From: Bigelowiella natans CCMP2755
Lineage: Eukaryota > Protista > Cercozoa
NCBI GenBank assembly: GCA_000320545.1
Contig: ADNK01001273.1
Location: forward strand, 22,504 to 86,503
Reading direction: 5' to 3'
Length of the DNA stretch: 64,000 nucleotides
Shown here: positions 1-64,000 of the stretch, one piece after another
How positions within the stretch are numbered: position 1 is the stretch's first letter
How the letters are laid out: each line of letters opens with the position of its first letter
Position numbers and translations under genes: made by a program
The notes under the pieces: model-generated
What the model was told of the DNA's origin: nothing
Database searches by the model: none
Seen by the model: the letters and a program-made list of their open reading frames with translations, nothing else

Positions 1-15
1 GAGGAAAGAGATGTT

Positions 16-528
16 ATGGCCTCGGAAGGCAGTGACGCAAATCTGCAGCGACAAGTGAAAGATAGTATGAATGAGACAGAAAACGGAGAAGGGAAAGCAG
101 CCAAAAGTACCCGAGAGCAACCACTCAGCGGGAAAACTCTTAGTTGTAAAACGACACCGCACCAAAGTTCCGAAGCAGGCAGTACGATACGAGGCTTGAA
201 CAAACGGCATCCTTCAAAGGAGAAGGAGGAGAAGGAGGAGAAGGGAGGGGGAAATGATAATGATAACCAGAAGAATGATGATGATGATGATGATGATAAT
301 GATGATGATGATGTTTGTAATTGGGGTGGTGGTAATGATGACGGAGATGGCTATAGTAAGCAGCCCTTTGACCTGCACGAGAGTTTGGCCAAGAAAGCTG
401 CAGCTAGCACGGATGATGACAAGGGGGAAGGAAAGGTTACAATCAATCCAGTGAGGCAGTTTACTGGAGGCGGGGAAGGCCAAAATTGCCTCGACAAGGG
501 AACAGAGACTCAAGAAACTACAAGGTAA
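16..528 (+). other. Low-complexity acidic ORF, probably part of a gene or TE entering from the left edge; product unknown
   Basis: 170-aa ORF with poly-Asp and EK repeats. No recognisable domain. Confidence 0.25.
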
Positions 529-1099
529 AATGAATTCAAAGGATAGCGATAGAGACTACTTGACGCAACAGTATCAAGATGATCAAAACAATATATCGTG
601 CCATCAAGAGAGTAGATGAGCGGGGAGAGGGCCGCCATCGCAGGTGGAGAGGACAGAGAAATCAAGCGTCTATATGGAAACAGATATTCAAAGAAACTAG
701 ATGGACTTTAAAGAGCACTATACCTGATCATAGTAGAATAAAGAAGGAGACAGGGAAACAGGATAGCTTACAGTATTAGAAAAGTGCCGGTTCAGAGCCT
801 GTTAATTAGCCTTGTTTATGAAAGAATTATAAAGATGATGTACATATGATGTATGTATTGAATTAGATTATTAGTCAATGGGACGCAGCTTAGTGCGAAA
901 TAAAGTAGGGAGATCATCATGTAGCTATATGACGGTTTGCAAGTGTCCCAGAGTGAGGAATGTACAAATTAAATAATATATCACCACAAATCACAGCGTG
1001 TACGTGCGATGCGAGCATCAAACAAACAATTTTGTTGCTCCTACACATCAGTCAGCTGCTGCGTTCATGGAGACTGGAATGCAAGCTCAAACGGCTGCA

Positions 1100-2280
1100 T
1101 CTAGATGTTGACAGTCGAGCTGCGCGTCCATGCTAGAGTGGTTGCGGTGACAAGCTGTCTAGCTGTCGCTACTTGCATCATCAATTTTCATGGGGCCAGG
1201 CTTGCAGGTGTGAAGCGCCACACCTTCTTGGCCACACTCGGACAACAAGAAGCACAAAGGTTGGCATTGGGCTCTGAGAGTCTGTCCAAGAAACTGTGTC
1301 TGGACACTCTGCAGCTGGTTTTTGAGCCACTGTGGCAAAGTGGGGGAAGTGAAACCCACGCCGTGCTAGCGTGTTCCAGGATGGGGCGAACGAGAGCACT
1401 CCAGAGGTGAACCCGTGTTCCAGGACGAAGGCTTGTGTGCCCAGCAAAACTGCAATTGAGCCTGCTGGTCTAGCGGTGGCTCGTGGCTTTGCATCGAGAG
1501 GAGCAGCAGCAACCAAGGCCATGTCATCAGCAAATAAGAGTCCAGGTCTGCGGGTGTTTGCAAACTGAACGCCGCAGCCATGGATGTTTGAGACGTTCAA
1601 CGAGGTCATTGGTGAACAGAGCAAGCAGAACCGGGGGTTCAGTGGCACCTTGGTTGAGGGAGGCCTTGCTGGCTTGGTCGACACGAAAAGGTTGGCTGAG
1701 ATTCTGATCAGTCGGGGACCCAACCCCACGTGATTGAGAGGCCAACACGTTCTTGAAGAGGTTGCACATCCTCCCCGTCACACCGCTTCTCAGCAGCTCA
1801 GTTCGCAAGCCTTGAATCCAAACTTTGTCGTGGGCTTTCCGTGGGTCAATGAAGGCAACTGTGGACCCCAAGTTTTGGGCCCTGCGGAGGCAAAGCACTT
1901 GGTGCAGGTTGAAGGTGTGGAAGTCAGTTCCACGGTTCCTTCCAAACTCACCTTGTTCGTCAGCGAGGCAGTTGTTGTTTTCCAGGCAATCGCAGACTCT
2001 CGTCGTTGCAGCACCAGAACCCAGCTTGCCAAGTGCGTTGAGCAAGGTGATGCCCCTGCAGTCAGTGAACTTCAGGTTGGATCACTTTCTCTTGAAGAGA
2101 GGAGCTGCGATGCCTTCTCTCCAGCGTGGGGGCCAATCATCAAAAGCGGCATTGGACGGAGGCTCTCTGACGGCGCTGATCGGAAGCATTTCGAGTTCAG
2201 GATGTTCTTGGCATGAACATGTCGCTTTTCCTTTCAGCACGACAGGCAGGTCGGCTCTGTTTGAGAACAAGTCGTAGAAA
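1100..2280 (-). mobile_element. Degenerate non-LTR (LINE-type) retrotransposon, reverse transcriptase remnant with a stop and frameshift
   Basis: RT motifs occur in the expected order on the minus strand: WPPRWREGIAAPLFKRK*, DCRGITLLNALGK, LADEQGEFGRNRGT, AFIDPRKAHDKVW, QGATEPPVLLALFTNDL, then after a frameshift GLLFADDMAL. Conserved Tyr positions are Cys or His. Confidence 0.9.
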
Positions 2281-2650
2281 CATTTTGGCGATGAACATGC
2301 GGAGAAAGACCTGACAGATTTTGCCTAATCCTGAACCTGGATTCATTACCATCAGCTAGCCACATAGCTGCTGGCTCCCTTTCCTCCCTTCCCATCTGAG
2401 AACGAGGCGAGGGCGTCGATACGAGGTGGCAGCTTGTCGCGCTTGATCACAGGCCTTGATGAAAGAAGGTCAATAGTAACACTAACTTCGGCGGGTGGGG
2501 GGACTGAATAGGAAAATTCTGTGCAATGGCAGACGCTGCAACACAGAGTGCTCTGTTCGTGCTCTTGTACATTATCACAGCTGCAGTCACGTGTGACGAT
2601 CCAATGTTCTATTTTCCGTTTATGAGTCTTGACTTAACATCTGAATCGTT

Positions 2651-3888
2651 ATGCACCCATCAGCACTGGATCTTGACAAAGACCCAGAGCCTCTGCATAT
2701 TGGGGACGGAGAGAATGGATTGGAAGCGACAGTAGGAATCTCGAAGGAAGAATCGCCAAGACTACTGGCGAGAAGGCGGTGAGTGACATATAAGTCGGTT
2801 ACGCACTAACAGTCAAACGATTAACGGAGACGAAAAGCTGCTTCGATTCCCTGCTTTCAATTGCAGCACCCATTTGTTGTTGTTGTTGTCGTTGATCATA
2901 TTGCCTGGCTGTTTCTTGGTTTGATGAACAATTCGATTTCCCCTCCCTTTTAGATCTGGCACTCGGATCATATCGGATGACGATAACAGCACGATTGGGG
3001 AGGTGTGTTGATAAATGCTAGTGACAGTGACAGTGGGATGATGTTCACAGTTGTTCCAAGTTAATTGCCTCAATGTTATTGAAATCGTTCCTCCTGTACA
3101 TATTTCTGGACTTGACTTTGCCTACGTAATTTCTTTGGAATCTCCGACCCGTTCGGAATATTATTGCACCAATTTCTTTTCCTTCGTCGACTCTCCTTTT
3201 TCACTTACCTCTCTCATGCAGCGAGGCCGCTACAAAATGATGATCGATGTGTGTTATTTCCTCGAAAACCATGATTGGCCGCTATCAGCCCCAACTGCAT
3301 GTGATTGATGAACATGGGCCACTTCTGTCTTTTCCAAATTTTTGACTGCCCCGGAGAATGCATGTTTGATGGCCAATAAGTGCTTGTTGTTGGCTGGCTC
3401 TGTCTGTACTTGGCTCTCCTCTTCTTCCTTAAAACCTTTGATTCACCCCCAAAAGGATTTGAAGGACTTCGACTTTCCATCACAGCCAAGTGTCAGTGCT
3501 ATGTGCTTGAACGCCATGAAAACGGCATTCAAGAACTTCTGGACTCAAGTGGTCGTGCAACACACGCAAATAAACGAACAAACAAACACGGATCATCATC
3601 ATCTCACCCCTCCCTCCACTTACTACATATCACTTTTCTGAGACAGCCGAGGATTTCGTGACATGATTTCATCGTTGCTTGTCTTAGAGATTTCGTTTCG
3701 ATATTTTTGTCTGAATGAATGGTCTCGCTACCAGATAAATTCGCACCCCACTATCTGGATCTACTTGGCAGCCGTTGGTGTCCTCTCGGCCTTGCTCGGT
3801 AGTCGCATATACTTATGTGGTCTTTTCTCTCCCATATATTCCCAGCTGTGAGCAATATTCTTTAAGCGACTGCTTGTGTGTATGTTTA

Positions 3889-3927
<39 letters not shown>

Positions 3928-4963
3928 ATGATAATTCCAGGTTACTTAGTGGAGCGCTCTGTGATGGGGTAACGTGACAAAAATGATGCAGCAAACTTTC
4001 CTGATGTAAATACTTGCGTTTTATCTTCTTCTCCTTCTTCTTCTTCATGTCGTTATTATTCGCTGCCGACCGTCGGAAAGGCTGCAAAGACTGCGTTATA
4101 ACATTACCAGCACCGATAACTACATGGCCAACTACTCCGTAAGCAGGAGGGGGGGGAAGAAGAAGAAGAAGAACTAGAGTAGGAGGAGGAATGATAGGGA
4201 GATACACAATATGAATATAGATGTTCACCATTTTTTACACACACGCGCACGCACACACGCACACACCCTTCTATTTATTTTGCGTGGGTATTTGCCATAT
4301 GTTACATTTATTCCCATCATCATCCTCATCCTCATCCTCATCATCATCATCATCATAATTATGAAAAAGGCCTGGGTTTTCGTGTCCCTCGCATTCGTGA
4401 TGGTGGCAGCTCTCATCACGCACTTCTTCCAACAAAACGCGGCCGGTCAGCAACCACGCTTATGAGCGAGCACACTAGCCACATTGAGATCCACACCATA
4501 GGAAGGACAGAAAAATGCACTCATGCACTCGATTTGAAAAAATTACATAATCAGGAGATTCAGATAGATGTATCACCCCTGTCGTAACTTTCCATCACAC
4601 ACTTACTACAGGCTCTGGTATACCGGAGATGAAAAGCATTCTCGGTACTTAGAAAATAATCAATGAAATTCGGCGAGGCGAATGCTTACAGAAATAGTCT
4701 GAATGCAGTTTCAGTCAGCACGTGGTTTTACCTCCTAATAATTTGCGTTGTTTCCTCTACTTCATCCTCATTCCTCTTGTTGTTCTTCTTCTTCTGCTAC
4801 TACTGCTGCTGGCTGCTGCTACTCTTTCTTCTTTTTCCAGGTGGCGTGGTCATGTCGAAATACTTGACGATGAGGACGCTAATCGTAATTTTGCTACTAC
4901 CCTACAATCCCTGCTGTTCCTTGCCATCATACTATCCTCCTCATTGTGCATCTTCCGCCACTT

Positions 4964-5001
<38 letters not shown>

Positions 5002-5348
5002 TGGGCAGAGCAATTCGCCCTTGAGCATCCAAATGAATATTTCCGTCGGTTTTTGCCACTTCCCCTGTCGCTATTTATGTCGGAATTATTTTCCTTCCGG
5101 GTTGATGACGATGTTTGCGTGCACAAACGCAGGCGAAGTTCTTTGGCCTCTGCTTCTGCTTAGCATCCTCGATCCCGATCGGGAAAGAAGGGTGGGTATA
5201 GAAAGAAGAAGAAGAAGAAGAAGAAGAAGAAGAAGAGGAAAAAAAAAAAAAGAAGAACAGCGTCAAATCTGCTGCTGCTGCTGCCACTGCCACATGACCA
5301 CCACTGCAGTGTCATCATAGGAGGTTGCTCTTATTATTCTTCTGTGTG

Positions 5349-5383
<35 letters not shown>

Positions 5384-5814
5384 AAACCAGGCCTCTTGTG
5401 CACATAGCTGCAATCGTAGCCACCCAGACGACCAAGATCCCGATGTTTCGTTACATCCGACAGAACCCGTGAGTAGTAGCAGCGCTGAAGAACAATTGCA
5501 GATTGAGAGCCTTTCTTGCAAAGATGATGATACTCAGAATAATTCCAATGATGCTGTTTTGCCTTCACCGAATAATTCTCGTGATCAATAGACTAGGAAC
5601 GCTGCTGCTGCTGCTGCTACATTTTTAAGCACACGTAGTGCGGCTCTAACTGGAGGGTTGCTGTTATTGTTGCTGTTATTGTTGCTGTTATTGTTGCTGT
5701 TATTGTTGCTGTTATTGTTGCTGTTATTGTTGCTGTTGTCTCGTCGTTGTCGTTGTTGTTTTGCCAGGTTTCTACTGCGTCAGATGCAAAGTGTAGCAGT
5801 TGCCGTAGGTGGGA

Positions 5815-5864
<50 letters not shown>

Positions 5865-6096
5865 CTCATCCTCTTCTTCTTGCTTTAATGCTGATACTTA
5901 TCGTCAAACCGCTACCTCTCGTTTTGGTCATTATTTCGTGTCCTCTGATGCAGGCGTGGCCACATGCTTTGGAGCTCCAGTCGGTGGGGTGCTCTTTAGC
6001 ATAGAGGTAGCTGCTGCTGCTGCGACTAAGGCGAAAATCAATGAATAGAATGCTTATATATATATATATATATATATATTTGTGTGTGTGTGTGTG

Positions 6097-6139
<43 letters not shown>

Positions 6140-6475
6140 GTGTGTGCAGGCCACAGAGCGAGAAATGTAGAGAGACGTAGAGCAGTTGATTCAGACATAG
6201 AGGCGTATTCACGATTTCGAACGACAGAAGACATCATCGTGGGAGAGGCAGCAGACACAACAAGTGCTGACCACCACATCGAAAGCCTGGCCTATTATTC
6301 TACGATAAGTTCTCCGTGGAATGAATTGTTTTGGCACTGTTACCTTCCTTGTTGTCAGGTCACCTCCACTGTCTTCAACGTTTCCAACTTGTGGAAGTGC
6401 TTCTATGGCTCAGCCTGGGCTATCGTCATGTTCCGGTGATAGTAATAAGTAGTTGTTGTTATAGTAGCAGCCGTT

Positions 6476-6506
<31 letters not shown>

Positions 6507-6866
6507 CAGGATGATGATGATGATGAAGGTAATGCTACTACACCTAACAACAAACAGTTATTAAGAATGGAAGAGAGAGAGAGAGAGAGATATGGAAAAA
6601 GCATTCACGGGGATTTAGATTTCTTTCCCTCTCGTTATTGAATTCTGTATCTAATGGTCTAACAGCCTTCCATGCCAAAATCATCGTCATACGTCACATC
6701 GTCGTGACGTTCATCATTGAGATCATCATCATCCATGTTGAAACGACCCATCACTTAAAACGATATCGCACAGAATTCTTCACGAGATTGCCCGTGTGCA
6801 AAACTACGAATACACCGATCTAAATGTAGGACTGTGCAGCAGCAACCACACACACACACACACACA

Positions 6867-6905
<39 letters not shown>

Positions 6906-6993
6906 GGAAGCGAGCTAGGGATCATTCGCAACTGAAAGAATTTGCTGTTACTAGTTTGAGTTAGTCATTGTAAACGATAGTCAATGAAAGTGC

Positions 6994-7026
<33 letters not shown>

Positions 7027-7126
7027 GTAATGGTGTTTGATGATGATGAATGATTATGCCAAGGAAACACGCTTTGGGCCTGTGTTGCTCCTCTTCGTCC
7101 TGCTGGGGGTACACATACATCTCCAC

Positions 7127-7157
<31 letters not shown>

Positions 7158-7671
7158 CGACAGAGAAGTGATGAATATGGGGAGGAGGAGGAGGACCAGC
7201 AATCTATCTAGGGGGAGGGGAGGGGAGGAAACCACCTCTGTCCATAGCGCCGCTGAACGAGCATTAGAGTTGCATTTTAGTCTAATATTTATGCGGCATG
7301 CAAGTGCTACGTACTATTCATAATTCCTCTTACTACGAGCACACGCCTCTATTGTTGAACAAAGCTCCCACACTTCGCTCGCGAGCACCCTTTGGATAAC
7401 CATAGTTCGTCTTCCTGCCTTCTCCTGTCTTTTGACGCAGATTCTATGCGGGTGTATCTCTGCGTTGTTCCTTTTCCTCTTCCTTCTCTGGCAAAAGTAA
7501 TTATAAAGCAAGAGGGACAGAGAGGGGGAGGGAGGGAGGGAGAGAGAGAGAGAGAGAGAGAGGTAGCGTAAAGTATCTGAGCTGCGCTTGGAAAACGTCT
7601 TGGCCATGATCAGCATTGGCTATATCGTCGTCGTCGTCGTCATCATCAACACCATCAACAACGAATATTAT

Positions 7672-7704
<33 letters not shown>

Positions 7705-8630
7705 ACCTAGGCTTATCGAGAGGCTGCAGCTGCAGCACAATTGGAGGAGGTTGTTTTAAGTTTGCTGCGACACACGCTCACACACACACACAAAGAGAGG
7801 GAGAGAGAGAGAGAGAGAGGGAGAGAGAGAGAGTCGTGCCCTGTGTGCGGTGCATACAAGATCCAAAATAATACAGTAACAGATTGTTTGATTCCTAGCC
7901 CCGTCGTCATCTCATGATTACTATCTCTTCTTCTTCTTCTTCTTCTTCTTCTTCTTCTTTTTCTTCTTTTCCAGATACATATTAATATCCGCTGCCACTA
8001 TATCCATCGGGTGAGGATACACTAGAAGGAGAGCCCTGCTCTGCTGCAGCTGCCGCTACCGTTACGTCTCTGCGTGCTGTATGCTGTGGTGGATGTGCCC
8101 CTTCATGGGTGCATAGACGACGCCGATCATGTCGCTCATTGTACGATGTTCGGCTGCTTGTCCTGCTCTCATCATATAGGGTCGTATCCTATCCCATCAA
8201 GTCCCTTTCGATTCCAGATAAGCAGGTGGCTGAGTTCATTTCACGGTGGGGGTGGGTGGGTGGTGATGATGAAGCTTTGGTGTCGTGTTTCCACCCTTTC
8301 TCCGTCCTTAACACTTGACTGTAACCCGCCGCCCCCCCCCTCCCCTTTTCCTTTTGCCCATCAGCATCTATCATTTATTGTTGTTCTTCTTGTTGTTCTT
8401 CTTCTTCTTCCTCCTTAGATAAGCAATGAGATGTTTGATAACGAGGACCTTAAGTCGGAGTTTTGGCAGTGGGGGTGCGTACATCCCTTACCGCACCCAA
8501 TACGACGACGTCGTCTTTAGACTACTACATCCGGGGAGGGAGGGAGGGAGGCGGCAAAGCAAAACGACTCGTGTGATAGGCTTGTTTGCCCAAGCATTTC
8601 ATCGCGCTGCAGCCTCTTCGTCGCATTAAC

Positions 8631-8676
<46 letters not shown>

Positions 8677-9446
8677 TGTGTTTTTGTGTGTGTGTTTGTG
8701 TGTGTGTGTGCCGGTCTTCCCTTCTAGCGACAAGTTGCTCACGTTACCGATCTTCGTAATATAAAGAGGGGAAGGGAAAGAAAGGGGGGGGAAAGGGGAA
8801 AACCGGATTTTATCACACTCTGATTTGAATATGCTTCATTGATTGTTGTGTGAGTTCTGTCGGTGTGCTTCTTAACAGCAATGATTTGACGACGATGATA
8901 ATAATAATAATGATAATAATAATGATAATTAATTATTATTATTATAAAAAGGTTGCATTTAAGCTCCTCTTTGCATCTTTAGCGATTTGCCTTCCTATTC
9001 CAGCAGGGGTAATAATTGTCAAAATAGTAGTAGTAGTAGTAGTAACAATAACAATACAGTTGTTGTGGAAGCAGCAGCAATCTCGGTTGATGGATATGAT
9101 AAATGTCGTCTGATTATTGATTATTCCAATTCTTTACAGTGCCTCACACCAGTCTTCACCGCTGGTGCCGTGTTTGGGTCAGTCGCAGTTCTCTCGGAAA
9201 GATATTCCCTGTGGATCATCCATTCATTCGTTTTCCTCCTCCCCCCCCCCCGCCCCTCCCTTGTTGATTATATATTTGCCTATTAGCCGTTTTTTCGGGG
9301 AATGCTTGCAGGACAGGGACCCCCACTCCAAAGACCCAGGCATTTTTGATATTGTTGGCGCTGCAGCTCTCTCCTCGGTAGGTAAGGGGGGGGGGGGGGA
9401 CAATGCGGTTGTTCCGTCTTCCTCTTTTTTCCCACCATGATCTATA

Positions 9447-9481
<35 letters not shown>

Positions 9482-10110
9482 AATATATGTGCGTTGAGTG
9501 TAAAAATGGGCGCGCACGTGTATGTGTACGTCTAAGTGGATGCACTAGACGCGGAAGTTTACACCTCTTCCTCCTCCTCCTCCTCCTCCTCCTCCTCCCC
9601 CTCCTTCATTGACCATCACGAAAGGGTGTCACACGCTCTCTCTCTGTAACCATAATCGTCTTTGAAGTCACGGGGTACAGTCAAAGATATATAAGAACTC
9701 ACAAAAGGGCGAAGTGCCGATGGGCTTTTTGCCAGGCTGCTAAGGCAGCAATGCTGATCGATTGACTTGACTGCTGTGGTGTTGTCCTGTTTGCCGCTGC
9801 CCTCGTTTGTGGTTTCTTGTCGTAACTTTACGGCAATAATAGGGAGCTTCATAACCTCGTGGGAGTGCTGCTAGCATCCTTGTTCGCATATGCCGTCTCC
9901 GGTAAGAATTGCTAGGTTACAACAAACACATGGAGTTAAGGAGGAGGAGGGGGGGGGGGGGGGGGAATAATAGCTGGTGCTAATAGCGTAAGACGATTCG
10001 TTGGATGATTGAGAGATCTCGCCTGTTTAGTAGTTTTTGGGCCCTCCTTTCATCGTTCCAGCATTTCCTCCTCGTTGTGTAATCTCTCTCCTTCTCTTCT
10101 CTCTCTCTCT

Positions 10111-10148
<38 letters not shown>

Positions 10149-10426
10149 CTTCTCTCTTTCTCTCTCGTGCTGCTGTCGTTGCTGCTGATTGTGCACACTG
10201 CCTCTCTCTGCAGGGGCCTTCTACACGCGGTCCATCTTTGATCTCATCTTACGATGCCGAGGTGTGTGGGGTGGTTTTGATGATGTGAGCCGGTTGCATT
10301 TATATTCATGTGGTGCAAATATATTAATATATACATTTATATTAATAATGTAACAAAATTAATATATATATATATACATATGTACTTTCGTGTGCTGCTG
10401 TGCCTGTGTTGTCGTGTTATGCCAAT

Positions 10427-10458
<32 letters not shown>

Positions 10459-12033
10459 GAACAACGACGACGACGACGCCCAAGGAATGCTAGATAGAAC
10501 GTATGCACAACAACATAGCAGTGTGCATATATTGACTACTCTCCAAATGTCTCTCTATCTTTCTTTCTTTTCTATTGACCAAAGGATTGCCGCACCTCCC
10601 TGAAATCAACTCAAGGGCGAAGATCGCTGCCGAGCTGATGCAGGTGTTCCGTAGAGGAGGAGGGGGGGGGGGGGGGGTGGAGGAGAATCTATCAGCACGA
10701 TGAAAACTGAAGTATAAGATTAAGACAATGATTCTCGAAAATGACATTGGAGATTATGATGATGATTAGGGTGATGATGATGATGATGATGAAACACGAC
10801 AGCTATTGCACGCCAAAAGAGTTGATTGTCCCCCCGTCCCGTCCTCCTCCTCCTCCATCCACCTCCAGTTCATCATAATAATGCTGCTGTGATTGTGGTC
10901 ATTATCATCATCATCATCGTCATCATCATCATCTTCTTCTCTCCTGCTCTGTTTTGTTTTTTTCCCCGCCCAAAAACAACTTCTATTTGTCTTGTGCCGC
11001 TCCTCCTCCTCCTCCTCCACCACCATATGGAGATAATTCGATCGCTCTGCACATGCGAATATGAAATAATGCGGACGTCTGCTAATAACAGCAACAGCAT
11101 CCCACTCCGTGCACGACTTCTGCAGCTAGTAGTTGTGGTGGCGTTGTATCTATTTGTCCGACAAGAGATATTTTCAAAGCAATAGCGCGAGCTATCCTAA
11201 CATATCAAGAAGAAGCACCGATATGATGACGTCATGATGGCCTGGTCGCCGGTGCTTCAGCCCCGCACAAAATCTTTCCAAGCGAAGCTTCGTTATTCCT
11301 GAATAATAAGACCCTGTTGTTGCCGCAGACACACCCAAAGCTGGTTGGAACGATCCCTCGGCACATCATGTAAATAGGGAAGGGGGGGGGTGGGGGGGTG
11401 GGATGGGTAGGTTGTAGTATGAGGTGATGCTGATGCTAGTGCTGCTGATATTACCAATTTGAATGGCAATGCTACTTATTGCAATGCTAATGAGACGTGT
11501 GCCTTTCTGGTATTTAACACCGCCCAATGCTGCCTCCCTCTTCTTCTTCGATCTGATTGATCATGATAACCATAAATCTGCTGCATCTTCCTTCTTCTAC
11601 GGAGTGAAAACGTATGCTGCAATGCATTTATCCTCCTCCTCCTCCTCCTCCTCACCATCATCACCAACACCATCGTCATCATCACTATCACTATCACTAT
11701 CACCATCATCACCACGCTTACGTCATCGTCGCAGGTACCGCTGCTTACTTCGCCATATCAACAACTACATCTCTCTCCATGGATACGCTGCACTTCCCGA
11801 TGACGCGCAGAAGAGACACACGCAATATCAGGAAGAAGGTCGTCTCGATGTCTGCCACTAGAGAGAGAAGAAGAAGAATAGGAAAAAGTAATTATATGTT
11901 GGCTAGCCGTTTCGAGGATGCGGGTTACAGCATATAGGTGTGCGGGGATGGTAGTAGCAACATCCAAATCAGCAATATCTGTCGTCGTCATTGTCTTCAT
12001 CCTCCTCCTTCATCTTCCTCCTCCTCCTCCTCT

Positions 12034-12080
<47 letters not shown>

Positions 12081-12889
12081 TTCTTCTTCTTCTGCTCTCA
12101 ATTGAAGTGCAATCACCAACGGTCATTGCTGCTGTGTGCCTTTCCTCGTTGGTTGGGGACATATTTGAGAATCTCTCTCTCTCTCTGTCTCTCTCTCTCT
12201 CTCTCTCACATTGAAGTTATTATTGTTGTTATTATTGTTATTACCATTATTGGCGATGTAAAGGTTCTCCAGACGCTGGAGACACAACGAAGGTAGCAGC
12301 AGCAGTAGTAGCAGCAGCAGCAGTAGCCCGCGACCACAATCAGCACACATAAAGAACGCACACAATTGCTTAGATAACGATGACAACGGCATCTCTTCTC
12401 TTCGTTCACTTTGTCTTCTTCTTCTTCTTCTTCTTCTTCTTCTTCTTCTTCTCAGGCGCATATGCTGGCATGGTGGGACGAAGTCTACGCAAACTCCAAT
12501 TACGTACGGATGATGATGATGATTATGATGATGATGATTCTTCAGTGACAACGATGATGATGATGATGATGATGACAGTCGGTGCTTTCGCCTCTCTCTT
12601 CGAAACCGCCATCCTTGTCGTCCTCCTTTTCACTTCTTGCGCGTTTTCTCGTCTCTGATAATGTCGCCGTCCAAATGTATCATTCTTCATTAATCTTACA
12701 CACACACGCACACACACACACACACACACACAAACGCAAATACACACATATGCTTTGTTCTCCCCGCCTCAGCAAAGAGATACTACTGCTAAAGATAAAG
12801 AATATGAAGATCTAGAAAGGGGTGCGAGCTTGCGCATGCGCGTGCGCCCGTGTATGTGTGTGTGTGTGTGTGTGTAAAGATGGTGGGAG

Positions 12890-12926
<37 letters not shown>

Positions 12927-13008
12927 GATAGAAAGGGGTCGAGATGTATTTGAAAAGAGGGATAATGTTACTTCACTGTAACCCTCAATTCCCTCAGAGA
13001 GCCTCATT

Positions 13009-13063
<55 letters not shown>

Positions 13064-13825
13064 CGCACATCCCCCCCCCTCCCCACTCGTGTATCGAAAG
13101 ATCACCTTCCTCCTCTCCTCCTGCTCCTCCTCCTCTTCCTCCTGCTCCTCTCATTCTCCTCGTTTTATCCATCATCAGGGCGAGAGGCAGAATAGTCTTG
13201 TGAAGGCCAGCAGCAGGGACACAAGAGTGGTACTACTGTAGACATGTTTACCAACAACAGCAAGAACTGCAAAATCAAGCGGTCGTGGTAGCGACCGCCA
13301 ACATATTCAGTTGCTATCCCCTCCCCCGATCGGTTTATGTTATGCAATAGATGCAAGTTCTCCGGCAGCGCGGCTTTGAAGTCGATAATGAGATGAAACA
13401 GGTGTTTCCTCCTCCTCCTCCACCTCCTCCACGTGTAGTAAACGATATTACTGTGACAGTGATTGTAGCGATTATCATCATCACCATTGTCTTCATGATC
13501 GTCGTCTTCTCTCCTGCTTTCTTTTGCCTTTTTCCCCGCTCAAAAACGACTTCTATCTGTCTTGTGCCTCTCCTCCTCCTCCTCCTCCTCCTCCTCCTCC
13601 TCCTCAAGTCTCGGAGCATGTCTATGGTGTTGAATGCTGTCAAGGTGGTGACTAATGAGAGCAAGCACTGATGATGATGACGATGATGATGACGATGATG
13701 ATGACGATGATGATGATGATTCCTCCCCCCTAGTGTAGTAAAGCCACCAATGAAAGCATATTGCACTCGGTAGTTCGTTCAGTAACATATGTGACATGAA
13801 TTATGTGTATATTAGTATTATAAAA

Positions 13826-13874
<49 letters not shown>

Positions 13875-14210
13875 ATATATTATTTATAGATGTATATTAT
13901 ATACAAGAGAGAAGATTTCTCATCTCAAGATGCCGGACGTTGATATGATACCTGTTCTCTCTTTTTGCCCTATTTTTACTGGTTCTCGCGCAACGCAGGC
14001 TTGCGAGGCCGATCAGCAGGCTTTCATGAGAGCAATGAGTCCTATCGAGGAGGAGGGCGCGGTATTTGCGAGCGACTTGAAAGACCGCAAGGAGGGAGGG
14101 GAGGAGGAGGAGGAAAGGGCCCCAGGGACAAGGAGGAAATCGCAAGATCACGTAGCATTTTGCATATTATTCTTGTTTTGTGGTGAGATGGCGTTCACGT
14201 TCGGTGTGCA

Positions 14211-14250
<40 letters not shown>

Positions 14251-14480
14251 GGACACGACCATCATACAGCGGTCTCAGCAGCAGCAGCAGCAGTCGGGGT
14301 CAGGGTTAGGAGGACGTACCAGAGAAAAGGTTTGCTTGAAACGACGACTATGATGGATAGAAGAAGAAGAAGAAGATGATGATGATGATGATGATGCCTG
14401 GGTATAGACAATCTTGTCGTACTCGTGTTTTCATGCATGAAAACCCATCATATCACACTCGCACACATGTACGCACACCA

Positions 14481-14523
<43 letters not shown>

Positions 14524-14704
14524 CTGGTGTATATATACAACATATGTCTGTGTATGTGAATGATCATGGATCGGCAGGCAACTAGCAGCATTGGGAGCTT
14601 AAATGACGAGATGAAGGTAGCGACGGCAACAACCTGAATATGACTTGGGAGAATAACGTGTTTGAGATGTTCCATAATTTATGTAAATATATGTGTATTT
14701 GAGC

Positions 14705-14735
<31 letters not shown>

Positions 14736-15564
14736 CGCGCGCGTGTGGAAAAGATCGCCGATCCAGAGGAGCGTTATGATGCGTGGATGAAAAGAACAAT
14801 TCAGCTCACTCGCTTTGAGACAATGGCGATTGACCAAGGGTATAATCATCATCATCATCTTCTTCTTCTTCTTTTTCTGTTTTATCTCGTTCTTTTTCTT
14901 CTGCTTCATGATGATTCCGTCGGTCTCATGTATTGCAATAGCATGTATCGTATCTTCACCACCGTTCCTTACTGAATAATAACAACAACAACAACAATGC
15001 CAATATCAGCCCGTTCATGCTCATGCAGGAGACACCGGCGCAGCGCGTTGGATTTTGTAATGATTACCTGCATAAGTTAGCAACAAAAAACGAAGAAGCT
15101 GTCAAATATGATGTTGCTTTAGTGAATGTTGATGACATCATCGACGAAAACAAAGACGATGATAAACGACGACGATGACGACGACGATGATGATGATGAT
15201 GATGATGAAAATGGAAGAACTATAGGTAGAAAGATAGGTGGTAATATAGATGCTAGAGTATTCGGATGGGAGCCCCCAATCCCCTTCCAATGGACATTTG
15301 TTTGACTATCGTCGTTGTTGTCGTTGTTGTGGTTGTTGTTGTCTTTATTGTGGTGTCGGTGATGATCTTTAGTGATGTCGCTGCTGGGTTTAAATCAAGT
15401 GTTCGTTGTCAATCGAGGCAATCTACTCGGTGATTATAGCAAATAAGCAACAACAACAACGTACAATGTCATATTCTCAACATGATTTGATTATAATTGA
15501 AGGTGTGATATGTAAAGAGGACTTGTTTCAAAGCTCGACGAGCCCGCCGCATGTGGAACAATGA
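2651..15564 (+). CDS. ClC-family chloride channel with C-terminal CBS domains, channel-type (about 40 small exons)
   Basis: Spliced exons give GSGIPEMKSIL (~4612), PIGKEG|PLVH (~5180/5391), GVATCFGAPVGGVLFSIE|V (~5954/6359), PIPAG|CLTPVF (~9000/9141), VGAAALSS|GVTRSLSVTIIVFEVTG, SIFDLILRCRGLPHLP, CBS2 IDQG|PFML...VFVVNRGNLLG|VICKEDL, and TGA at 15562-15564. The start ATG at 2651 and the linker exons between 10650 and 14700 are less certain. Confidence 0.92.
10843..11018 (+). repeat. Intronic dispersed repeat, copy 1 (ClC intron)
   Basis: The core tcttctctcctgctctgttttgtttttttccccgcccaaaaacaacttctatttgtcttgtgcc matches 13505-13568 with about 8 mismatches. Both copies are flanked by (cat)n and (cct)n. 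Confidence 0.85.
13408..13605 (+). repeat. Intronic dispersed repeat, copy 2 (essentially a whole ClC intron)
   Basis: Homologous to 10843-11018. Confidence 0.85.
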
Positions 15565-15899
15565 CGATGATGATGATGATGATGATGATGTAGAACACAG
15601 GATAATAAGGAATTTAAGATTCACCTACTTCTAAATGATTTAATAAAATAGTATTAATAATAAATGTCCACAGTTTCAGCTTTATCGTACACTTTTCACT
15701 CAAATATACGTCGCTTCATTTTATTTGCGAGCAGTCAAAATTAAAGTAGTGCATTAGCTAGATTAGTCGTATATCACGGTCATTCCTTAATTTTAGCTAG
15801 TTTCTGTCGAATTATCTAGAATATGCCAGCGAAATAAACAGGAAAAATTATTAGCCGACAACAGTCGGAAGAAATGTAATAAATGGATGGATGTGCACA

Positions 15900-16480
15900 C
15901 AAAATGATGATTTTAACACAATCAGAGCCGCTCTTTATTTTAACATTGCTAGATTGACATGTTATGTGCTAGCGTGCTCTAGTGCTAGCTAGCTAGCGCT
16001 GACAAAATTAGATGCTTAGAGGGTCATCACATCAATTTTTAGGAGATGTACCGCCACATCTAGACATGTGCAAATATGAAGACTAAAAGAGAGCTTCGCG
16101 CTAGCTAGCTTGCTAGATGTCAGAGTGCGCGCGCACTTATTAGAAGTTTCAACAATGAAGACGACATTCTAATGATTCTAAATATATGGCTGTCACTGTC
16201 GACCACACGTACTCTAGTACTAGCAATAATGCTAGAATGCTCATGTCCATTCGTATATGGACTTAAAGATTCAACAAACAACTGACGGCGATCATGGATC
16301 GCAATGATGAGACCACGCGCCTCACAACCGCAGAAAAAACAAGTCGAGAAGCTGCGCGCAAAGCGCGACATGCTAGATCAAAACATGATGTATTCACATG
16401 CATGCGCCATGTGACCAAGGAAACAAACAGATACAATTTAAGCGCTGTAGCCGCTGCATTGCACAGCTACATTAGGATGA
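15900..16480. other. Partially TpA-depleted, CTAG-rich intergenic island
   Basis: (gcta)n runs at ~15985 and ~16100 and excess TG/CA. Lies between the convergent ClC and flavodoxin genes. Confidence 0.5.
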
Positions 16481-17005
16481 CCATTGAAAAAATTTAAATA
16501 TTTCATTACATCCGTCTCATATGGACTTAAAGTCCATATACCATCTATACAATATGCGTGTAACCAACCATTCGACTGGCGCTAGGCTGCTCTCAAGTAG
16601 ACTAACTACAGCATCTAGACAAAGGAATGTAAGCTAGGTGCGGATCGTACATCGTAATGGATCGATGTATTTATCTTAAGACATGATGTAGACGACTTGT
16701 AGTCCGCTTGCATTGTCATTAGAGATTAGAGAACGCTCTTCAGCAGTGACAGGGGCTTCATAAAATCACGCGCGTTGATCATAAAAGGAACAAGCTGCAT
16801 AATAACTAGATGATTGTTGCAGTGCGCACACATATAATTAAATTAACTCGCTGGCTGTTGATATTATCAACGACATTGTTGACCAACTTAAAGGCGGCAC
16901 ATACAATCAATCGTAGATACGTGCAAAATGCCTACACGTTTGCATCATTACCTTGTCCTCAAAGTGTAAAGATGTTTATCTCATCAAAGCCGCCCCCTTC
17001 GAACC

Positions 17006-17997
17006 CTACTTACAAAGTTTTGCGGCAACCTTGGTAACGTAAGATCCCTGGAAATTATGACGGAATGCACCACTCTCAATGACCGATGATATGATTGTAT
17101 TTGTGATCAATACCTGAAATTCGGCAATCTCAAGTTCGAGCTTAGAAGGTTCACGACTCCCATCTGCCCCGGCAAAGCAACCAGCGCCGTAGGGAGAGCC
17201 TCCATGAACCTCAGACATGTCGAATAGCTTCTTGCAAGCATATCCAATAGGAACGTAGATCATACCCTGGTATTAGGTGATGTTGAGTCTTATGCAACAT
17301 ATTATCTGCGGCCAAGAGAACTTTAAATTTCCTAATATTACGTGGTGGACGAGCTGCGTCACGAAGGTTAGATTTGTGGTTTCTTGGCCACCGCCTTGTG
17401 TTGCAGTGGAAACGAACATACTCGCAGGCTTGCCAACAAGAGCTCCCTTCATCCATAACCCGCCAGTGTGGTCGATCAGGGCCTTCATTTGGGTGGCAGC
17501 CATGCCGAAACGGGTGGGGATTCCGAAGATAATTGCGTCCGCGTCAGCGAGGTCTTGAGGTGTTGCAGCTTTGTGTTCAGCGTTCTTTTTCGGTGCTTTC
17601 ATCTTCTCGAGCACCTAAGCGAAGGTCGGATTAAAACAAAGGGATCTTTAGTTTTTTGTCCAAAGTATGGTTTAGGCTTAATTTTTGCCTCCTCAGAGAG
17701 CGTCTCTGGGGCGCGCATGATTGTCACCTGAACACATAGATCGAATGTCAAGCAATACGTAGTCACTCTTTCATTCGCAGATAATATTACCTTCCCCCCT
17801 GCAGCCTCAACACCCTTACCAACAGCGATTGCCATTTTCTCAATGTGCTTGTACATGCTGTAGTATACAATCTGAACAAAAGATAGAATGCGTTGGAGAG
17901 GAAGGGGGAGGAGGAACGTACACGTTCGAAAAAGGTGGCTAGGTTCTATGTCATTGATTACCAAAACTTTCGGGGATGTCTTGCTTTCTTCTGCCAT
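17006..17997 (-). CDS. WrbA-family flavodoxin-like NAD(P)H:quinone oxidoreductase
   Basis: [12 protein letters not shown]|[14 protein letters not shown]..., [52 protein letters not shown], stop at 17006. Introns are short (about 60-90 nt) and lack microsatellites. Confidence 0.95.
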
Positions 17998-18665
17998 GGT
18001 GAAACTTATTCTTCGACACGATACATGAAACAAAATCAACATGAAATGTCAGTAAGGCTACGATGCTGTCAAGATGTGAGTAGTTTTTGTGTAAAAAGAA
18101 AGCCTTTATGGTCGCTGGAACAAGTCAAAAAGGTTGCTCACAATTTTGCTTTCGATTTCTGGACACAAGCGAGAGGCCACTTCGAGTTATGCAAGCACAC
18201 GGAGGCAGGGTTGTAATAGAGCCTGACAAAGAGACCGTCTTTCGGTTCCGAAACACCAAAATGCATACCATTTCTAAGTAAAAATGCCCAGATTTCCCGG
18301 GTTCGAGTTCCAACAGACCGTGGATACTCTAAATTTGACAAGATAGGAATACAGATTCCACTTCCTTAGTCCTTCCTAAGCAAGCCGGTACATCCCGAGA
18401 GACTCCCCTGAGATATTGACACCAAGTTCTTAGTAATATCAGATATTTATGATCAATTAGCATGTCGTTGATCCAAGAACTATGCCATTTATCCTTTTTG
18501 TTTGCTTTGGATAAGTATGAGGAGGAACTTCGACAATCGCCTCTACGATCTTGACTTCGAAGCTTCGAACCAGTGAGGGAATGAGGAGCGGAATGCCGTA
18601 CTCTTTCGATTCGGCGTAACAAATAGTTGCATATAATTTCTAAAGGTCCTTATTTCTTACCCAGA
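17998..18665. promoter_or_regulatory. Divergent intergenic region, likely bidirectional promoter (flavodoxin / F-box-FIST)
   Basis: Head-to-head start codons about 670 bp apart. Positional inference only. Confidence 0.4.
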
Positions 18666-19907
18666 ATGGCCAAGAAAAGAACTGCTGTGGCCGTTGAAAT
18701 GGACAATCAAATGGGTTCGAACAATGGAAACGATAACAAAAAAGAGCTTGGGGAACTGCTACCATCTCCCCCCAAAAGAAGTAGAAATTTACCTCAAGGC
18801 CTTGATACCACTTCCTCACTCACTGTGAGGTTGGATTTGCAGCTTATAAATAAAGTTCTGAACTTCTTGGATAATAGATCCGCATCAAGAGTAAAAGCTA
18901 CTTGTCAGGTCTTTAATACGCTTGGCAAAAGAAGGCAGCAGTTTCCTCACTTCTCCGGGATCATTACTACGGGCCGACTTGATGAAGCTGTGAGAACTGC
19001 GAAAGGGTTAAACAACTCTAAGAAGTATAATCTAGAGCAAAAAGAGCCCCCAAACATCGTATGTGCGTTTCTCCAGAGAAATACCTCGGTAACACCGTCC
19101 AAAATTGCAGAAAGGTTTCCCAATGCGTCGATTTTCGGGTGCTACAATGTTGGTGTCCTCGGAGTGAACGAAGCAGGGTCTGGTACAATCGAAATTGAAG
19201 AAGAAGAAGAAGAAGAAGAAGAAGGAGACTGTCTTTCCGGGGCAGCAGCATTGACCTGGGGTTTCATCCCCGACTCGACCATAAAGACGATTTTCTTGTC
19301 GGAAGAGGACCTTCAAGCTGATCTCAAGCATGTTAGTAACCTACTCGTAAAGGCTAGCAAAACAGTCACCACTTGGAAAGGCTTTGTTCTTTGTGTACCC
19401 CCACAGTTTTCGGCAGAGGGTATCGAATGTTTTTTGGGAACATTGCGACAGGTACAACCTCTTGCAAAAGTGTGTGGGGGTATCTCTACCAGGGAAGAAA
19501 TTTTTGGGGGTCATGGAGACACTATCACAATAACTAAAGAGCGCTGTGCACTTATGTGCATTGCTGGCCGTGTTGATTTCGACTGCATCACATGTCGTAG
19601 TAAGGACGTCAAGTCAGCACTGGTACGCACAAAAAAGTCCCTGCATGATGCAGGTAAAGAGGTAATTGGAAGCCTCCTTTTCACTTGCTGCGGTCGGGGA
19701 GAAGAATTTCACCTCGAAAGGCACTTTGAGTCACAGCAGTATTGGGATCAGGTTGGCCCTGCTCCTATCAATGGCATATTTGCCGGCGGAGAAATTGGAC
19801 CAAGCAGTCGTCGTAGCAATAGAGCTCATGTTCAAGGATACACTGCAGTGTATGCGGTGTTCTCCATTGAAAAGGACCTTATGAGTGGCAGATCATCAAC
19901 AAAATGA
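18666..19907 (+). CDS. F-box plus FIST-domain protein (FBXO22-like), intronless
   Basis: F-box-like LDLQLINKVLNFLDNRSASRVKATCQVFN; FIST_C motifs LLFTCCGRG, GIFAGGEIGP, QGYTAVYAVF. Confidence 0.88.
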   Translation: MAKKRTAVAVEMDNQMGSNNGNDNKKELGELLPSPPKRSRNLPQGLDTTSSLTVRLDLQLINKVLNFLDNRSASRVKATCQVFNTLGKRRQQFPHFSGIITTGRLDEAVRTAKGLNNSKKYNLEQKEPPNIVCAFLQRNTSVTPSKIAERFPNASIFGCYNVGVLGVNEAGSGTIEIEEEEEEEEEGDCLSGAAALTWGFIPDSTIKTIFLSEEDLQADLKHVSNLLVKASKTVTTWKGFVLCVPPQFSAEGIECFLGTLRQVQPLAKVCGGISTREEIFGGHGDTITITKERCALMCIAGRVDFDCITCRSKDVKSALVRTKKSLHDAGKEVIGSLLFTCCGRGEEFHLERHFESQQYWDQVGPAPINGIFAGGEIGPSSRRSNRAHVQGYTAVYAVFSIEKDLMSGRSSTK

Positions 19908-19984
19908 TTCATAGGATGATATCATTCTACGCTTTCTCTGTCGAAGAATAGACGAAGCGCAACACAATGCAAAGTAAGCTACAT

Positions 19985-20900
19985 GTGCACATTCATTGCA
20001 GCAGGCATCGAGACGTCATCGTCACCATGCTTCTATACTCCTCAATCATGCTAGCATGTGTGCGCATGGGTGATGTGTCATTTTCTCATTGCATGCATGT
20101 GTGCATCTAGATTTGTCTGGCTAGCAGGGTGTGTAACGTGTACGTGGATCAACATGGCGCAGCGCATACCTGCCTAGCGGCCTGCTGTGTCCATCTAGCA
20201 TGGGTGTGGAGCGAGAGTGCACCTTTTTCGTGTCTTCATTTGATGCCTCTAACTAGCTAGGCCTGCTGGCTAGCTGGTCTAGCTAGCTAGCTTCCAACTT
20301 CTCCAGCTGCTAGCTCGTTCTGCTGCGATCATTGCTTGCCTCCAGGCCTGTGCGCACACTAGCGAGTGTTGTCGTCATCAGTGTGCGGCCTGGCCCATGC
20401 TAGCATGACAACGTGCGTCTAGTTGGACGTCATCACTGCACGACGTCTAGACGAGTCAGTCTGTGATCATGCATGACTGCAGATGATCCTGCTCGCCTGC
20501 TCGCGCGCAGCACTGCAATGCAAGCATGCACTCACAGCTGCAGCTGTTCTGTGGTCATTGTCATTTTCACGCATGGATGGCGCCCATCAATCGCATGCTG
20601 TGTCATATCAGCCATTGACCAGGTTATTGCTTGTTGGTTTGTCAGTCCTGGAGCCCAGGTAACAACCTAGCCAGCTGGCCAGCGCAGCACGTTCTGCTGG
20701 TCGATCTGGCGTTCACTGCAATCACTTGGCGAGCAAAAAATGCACACACTTTCGCCAAACAATGAGACTAACGAGGAGAGTGACAGGTTCATTTCGTCCG
20801 AGGAAGAACAAACGACGACGACGACGACGCCTTCGTGTCGTCGATCGAATCCAACGACCGTGCCAGCGTGTTTGTTGCTTGGTGTCCGACGCTGATCATT
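19985..20900. other. TpA-depleted, CTAG-retaining island (probable hypermutated repeat)
   Basis: Hand count over 20252-20605: 11 TpA, all within CTAG. Confidence 0.8.
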
Positions 20901-21672
20901 GCTAGATTGAGCGATGTGAATGAACGAAGCACGTGTTTTTAATGATTGGTGGCACCGCCCTCTTCACAGACCCCGAAATCAACGCCCGAGGAGAGTTTTT
21001 AGCGTCCAAGAACCCCTGGTGCAATGAACCAACCCCGACAACCCTGTCCCTGACCCCAAGCAGGAATCTGCTCTTGGAGGAGGCAAAAATGCATGGGGAT
21101 CCTTGAAAGCTGCAGACTGAACATGTTGTCGCAAGCATATATATTGGTCATCACCCTTCCAGTCTTGTCGCAGGACCAAAAGATCCTGCAGTCATGGCAA
21201 CGAAAAAAAGAAGATAAAAAAGGAGAATTTGTTGGTACGGAAAGATTAGGACAGACGTGGTCGAGGGCGAGTCCCAAGTCGCATGGGTGCGATTGGAGGA
21301 GGTTTTTCTTCGAATTCACAGCACTTTCTGCCAAACCGATAAGGATAGCCGCCTACTCACAACGCTTGCTGACAAGTAAACCCTGTTCGGTGGTGACCGT
21401 GCCACTTCGGCATACCGGAGAGTAGGGGGGAGAGAGAAAGAGGGGAGAGCAGGCGGGGATTAGATACCAAGAGAAGGAAGGGGGGGGGGAAGAGGGGAAT
21501 GGGGGGGAGAGAGTGGTGTGAGAAGGATGAGATCTCCATCAAGAAGAAGGGGTATGATGAGTATCAGATCCGGGAATATGAATCACTTACTTTCCTCCTC
21601 CTCCTCCTCCTCCTCCTCCTCCTCCTCCTCCTCCTTCTCCTTCTTCTTATAGGCAACAGAAGGGAGGAAGAT

Positions 21673-24215
21673 ATGCCTCAGATTACTGTGGAAAATTCGG
21701 TGGGCATTCGTACGCCACTCCTCGCGAAGAAAGATGGCGGAACCTGTAGTGTCGTCCGGCGGAGAGGCCCGATTCCGCAAGGGACTTTGGTGTCCACATC
21801 GGTGGCAATTTCTCTCATCCTCTGCATCACTGTTTCAATCTACACTGGTGCGCCGGGGGATATTCCTGAGATTCCAGATCCTGTCCCCCTTCCAGTGAAG
21901 GGCAGCAGCAACGGCGGCCTCTTTCACGGAACGTTCCCCACTCAACAAGAAGCTCTGCAACCAGAGCCCTCACCATTCGTTATCTACGACAGGGATGGCT
22001 CTAGAATCACCCTATTCGGATACAAGTTTGATGGCGCATATGCTATGAAGAAGACTATTTGTCCTACCATTGGAACGGTGCTAGCCACCCTGCTTGCCTT
22101 CGCCCCCTTAGCAGCTATTCGTAAGGCCAAAGAAATCAAGGTGACGAGTAACAACTAGGAGTGGCAAGACTTCGAAACGTTGAGGGAACAAAGACAATAA
22201 AGAGACTAGTGCCTGGCGCTGCCTTTTTTGATACACAGCGCTATTTTACCTTCATTCTTGAGATACTGTAAGTTTACTTCTACTTCACAATTATAATCAA
22301 TATTTGCAATAACAGGCCTTGACAACAAATCCTGCTCCTTACCCTGCGATGTTCGCGAACGCTACCAACTGGGTTGCGTACTCTTTCATCATCAAGGATG
22401 CTTTCGTCTTCATCGGAAATCTCCCGGGAGTGGTATGTTATATGTTCTTGAAGTGTATAACAGTCGCCACTTGATGACGAAATGGCTGATTTTCTCCTCC
22501 TCATTCCATTCCATAGCGTGATTTCTCACGAATATTCAACTCTTGTCACCATTGCCACCATTGTCATCATCATCATCATCACTATCACTATCACAATCAT
22601 CACCACAGGTAATGGGATTATACTACACAATATCGGCGTTCGATGTATCACAAAACAAGGACCACAGGAGAGTGGTAGGGCAGCACGCAACCCACCCTAA
22701 CCAACACTCTAATAGTTCCGAAAGGAAGTAGAGAAGATGGGGATTTTATTATTGATAGAAAAAGAAATTCATGTTACAGAAGATGGGTCTGTCTTCCTCA
22801 TCGAAAGGAAATTTATGTTTGTCACCCATTACCCGTAGGTGCGGCATCTGGTATATGGGTATGCTCTTGCCTTCCCACTGCTAGCAGCTCTACTTGCAAT
22901 CTTCATGAAGAATGAGCAGGTATTGTTCTTCACTCTACTACTGCTGATACTGCGACGAAGAACAAAGTGAACAACCCCTCCATCCTGTCCTGACTTGACT
23001 GACTGATCTCCACATTGCTGCCATAATCGGCATTCTCCTCTTGTTTAGATGACGCAATACGTGATCGCGAACTTCAGCATGGCGTTCCTCATCGCGTTCT
23101 ATGGTTCACCCCTCCTCGAAGCTCAGAACGTCATCGCGAAGAAAAATTCTTCGTGCTTAGATGCTCGGTAGGGAAGATCCGTAGCAGTTTAGCCTCAGGC
23201 AACCAGAAACTCGTGGTGGTGTGAGGTGGTGTTTCGTCGACGATGGGGGCATGATAGTGAGAGATTATGGAGAGTATCACCATGCTTCTTTGTCTGCCAA
23301 CATCATCATCATCATGAGTGACCGTCGTATTCTTTGTTTCAAAACGCATCCAGGCTCGCATGGTGCAGTCTTGCAAACGCTGCGATGTGGCTGATTTACG
23401 GATTTGCCCTCGGCGACTTCTGCATATGGTTTCCGAACCTTCTGGGAGCGATCCTGGTCGTTTTTATCATCACAAGTTTCATTATTTAGATAGTATTCTG
23501 CTGTCACGGCTCTCCAACCTCCAAAGCGGCAAACCCAGTCTTACACAATGCGCGTGGTATTTGCGAATACTTAACTGCATTCCCCCCCTTTCTGTTGTTC
23601 CTCCTCCTCCTCCTCCTCCTCGTCCCCCCCCCCCTTAGGCTTCTATCCAACTTGGCCTAAAATGGATGTACCCCAGTACGCAACTGGACGACATGAACGT
23701 CGCTGAGACCCTGGTACGCTCTCGGTGCATGTATGTATGGGTAGTAGCAGAAGATTTTGAGGTACTGAGGCAGCTGCAGCCAGCTGTGTGTGATATGTGA
23801 TATTTACATATCGTCTCCACCGTGTAAACTGCAGAGAGGGATGGATGGAGGACTCATTAGTTGCGTTGATGTACGACTGTGTGTGCTCGTCCCCCCTCCT
23901 CCCCCTCCCCCCCCGTTCCCCGTTCCCCGTTCCCCGTGTCCCCCCACCATCCAGATCTACAAGCCTGGAAGTCCCGAGAACTGTAAGTCGACTAAAGTTC
24001 CAAGTGCGCTAACAGCATCCGGTCCAATCGTGCAGGAATACGTATCCGGGGTCCTTCTCCCTGTGCTCAAAGCGCTTGAATTACCGGAGGAGAACGAATT
24101 GATCTCATACATCCAAGGTGGGGGGGAGTGGGAGGAATGATGGTGCAGGAATTAAACCCAGTAACAGTCATAACGATAACGATGAGCCTGAGACTGTGGC
24201 TCAGGCAAAAGCAAG

Positions 24216-24253
<38 letters not shown>

Positions 24254-25504
24254 ATCCTCCTGCCCTACCCCTACTATTATTGCTACCATAGCTGGTTGTT
24301 GCTGTTGTTTGGTTGCTTGCACGTTTGATCTCTCGTCGTCGTGATAGGCTCACTAAAGAATAAGCAGAAGCTTGCTAGCGTGCAGGAGGTGTTAGAGAAT
24401 AACGGCAGAAAGGAGAGGCACTTCGATGCCAAGGCCAGATTTGTAAGTGAAACCCTCTCCCTCCCTCCCCTCCCCTCATTCCTCCCTCTCCCCCCGCCTC
24501 CCTCCTGCCTCCCGAATCTTCGCATGCGACACGCTGATATTGGCGATTTATCGCCCTGCCACAGGTGACCGACCGCAAGTTTCAGTGGAGTCATGGCGGG
24601 TCTTTCTTAGTGGAGGAGCAGGTCGGGCGGGAAAAGAGCCGCACAGGGTTCCGCCAGATCATATCGAAGGAACTTCAAGTCAATCCAAGGGTAACATTAT
24701 CACCCGTTCGGCACCACCCCTCGTCGTTGTGACGTTCGCCATCATCAACATTTTTATCGCTCATGCCGCCGTCATCTGTTCTCCCCGTTTATCTCATTAT
24801 CCATATTGAGAATGACATGACAATCGGTATTGTCGGTTCCGGCGTGATTTGTTGATGTGATGATGATGATAACGCTGCCATTAGGCAATCGTCTCCGGGA
24901 AGAAGGTAGCATTCTGTGTGACGGACAAGTACGGTGTCATCCAGTCTTGCAGCGAGAAGTTCCTGCAGATGACAGGCTACAGGTATATGCGGGAGCGAAA
25001 CTAATTAAATTCAAAACTTCATCCTCCTCCCCCTCCTGTTCAGTGGAGTAAGTTGCATTTCTCCCCGTTTTCCAACGCTGATGACTCTCCCCGATCTTGC
25101 AAAAACCAATGACTTCGAATGTTACTGTAATAGCGACGATATGAATGGTCGTTGCTGACAATAATTGTGTTTCTGGCTCCTGTCTCTCCTGCTGTCATCT
25201 CGCAGCCTCTACGAAGTGTGCGGAGTGAACTGCAACTTTCTTCAAAGGTGGTGGTGATGGTGGTGGCGGCGGTGGACGTTCCCTGAGTTGCTTTCAAATG
25301 AAGCAACGATAGAAATGATTATAACGGACTTCTAATTGCTGCTGAAGTTGGTGGTTGTCTGATTCTTGCGATATGTATGATGATGATGATGATGTTATTG
25401 ATGTTGTCATTCTTTTGTGTTGTCAGGGACGCCAAGGGTGTGAACAGAACCGACCCTCTAGCCATCCAGGTCAATGAACACACTTGTATTCAGCATATTT
25501 GTGC

Positions 25505-25545
<41 letters not shown>

Positions 25546-26278
25546 TGTGTATGTGTGTGTGTATGTGATATCCTTTGTTGAAAGTGATTTCCTTGGAAGA
25601 TGAGACGACGATGTTGTTTCTTTCCATTCTTCTCTCCATCATCAGCTTCAATCATCATCGTCATCATTTCCATGAATTTGACGGGCATCACCCTCATTAC
25701 GACAACTTTCAACTTTCCCCATCAGGCCCTCCGCGAAGCAATTGAAAACGGCGAGGAGCACCACACGGTACAGCAGCAGCAGCAGCTGTAGTAGTAGTAG
25801 TGGTAGTAGTAGTGGTAGTAGTAGGTAGATTCAACTGCTGAAAAAATAACAAGGTTGTCCTTATCATCATCCATCATCCATTGTCATCATTATCGTTATC
25901 ATGAAAACTATAACGACTGAAGCTAACGAACGATTAGAAGATTTCTTTATGAACAATGGCCTACTATGATGGTGGCGATGATGATAATGTTGATGATGAT
26001 GATCAGGTGTTGTATAACCACACCAAATGGGGAACGCCCTTCTGGAATCTCTTACATCTCTACCCTCTCAAGAATGCTGGAGTCGTTGACCGGTGAGTAA
26101 GTACTGCATAGCTAGCTGCAGGGCGTGAGTGTATGTCATGGATGATGATTGTAAGACATGTGATGGTTCATTTTTCAGGTACATCGGTGTGCAAGAGAAA
26201 ATCGACGACAAGGAGGCTCAGGAGTTAGGGGGTAAAATAGCCTGGAATTTCGAAGTTCCGCCAAGAGTGGCTGCTTAG
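21673..26278 (+). CDS. SWEET (MtN3/saliva) sugar transporter fused to a C-terminal LOV (PAS) photosensor domain, about 607 aa
   Basis: 16 GT-AG exons with consistent phases: 21673-22140, 22316-22432, 22609-22674, 22839-22919, 23049-23167, 23354-23456, 23639-23713, 23955-24117, 24348-24442, 24565-24690, 24885-24982, 25206-25247, 25427-25469, 25726-25767, 26007-26092, 26179-26278. Two MtN3 repeats (APL..NPAPY..NWVAY..GNLPG; YGSPL..MWLIYG..PNLLG) are followed by LOV (FLQMTGYSLYEVCGVNCNFLQ...LREAI...LYNHTKWGTPFWN...YIGVQ). An acceptor at 21652 implies a further upstream exon. Confidence 0.9.
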
Positions 26279-26819
26279 ATGAAACAACACTTATATACCG
26301 TTTGCGCGCTGGACTATTCTTCCTTCTTCACGCCAAACCCTAGTTGTTTTCTCCTGATTCATCATCAGGGAGATCGCTTGTGATCTCAGAATGACTCCTA
26401 CTACTACTACTACTACTACTACTACTATTACTATTACTACAATTATTCATAAATATTGTCATGATTATACAGCACACAGCACTGTTGTCTTACGACATAC
26501 ACATTTAGTGGCAATCTGCTACCTGCGGAAGAGTTCTTTTAATTCATTATTTATCTGTAAGCACTTAAACTGTTAAAACGAAAAAATTGCACGTGTTCTT
26601 CATCAAAAGGTGTAGACGCTGCATGGGCGCGATGATATCAGACATAATTGAACGAACACTACACGCGTACATCATTCGTTCACACGGCAGCATCGCTAGG
26701 TCGGATGATGGACGGGGTGAACTCGTAGCAAGATTTAACTGAGGAATTTGATTCATGAAAAGATCACAAAAGAGATGATCCCCAAATGTTCCGCCGTGAT
26801 ATGGCAACCATCTATAATT

Positions 26820-27480
26820 TTAAGAGTTGCATCAAGTTCTAATGCAAAGTGTTGTGTGCGAATGCCATGTCTGTTGGGAATCTTCAAACACGCGTGTTGC
26901 ATGGTTTCATGCTAGCATGGTGGCTCGCACGGCTAGACGGTCATTGCTAGATTGTTGTCCCTGCAAACTTGCAATTCGGTCCTGCTAGCTAGCTAGATTG
27001 CATTTCTCAGCCATGCTAGTAAGCCACACGTAATATTTCTTGATGATGATCACGACACTCACGACATGGCACCATGCCTATGCCTGCTCTAGTGCTAGCC
27101 ACGTACGCACTGTGCATGACGGATGTAAATGTTTTCCAGCAGACAAGTAATGCATGTACGTAGCGTCTGCTCGTTGAATTGTAACAGTCACAGAGTCGTG
27201 CGCATAGCCGCAGGTGTCCATAGATTGGTGTGCGTGTTAATGCTCTTACAGAAGGAACCACAACACACGTAATGTGTGATTGCTCTTGGGCAGATCAAAG
27301 TTTCATCGCTCATTTGATGATTCGAATCAACGTTTTGCTCTCCTACAACTAGTTGTGTGTGAGCCATGCTACTGAACATCTGCCTCTTCGCCGTATAATC
27401 ATGTTGAATTGGTGACAGGAGCGCTCCTACACCTTTTCTATGCACATTTTAGACATTTGCACACACAGCTGCTCGATCAA
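26820..27480. other. Partially TpA-depleted, CTAG-rich intergenic island
   Basis: In 26845-27015 nearly all TpA lie in CTAG, including ctagctagctag at ~26985. Confidence 0.6.
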
Positions 27481-27527
27481 TGAGGTCTTTTTCGGATCGA
27501 TGGTTTAAGATCAACTGGCACATGTTT

Positions 27528-27610
<83 letters not shown>

Positions 27611-28457
27611 TACATACATACATGTATGTTATTCATATGTATATGCATCAGGGTGCATTTACTGCATTTAAAAAATGACGGGTTTAGTGATTTGTGATTC
27701 GTTCGAAATATTTTTGGAAAATCAGTGGGAGCATGAACTTGAAGGAATATTGTTGATGGAAAATCTAGATGTTTCCTCTTCTTCTCAGCACTCTCATCCT
27801 CTCTAATCTATCCTCTCACCGCCCTCTTCTGCTTCACACCAGCTGCCGGCTAAAGGATTAATCTGGCCGACGAAATGATGTTGGTGTTCCCCAGCCAGAA
27901 GACCTGCAGCTTCTTTTCCTTTCATTCTGCAGCTGCGACAACGAAACTGAGGATTAAAACACAGTAGAAGGGCGCATGCATTGGTTCCTTCGACCTAATT
28001 TCGATGTCTTCGAGGGAAGAAGGAAGGCGTTTTTGAATTGTCAACTGATAATCGCTCTGGATGAGATGCAGCTCTGTGTCTAAAGGAATATCAACTCCCT
28101 CACCATTGCTTTGGTCTCAGACCCATCGCTTGCAGCGACGGTTTGCCTTTTCTCCATGCGACAATCGAAACCTAGGATGTTTTCCCCCATTCGAAGCAGT
28201 TTGTACAAGTTGGAAAGGAGATATGCTTTCTTAATTTTTTGCCTTCCTTTGGCAATAAATCCCGGAATTCGGTAATAATGCGGTGGAATCGTCTGTTAGT
28301 TTATTTATCGACAACCTCAATATGTTGTCGCTTATCCAAAATAGAACCGACGAATCTGCTTTAAGGTTGGTTTCTTGTCTAGCTAGTTATCTCTTAAATT
28401 TAGGTCCATCAGAGTCCATCCCTCCCCGTCTACCCCTCTCAAACTTCCACGTCTACG

Positions 28458-29552
28458 ATGCCTACCGCACCTCAAATAGAAAAGAAGAACGATGACATTA
28501 TCGTTAGAACACATCAAAGCGGTATGATCGAGAAAATTATGGAAAATTCCATGGCAATCTTCTCCGTTGTCTTCCTCATTGGCATTGCTGCTTCGAAGAC
28601 TATTTTGACCAAGGCAGCCTTCAAGCAAGTGGATTTTGGCTATCCGATCATCCTTTCTGGAATGTCCTGCCTTGTCACTGACACTGCAATCGCGGGCCTT
28701 TGGGGAACTGGTATGGCCTCGTACGCTGCTCCTAAGTCTGACAAACTGTGGTCCTTTGCTGTGGTCACCGTTATGACAGCCCTGGGAATGGCATTCCAGA
28801 ATCTTGCATTGAACATGCTCTCCGTCGCGCTTCAACAAGCTCTTCGGGCAACCCTTCCTGTTTTCGTGATCGTTTTCGAGCGTGTGATTCTGGGAAAGTC
28901 CCATAACAAACTTATCTACGTCGCTCTAATCCCCCTCACGCTTGGCCCTATGCTGTGCCTCAAGGGGTCCAGCGGTGCTGATATTACAGTCATGGGACTT
29001 ATTTACATGACTGCAGGAGTTCTAATGTCTGCTTTAAAGGTAGTGTACCTTGAGAAGGTCGTTCGCTCTGTCCGAAAGGATATGGGTATGGTATCCTTCC
29101 TCTTCTGGCTTGACCTCTTCATGGTGCCCATTCTCGCTCCGTGGACAGTTGCAAACGGTGAAATTTTCGAGGTAGCCAGCTGGCCACAAAGGACATCTGC
29201 AATTGCATGGGGATTCCTTATCCTCGTTTCTATAATGGGAGGCCTCCGTGCATATTCCATAAATATGGTGGTCAAGCACGCTAGCGCTCTGACCAAAACC
29301 GCCGCTGACATCTTCACTCAGGCGCTCACCATCTACGTGTCCCTTTTGATCTTCAACACTGAAGCTTCCACTATGCTTCATTTGGGTATTGCAGTCACCG
29401 TTGCTGGTTTCGGATTTTACACAGCTATTAAGTACAACGAGAAACAGAAGAAGAAGGCGAAGAAGGCGGCGATCAAGAAGGTCGTCGAAGATAACGATAA
29501 TGAGGTGGAGCCCTTCCTCAAGCCTTCTGATGCTGTTTCTCACCGTGTATAG
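28458..29552 (+). CDS. Triose-phosphate / nucleotide-sugar transporter family (DMT/SLC35), intronless
   Basis: 364-aa ORF with about 10 hydrophobic helices. Motifs FGYPIILS, FQNLALNMLSVALQQALRATLPVF, SALKVVY, VVKHASALT. Confidence 0.88.
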   Translation: MPTAPQIEKKNDDIIVRTHQSGMIEKIMENSMAIFSVVFLIGIAASKTILTKAAFKQVDFGYPIILSGMSCLVTDTAIAGLWGTGMASYAAPKSDKLWSFAVVTVMTALGMAFQNLALNMLSVALQQALRATLPVFVIVFERVILGKSHNKLIYVALIPLTLGPMLCLKGSSGADITVMGLIYMTAGVLMSALKVVYLEKVVRSVRKDMGMVSFLFWLDLFMVPILAPWTVANGEIFEVASWPQRTSAIAWGFLILVSIMGGLRAYSINMVVKHASALTKTAADIFTQALTIYVSLLIFNTEASTMLHLGIAVTVAGFGFYTAIKYNEKQKKKAKKAAIKKVVEDNDNEVEPFLKPSDAVSHRV

Positions 29553-29859
29553 CAGGTATAGCATTTGAAGCACAGTATATGAATGACTGATCCGTGAATT
29601 AAGCTTCATGGAAACATACTGTAAGAATTTAATACAATGAGAAAGAATCACACGTGTCAGTGATGGAGCTGAATAGATCCCTCCGTTCAATTCGGATATG
29701 TACGTTGCTAGCATGACTAGACGTTAATAATATCAATATGAGTTCCACATTGACGCATTAGCACAAAGCAATTCATTGCCTATCTACCTAATGTACATTC
29801 GAGGAAGCAAACCAAAAATTTGCGGCAACACATGTGCAGCTAGATAGCTGTGTACACGT

Positions 29860-31600
29860 TGTGAAGGGCTGAAGCACGTAGTCATTGTGCGTCTTGTGTT
29901 TGGCATCATCCTTCCCACAATTTAGCAATCACTCATCAACACCTCAGAACTTTCATTGTCCAACTCTGCAGAGCTAGCTAGCTAGCTATAGGCTTGCAGA
30001 TTGCAGTGCAGCTCTGGAGTCAATCGTGGATTGTGATGCGCAGCCTGGGATGGACCACGCTGCACGGCTTTTTGGTGTGTGACTCACATGGTTGCAACAG
30101 TTCATGGTCAAAGTTGCAAAGTTTGACAAAGCAAGAAAGTGCCAATGCCCCGCAGTTGCACGCAACAACGTGCACGTGCTAGTTGGGTGTGCTCACGACC
30201 AAAAACCATTGTCGTCTGTCTAGCTGTGTCCAAAGGTGAATCACACCCAATCATGTCAGACTGGCAGACACATCAAAACCTGCAGCACTCATCATCGTGC
30301 ATCACACAAGACGTTTCTCCCAGCTGGCAATCAGAATCATCGTTGAAATCAATTGCAACGACGTCCACAATTCACAACAGACAAAGGAATCCCACTTGGC
30401 CGTGCTGGCGTGACGTTCCACGATGGCAATGCTGGAACGATGAACGTGCAAAGTTCAATTGCACACCCATCGAAAGTTCACGTTTCGTCACTGTGTCAAA
30501 GTTTCCATCACATTGCCATCGACGTCAGTTGCTTCTCTGTTCATGCTGGCATGACTCCACGATCAACTTTTGCACTTCTTGTTGGACGATGCGAGTGCGG
30601 TTTGTCCACGTCGTCAGGCACCACGGAATCACGCAACGTTGTGTTGAAATTGCTCGTTTCAACAGAGTTTTCGGTGGTGCTCTCCTTGCTTGGCTCTCTG
30701 ATTTCACCAACCCGCCTGGAAAGGTCTCAGGTGTGCACACGGTGGAGTTCAACGTTTGCGTGCTCGCAGGTTCACGTGACAATGCAGAGACTTCCTCACG
30801 TTCTCCGTGCCCGTGCTGGAACGTTCCTTGGGCACGGTTCGGCGATTGTGCTAGCAGGCCTAGCTAGCTAGAGGCGTTGAAAAGCGGTGTGAGGTTTTGA
30901 AGCTGAAATTCGAAAAAAAATCAAATTTGAACTTCAAAAGGCTCCAGCGTGCTTCCAATGTCGCAATGATTGCAACGATTGAGCGCGCCAGGCTAGCAGG
31001 CCGCGCGCGCAAAGCACAGTTTGTGCAAACCCCAGTCGTCGTTGCCGGATTTGACGGAGTTGTGAGCTAGCTAGCGCTGCGATGACTCACGCTAGCACGC
31101 ACACACATGGCGCTGATCACATGCAGTTCTAGAGTTCCAAAGTTGCATCAGTTCACAGTAGCTAGGCAGGCATCATCTGAATCATGCGATCTAGACAATT
31201 GCCACCCTAGCTAGCTAGGATACTCCACCACATCGCGCGTGATATGTGGCGCCTGTTCAACCAGAGGCAGATGAGCGTCGCATCGCACGCCACCACACTA
31301 GCACACGCCGACTTGATGATCTAGTGATGTGTGTGGCGACATGCTTGTTATCTAGTCATCGTTGCTACAAATTTGCGGTGCGCACCGCGCCCACTAGCCC
31401 GGCCTAACGGTGTGGTGTCTCCCATCATGTGTCTACCTATCAGCATCTCCTAGTCAGCACGAACAGGCTGCACATTGATATGCATTGTTCGTCTATGCAC
31501 TACATCGTGCCTAAATGTGGATGCACAAGCCCAGACATCGATGTGTGGCGTGTCAATATATCAAAATGGTTGTCTAGAGTGTGTGCTGCCCGACACGCTA
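29860..31600. mobile_element. Hypermutated repeat or TE-like island, family unassigned
   Basis: Hand count over 29991-31158: 11 TpA, all in CTAG. The long Tyr-free, Cys/His-rich ORFs result from loss of TAA/TAG. TE identity is inferred by analogy with the LINE remnant. Confidence 0.6.
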
Positions 31601-31858
31601 CGTCCTGTCGCACTTCGATGCTCATAGTAGACCGTGACATAGTGCGTCGTAAGATGTATTTCATTTATCTAATTATCTTTCTTAGCCTGAGCAGACGCCT
31701 GCCTCTTTAATTTTTCTGTTCCTATTGTCACATGTTACAACAACTCATGATTTGATAGATATCTTACCGTCGACACATTGGAAAAGAAATGGTGGATTAT
31801 GTCGGTGGAAAGTGCGAGATACAGTAGCAATCCCTTCACTCTGATTTTCGAAAAGGTT

Positions 31859-33421
31859 TCATGTTGTATTGGTACCGGTATTTCCATTTATTGATATTCC
31901 AATGATGACTCCAAAGAGCCCTGAGTCGATGCATAAACGTGGTTAGGCTATTCCCTCGATTCTCGCGTATTGAGCGTTATCTCAAGTTAAACAATAATTT
32001 TGTCAACTTGTTTAGGGAAGGGAATGCATTAAACTCTTCTTTTCTACAATGCTAGCATTTCTTTGTTTGTTCGTGTATCATCAGGTTTTTTTAGATGAAA
32101 ATACTCACAGCCATCATTAATATAATCAGTACCTCCAGTGAGAAGGAGCAAGGCTGCTGAGAATGGCGATTTCTTCAGTATCTCGCCCACTTTAATGAAT
32201 TCACTAACGAAGTAGCATTTTCACGTTAAAAAAATAAAAGATTAAACATTAAGTAAAACACTTAAATATTGTCATATTGTGATAATATAAAAGTCAAACG
32301 TACGTCCATATCGCCACCAAAAATATGGAAACTATCCCCGGGGGCGAAGGCACTCTTTTGAACGGGGCCTCTTTGGCCCCAGCGAGAGCCCAGTTTATGA
32401 GCTCCACATGGTTTGATATCGATTTCCTAAAATCGATGATGTCATGGTAAATGAGACAGTCAGGACTTGGATTTTTTGCGTCCTTAATTTTAGGAGGGGG
32501 GAGGAGAGAAGTAGCATGCGAACAAAAGATTATTCGGGTGTCATCAACGCACCTTTTCCAAGCGTATTGACCGTCCTTCATATAGACAAAGTGCGGTATT
32601 CTCTTCATCCCGAGCTAACGATGTAGATATGTGAGTTTTAGATGACTAATATCACAGTAATACTGTTTAGGACGACATAATTTGTATCACAGGTGGCGTT
32701 AATAAACCAGCTGCGATCCCAGCCTGTAGTGATCTGTATCAACATAGGCTACGTTCACCTAGTAGTATTAAACACAGACAAACATTTATTTCACATGTCT
32801 GAAGCAAGTAACCAGCTAAAACTGACGAGCCAGCCAGTAAATTACCTGCTCGTGCAATATTTTAGCAGTCGCGGGCCAAATATGTGCCATCTTTACGCAT
32901 TTAGAGTTGGAACTGTGTGGAGTTGGAAAAGGATCAAATCCAAGAAAAATGAAAAACGTATACATTCTGCCTCCCACCTTGGACAAAAAATTATCAGCCA
33001 TGGTTTTTGGTAGCCTTACGAAATCACAAATATCAAGTTATTAGCATATGCAACGATCAGATGTCTCCCTCTTTGGGTTACGGAGCACTACCGGTTTCGA
33101 TATATAATATATACACGTGTAAATATTTATAAATGTGTGAGGTTGGTACATCTCTGCATCAAGTGCTTTGAAATGTTGGGTCTACCTTTATTTGTGTCTC
33201 CCCAATTTAGGTCAGTCAACTGCATTGCGCACAAATTAATTCATTGGCAGTGGAGGGTTCACTAATGCAAAATATCTAACCTTGATGACATGCGATGATG
33301 GTGTCTCTTTATCAGAGGCATCGCTGCGAGCGGTGGGGCGACCATCGGTGGCCAATGGCGGCAGTTTCCAACATTGAGCGGTGTGGAGTGTTGCCAGAAG
33401 CACAACAAGGAGGCCTTGCAT
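31859..33421 (-). CDS. Signal peptide, thioredoxin fold and C-terminal TM helix (TMX/PDI-like), non-canonical active site
   Basis: Spliced product: MQGLLVVLLATLHTAQC..SHVIK|LTDLNWGDTNK|VLRNPKRETSD|RYQKPWLIIFCP|SSNSKCVKMAHIWPATAKILHEQ|VNVAYVDTDHYRLGSQL|LGMKRIPHFVYMKDGQYAWK|RKSISNHVELINWALAG..VPSPPG..WT|EFIKV..AALLLLTG|GLFGVIIGISING..*. Phases are consistent; the 3' end is less certain. Confidence 0.75.
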
Positions 33422-33499
33422 CTACAGTAAAGCTGGTTGGAATTTGATGAGCTTAGCGAGGGTGGGGAGCACGCGGAAAATAACGGCAGTACTCGCGAC

Positions 33500-34700
33500 A
33501 AGCCAGAGGCACGTGCCACATAATTCCACAAATCATGGCTGTTTTAATCCTGCGACAATGATTTTGACACGTGTCATCTGGAGTACGTCTTTTTCGACAC
33601 ACAAAATGAAAAGAATCGAATCAAGCTCTGCGTGCATCGCAGCAATTACAGCAAGCTGAGTTGTGCCGGTTCATCCGCCCGTTGTTGTTGTTTGTTCTTG
33701 CTCACGGCCTTGCACACCTTACTGTTGCGGATGATGCACTCTGATGATGATCGGGAGCTAGCCGAACAGGACAGGCCAAAAATTGGTGCATGTGGGCGCA
33801 CGCACGTGTGTGGTGCAGTGCAATGATGTGTCACAGTGTTGTTCGACCTTTTGCGTTTGTGATGCTCTGGCTGGTGCCAAGCTGCAAGTGTGCAATTGGG
33901 CATTCATGTGTGCGTTGTGGCAGCCAGCACAGTGTGGCTGCAGCCGATGTTGTGCACGTGTCTCTGGCAGACAAGCATCACGCACGTGATTGAATGATTG
34001 CCATCGATGCACGCGCACGCCATGAATCGCTAGATCGCACCAAACATGCTTGTGTGCACATCTGCACGTCTGCTGTGAATGTGCGCAGATCACAAGTGAC
34101 AGTCCAACCATGACTAGCAGATGAGTCTGTGCGCACCATCCAACCATGCTGGCACAGCAGCATGTGGATGCATGCAACAGAAGCCACACTTTGGCACTCA
34201 TGATGGACACAGCAATGTGGCATGTGTAATGTGTATATGTCATATTGCATGTCTATCATACACGAGCGACATTTGTGCACACCATGCATGCCTAGCATGG
34301 CCGGCGCGAATGAACGCTCCATTGTCAGCTGAAAGTTGTAGCTCATTGTGGACACGTGATGCCATGCACATGCAATGTGCATGACATCACTTCATCCATT
34401 GTGAGCATGGCACTCATCACAGACACGCAACACCATGCACACACTGCACGTGACATCACTTTGTCCATCATGCTCATCATGAAAAAGCAACAAGTTTTTT
34501 TCAATTTTGAAAGTCGAATGCATGCAAGATGTCGCACTTCGTCTAGACGCATCTGCGGATCTAAGTGCAAAGTTCATCACCATCAGTAAAAGACAGCAGG
34601 TAAGCACAACATGCCATGCCACACATTGACACAACCTACAAGCAAAAACATCACCATGCTCCATCGAACATCATTGCGAAGGTGAGTTGTTCAAATGACG
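33500..34700. other. TpA-depleted, CTAG-retaining island (probable hypermutated repeat)
   Basis: Hand count over 33722-34225: 3 TpA, all in CTAG, with dense tgca/catg/cacg. Confidence 0.8.
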
Positions 34701-35099
34701 TCCTTGAGATCTGGGGGAATTTCAACGATCTGAAACAAATCATACACAATGAGTAGCTGCCACGAACATGCTTCCCTCACTACCACATTTTAGGAACCAA
34801 AAAGCAATGTGCTGCGAATAGTGTGATCGAAAGTTTTGCAGTATTACCGCTTGTCGCGTACCCTGGCCTAGATATAGACACAAAATATATATTTATATGT
34901 AAGTTGTCAAGTGCCTCACGAGATGAATAGAATGCGTATACTCTTGTTCTCTGGGCTGGAATCCTCGCCAGGGCTTCGAATGAAAACCATCCTACAATAT
35001 CCATAAACAGTGAGCATCCCAAGACGCGGTGAATATGTGTTAGGAACGGAGACAGAGTTGGACAGCAAGTTCAATACTCACATATATAAATATAATACA

Positions 35100-35136
<37 letters not shown>

Positions 35137-35552
35137 ATATTATGTACATTTATAATATTATCTGATGCACATTATAAATTATGAATTCTAAAGCCATCAA
35201 CCAAGGCGGCCTTCGAGTCTCTTGTTCCCCTTCGTTCTTCGGGATGTCCGCTCGCCAACCTATGTGGAATACGGTCGTGGGTGAGGTGCTTGCAAAGGGA
35301 GCAATTGTCCTCCTTTTTCATTCTCACCATGGTTGCAGGCTTGCTGACCATGTGCATGGGCGCTGCCACAACGCCCCTCTTTTTCCCCTAATAAATCCAC
35401 CACGCCACATCAGATTTTCGGAGAACGAGTAAAATCTCAACCTGACAACGTTAGGCTAGAGAAGTGGATTCTCAGGAAAAATTTCCTTCACTCTCAGGGC
35501 TTTGGTTGGCCATAAAATAAAAGCACTAATAGAGATCAATAAATATCTAAAA

Positions 35553-35723
35553 TCAACTGAGTGGAAAATGGAAGACAACGACGTCGATACTACAGCGTGA
35601 TTTGAGGCGGGGAAGGAAATGGTCCAGATTCGGCCTTGCTGAGATAGAGAACGGTCGCAGTATCAGCAGCAGCAGCGGCGGCAGCGGCGACAACGGGAAC
35701 TTAAATCAAGGCGAAAATATACG

Positions 35724-35760
<37 letters not shown>

Positions 35761-35833
35761 ATCTAGCATAATCATATCACTTCTACTACTCCTACTACAA
35801 TTACTACAAGCACGATGCCTCCTAGTGAGAATG

Positions 35834-35873
<40 letters not shown>

Positions 35874-36261
35874 AATATATACACATATGTATAGATATTG
35901 CACCGGGGTTTGCCAGGCGAGTGTATGAGGGCACATGCCCCAGACACATATGCAGCCAATTCGTCACCAGTCCCTAGACAAGAGCAACAACCAAACCCTC
36001 CATCATATACGCCTACTTCTACTGCTCGCCTTCCGATTTAGAACGGTGTGGAGCAGCAACCAGCAGCAGCGGTAGCAAACAGTAGGATGTGGCAAGATGT
36101 GTAACCGATGGCACTTTCTTCCCTCACCGCTGCTATTTCATGGCTAATTTTCCTACTGCCATTGTGAGACAGCAGTTTCGAGGAGGGGTCAATGTGCAAG
36201 CATCTACAAATCATCATCATCACCATCATCATCAATACTACAACAACTACTGCTGCTGCTT

Positions 36262-36295
<34 letters not shown>

Positions 36296-36889
36296 CACAG
36301 GATTTACGATGACCATGTTGTTCTGGCAAGCTAAATCGGAAAAGAGCAGCTTCAAGAGGGTCGGGTTCGTGCTTGTTGTCCCGCCCCCCGACTGACGCTC
36401 CTGCCGTTTTCTCTTCGCAAAGAAAGCTCTAAGCCTTAGCAGCTTTGCCAGATCCCACTGAGAGTTTGCAATCATGTGATATCCAGTAGAGGAGGAGGAG
36501 GAGAAAGCGGGGGGGGATAAAATCATATGATTGGGAGGTATTAAGAAGGTAGCACCAAAGAACCCCAATGCAAGAAAGTTGCGTCATATCAGCACCATTC
36601 CGACAGTATACCCATCTTTATCGACGAGTATATCCGTATCCCCTTATCATCACCATCATCACCATCATATTTCCCAACTAACTTGTTCTTCTTATTTGCT
36701 GTTTCCTTCTACCTGAAGGCATCCGAAGGAGATCAGACAGGACTGCAGCACCAGCATTCCAACAACATAGCCTTGTAGGGGGGGTGGGGGGGGGGGGGGG
36801 GATAGGATCATGGTCGTATGAGTGGAGCAGGGGCCATGATAAACAGACGCAAACAACAGGGACAAAAAAGATACGACGGTAAAGATCCA

Positions 36890-36930
<41 letters not shown>

Positions 36931-39900
36931 AGTCGAGGAGAAAATCGTCCATTTTTGAATTGATGCCGTTTTGGTTATTTACATGTGTAGAAGAATGCCT
37001 CCAGGGTCAACACCAAACGCAGCAGCCACACGATGTGAGAAGGACCTGGAAGTGATGGAAGGCAATCAGCTTTACCGCATCATTGTCAGTACGACGGCTC
37101 GAAGGGTGATAATGCAATGCAAATTAAAGCAGTGAGGCAAATCATCATATGATTAGCAATATCATCGCCTCCTTCTCCTCCTCCTCATCAAGATCAACAT
37201 CATCATTCTTCTTCTTCTTCTTCTGTGTCATGTTACTACCATCGTCCATGGACATGACTATACGGACGCATCTGCCAGCGGGCATGTATGACGGAGGGAA
37301 GAGGCGACACGCACGCACACACGCACACAACCGCACACACAAACAAACCACAACCACAAACACGCGACCGAGTGGTCAGAACGATGTATGGAGATAGAAC
37401 AGCAGATCTACATGCGAATATCTTCAAAGGTGGTAACGAGGATAATCGTAGAGATGATAATGATGATGATGATCATCATCATCATTATCAAGGCCCCTCT
37501 CCTCCTCCTCCTCCTCCTCCTCGTCCATTTTCTTTTTATTCTTCTTATTCTTCTTTACTGCATACTTGGTCATAGCCAGCGACTCCATTAACAACCACCA
37601 CCAGAATATATGTCTGGCCAAACAACAGCTGTGAGAATAAATGACAGGTGACTACAGGGAGGGGGGGTGGGGCGGGGGGAGGGATTTCAGTGGGACGAGT
37701 GTACAAAAAGGGTTCTTCTTCTTCTTCTTCTTCTTCTTCTTCTTCTACTTAGTGCTGTGGCACTACCTATTGGTGGCTCCGATGCAGGTTGATAGAAATG
37801 GGCTGCGATCGGAAATGAGCAGCACCCACAAAACAACAACAACAACACCACATTAATAGGCGACAACACAAGCAGCAGCAACAACAACGACCACAGGATA
37901 AATGGCGGCAGGAGATGAACATCGAACGTCAGGTGAGTCTTCTTCTTTCTCTATGCAGCAAACGCCTATTGCTATGGAAGGAAGGCCGCATATTAAAGAT
38001 GCACAATCCCCCCCTCCTTCCCCGATAGATTTTCATATGCACGCATGGCTATGCGCACGATCGGGGACAGGTATTACCAGTGGTGATCGAATTTACAGAC
38101 ACACCGATTGCATCTGTAGCAATGCTTTGACCGCTGATGAGGAGAAAGAGAGGTGATGATGATGATGATGGTGTGCGCCAATAACCAAGCCGCAACTGTG
38201 GATTCAGAATGCCATGAGCTTCTTCGTCAAACAAGTATTTACTAACAACAAAAATAAGTCACATTTATCGAAAACGACAGTTTGCTGCCTTCCCCCCCGT
38301 CACTCGTCAAATCGCCAATTTCCAAATTGCGTACAGTCTTTGCACAATATCTCTCTCGTTTTCTTTTTTTCGGAGGGCGGGGGGTTAGCGCAAAGAGGAG
38401 ATCGTTATTACAAAGGGCTTGATAATTTGGCATTCTTTGCAGAAGGCAGTTCCTGATCATGAAAGTTAGGTCAAAATGGCATCTTAAAGTTGCTTTTCGC
38501 GCTGTCAGTAGATTTTCACACTTACGTATGTACGGTACTGAGATCACCGATGATTCTGTTGTTGAGCGAAAATTGGCGTGTCGCAGATTTAAATAATATC
38601 GATGTTCTCGCTACACCCATAACATTCGAGAAAATCTCTACATTGAGAATTGTAGCCTTTCCAAAAGACTTGTACAACAATAACAAACAACTGCTACCGT
38701 TACCACTAATATTACTGAAATTAACGACCACAACTTATTCGCACCTTTCGGAGGTTCTCGGGCGTATACTCTCTCGATATCTTCAAAGGGCAAGAAAACA
38801 TAAAGGGCGTCAGGCGATTGGGGATACGTTATTATTTCTAAAAAATGCTGACGAAACTGGAAACACCGGTGATGACTTTGTCTCAAGTGGACAAAAACAA
38901 AACACCAGTCTCAGCTTCGGAATCCAACATTCAACGTATTCTTATAAATTGTTGCTGTGTTCTATTCACCTGCTCCGCCACGTGGAAGAAAGCCCCTCGC
39001 ACCTTTTGGTTTGTTGATGATATTTAGGTGAGGCAATAGCAGATTACTGTAGTTGTTTGTCTATTGCATACTGCTACTGGAAGTCTTAACTCTTTCATCT
39101 TAAAGGAATGGGTGCAAAGTAGCTGTATCATATATTTGCAAAGAAATCATAAACATGCGCACGCCGTCGGTTGCCTCCATCATAAACGATAATGCTCAGA
39201 AGATACTCTCCACCACCACCAAAACATCACTGCTACTTCTGTACGCTGTTGTTACCGAATACTAATCTGATCCAAAGCCCCACAGCAATGAAATGCGCGA
39301 GATACCTAGAACCATGAAGAGATCAAACATTAAAGTCTCTCGTTGTCTGGACGATTCTCGATCCCATTCTCACTCACCATGGCAAATAGTACGACGTGTC
39401 GCCGTCTTCGTATGCCCTGAAAAGGGACACATTTACATCGCGATCAGCTTGATGTCTCTGTAAATATAAGGGAAATCGCCACCTGTGCAAGTTGGAAGGG
39501 AATATCTGAATGCCTCCGAACAGAGTCAGGTTGAGGAATAGAAACCCTCGAATGGCGCTGCAAGAAAGGTTAGGAAACGTAATTATGGTCGCAGGGCCAA
39601 CATCTTTGCCTGCCCTTTGTACGTCAGGAGGTTCTAAACTTTGATTCGCATCGAAATATCTCAGTGTGTTTAGATCAACCGGCTACGCTCTCGCCGCCGT
39701 TCTGAATCTGACCACGGTTCCTTTGGTATTACAGGGGGGGGGGGGGGGATCCAGCAACATATCATATCGTTCATGACGACGCCGTTAAGTCTGAAGCTGC
39801 AAAACATCATACAATTTCCCCCTTTTCCACTCTATGGTTGTTCTCTCCTTGCAATCCATCATACCTTAGGATCCAGCTGGGATCGTGCATTCAACTCGTC

Positions 39901-40068
39901 CGGAATGCCGGACGGCATCCCCAGTTGCTCAATTCGTCGCATTTCAACCGATGATCGCCCTTCAGACAGGAGTTCCTCGTCGGTCCCAGCGTCGTCGGCT
40001 TCGTTTTCATGCTCGCTAGAGATTCCTATAGAATTCCGGTCTCCTGAATCATAGTTTCTTCTCACCAT
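35553..40068 (-). CDS. DHHC-type protein S-palmitoyltransferase (multi-exon)
   Basis: Exons give TAFCKECQIIKPF|RSKHCYRCNRCVCKFDHHC|PFLSTCIGATNR|HIFWWWLLMESL (DHHC at ~38080-38095), TM helices, and C-terminal GLVTNWLHMCLG. Terminal exons are approximate. Confidence 0.9.
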
Positions 40069-40498
40069 GCCGAGGGACAGCACAACTGCAGGAGAGAGAG
40101 CCGCAGGAGGGCGGGGGAGGAATCGGGACTAGTTTTTGTCTTATCAAGACACATGAGAAGGAAGCTGCAAACAGAAACCATGGCATTATCTAAGTAATGT
40201 CTGTTAAATGAGTTGTCGCTTTCTATGAACATATCCTATTTAATCAATTTGGAATTGCTCAAAGTTTCGGTTTATGAAATAAGTAAAACGGGACTCATTT
40301 AGCACCTGCGACATCCACATCACCCGGAAAATACTTTAACCAAAAAGCCACGAGAGAAAAAATGGCGACCGACTACTAGCGCAAAAACGATGACGAAAAC
40401 GATGACGATGACGATGACGAATCCAGAGGCCTAAAATCGAAGTTGAGGGAAAGTAGAATCGACGGACTGATTAGAAGGATTTGCAAGATTAAATTATC

Positions 40499-42454
40499 AT
40501 GAAGTCGAGCTTGCTGTTCTGCACCTCGCCGCGGAGGTAGTTTTCGTTTGACCTTTGCGCGAAAAGAGCAAGCGAGCACATACTTAATTTTTACTCTCAT
40601 CTGACATTCGTTCCTCATTGAATTTTAGGCGGGCGAAGTATCTCAAGTCTCTGCAAAGGTGGCTTATGACCCGAACTGCCCTCTGGTGGGTCCTGAACCT
40701 TGGGGGCATCGCCATCCTTTACATTTTGGTATTCATACTTCCACTATTAATATTTTCGAGAAAAGAAGCGAGATTGCATTTACCCAAAATCGATTCGACT
40801 GTTATAACGGATTTGTACTTGGGGTTGCATCAGGTTTCCACGATCGCTGCAATTGTAGCGAACTCTCCCTCTGATTTCAGCGCATGGCTTGCCAAGATCA
40901 AGCACACGCCAGAGTTACAGACCGCTCGTCTCTTCCTGGGGGGCTACAGCAGCTACCTGAGTGCAAGGAATTACTTTGAGTCGCAAAAACCATTGCTGGA
41001 AAAGGCGATGCGGGAGACAACCCTCCACCCTTACTGGGCATCTTCACAGAAGGATTTAACGGGAAAGGTTCGTGAATTGAAAATGTTGTTCTTGACTGGC
41101 AGCATTCATGAGTAGAGCTTCCACTGAGTCAGAATGGATATTGTGGTGTTACAGGAAACCTGGCAAGATATGGTCGTAGGTCGAATGAAAGGAATGGTTG
41201 ATCAGCTAAAGACATCCGGATACGATGATTTCAAGGCAAGATCATGCATAGATTTTTCTAATCCATGGAAGCGGCTATCCGACGCCATGTGCAAGCTCGT
41301 GAAACACACCGCTGATGTCACTTCCATCTTAGGTCGAAAAAGATAAATGCGAGATGTACGGGTTTCTCCAGAGGAACAACTTACCTTTTGTGCCCCTTCT
41401 TGGAATGTGGACAGACAAGGTTTTCTCGTATTCTCACCCGCATCTTCCAGCACTTACGTTGCGTGCCTAATGTTGTATCGTACATAATTCTTCTTTACAG
41501 CAAACGCTGCTGGATTATCTTGAGGAGTTACGTAGGGAGATAAACAAGCATCAATTCCCTCTATGGCTTAAGTCTTGCCATCTTACGCAAGGAGACGACG
41601 CAGGTCGTCGCATCATTAAGAGGGAGGACCTCGCAGACCCTCTGAGATTTGAAAAACTCAAGGCATGGGGTATGTATTGATCTTCCTGGATTTATCGTTG
41701 TTGAACTTCATGTATTGATCTTCCTGGATTTATTGTTGTTGAACTTCGAGATATTCTTCCGATGATGATGCCAAATTTCGTCTCCCCGTTTGATGTATGA
41801 TTGTGCCGCTACTTTCCAGTTTCAGGCAAGTGGGAACAGCGACCGAATGATGATGCACGTGCGTGGTCTAACGATGCAAAGAAGATTCTCGACACTTTGC
41901 AGCCTCGGTTCCTCATCCAAACCTCCTACGCTGGCCCCTACGGCGACAGCGTGGGCTTCACGGAGAGAGCCCCCGTAGAGCTCAAGATTGAAGTTCTGTG
42001 GGGACGCGCGTACCTCGCGAACATCTGTGACTATGAGGCATATGCCCTGCGTGATGGAACAATAGAGCGCTGGGATACCTCACTTTTCTCCAAAATCGCC
42101 CATGCACCTGTGACTGACCCTGCACAAAATAAGAAGGTCCAATGGTTGAAGGAGGAGGGCCATTTGGAGCGAGCATATAAGCTCGCTGAGAAGGTCTGCA
42201 GATCAATGCTCGCGGATCAGGTGCGAGTGGACATATTTGTAAGACCAGGGGATTTAGAAGGTGTCGTAGTTAACGAGATCAGCATTAGCCCAGGAGCGTT
42301 ATACAAATGGCACGCCCAATTCATGGCTACTACGTGGCGACGGGGGCATGTTGAACATGTGTACACACTGAAGGATACCAAGAAACGTGTCTATGAGGAG
42401 GGCAAGAACGAAGGTAAGCTTTCCAATGGTGAGGAATGGTTCGTTAGAGAGTAG
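40499..42454 (+). CDS. Type II membrane-anchored ATP-grasp protein, TupA-like
   Basis: N-terminal TM (LWWVLNLGGIAILYILVFILPLLIF); EKDKCEMYGF..NLPFVPLLGMW, FPLWLKSCH, PRFLIQ, PVELKIEVLWGRA, VRVDIF..VVNEISISPG. The model needs a GC-AG intron at 41236-41332. Confidence 0.75.
41672..41747 (+). repeat. 38-bp tandem duplication at an intron 5' end
   Basis: atgtattgatcttcctggatttatYgttgttgaacttc twice, one mismatch. Confidence 0.95.
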
Positions 42455-42659
42455 CACTGTCCAGCTGTGCGCTTTTGAGCATCAGGCTGGTATTTTCATT
42501 AAGCGAAAGCTATCGCAGCAGCAGATCGTGTGCACATGTTGATGACAGCACAGGTTGTATCTGCGCACAGATCCAAATATCTGATAGGCGAACTCGGTGT
42601 CTTGCAAGATGGATGTAATCAATCAATTAAATTTGTCCAATGGTCATCCTTGTGTAGCT

Positions 42660-43110
42660 GTGCAATGTGTCTTGTGTGTGCACATGCAGCGCGTTGCTCA
42701 TCGGCCAGTCATGCAAACGTGAATGTCTGCATGGCACACACATGACATGCGTGCGAGAGTCTCTCAACGCGTTGATGTGTGTGCGATTTTGATTGTTGTG
42801 GCGCCTTTCGAGATGCACGTGCTTTGCAGCCAGCTGGCCTCCGCGCAGGCTGTGCGTTAGCCAGCTAGCAGGCAGGCTAGCAGGGCGCAGCCTGTCAGTT
42901 TGATGCGGCTGAGATCTGGGTCTTGCTGTCCTTGCGTTGGTCGAGGTCACTGATCGAAGAGCTGCCATGCACAATGATCCTTGTGCCGATGCACACGTGG
43001 GTGGCTTGAGAACTCATCCACTTTCTCTCCAAAAACAGCAAGATCACCAAAGAAAGTGATGGAGAGGAAGAAGAACGGAGGAGAAGAATTTCAAAAAACG
43101 TTGCACGAAT
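42660..43110. other. TpA-depleted island
   Basis: Hand count: 3 TpA in about 450 bp (2 CTAG, 1 TTAG). Confidence 0.75.
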
Positions 43111-43552
43111 TCTACATCACTGAATGCGCTGATTGCCGCACTGGAGAAAAAGAAAGAAAGAAAGCAATTGTGAGAAGAAGAAGAAGAAGAAGAAGACGAG
43201 CGAGCACGAATGGAGAACGCCAATTTTCGCTCTGATCACTGACCAGCCGGGGAAAACACCAGAAAAATCTTGTTACGAAACAAAAAACCAAAAATCTTCG
43301 AGGATTTGTCCTCGGCGACAATCAATTTAAGGACTCGATAAAACTGTAAAAAAGTTTCGAACGAATGGCATTCTTTCCTTACGACATCCAATTTTATCTC
43401 CCCGGCGCTTTTTTGGTGGGTAGTATTTGTTTTGTTTGGGTTGGGTTGCGACCAGGCACAACTGAGCTTCGGCATCCCCCGCCGTCCTCATATCTGTATT
43501 CACATATCCTTGATTGCTGCCAAGTACGCACGGGCTGATCAAACGCCTGCAA

Positions 43553-44068
43553 ATGCGCCTACAGTATGCTCCAGTACGGGCCATCTGCCTGCTTTTGGCC
43601 TCGTTATTTTTCAGGTGCTGATTGATTGCCATTTTCAATTTGCGTGTTTCGCCGTATGGGTACTCGATGAAAGGAGAGGAAATTATCAAGTTATGATCGA
43701 CTGGGGTCTACATTCCGTTTGCGAACTTAAGTTTGTTTTTCCTATCGGTCAGAGCGTTACGTTGTTGTAGTCGCTCTGCTCGTTACGTATAATGTGATTG
43801 TCCCGCAGCAATTGATAGAATCTATTTAGTGGCTCCGAAGGGAACGATAAATTTGTATAAGATGCTCATGTAATTGTGACAGCATCGGAGTCACTGGTCG
43901 ATCCTCAGTCTCATCAGCTCATACTCTGAGAAGGGGATTCGGTGGTGTCACGCGACGAATGCAGGCTCGAACACGGGCCCTGCAACCTCATAAGACTCAA
44001 CCGATAAGTGGTCTCCTGTCTCCCAACTCGTTCACAAGGTTCCGACCCTTCTCTCTCTCTCTCCCCCC

Positions 44069-44126
<58 letters not shown>

Positions 44127-46905
44127 GCGACAAATACATGCAACAAATTTCCTGAGACCTCGTTCGTTGTTCCATTAAAAGGTCTCCGTGTCAACTTGGA
44201 CTGCCGCAGCAGCAGCAACCACGCTTTATCTTTCAAAGAAGGGCAGAGGAAGTCAAAGAAGACATTAATACTGAAGAGCCCCATCATGCAGGTGAGCGTA
44301 GTAGGCCGTTTTGAATAAGATTGGTCGCAAGTGATTTTACTACGCCTTGTGTCAACTATCAGACGAAGAATCCAGCGATTCAACCGCGGAAGGCCATGAA
44401 GGAGAGGAGCAAACAACTCTTCCGACACAAAAGTTGTTTGCAGTTATCGAAATGGCTGAGTCGGCGCAAACCATGCCAGAAACTCTAGCCAATTCGCCGG
44501 ACTTGCAGAAGGAGCAAGAAGCTTATCTGAAGGATCTCATGGATAAAGGGTAGGACGAAATCTTGATGTAACATAAGAGTGTAGTATTGCACAGTAGTTT
44601 CCAATCAGATTTCTTGAAAGAGTATCGATAAAGGACCGCAGCGATGTATAAATGTGTACCCTCTTGTGGTGATTCTCGTGGTTGTCTTTCCGCACTGCTG
44701 TAGGCTAATCGTAGCATCAGGAAGTTTCGAGAGCCAAGAGGCTCTGACCGGCGTTTGGGTGGTAAAAGCCGACTCCCTAGAGTCCGCATTACGCATTCGA
44801 GACAACAGTCCCTACTGGAATGCGGTTAGTGAATAAACAGCAATATGTACACCTCAAACTCACGAAAAGATGAGCAAGTCGAAGATGAAAGCACGCATGC
44901 CCCCCCCCCCCCCCCCCCGCTGCGATTACATGAGCAGCTCATAATACATTGATGTGATTGCAATGCAGGGCGTGATCCCGAATACCATCGTGCGGCAGTG
45001 GAATGCTGTCGGTGAGCTGGTGGCCGACGGGGTGGCAAGTCAGCTCGATGAGGCCCAGCAGGAACTCGCTCAGATCAAAGAGATCAGAGCTTCCGAGGCT
45101 GCCAAAGCAGAAACCTACGCTGCACAAGTCGCAAAGGTGTGTCATAGCCCGACAAATCATTCCATCCTGCCAGCCGATCAGGGTTGCTGAATAGCACTCA
45201 TGTATGCGACTGGTGATTCGCTCCTGAGCTCACAACAAGCCGTATTAGTTCATTCCCCCCCCTGTTGCAGGCTCCTCCTCCTCCTCTCTTTTGTTTCGTG
45301 GACGAATCTCTGCTCATCTTTGTCGTTGATGGGATGTGACCGTCCTGCTACTGCTACTGCTACTACCTACTGTATAGGTTCAAGACGCATACACCCGTGT
45401 GATGAATGACTTCAGCGCTTATAAGAAGCGCACGGATAGAGAAAAGGAAATGGCTATGATCGATGGAAAAGGGGTATTTTCAGTCATTTAAGCTGTACTG
45501 CTGCTATTGAATATTTGAATATTTGTGCCTTGCTACGCAGTAGGGGTTTGCAACCTCGTAGCTTTTATCGTCTTCATCCTCATCATCATCACCACCATCA
45601 TCATTATCATCATCATCATCATCATCTAGGATTTGTACATTGCTCGTCCATTATTCACCACCCCCCTGCACCTTCTCTTTCCTCCTCTCCCTGCTGCTCC
45701 AGGCCGCTGTTCGGAAGCTCCTCCCTATGATAGACGCATTCTTCATTGCATTCGATACGATTCAACCACAGACACCTGGAGAGGAAGAGATCGATCAGGC
45801 GTACAGGTGCTTCTACTGCCTTACCCGTCAAAATAAAACCATCTTCACATTGTGCTACGATGTAGTCGTTTGTGTTCGTGATAGTCATTGTTGTTGTCGG
45901 TCGTCCACTACTCTAGGTCTCTTTACCACCAGATGATCCAGATATTCGAGTCGGAAGGTAGTATTATTCTGCCATTTTGCGTCGTATTTACAAAGCTGGA
46001 CTATGGTAAAAGAGGAAGGAAGGAGCATGAATATAGTCGATATAATGAAAGGGGTTCTGGAATTAAATTAAGCGCCTATCTGCCTTCTGCTATCTCTTCG
46101 CGTTTATTCCGCCTTTTGTGATTATTGAAACGATTCGAATCATATATACAAAATAATTTATTTCCGCTGCTGCTGCTGCTTCCTCTTTTTCTTCTCCATC
46201 ATCATCATCATTTTCATCTTCTAAGGCTTGGAGAGGGTGGGCAACGAGGGCGAGGAATTCGATCCCACCTACCATCAAGCCACGGACCTCATAGAAACCG
46301 AGGAGTACCCAGATGGCGTCATCGTTAAGGTAGTGTGATTGTAAATGCGTGTTTAGGCATATAAGGTTGACGAAATCTTGTAGAAAACCTGCGACTGATC
46401 CCACAAAACATTTCTTCGTATAGCCTTCGTTGGTGCTGCAGGCCGCTGCATTATCATTATATCATCATAATCATCATCATCATCATCATCATTCTCCTCC
46501 TCGTTCCCCTCATTCTGACGACACAGTAATAATGATGCCTATATGCTTCAGGTCTTGCGTGCTGGTTTCACGATCGGGGAACAGCTCGTCCGTCCAGCGT
46601 TTGTCCAGGTAATTAATCACACACCCCAGAGATACAAGCAGACAAAGTGAGAGAAAGAACAGGAGGCTTCTTTTTTCTGATATGGCCGATTGTCCGATTA
46701 ATAGGTATCTAGCAACCCTGCTGATGCAGCGGCCAAAGCGGAAGCACGAAAGGCTGAGGAAGAGGCAAAAGCTGCTGCAGAAAGGCAAGCCCCATCTATT
46801 TTCAACTTGCCATGATGTAGAGTTGACTGTTGCGATTCACGAAATAGAGAATCTCGGGCAGCTGAAGCGAGTGCTGAGACTGAAAATCAAAAGGAGCCAG
46901 AGTAA
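43553..46905 (+). CDS. grpE: GrpE nucleotide-exchange factor with an N-terminal YciI-like domain and a putative bipartite plastid-targeting presequence
   Basis: GrpE: YTRVMNDFSAYKKRTDREKE, KLLPMIDAF, GEEFDPTYHQA, KVLRAGFTIGEQLVRPAFVQVS. YciI-like: LFAVI..EQEAYLKDLMDKGRLIVASGSF..GVWVVKADSLESALRIRDNSPYWNAGVIPNTIVRQW. Presequence MRLQYAPVRAICLLLASLFFSIG followed by an S/R-rich stretch (start less certain). Confidence 0.85.
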
Positions 46906-47419
46906 AGCTGGCAGCCCTACAGAAATTTAATAACAAATGAAGCAGCAATTTCGGGGGTCCTTGTGCAAAGTGAACTACTGTCTTTGATGATGGCCCATCA
47001 TGACTGAAAAGCGCGAAAACAAAGCTACTAAAATCCATTTCCCATCCCCGAGTTCCGCTTTGTTAGTCGTGCGCAAGTTGTGTTGAAGGTCTTGAACATT
47101 TATTGCATTATTCTCAACTTTTGTATTAAGAAGAAAATATTGTTGCCAGCAGTAGTCACGTGCCGTGCACATGCGCGGTAGCAAAGCATTTCCATATGTT
47201 TTAGATACCTAAGGTGTGTATGAGATATAAGGCCGTACAGCAGGTAGAGCGTGAGCTCTTCTAGTCTTGCCACTGTTGACTTCTTTTTTCTGTACCTTCA
47301 ATCACAGTCCATACGCGGCGCAGTGCCGTGTGATGTACGAACCTAGCCTAGCTGCACATAAAATGTGCGTTGCACTTGCTAGCTTAAGCATTAGACCTTG
47401 CTTGCCAGCAGCAAGGTAG

Positions 47420-48700
47420 CAACAATAAGGCACACTCCGCAGGCTGCTGTTCACGGTTTGTGCGTTGCATATTGCCCACAGACACATGCAATATGATGTG
47501 GCGATGTTCATTGTTAGCAAGTCACATCGATCTGCACAACTGTGGACACAGCACATGCATGTGTTGTCATATGCCAGCATGGCCATGGTGAGTGCATGCA
47601 ATGATGAAAAACTTTTTCACATCCCCACCCTGCATGTCTAGATGTTGTGGGTCGGGTGTCGCAGTGACGACTGTGCATGAACAAACACACTTTGCTACCA
47701 TCTAGCCTTCCACGATGCGAGCACGTGCATGCATCATGCAACATTCTGCAGTGTGACATCACGTGCAGTGCGCGCGTTTGCGTGCTAGCGTGGTGTGCAT
47801 GAATGGCTAGCATGGCTACATGTCGATCCATGCATGTGCACACCTCACATCACGTCGCGGAATTTTCCGTTTAACACACAGCTGAGGCAGATCGAGCATC
47901 TAATATGTTTACATCGAAAGGAGGGAAGATGAGTAGGGCCAGCTAAAGGATGTTAGGAGAGTTGTTGATGTTCTACCAACTACCAGTACAAATGAGAATC
48001 TTGTCGTTGTTTGGGAAATTGCACATCGCAAATCGCGACATGACGACATTCGCAACGTTCTGCACGAGGCTGCTGGATTTGCATTGCTATGATGCTCACG
48101 ACAAGTCAATGGCAGCAGAATTTGGCTAGTTTAGCCAGTGAACCCCCTTCAATTGATGAGGGACTTCATTAGATTGTTTGCATTAGACAAATAATGTGCA
48201 CAAATGTGTGCATACAGGACCATTTTGTAGCTGCATTTGCAACCACGTAACTCACTGTGCATGCTATGAGGACAATGAACAAACATGATCAAATTTCATT
48301 GTGTTCTAGAATTTCAATTTTTCATTGTTACAACCGGATATTTTCCCTCCTCCTCTTACACAACATGTCAGCCGCAGTGACAAACGCATGGCAAGAACTA
48401 GAGAAGTGTATGCATCATCCAAGTGGACACTTCGCGTAGCACAGCTACGTTATCTGCATGAATCTTATCTGTCTTAGTTGCATCCGCACATCCTAGCATA
48501 CTGGCATGTCTAGATGTCTAGACATGCTAGCATGGCTAAATGGCCATTCAGTTGCACCGTAGCTACTACTAGACTCGGGTAGCGTAAAGACCGTGCATGG
48601 GGATTGATGTGCGCACACACATTCGATTCACACCCACTTAATCTTACAATACATCACGCGCTGGTGATGCTCTATCATGACACAAGCTAGCAAGCTATAA
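47420..48700. other. Partially TpA-depleted, CTAG-rich island between the convergent grpE and hslU genes
   Basis: 47575-47870 is dominated by TG/CA, with the remaining TpA mostly CTAG or CTAC. Repeated ctag at 48490-48575. Confidence 0.65.
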
Positions 48701-48894
48701 GTAGAAAGCGTGCCGGGAGTTCTTTGCATACGTAATATATTTACACCATTTTACTTACAATGTCCCATCATCACAACCATTTAGAACGGATGAACGGATT
48801 TAGTACTCACGTATCTATCGTACGCTGGAGATCACAGAGGGAACATCGGGAAAAGGTATGTTTTTCCATATCAGTATGGAGCTTTGATCTTGTC

Positions 48895-49488
48895 TTAGAT
48901 GATGAACTTCTTCAAGTTCGCACTTCCCATCATCATTTCTGCTCTCTTATTCACGTCGTCCTGTAAGACACAAGCACGTTAAGGAACACCGTGTTCAGAT
49001 CAATAGTATCTTTTGGCTCATTTATATTCAAGGTTTTACCGCAGTGAACGTAACAGTCTCCCCTGAACGTTCTGGGGCTTCGAAACTAATATCATCTACA
49101 ATTCGTTCGATAACCTACAACCAAAAAAAGAGTTGATGACGGTGAGATTTTATGACGTTTCAGCACCTGTTCAGGTCATATTGGCTCATCATCATCATCA
49201 TCATCATCATCATCACCGTGTGGAGTCGACGTGCTCCAATATCTTCCACAGAGGAATTGAGATCCGAAGAGACTCTTGCGATGGCACGGATAGCCTCTTC
49301 TTCAAATACCAGCGTAACACCCTCTGTTTTCATCAGCTCCACCTGATATCAATGGATTCCAAGATATTAATTTTTTAAAAAAAAATCCTGTTTGTGAATA
49401 CGGGAATATGCGTATATCATGATCCAGGCGGTTGCAATCAGAAAGTTTCTTTACGAATTTACCGAGATTTTAAGTTGGAAACAAATAA

Positions 49489-49528
<40 letters not shown>

Positions 49529-51169
49529 ACACGCACACACACGCACACGCACGCACAAAAGATAGAGATAGAGAGAGCGACCTGTTGCCGAATCAGGTTG
49601 TTCTCGGGCTCTGTTAGAATCCGGTAAAGATCCTGCAAATTGCGAACGGAGCTCAACATTTCAAGCAAAAGGAGTGGAAGAAAAGCGAAGCACACAGCAA
49701 AGAGGAAATTGTTTCGGAAAAGGATATGTACCTCCTGAGATAGTCCCTTCAGCTCCACCTTGAGTGGCAATCGACCCTGAAATTGTAATATTATTGAAAT
49801 GAAACTAATATTGCTTGGGAAACACATCAATACATCTTAAAAAGGCCTCTGCCTGCGCCACCAGTAGCAGCAGCACCACCACCACGAACACCATCACCTC
49901 TACTAATCGATATCAAGATATCCTCACCTGCAGTTCTGCTAAAAGGTCGGAAGGTTTGCATGCTGAGAAGGCGCCAGACGCTACAAAAAGGATGTGCTCC
50001 GTTGCAACATTGCCTGCGATAAAGGATAGAGGAGGATTTAGCTAGTTTGCTACAATGTGCTGCTGCTGCTGCCGACGAGTTTTGAATGTTAAATTCTAGG
50101 GGGTACCGTGCTTGGTATTGATCGTGCAGCCTTCTATGATTGGTAGCAAGTCACGCTGCACACCTACAGAAGACGTTGCGAGACAAGTAAGGGCGTTATA
50201 ATTCCAAGCATGAAAAATATAGAAAAAAAATGCTGTTCCTGACCTTCGGAAGATGCATCTCCAGAATGGCGATTTTCAGGGGAAGTGCAGATTTTATCAA
50301 TCTCGTCTATGAATACTATGCCGTCTTGCTCCACGGACTGTGAAAATGGAAGAATGCACCGGCAGTGATGTTAATTATAAAACGACGACATGTAAGGTTG
50401 TGTGTTGTTGCATTTGTTTTGCCTGGATCCCTGATACCATGATCACCCCTAACATAAAAGAAAGAGCTTACTCGAATAGCTTCCTGGGTCACATCTTCGG
50501 TCTTGATATGGTTCTCCATCTCCATTTCCTGGGGCAGCATCGCAATCACAACAACAAAACGATCGTGTGGTCAGTATCAAATGTCTAATCTAGAGCACGT
50601 AGCACAGTTCTCTGGATATATGCTCTCGAGAATGATTATGTGTGGGGGTCAACCTCAATAAGAGGCCGAGCTTCAGAGATGCGCATCTTCTTTTTCTCTG
50701 ATCTAAGCAAACCAAAAGGCAAAATTACATCTGGATAACATGAAGGCGGCTCCCACTTAGAGAAGGAACAATGAGCAATAATGTTGGAAATGATTTCACT
50801 CTATTTTAAGGAAGCTGATCCGCTTACCGACGCTGTGCCTGGGAGTATTTGCCGAACTTTGCCAGATGTTGAGCTGATTAATATTTACAGCATTTGATGA
50901 TAGTGCACGATCGAGTTCAGTGTGAAGAGGGAAAATTTTCTATCACGAAATTACAGTTAACTTGTTAGTTGCAGGATTTGTCTTGTCTGAGAAATCGTAA
51001 CTGACCGATGGTTTCCATGTTCTGCTCCGGCTCTTTAATTTGGACTTCGAAATCAATTTGCATGTCTTCGAGCTGCTCCGTGTATGTAGTGTTTGGAGGC
51101 ATCAGTGAGTAAAATAAACAAATATAGGAATGCTGGCTGTGTGGTGATCCTTGTGTTGTGTGTTGCGTG

Positions 51170-51208
<39 letters not shown>

Positions 51209-53039
51209 AGAGAGAGAGATAGAGCGTGCGGAGGACCTCTTTCTTTCGGAGATGCTCCCTCCATTTTTGAATATCGCCCTTCGATTGTCCCACCAGGCTA
51301 TCGCACAAAGTTGCATTTACATAATATTCATCTACAAATTGAAAGAAATCACTACCTTTTCAGAATCTTGTCTTCCACAGTTTTTTCGATTTGCTTCTTG
51401 AGCCGTTTTCTCAGTTTCGTCTTGGTCATGTTGATAGCAACCTCCACCTAGTAGTGGTGACGATGATGATGATGATAACAGTAAAATAAAAATAAACATC
51501 AGTTATACGAATACTGGTAAGCGAAACGTAATTGTGGCTGGCATGTTAGAAGGAGAGGGCCCAAGTGGTTTTGGATTGTTTCAATAAAATTTACCAGATC
51601 TCTGATGATTTGGTCTACATCCCGTCCATGGAACCTGACAGACATTCGGAACTCACTCATAAAAATCCACGCTTCGTTACTCTGCTGAGACGTTTGTCCC
51701 ATCGAATAATTTACCCGATTTCTGTAAACTTGGTTGCCTCAACCTTGATGAATGGAGATTGGGAGAGCTTGGATAGTCTCCTGGCAATCTCTGTTTTCCC
51801 CACTCCTGTTGGCCCAACCATTAAAATGTTTTTGGGCATAACCTTAACACAGGCAAGCCCGAATCAGACCAAAATTAAGTCGTTCCCATGGATCGTCAGT
51901 CCTTTTTACCTCTTCTTTAAGATCCTCGGGAAGTCGGTGGCGACGCCAACGGTTACCTTCGCAAGAAAAAAACGAATCATAAACGACTGGTTTGCGACCA
52001 TCGTTTATCTCAAATTTGAATGGTATACGATATGCAACAGCGACGGTTTTCTTCGCATCCCGTTGACCGACAATGTAACGATCCAGCTGAGCCATTACCT
52101 ACCCAAACGACAAAAAGCAGGAAGTTTTTAGTGCCAGAGGCCAGCACCCTCACGATTCCATGCACAGTATGATGCTATCCGTATCGTCTTAAGATGAGGA
52201 TTACTTCTCTTGGTTTTAAATCGGCTGCGTCGGTCTCTTCCTCTACGGTCTCCTCAGCATCACCTTCATGATCGATAGCAGCACTTGTTCCACCTGACGT
52301 AGATAAACAACACACATGCCATATCACCTTCATCATACAGCAAATCGAAAATCGAAGTATATCTTGGGCTTACCACCGGAATTCTTCTAAGCATTGATCC
52401 CGGGGAGGACATACCAATATGAGCATCATAATATCAGTAGATTGAATATTTCAGAATTGTTGAGCATTAGTAATTAGTAATCATTGGTCAAATGCAGAAA
52501 ATAGCGAATCAAAAACCTCATCTTGCTCCCCTTCTTCTGCAGCAACTTCTCCCATTGCCACAATCCGGCCTGACGCACTCAAGTCCTCATTAACTTTTCG
52601 TTCTATGAAAGCCGCTACAACCTATTCGTTTGGGTACTCGTTAATCATTCTGTGATAGCTGCCTCACCGGAACTATCCTACCATCAAATTTATGCACCAT
52701 GAAACACCTCCAAAGTACCTCTTCAGTTTCTATCGAGGTTGGCCTTGCGCTTTGTACGTGAGAACCTGTAGCAAAGCCTCTAAAGCAGGAACCGAATGTG
52801 GAAAGCGACGTCGAGAAGACGGAGAGTGGGGGGGCTAATGAGGACGTCTTCGCCTCAACTGATCGCGCCCACGCTAAACCAGAAAAGGCTGTGGTGAAAA
52901 CAAAGAGCCAGTAGTCAGTAGAAGACCATTCAAAATGTTCAATCGAACACACTTCAGAAGGTATAAAAGCGATATTATGCCTCCTTGCACAGAGAGCCGC
53001 AAGTTGCGTCGATGGGTTCTCTTTTCTTCGAGCATGCAT
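48895..53039 (-). CDS. hslU: HslU/ClpY AAA+ ATPase subunit of the HslVU protease, probably mitochondrial
   Basis: [97 protein letters not shown]-terminal NLKKFII*. Start approximate. Confidence 0.95.
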
Positions 53040-54572
53040 AATCGTTGTTTACCAAATTATCCTCAAATGTGGAGTGTTGGTCAATAAGAATGATATAGGT
53101 GACTGGTTCGAAAATGTCACCCAAGAGGTCAAAAGACAGGGAGGGTTGCATAGGTTACCTCTAAGCGTGGTCCTGCTGCAAGCTCTCATCGCCATTGCAG
53201 AAGTTCAGATTTGATAGTTCCAAATTCGAATCAGCATTTAACGAAATCCAGTCAATTTTCACTCCATCGGTTACATCTGATAGTAAGTCCTTCCAAACCA
53301 CGACCCTTTCTGCCATACTTTAATTTTAGGCTGGCATATTTACGACTCCTACATGTGCCTAGAAGAATACCCATGAGTTCCTTCTCTCCGTCATGGAAGA
53401 ATTGTTGTCTCATGTGAAACTGGTAAAATTCCACTAATGTTCCACATGTTAAGTCGCGAAGGGGTATCCGCAGGGTAGATTCTCTTGCTTTCTTTCTTCG
53501 TTCAACCACCCTATGGCTGCGATTGGGCCCAACAACAACATGAAGTCTGATGTTTCCACATGAAATTTTAATCTAAACGGAATCAGGCTCTCTCAATCAC
53601 GGAAAGGCGAGAACTCGCCATGAAAAAGAAGGAAATTCCCGCGCAAATCAGCTGACGCCAACCTACATACCTACATCAATTGTCTAAATTTCTTAGATGT
53701 TCACTCGATGATGATCTTCCATCCCCGTACACCAAAAAAAGCACTGGAGATCTTTTGAGGCTTATCGCTGCCTCATTCCGTCCTGTCTCACCAGTCGAAA
53801 TCCCAGGAAATACAAGAAAACCCAGTGGAAAAGAAGGCTCCTGCAATTGGTTTTCCCAAAAAAATACTGAGTTGTTTGCTTTTCAGGCATACGACAACAG
53901 TTCCGTGATGACGCATGTCCCCAATTACTGATCTTTCGGGGGTTTTGACCTTTTGAGGGGCGACAGGCTGCGCCCAATTTGACACAATCGGCTTCAAACG
54001 ATCGATTCCCCTCTGATACGAGGAAGGTCGCTGCTTTTCTCCCTACATCCTTTCAAAAACTTTTCCTGGTCTTGGTGGGTTTCTTATTTTGTCCGGGGGA
54101 ACCTCGGATGACTAAGATCAAAAGGATGTGGACAACTCGGGGGGGCCACTTCCCGCTCAGAAGAAGAATTTTAGATGGAAGGATCAACTCTTTTTTTTTA
54201 ATCCATTGTTTATTAGCTTATTACTACAGAAAAACTATAAGCTTTTCACCCTTCTAGTAGCCAATTTTCAGAAAAATGCGGACGGGTGAATATTGTCCGC
54301 TAGTTTTATATTAAACATGTCTACTTCGGTGTCACACGAGCGTTGCGCCAATTCCATTTCAATAGTTGGCGTGTTCACGATCCAGTCTGACAATAGATAG
54401 TATGATGCAGCTCTATACAGAGCGTCACTATTTTTCAAGTTTGAGGCAAACGTGACTAATCTTAATGTAATGTAACAGAGTTGAGGGGAATCGTTTCTGG
54501 GGATCATTTTCACCTTCTGCTTCAACCACTTTCTGCCCCTTGGAACTGGAGATTTTGTAAGTCTCGAGTCAA

Positions 54573-56203
54573 ATGTTTGGGCCGGGAAGTGGGGGTGCAG
54601 TCTTGGTCGATGTCAAGGTTATCGAGAAAGAAAACCACGATGATTTATCGGGGCGCCAGAGTCAACTTTGGGTGCTTGTTGATTCAACCGTCCGGATGGT
54701 TAAGAAACAGATTGCGGACAAATTCAGTATTGCGACCGACGAACAGACAATTCTTTTTCGAGGAAGAATATTAGATGATAATCAGACAATGCAAGAGTGC
54801 GGCATTCGAGGTATTGGGAAGGAAGTAGCAAGCCTTGTAGTTGTACAAAAGCGGTTGCGACAAGAAGTTAGTGGAAGCCACGCTCAAATTCCCGAAGATA
54901 CTAAGCGCGTCATATTCCATTGGGATCCCAAGAGGAAAGGAAGCAAATACCAACTGGACACCCCGAAACTGAGGACTTGGTTTCACCACGGTTCTTGGCA
55001 AACAATTCAAGGTGGAAGGAGTGGCTCACAGAAGAATGTTGTTGGAAGATGTAGAAATGTCCCCAATTATCTAATATAATACGTGTATCATCTTCATGTG
55101 ATTTGTATCATATGTATTCTCCCTACTTAAATGACGCTAATTGCAGGTGACATGGTGTTCCCCCCTGACTCTGGGAAGTGGTATTGGGAATTGAAGTTCA
55201 CACATGTGAGCCTAAAACAAAACTCCTTCGCGGCGGTTGTAGGTCAGAATTAAGAGAAGAAGCTCCTCTTCTTTTCATCGATTATTAACAACTTCCGTGG
55301 ATAATTTAGGCGTGGTCCCTGAAGGACCTTTCTCTAGTAAGGCGAATCAACCAATTGGGTGGCAAAAGGTTCTCTTATTTTGCAACTGCCTTCCCCCGAT
55401 ATTTTTTTAAAATCTATTTTTGACTTCTTTTTTGACCTCGATTTCACACAACAGCAGACATACAATATGTCACATCGACTCACATGCACTACCACCACCA
55501 CTACTACTTTAGTATGTACGTGTGTATATAAGACTTTGTATGTGTTCACAAGAAGCTGAATGCTTTCATCATCATCATCATCCAAACTCCTCGAAATATG
55601 TGTAGGTGGCTGGATGGGGCCTAGTTATTGGCACTGGACAGAGCTTGCACAAGGGTGGGACATTGGAATACGGCCAAAGCTCTAGCGGCCAAAGCTCTAG
55701 CGGTCCAACCTTCGGCCCATTCATAAAGAAAAACGATGTCATAGGGGTGCTTCTCGATATGGATCATGGCACGATCGCCTTCTTCCGGTAGTAAATAGCG
55801 CTACTACATACAGCCAACAAGCAAGATGACGACAACGACGACGTGTGTTGAGAAAGTCTCTCGAATTTTGACACAATTGTTTTTGTCCTCGCTTTACTAC
55901 TTCGCAGCAATGGAAAGTCACTGGGCGAGGCGTTCAGTGGGATAGCGTCAACGGTACGGCCTGCCATGTCTTGCATTCAGCAGCAAGCCGCCTCCCTGAT
56001 GCATCCAGATTCCTCGCGCGCCTCCAGTGATGGGTTAGAGAATGGGATGTACGTTAAAGGGAGCGGAGGTCCTCAACGTGTGGTGAAACAACTAGCCGCC
56101 GCCGAAAGAGGAGCTAGCAAGCGGGAGTTGAAAAGATCGAGCATTAGTAGCGGGAGCAACAGCTTTTCGTGGTGCCGGCCGACTAGGTAGGAAGAACACC
56201 CAG

Positions 56204-56241
<38 letters not shown>

Positions 56242-57417
56242 CAAACACATTGGCTTTCTTTCACGAAGCGATGAATAATGTTAAGAGTTTTTTGCAATGT
56301 CCCTCCTCCTCTTCCTCCTCCTCCTTCATCAAGATGTGTGTAAGTTGTGACTTGTACTTCTTGACAAATATGTAGGTCTGGGATCACATTAGACGCCAAT
56401 AGACGAGTGGTGAGTTAAACCCTCTTTTCCCTCTCTCCAATCGCTTGGAGGGCTAAACTCATTTTTTTATAACAAATCAAACACACACACACACGCACAC
56501 ACGCAAGCATATACATATATTCATATTATACGGTGTTTCCCCTATTGAGTGTTTGCACCCATTCTCATGGTTGCTTTGTTGTTTTTGTTGTTACCAGGCT
56601 CAGAGTTGCTTGGGAGGCTGGGTGACTGTCATCGGGGACAAGGTTTTAGTAAATCTTCGATGAGAAAAATGTGATGATTGGGGCATGATGATACAAATTA
56701 ATGATGATGATGACGACGACGATGATGATGTCTAGCAACGATGATGTCTTTTCCCAAATAACTCGGCATGATTCCACAGCCGTATATCGGTCATTTATAC
56801 TTCCTTCCATTTTCACCTCCCCCCCCCCCCCCCCCCCTCTCCCTCTACTTCTAAATTTACCAGGTATTTATGCCTGGCACGGGCGTCCATACATGGGAAA
56901 TCACGCTGACAAATATAGACAAGGAGAAGAATGTGTTCGCATGCGTCGTCGGCGTCGTTCCTGCAAACGAATCCGCCATCACCTCGAGCAACCAGCCCAT
57001 TGGGTGGAAAAAGGTACTTTCTACTTTATGTACTAATACTTTTGTTGTATCTGGTAATAAGATTATAATCGAATGTGCCATAGCGCGGCTTTTAAGAGGG
57101 GAGAAACATCAGTGTCGCTCGTTATTTCGACACATCTAATTGAATTCGTGAACAACCCTCTTCCTCCTTATCCTCATCCTAACACTCGCTAATTCAAGGT
57201 CGATGGCTGGGGTCTGGTTGTGGGTACCGGTGAGTTGCTGCATAAGTCCACAGGCAGAAGCTATCCCGGTAGTAGTAGTAGTAGTAGTAGTAGTAGAAGT
57301 AGCAGTGGTGGTGGTGGTGGTGGTGGTTGGCGAAGTCAATCGTCGTGTCTTAATACAGTGGTGCTAGAGCAAGTAATGTTACTATCATGATAATAGTAGT
57401 GATCCAAAAGAGCGTGC

Positions 57418-57453
<36 letters not shown>

Positions 57454-58737
57454 GATGGGTGAGTGTGTTACTATTGCATATATCTCCTTCATTTTTGCTT
57501 CATCAAACAAAAAAAGGTGGCGTACCAACTCCCGAATTCCAGTCACGCGACCGCGTAGGCGTCGTTTACGACTCGAATAGAGGTTCTCTTCCCTCCCGCC
57601 ACGCTCATCAGCACGACACATCGATTCATTCATTTATTCGTCCGCATTGGCAACGATTGAAAGCACCTCAGTAGAGTGTTGTGGCATGTTATTGTTATCC
57701 GGCAGGAACCATTTCTTTCCATCGCAACGGCTTGGATCTAGGAGTTGCATTCGAAAGTACAGATACGCACATACTCACGTCACACACAATATCTCTTTCT
57801 CTCCCCCCCTCCTCTCCCATGGTACATACACTGAATTATATCTTCAACTGCCACTACAACAACAACAACTACTACTACTACTACTTATCAGGTATCCGCG
57901 TTCCAATTCGTGCAGCACTATCCTGCATACAGACGCAGGAGACGAAATTGCAAGCACCCGCATCTTGGGGTGAGTGAGAGTGAGTGAGTGGGTGGATGAA
58001 TGAATGGTCATCTAGCCAAATTATAATGATGATAGCGATGATAATAATAATGATGCGATGATGATGATGATGATTGCGGTGGTTGTGGATAAAATGACTC
58101 CACGTTTTCTTTGTTCTACAAATCCACTCCACTTGTCGCCGCCACCAGTTTTTTGTTGGCATCCAATCACTCATTTCTCCTCGATTGTTATCAAACCTGT
58201 CGCTCCACCGTCAATTCGTATTCCCACTCTCCCACCACTTGCTGCTGTCGAATGCTATCATTACGGTGATTTTTTTGTAAAATTTTATATATATTCTCGT
58301 TGTTCTCCCTACTCAGAAGGGTCATCCGGAAGTAGGATCGCCTCCCCATCGAAGTCCCTGAACGCCAGCTTCGATGACGGGAAGAATCTGGAATTCCACC
58401 CCCAGAACAATCAGTCCTCCTCTTCGTCATCAAGTCTTGTCGGGGGTGGGAATGGAATTGAGGATATCAACCCCTTTTCAGATGCTGCTGCTAAGAGTAG
58501 TAGCAGTAGTAGGCGGAGTAAACGCGAGTTTCGGTGGCAGCGCCCATCGTCCAATGGCAGTGATGTCACCGTGAGTAAGGACGGCAAGGAGACAAGAGGA
58601 GGTGATGATGATCATGATGATGACGATAATGATGAATAAACAGCGTAGTAGAAGAAGTAGCAGTGGCGATATGTTCTGGCCTTTCAACCGCCGGTTTATA
58701 AAATGATAGACTCTACAGTGGTGGGTAGCTCTCTCTC

Positions 58738-58782
<45 letters not shown>

Positions 58783-58920
58783 AATTGGCCCTGGTGGCAT
58801 CATAGAACAGTTTCAAATAAAGAACTCCTCCTGTGCAAATGAAACCCGAAACAAACGATGATGCGCTGTTCTGGGACACAGCTTTTCATCGGTTATGAAG
58901 AAATCGTTCTTCATTATTAA

Positions 58921-58953
<33 letters not shown>

Positions 58954-59931
58954 GTTCGCCATCCTGTAGGTTCGAGTTCATGGAGGACATTGTTCGGAGA
59001 TACAATCTTCCATCCTCGATCGGGCGCTTATGAATGGGAGGTATGTACCCATCATCTTGCGTAGTAAGCGGGAGATTTGCTTACATTTGCTCCTGATCTT
59101 TCCCCCGCCCCCCCGGGCTCTGTTCTGCTCTTAGGTACTCCTCACACGCTTGTATCTCCGATCGAATACTTTTGGCGTGGTGCTGGGTAAGGATAAACGT
59201 TGTTGTTAGTCATTGACGCTGCTTGTTGCGGGCGTGTTCGAATGTGTGCACGTGTGTGTGAGTGAGTCATAAATGTCATACACATCGTGTTAGTATCAGC
59301 ATCATCGTGATCGTAGCATATGCTCTGCCGTGGTATCATCACAGGTGTCGTTCCTGCGTCGTACACGCAGACAGGGTCAGGAAGCAATCAGCCCGTGGGA
59401 TGGAAGGTAAGAGAAATGCGACGACGACGGATACGACACCGTTGCGGAGGAGGAGTGAGGAGAGGAGGAAGAGGAAAAGGAGGAATAAATTATGGATGCT
59501 GCTCCTGCGCCTACGAAATGATGATGATAATGATGATGATGAGGATGTAGAAACGGGTTCATCATCATCACCTCTTCCTTTCATTTTATTCAATCCGAAA
59601 GAGGCTGTTACAGATTCAAAACACCAACTGAGATGTGACATGTATGTATCAAGGCGGTGCCCGGATGGTCGTTAGTCTCTGGTACTGGCCAAAAACTTCA
59701 TCAGGTCACCCTTGTCGTCGTCGTCGTCGTCATCATCAATCAATCCACATCATCATTAGCATGAACCGCTGCTGTGAGTTTGACGTGATATTATACCCAA
59801 CCATTTCCAGTCTGGTGCGCTGCCGTATGTGCAAGGAGATGGCTTTGTGCGTGGAGAGAAAGTGGGAGTGCGGTTGGACACGGACGCCGGTAACAACATG
59901 CAGTCAGTCAGTCAGTCAGTCATCACAGCTT

Positions 59932-59970
<39 letters not shown>

Positions 59971-60339
59971 TAACGACGACGATGATGATGATGATGATGC
60001 GTGATAATCAACGATGATAACCGGAGAACTCAAAACCAAATGAGAGCTAGTTTCTCAATGAAATTAAATTCCTCTCGCTTTCACCGGCGCTCTGAGATTA
60101 TCTACCTTGCTTCGTCAACTACGTGCTATTGCATGCACGAATCGGCTTTCCCAGCCTCTCTTTGCCTTGGGGGCCTTTTTTTTTTTCCTTTAGCATTTAT
60201 GGCTGCTCCTCCTCAACTCTTTCTCATCGTCCATTTCCTCACTCTGCTTTTCTATCCATCAGGAACGTTGGAATTCTTCAAGAACGGTAGGCCTCTTGGA
60301 GTAGCGTTTACGGTAGTACTCAGAGTAGTAGTAGTAGTG

Positions 60340-60371
<32 letters not shown>

Positions 60372-60817
60372 TGTAGTAGTTGTAGGAGTAGTAGTAGTAG
60401 AGGAACGATAAGGGGCCCTGGAAGACACGGACAAGAGTTTCGAAGGAGGAAAAAAATGATGGTCTTTTTTTGTGCTTCAATACTTCTCCGTCTCCTCATC
60501 GTTACCATAGTCCTCATAATCCTCATATTCACCACCATCATCATCATTATCACCATTATCAGGGCATCTGCGTCGCGGTCAGACCCGCCTTAAGCTGCAT
60601 CCAAAATCAAACCACGATCCTGTACTCCCCACCCGTTACGAAGCTGCTGAGGTACAGAGAGGGAGGAAAGGAGAGGGGTGGTTTTGTTTGTCCTGCAAGT
60701 CTCCTTCAGGGAGTTTCTCGCAGCTGGGCTAGTCTGTATCTCCTTTCCTGCAAATACTCTTTCCTCTTTTCCTCCTTCTCGTTATCACTTAAGACAGCGA
60801 TTCTATGGTGGTTATAC

Positions 60818-60852
<35 letters not shown>

Positions 60853-60858
60853 GCAGCC

Positions 60859-60893
<35 letters not shown>

Positions 60894-61470
60894 TGCAGCT
60901 GTGCCCTCGTCGTGTTGCTCCATGTTTTTGCCAAATAATACTATTATTTCTACTCGCCGCATCATCACAATCATGTAGTGGTCCAAAGCAGCGTGCGGTT
61001 TCCTCCCCCCTCGACAACATGGATAGAAAAGGTGAGGACGACGACGACAACGATGATGATGATGATGATGATGATGGTGGTAGTAGTGGGTGGTATGGTG
61101 GTGCATATGTTAGGATTACATTTACCCCTATTTTTCCCATAGATCGCGTGCTTACTTCTGTACCAATGTTATACAACAACATAGCGATTAGTAGCAGTAA
61201 ATTGTATCGGGCCATAGCAAGCAGCAAGAAGCTTCGATGTTCTTTTTTTCACGATTTTGAATCTGCAGGAAACCAACAAAGAGAGAAGAGAGAGCCTGTG
61301 GCAGGGTGGGGATGGAAACTAGTAGCAGCTGGAAAGGCCGCAGGTATTACTACTACTACTACTACTACCACTACTACAAATAACGCAATATGCCAACAAA
61401 CCTTCGGTTCTTGCCGCGGCCATCAAAGGGCAATTAACATCGTTCTTTTTGTTGTTGCTGCTGTTGTTGT

Positions 61471-61504
<34 letters not shown>

Positions 61505-63373
61505 ATCCAGCTGACCGTAACGTCGTGTTGGAGAACGGCGCAAGGGTAAACTCATCGCTATATTTATAGTTGATCAATATACCTCGCCGCGTACTACTAA
61601 TCCGAAGATGATCGATCGTTCCTCCTTTGTTATGGTTATGACAAGCAGCTTGTGACCAAGGCGTCTTGCTGGCACACAGTCGTTGGCAACACCGTCATTC
61701 AATCCAATACAGGCATTCACGTCTTCGAGGTCAAGCTAGAGGTAACGATAGCAATCACCACGACCTTCTATGTAAGCGTTGTGTGGGAGGATTTAGCACC
61801 TTCCCTCCCTCCGCCCCGTCCTATCTCTATGAGTGTTACTGAGACCTTCTTTACTCCGCAGCGGTTCCGATTGATGTCCAATACCTTCGGAGTAGTCATT
61901 GGGGTAATAAGAGCAACTTTATCCCCCTCCCCCTACTACCTGCCCCCCTGTGAGTCGCATCGCTCAGCACATCCTATGGAAGGATTGTTGCATCGAGAGA
62001 CTATGATGACGACGACGATGATGATGATGATGATGATGGGTGATAATCAACGATGATAACCGGAGAACTCAAAACCAAATGAGAGCTAGTTTCTCAATGA
62101 AATTAAATTCCTCTCGCTTTCACCGGCGCTCTGAGATTATCTACCTTGCTTCGTCAACTACGTGCTATTGCATGCACGAATCGGCTTTCCCTGCCTCTCT
62201 TTGCCTTGGGGGCCTTTTTTTTTTCCCTTTCCCGCACTCAAATCTCCCCCCTTCCCCCTCACCACCACCATCTCACCCTGTGTATGGCACAAGCAATGAT
62301 GATGGGGACAACGAGAAATGTTTGTTATGAGCTGTTGGTATGAATGCAAGCTTGCGTCCGTTTGTTGACTGATCGTTGGTGTTCTCCCTGCGCAGGTTGT
62401 CCCACGAGATTTCCATCCAGATCCGGTCACGAATCAACCTATCGGGTGGAAGGCCGTGCAGGTATAACTGCTACTACTACTACTACTACTACTACTACTC
62501 CTACTACCACTACTACAACTACCACCACTACTACTACTAGTAATACTAAAACACAGCATGTAGCAGAAAGCCTCCTGCTCCTCCTGCTCCTCCTGCTCCT
62601 CCTCCTCCTCCTCCTCTTATTCCTCCTCATGTTGCTGACGGCAGAAGGTCACCATTTCTGTGTTGTGTTCTCATGACTACCACTCTTCGCTTAGGGTTGG
62701 GGGTTGGTGGCAGGCACCGGAGCTTGTCTACACAAGAAAATCGTTGCTCGCCGGTAGTACTACTAGTAGTAGTAGTACTAGTAGTAGTAGTAGTAGTAGG
62801 ATGAGGAGGCAGTAGTAGTCATAGGAGTTGTTCGAATAAGGATTGAAGCAGTAGCAGCAGAGGCTGTGATGATGATGACGGGTAGGAAGGAGTTGGTATG
62901 GGGATCTTCTTCTTCTTCTTCTTCTCCTCCTCCTGTTTTTCCATCGGGTGAACATCCGAAGTCGTCGTCAAATTTCAAAGCACCAGGCTTCCTCTTTGTC
63001 CTCCTGACGATGATCTCACCTACCACACAGATACGCAACCCGTAACAACTCTGAATCCATATCATTCGGTGACGATGATCTTGACGACGGTGAGAATAGC
63101 GAGCCAACGCACTGGCTCAAAACCACCTTGGAAGATGACAGCAATGGCATTACATGCATGCATACTCGCCCCTCGTTCCCTGATCTGCGCACAGCAATAC
63201 CACATTCTTCCTCTCATCTTGACCTGCTTCCCCCTTCCCACCCTCCCAATTGCTGAGCTGAAATAGAAATATAGTGCTGATGCTGAGGTTGTGCTCCTCC
63301 TCACTACTGCCAGGAGACCTTTCCACCCCACCCTTCGAGCAAGGCGATATCATCGGAGTTGTGATTGATACAG

Positions 63374-63415
<42 letters not shown>

Positions 63416-63697
63416 GGAAACCGAGGAGAAGAGAGGGGGGGGGGGGGAGAGAGAGAGAAAGAGAATATTTTGTATGCGTGTGTTTTTGTGGCATAATCTT
63501 GAGATCCTTCGATGAAATTATTCTTTCGTTTATCCGTAACACGGGAAGTTGAACACAATATCAGCCATCAGCAGCCATAACCCGTCTCTTTCTCCTTGTT
63601 GTGGACCACAGATCGCAATACTATCGAATTCCAACGAAACCATCAATCTCTCGGCATCGCATTCATAGGAGTGGTAATAATCTTAACAGTGCTTATC

Positions 63698-63733
<36 letters not shown>

Positions 63734-64000
63734 TACTCTTATCATCATCAGAGTTGTTGTAATTCCCATTATCATCAAGATAGTATGTGTTGTTCTTCAT
63801 CGGCTGCAGAGACATTTGTCACATTTCTCTTCGCAATAGTAGTAGTAGCAGCAGCAGCAGTAGTGCATCCAAAGTGTTGCTGCTGTTTCCCCCTTCTTTC
63901 TTCCCCTCTTTCGCTCTTTCTCCTCCTGCTGCTGATGATCATCTACGTTTGCTCTTTTCCCCTTTTCTTCTTCTTCTTCTTCTTCTTCTTCTTGTTCTTG
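54573..64000 (+). CDS. Ubiquitin-like domain plus at least four tandem SPRY/B30.2 domains; continues past the window edge
   Basis: UBL: STVRMVKKQIADKFSIATDEQTILFRGRILDDNQTMQECGI. Four SPRY units, each with W/F-E, GVVP..NQPxGW, GWxLVxGTG, GVxxD..T.xF.xN..LGxAF (about 54900-55980, 56150-57930, 58520-60620, 61300-63680). Confidence 0.88.
60001..60188 (+). repeat. About 188-bp intronic repeat, copy 1
   Basis: Near-identical to 62040-62227 (one substitution in the core). Bounded by (atg)n and poly-T. Confidence 0.95.
62040..62227 (+). repeat. About 188-bp intronic repeat, copy 2
   Basis: Near-identical to 60001-60188. Confidence 0.95.

Follow-up and report, generated by a model that had tools for sequence, protein, structure and literature searches.

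A chlorarachniophyte SWEET transporter with a variant LOV domain is a strong candidate for a sugar carrier directly controlled by light

One transcript encodes a SWEET transporter and a LOV domain

Within the window, the 64,000-nucleotide stretch of the Bigelowiella natans genome analysed here, RNA contigs delimit a transcribed unit (21656..26849) on the + strand, which all features described below share, with its 5′ end within or just before a CCT repeat and poly(A) at 26848-26849. The unit carries an open reading frame of 607 aa in 16 exons, from an ATG at 21673 to a TAG ending at 26278, interrupted by 15 introns of 86-256 nt, all GT-AG, and followed by a 3′ untranslated region (26279..26849; RNA contigs) that contains a CTA repeat. 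Exons 1 to 7 encode a SWEET-type transporter, exons 8 to 10 a linker and exons 11 to 16 a LOV-type domain. Searches were run exon by exon and later with ortholog proteins, exons 12-14 (14 aa each) being too short for searching, and the spliced exons were joined for a frame check and for alignment to the relatives' proteins.

The first-pass annotation of this DNA had proposed a single ORF of about 607 aa from 16 GT-AG exons, and both the frame and the contig offsets confirm it. A 2,002-nt RNA contig (run X11, record 6, 21656 to 26387) covers all 16 exons, unbranched across SWEET and LOV, with offsets that agree exactly with the 607-aa protein. Logan RNA contigs from three studies list 12 of the 15 splice joints, among them all four linker joints named in the first-pass annotation (23713/23955, 24117/24348, 24442/24565 and 24690/24885); the other three (introns 2, 6 and 14) adjoin masked simple repeats and were placed from offsets in the 2,002-nt contig. 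Exons 5, 6, 8, 10 and 16 begin at contig record positions 766, 885, 1063, 1321 and 1758, as predicted given an exon 6 end at 23456, which we adopted; a donor at 23460, which would yield 608 aa, was ruled out by a 3-nt misfit to the contig. SWEET and LOV are encoded by one mRNA and one reading frame.

It is very improbable that the fusion is incidental, the working form being a shorter LOV-only transcript or a cleaved LOV, or that we are dealing with an artefact of gene modelling. In two of three runs the LOV exons have about 1.4-1.8 times the contig depth of the SWEET exons, which would fit such a reading, but depth in contigs is not a reliable measure and the excess is explained by 3′ bias; moreover, all three runs cover the linker joints deeply, the X11 contig crosses both domains without a branch and four genera keep the frame.

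Beyond the CTA repeat, contig record 7 (26449-26848) has a depth similar to that of record 6, and poly(A) loose ends were found in runs X1 and X21. Run X21 has + strand reads next to the poly(A) only (26548-26850), as expected of a 3′-end library, and the gene is therefore not counted as off in that run. An in-frame ATG also lies upstream at 21499, and a start there would add repeat-derived poly-Leu that is absent from the relatives. The ATG at 21673 aligns with the start codons of four relatives.

The transporter domain retains a monosaccharide-type pocket

Exon 1 (21673..22140, aa 1-156; RNA contigs) encodes the start codon, a PLL motif, an extra hydrophobic segment (TM0), a luminal spacer and SWEET TM1, and exon 2 (22316..22432; RNA contigs) TM2 and the start of TM3, with an MtN3_slv match at E 7.5e-4. 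Exons 3 (22609..22674) and 4 (22839..22919, TM4) were placed by RNA contigs and alignment, and exon 5 (23049..23167, TM5) by profile search and RNA contigs. TM6 and the start of TM7 fall in exon 6 (23354..23456, donor 23457; MtN3_slv E 2.5e-6, RNA contigs), and the end of TM7 and the start of an acidic-hydrophobic juxtamembrane motif in exon 7 (23639..23713; RNA contigs and alignment).

From the end of exon 1 to exon 7, profile and PDB searches delimit a seven-helix SWEET domain (aa 126-330, 22048..23674), with exon-wise Pfam matches to two MtN3_slv repeats plus a linker helix and PDB matches exclusively to SWEETs. With the SWEET family (PF03083; AtSWEET13, 5XPD; OsSWEET2b, 5CTG) it shares two triple-helix bundles joined by a linker helix, the Trp-Asn pairs, the outer-gate Tyr and Asp, three gate prolines, the TM7 Gln and a C-tail predicted to be cytosolic; unlike known SWEETs, it has an extra N-terminal helix, an Asp in place of the fourth gate proline and a folded sensor on its tail.

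The pocket residues are Leu141, Asn171, Trp175, Asn191, Phe261, Asn292, Trp296 and Asn312. The Asn pair in GNLPG and PNLLG (Asn191 in TM3, Asn312 in TM7) and both Trp (Trp175 in TM2, Trp296 in TM6) lie where they had first been located and are invariant in five of five relatives. The gating prolines, earlier described as kept, are present as Pro145, Pro164 and Pro265, but the fourth, before TM6, is Asp282, and the TM5 gate Gly is replaced by Ala251. Gate prolines are variable in SWEETs outside plants. In AtSWEET1 the inner-gate proline tetrad is needed (PMC5742349). Matching the selectivity set Leu/Asn/Phe/Asn to the Leu/Asn/Met/Asn of monosaccharide-type SWEETs (PMC9520054), we infer a monosaccharide-type pocket that would pass monosaccharides.

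A light-regulated carrier for something other than a hexose, such as a small polyol, a nucleoside-like compound or a flavin, is quite improbable. The first helix bundle is unusually conserved (about 73-85% across genera), Leu258, Asp282 and Ala251 depart from plant SWEETs and some SWEETs carry non-sugars (PMC8195505), but the protein retains the two Trp-Asn pairs as well as monosaccharide-type residues at the selectivity positions.

The N-terminal extension adds to the earlier picture of a complete 7-TM SWEET: the seven-helix domain stands, but an eighth hydrophobic segment, TM0 (aa 38-56, 21784..21840; recognised from sequence), had been missed. TM0 has basic residues before it and mostly acidic ones after it, is found in five of five relatives and is a candidate signal anchor or signal peptide. 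Upstream of it, alignment places a T-P-L-L motif (21712..21723), of which P-L-L is invariant in five of five relatives, as a possible dileucine-type sorting signal.

The LOV-type sensor domain carries a variant motif

LOV strands A/B, helices C/D and a short D-x-x-G hairpin are encoded by exon 11 (24885..24982; PAS, E 0.011), and the LOV motif by exon 12 (25206..25247), with Asn512, Cys513 (25231-25233), Asn514 at the Arg position and Gln517. Exon 13 (25427..25469) holds a five-residue insert past the motif and the start of helix F, exon 14 (25726..25767) helix F and the second phosphate-binding Arg535, and exon 15 (26007..26092) Asn550, Lys553, Trp559 and Asn560, its top PDB matches all being LOV domains (E 1.8e-4). 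The coding part of exon 16 (26179..26278) ends the protein with Gln580, a short conserved C-terminal helix and the stop codon.

GVNCNFLQ, LYNHTK, FWN and IGVQ were all found at the positions first assigned to them. Present are the ring-binding Gln517, Asn550 and Asn560, the signalling Gln580, the Glu507-Lys553 bridge and Arg535; Cys513, the adduct-forming position, is invariant in four genera, as are the Gln, both Asn, the second Arg and the signalling Gln. The first-pass residue set is right in the Cys, both Asn and Gln, but it had not flagged that the motif Arg is missing. Compared with the canonical GXNCRFLQG (PMC8017926), all four fusions have Asn instead of the phosphate-binding Arg that follows the Cys (N-C-N-x-L-Q), and the last Gly is replaced and followed by the insert, for which reasons we class the sensor, judged by its sequence, as LOV-type but variant in its motif. 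Two further LOV genes in this genome keep the Arg.

In a model of the Chlorarachnion ortholog, the LOV core has pLDDT mostly >90 and superposes on phototropin LOV1 with Z 18.8 and rmsd 1.6 over 109 residues; as modelled, the domain folds like phototropin and aureochrome LOV. These are also its nearest sequences (E about 1e-17) and folds (Z about 18), and aureochromes likewise place the effector N-terminal to one LOV with flanking helices. It differs from them in the Arg-to-Asn change, an A/B hairpin four residues shorter and of the generic PAS type, the post-motif insert, a very short C-terminal helix, and an effector that is a membrane carrier rather than a bZIP or kinase.

We consider it unlikely that the LOV part senses flavin or redox state without photochemistry, or binds another small ligand, so that the transporter follows metabolic state instead of light. 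Speaking for it are the family-wide loss of the phosphate-binding Arg, the short NifL-like hairpin and, in three of the four fusions, another Cys (482) that lines the pocket; the genome also encodes a LOV-GTP cyclohydrolase II, which suggests that flavin sensing is in use. However, neither the reactive Cys nor any ring-binding residue varies, an Arg-to-Lys change at the motif position merely shortens the lit state in YtvA and Chlamydomonas LOV1 (PMC4161478), and LOV proteins photocycle with riboflavin (PMC5314338).

The linker favours a tethered sensor

The linker spans exons 8 (23955..24117), 9 (24348..24442; RNA contigs and alignment) and 10 (24565..24690). Exon 8 includes a helical block that is missing in Gymnochlora, and its helices matched nothing in Pfam up to E 10 or in the Atlas; a Dpy-30/RIIa-like dimerisation motif considered there was rejected, as neither profile nor fold matched. 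In exon 10, a conserved F-R-Q-x-x-S-K segment (24646-24681) is predicted to be helical (pLDDT about 50) and is a candidate A′-alpha-like cap. The full-length model is poor (pLDDT 49) and has no domain contact; together with the alignment, it indicates a partly disordered linker. Because linker length ranges from about 60 to 140 aa among SWEET-LOV proteins, rigid mechanical gating is disfavoured and a tethered domain fits better. Past TM7, the alignment places the juxtamembrane motif in the four LOV-bearing proteins and not in the LOV-less one.

The fusion is conserved among chlorarachniophytes

Chlorarachnion, Norrisiella and Gymnochlora have full-length SWEET-LOV proteins as well, each from its own transcript contig, and the architecture that the first-pass annotation proposed to search for, two MtN3_slv plus PAS_9, is recovered above Pfam cut-offs in orthologs, the two MtN3_slv stretches scoring 79-84 bits in three of them. 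Identity to the B. natans model is 63-64% in the LOV domain and 44% in the linker for Chlorarachnion and Norrisiella, and pN is 0.22 in LOV, 0.10-0.16 in SWEET and 0.42 in the linker, with pS saturated; by these comparisons both domains are under purifying selection. Conservation in four genera strengthens the SWEET-LOV case at the sequence level. Word- and length-limited searches returned no SWEET-LOV outside chlorarachniophytes, leaving Lotharella, Partenskyella and other groups as possible hosts.

Amorphochlora expresses the same transporter without LOV, with the exon 6 intron at an identical position, and so LOV is dispensable for the transporter family. No LOV remnant was found in 5.7 kb downstream of the Amorphochlora gene; a conserved gene neighbourhood was rejected, its neighbours being different. 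The tree of these transporters is unrooted and compatible with either gain or loss of LOV.

Also unlikely is a photoactive LOV uncoupled from an active SWEET, in which the transporter anchors the light sensor, or acts as a transceptor signalling to partners, and flux is independent of light. The long, variable and partly disordered linker, the expressed LOV-less relative and the proposal of SWEET tails as docking hubs (PMC8195505) are consistent with it; on the other side, the chain has no other effector domain and the juxtamembrane motif is restricted to LOV-bearing members, as expected of a docking site.

A candidate light-controlled sugar carrier

Since three further genera keep the pairing and no description was found, we regard SWEET-LOV, from its sequence, as a strong candidate for a sugar carrier directly controlled by light. 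Our leading reading, to which we give somewhat less than an even chance, is a hexose uniporter of an endomembrane, with flux or oligomer state modulated by its cytosolic LOV under blue light. Counting against this reading are the Arg-to-Asn motif and the short generic hairpin, the departures from plant SWEETs at Asp282 and Ala251, the LOV-less Amorphochlora transporter and the poor full-length model. The protein would be a chlorarachniophyte-specific, eight-helix hexose uniporter with a built-in blue-light switch, its N-terminus and LOV probably cytosolic, as family knowledge suggests and because basic residues precede TM0 and seven further helices follow. As in other LOV proteins, blue light would form a flavin adduct at Cys513, probably a short-lived one or one with riboflavin as the ligand, since Asn514 takes the place of the motif Arg. 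More tentatively, a flip of Gln580 could loosen the flanking N-cap and short C-terminal helices, altering how LOV dimerises or docks on the cytosolic face of the transporter, and this might change the oligomer state or the inner gate. SWEET C-tails are cytosolic regulatory hubs (PMC8195505, PMC9520054).

The glucan store lies in cytoplasmic capping vesicles (PMC10927497). Speculatively, the PLL motif might route SWEET-LOV to a storage or acidic compartment, for instance the capping vesicle with its beta-1,3-glucan, where light might shut glucose release, closure in light being slightly likelier than opening. The fuller proposal, that blue-light absorption by LOV switches hexose flux in seconds without a kinase or second messenger, controls glucose release from the glucan store and can be transferred to other cells, is possible but doubtful.

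Known LOV-driven effectors are kinases, transcription factors, F-box and RGS proteins and cyclic-nucleotide enzymes. Marine protist LOV architectures resemble SWEET-LOV as lineage-specific fusions with variable motifs in plankton, but their effectors (kinase, bZIP, RGS, WRKY, homeobox, EF-hand and HSF) include no transporter (Coesel et al. 2021, PMC8017926). SWEET fusions surveyed in PMC5742349 are SWEET-SWEET multiplications, and the survey text does not mention PAS. The first-pass annotation knew of no SWEET-LOV fusion, and we likewise found none, nor any report of a LOV built into a solute carrier, in the searchable literature, a scope outside which the main LOV-effector catalogue (Glantz et al. 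2016) lies.

Sensor domains regulate membrane transport proteins in BLINK, an engineered, artificial LOV-gated channel, and in the retinal-based bestrhodopsins, which include an anion channel, both precedents for feasibility. In KCNH (EAG/hERG) channels a PAS sensor on the cytosolic side does the same, so the mechanism is feasible, although the KCNH PAS is not light-sensitive (PMC8017926). None of the three is a natural flavin-controlled solute carrier.

If light does control SWEET-LOV, an alga that has a secondary plastid and stores glucan outside the plastid would tie light sensing directly to its carbon flux, and the protein would offer a natural model of transport gating by a SWEET tail and a template for optogenetic control of glucose movement. 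Gymnochlora, with its short linker, and the LOV-less Amorphochlora, which is transformable (PMC10927497), are natural controls within the family, and the Arg-to-Asn motif common to the fusions deserves characterisation as a naturally occurring LOV variant.

A SWEET transporter and a LOV domain in one expressed gene

Exon boundaries set by script on window 21000-27000 give a gene of 16 exons and 15 GT-AG introns (86-256 nt), with a single 607-aa frame running from an ATG at 21673 to a TAG ending at 26278 (+). The first-pass annotation had proposed this model, and transcript contigs confirm it: contigs of three independent studies document 12 exon joints, including the four linker junctions singled out earlier for RNA support (23713/23955, 24117/24348, 24442/24565 and 24690/24885). 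A single 2,002-nt contig covers 21656-26387, with internal offsets that agree with the model to the base when exon 6 is taken to end at 23456, while a second contig of similar depth, which we read as 3' UTR, resumes beyond a CTA repeat and reaches poly(A) at 26849. That the source runs are RNA is a guess, but introns are absent from their contigs; one run recorded as RNA has sense reads adjoining the same poly(A), and contigs retaining introns are minor (depth 5-29 versus several hundred). Starting at an upstream in-frame ATG and reading through a CTC repeat (21499-21672, +) would lengthen the protein by 58 aa, poly-Leu included, an extension not seen in the relatives.

We searched the gene exon by exon and used orthologue proteins as queries for full-length searches. 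In the exon-wise scan, exons 2, 5 and 6 match MtN3_slv, and exons 11 and 15 match PAS; in structure searches exon 6 alone retrieves only SWEETs and exon 15 alone only LOV structures. Architecture and pocket place the protein among the SWEETs, and its sensor is of the LOV type, with a variant motif.

Conservation among chlorarachniophytes

The fusion is real, expressed and lineage-conserved. Searching exon 1 against 1.84 billion representatives returned three proteins, from Chlorarachnion reptans (594 aa, SWEET and LOV), Gymnochlora sp. (522 aa, SWEET and LOV) and Amorphochlora amoebiformis (361 aa, SWEET only), and a further search brought in the protein of Norrisiella sphaerica (599 aa, SWEET and LOV), labelled in UniRef only as 'PAS domain-containing protein'. 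The close relatives all belong to the chlorarachniophytes. Full-length fusions occur in three genera besides Bigelowiella, each with a transcript contig of its own. The Amorphochlora gene shares its first six intron positions with the window gene; its transporter ends after a short tail at a stop that is expressed, and no LOV remnant lies in the 5.7 kb examined downstream. At the sensitivity of the search used, the fusion gene is single-copy in B. natans.

In the LOV domain the Chlorarachnion and Norrisiella proteins are 63-64% identical to the window protein and the Gymnochlora protein 51%, compared to about 44% or less for the linker, and in the two closer genera pN is 0.22 for LOV plus the preceding cap helix versus 0.42 for the linker (pS saturated). 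Judged from these comparisons, LOV is kept by selection.

The combination of these two well-known domains is apparently undescribed, although visible in automatic annotation. The first reading knew of no such fusion, and our full-text literature search likewise found none, while a line in some supplement is possible. In a B. natans diurnal transcriptome paper, cryptochromes are the only blue-light receptors named (PMC5635652), a marine LOV survey lists no transporter among effectors (PMC8017926) and the text of a SWEET survey has no PAS fusion (PMC5742349).

Transporter half

Mapped onto AtSWEET13, the protein keeps the TM3/TM7 Asn pair (Asn191/Asn312) and TM2/TM6 Trp pair (Trp175/Trp296) noted at first pass, together with Tyr178, Tyr201, Asp305, Pro311 and Gln322. 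The gating prolines, also claimed as kept, are so for three of four; the fourth is Asp282, and the TM5 gate Gly position is Ala251. Since AtSWEET1 requires these gate residues (PMC5742349), transport activity should not be assumed; the LOV-less Amorphochlora protein has the same changes. The four selectivity positions (Leu141, Asn171, Phe261, Asn292) nearly match the Leu/Asn/Met/Asn set characteristic of monosaccharide-selective SWEETs (PMC9520054), with Phe for Met.

All five proteins open with Pro-Leu-Leu; basic residues and an additional hydrophobic helix come next, followed by a spacer that is not conserved. Pro-Leu-Leu is a candidate sorting motif, resembling the dileucine signals found in carriers of vacuoles and lysosomes. 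The extra segment could alternatively be a cleaved signal peptide; counted as a helix it makes eight, so that both termini would face the cytosol.

Elsewhere in the genome, an intronless SWEET-like ORF (G000:C2592, 787-2736) encodes 650 aa with a long low-complexity tail and a degenerate pocket, the TM2 Trp and TM3 Asn equivalents being changed.

Sensor half

The predicted Chlorarachnion LOV structure has a confident core and matches phototropin, aureochrome and ZEITLUPE LOV domains with Z of 17-19. An EAG PAS domain reaches 17.4, so a LOV-like fold is not in itself proof of light sensing; in sequence the domain is about 40% identical to LOVs and 21% to EAG. The putative photoactive Cys513, the predicted flavin-binding Asn550 and Asn560 and the signalling Gln580 are kept, as first read, alongside Gln517, Arg535 and the Glu507-Lys553 pair.

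Three features are non-canonical in all four fusions: Asn replaces the Arg after Cys, the A/B hairpin is short, and a five-residue insert follows the motif. In canonical LOV domains this Arg contacts the FMN phosphate. With Lys in its place, YtvA and Chlamydomonas LOV1 have a shorter-lived lit state while signalling persists (PMC4161478), and LOV proteins can photocycle with riboflavin (PMC5314338). Asn departs further from Arg than Lys does, and we know of no test of it at this position. Overall, the sensor is likely to be photoactive. The Arg-to-Asn change is specific to the SWEET-LOV family, because two other B. natans LOV genes keep Arg.

One of these (G000:C1882, about 11080-12510) has an N-C-R-I-L-Q-G motif, shares the short hairpin and is fused in frame with GTP cyclohydrolase II-like sequence; the other (G000:C644, about 6800-7150, -) is fully canonical (G-K-N-C-R-F-L-Q-G). 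A further protein (G000:C1173, about 24900-27000, -) has a tandem array of at least six nearly identical PAS repeats and lacks the LOV cysteine.

Linker and possible role

In three of the genera the linker is roughly 140 aa long. In Gymnochlora it measures only about 60 aa, and two isoforms there (P0003 and P0005) differ by four linker residues, probably through alternative splicing. Three elements are conserved in all four fusions. An acidic-hydrophobic motif, which the LOV-less Amorphochlora protein does not share, directly follows TM7; a basic F-R-Q-x-x-S-K helix precedes the LOV core, and a short helix follows that core. This pattern fits a tethered sensor, acting by docking or dimerisation, rather than a rigid lever. 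SWEETs act as oligomers with regulatory tails (PMC8195505, PMC9520054). A light-control mechanism is plausible. The protein adds to modular LOV-effector proteins and, if light gates it directly, would represent a novel type of natural carrier.

The beta-1,3-glucan reserve of chlorarachniophytes lies in cytoplasmic vesicles capping the pyrenoid (PMC10927497), which offers a plausible task: we speculate that glucose from this store would be released in the dark and held in the light.

Neighbouring genes

Downstream by 2 kb lies an intronless gene of the triose-phosphate/nucleotide-sugar transporter family (28458-29552, +), which does not adjoin the SWEET gene in Amorphochlora. Upstream are a FIST-domain protein gene (18627-19907, +) and a spliced flavodoxin-like gene of FMN reductase/WrbA type (about 17270-18040, -).
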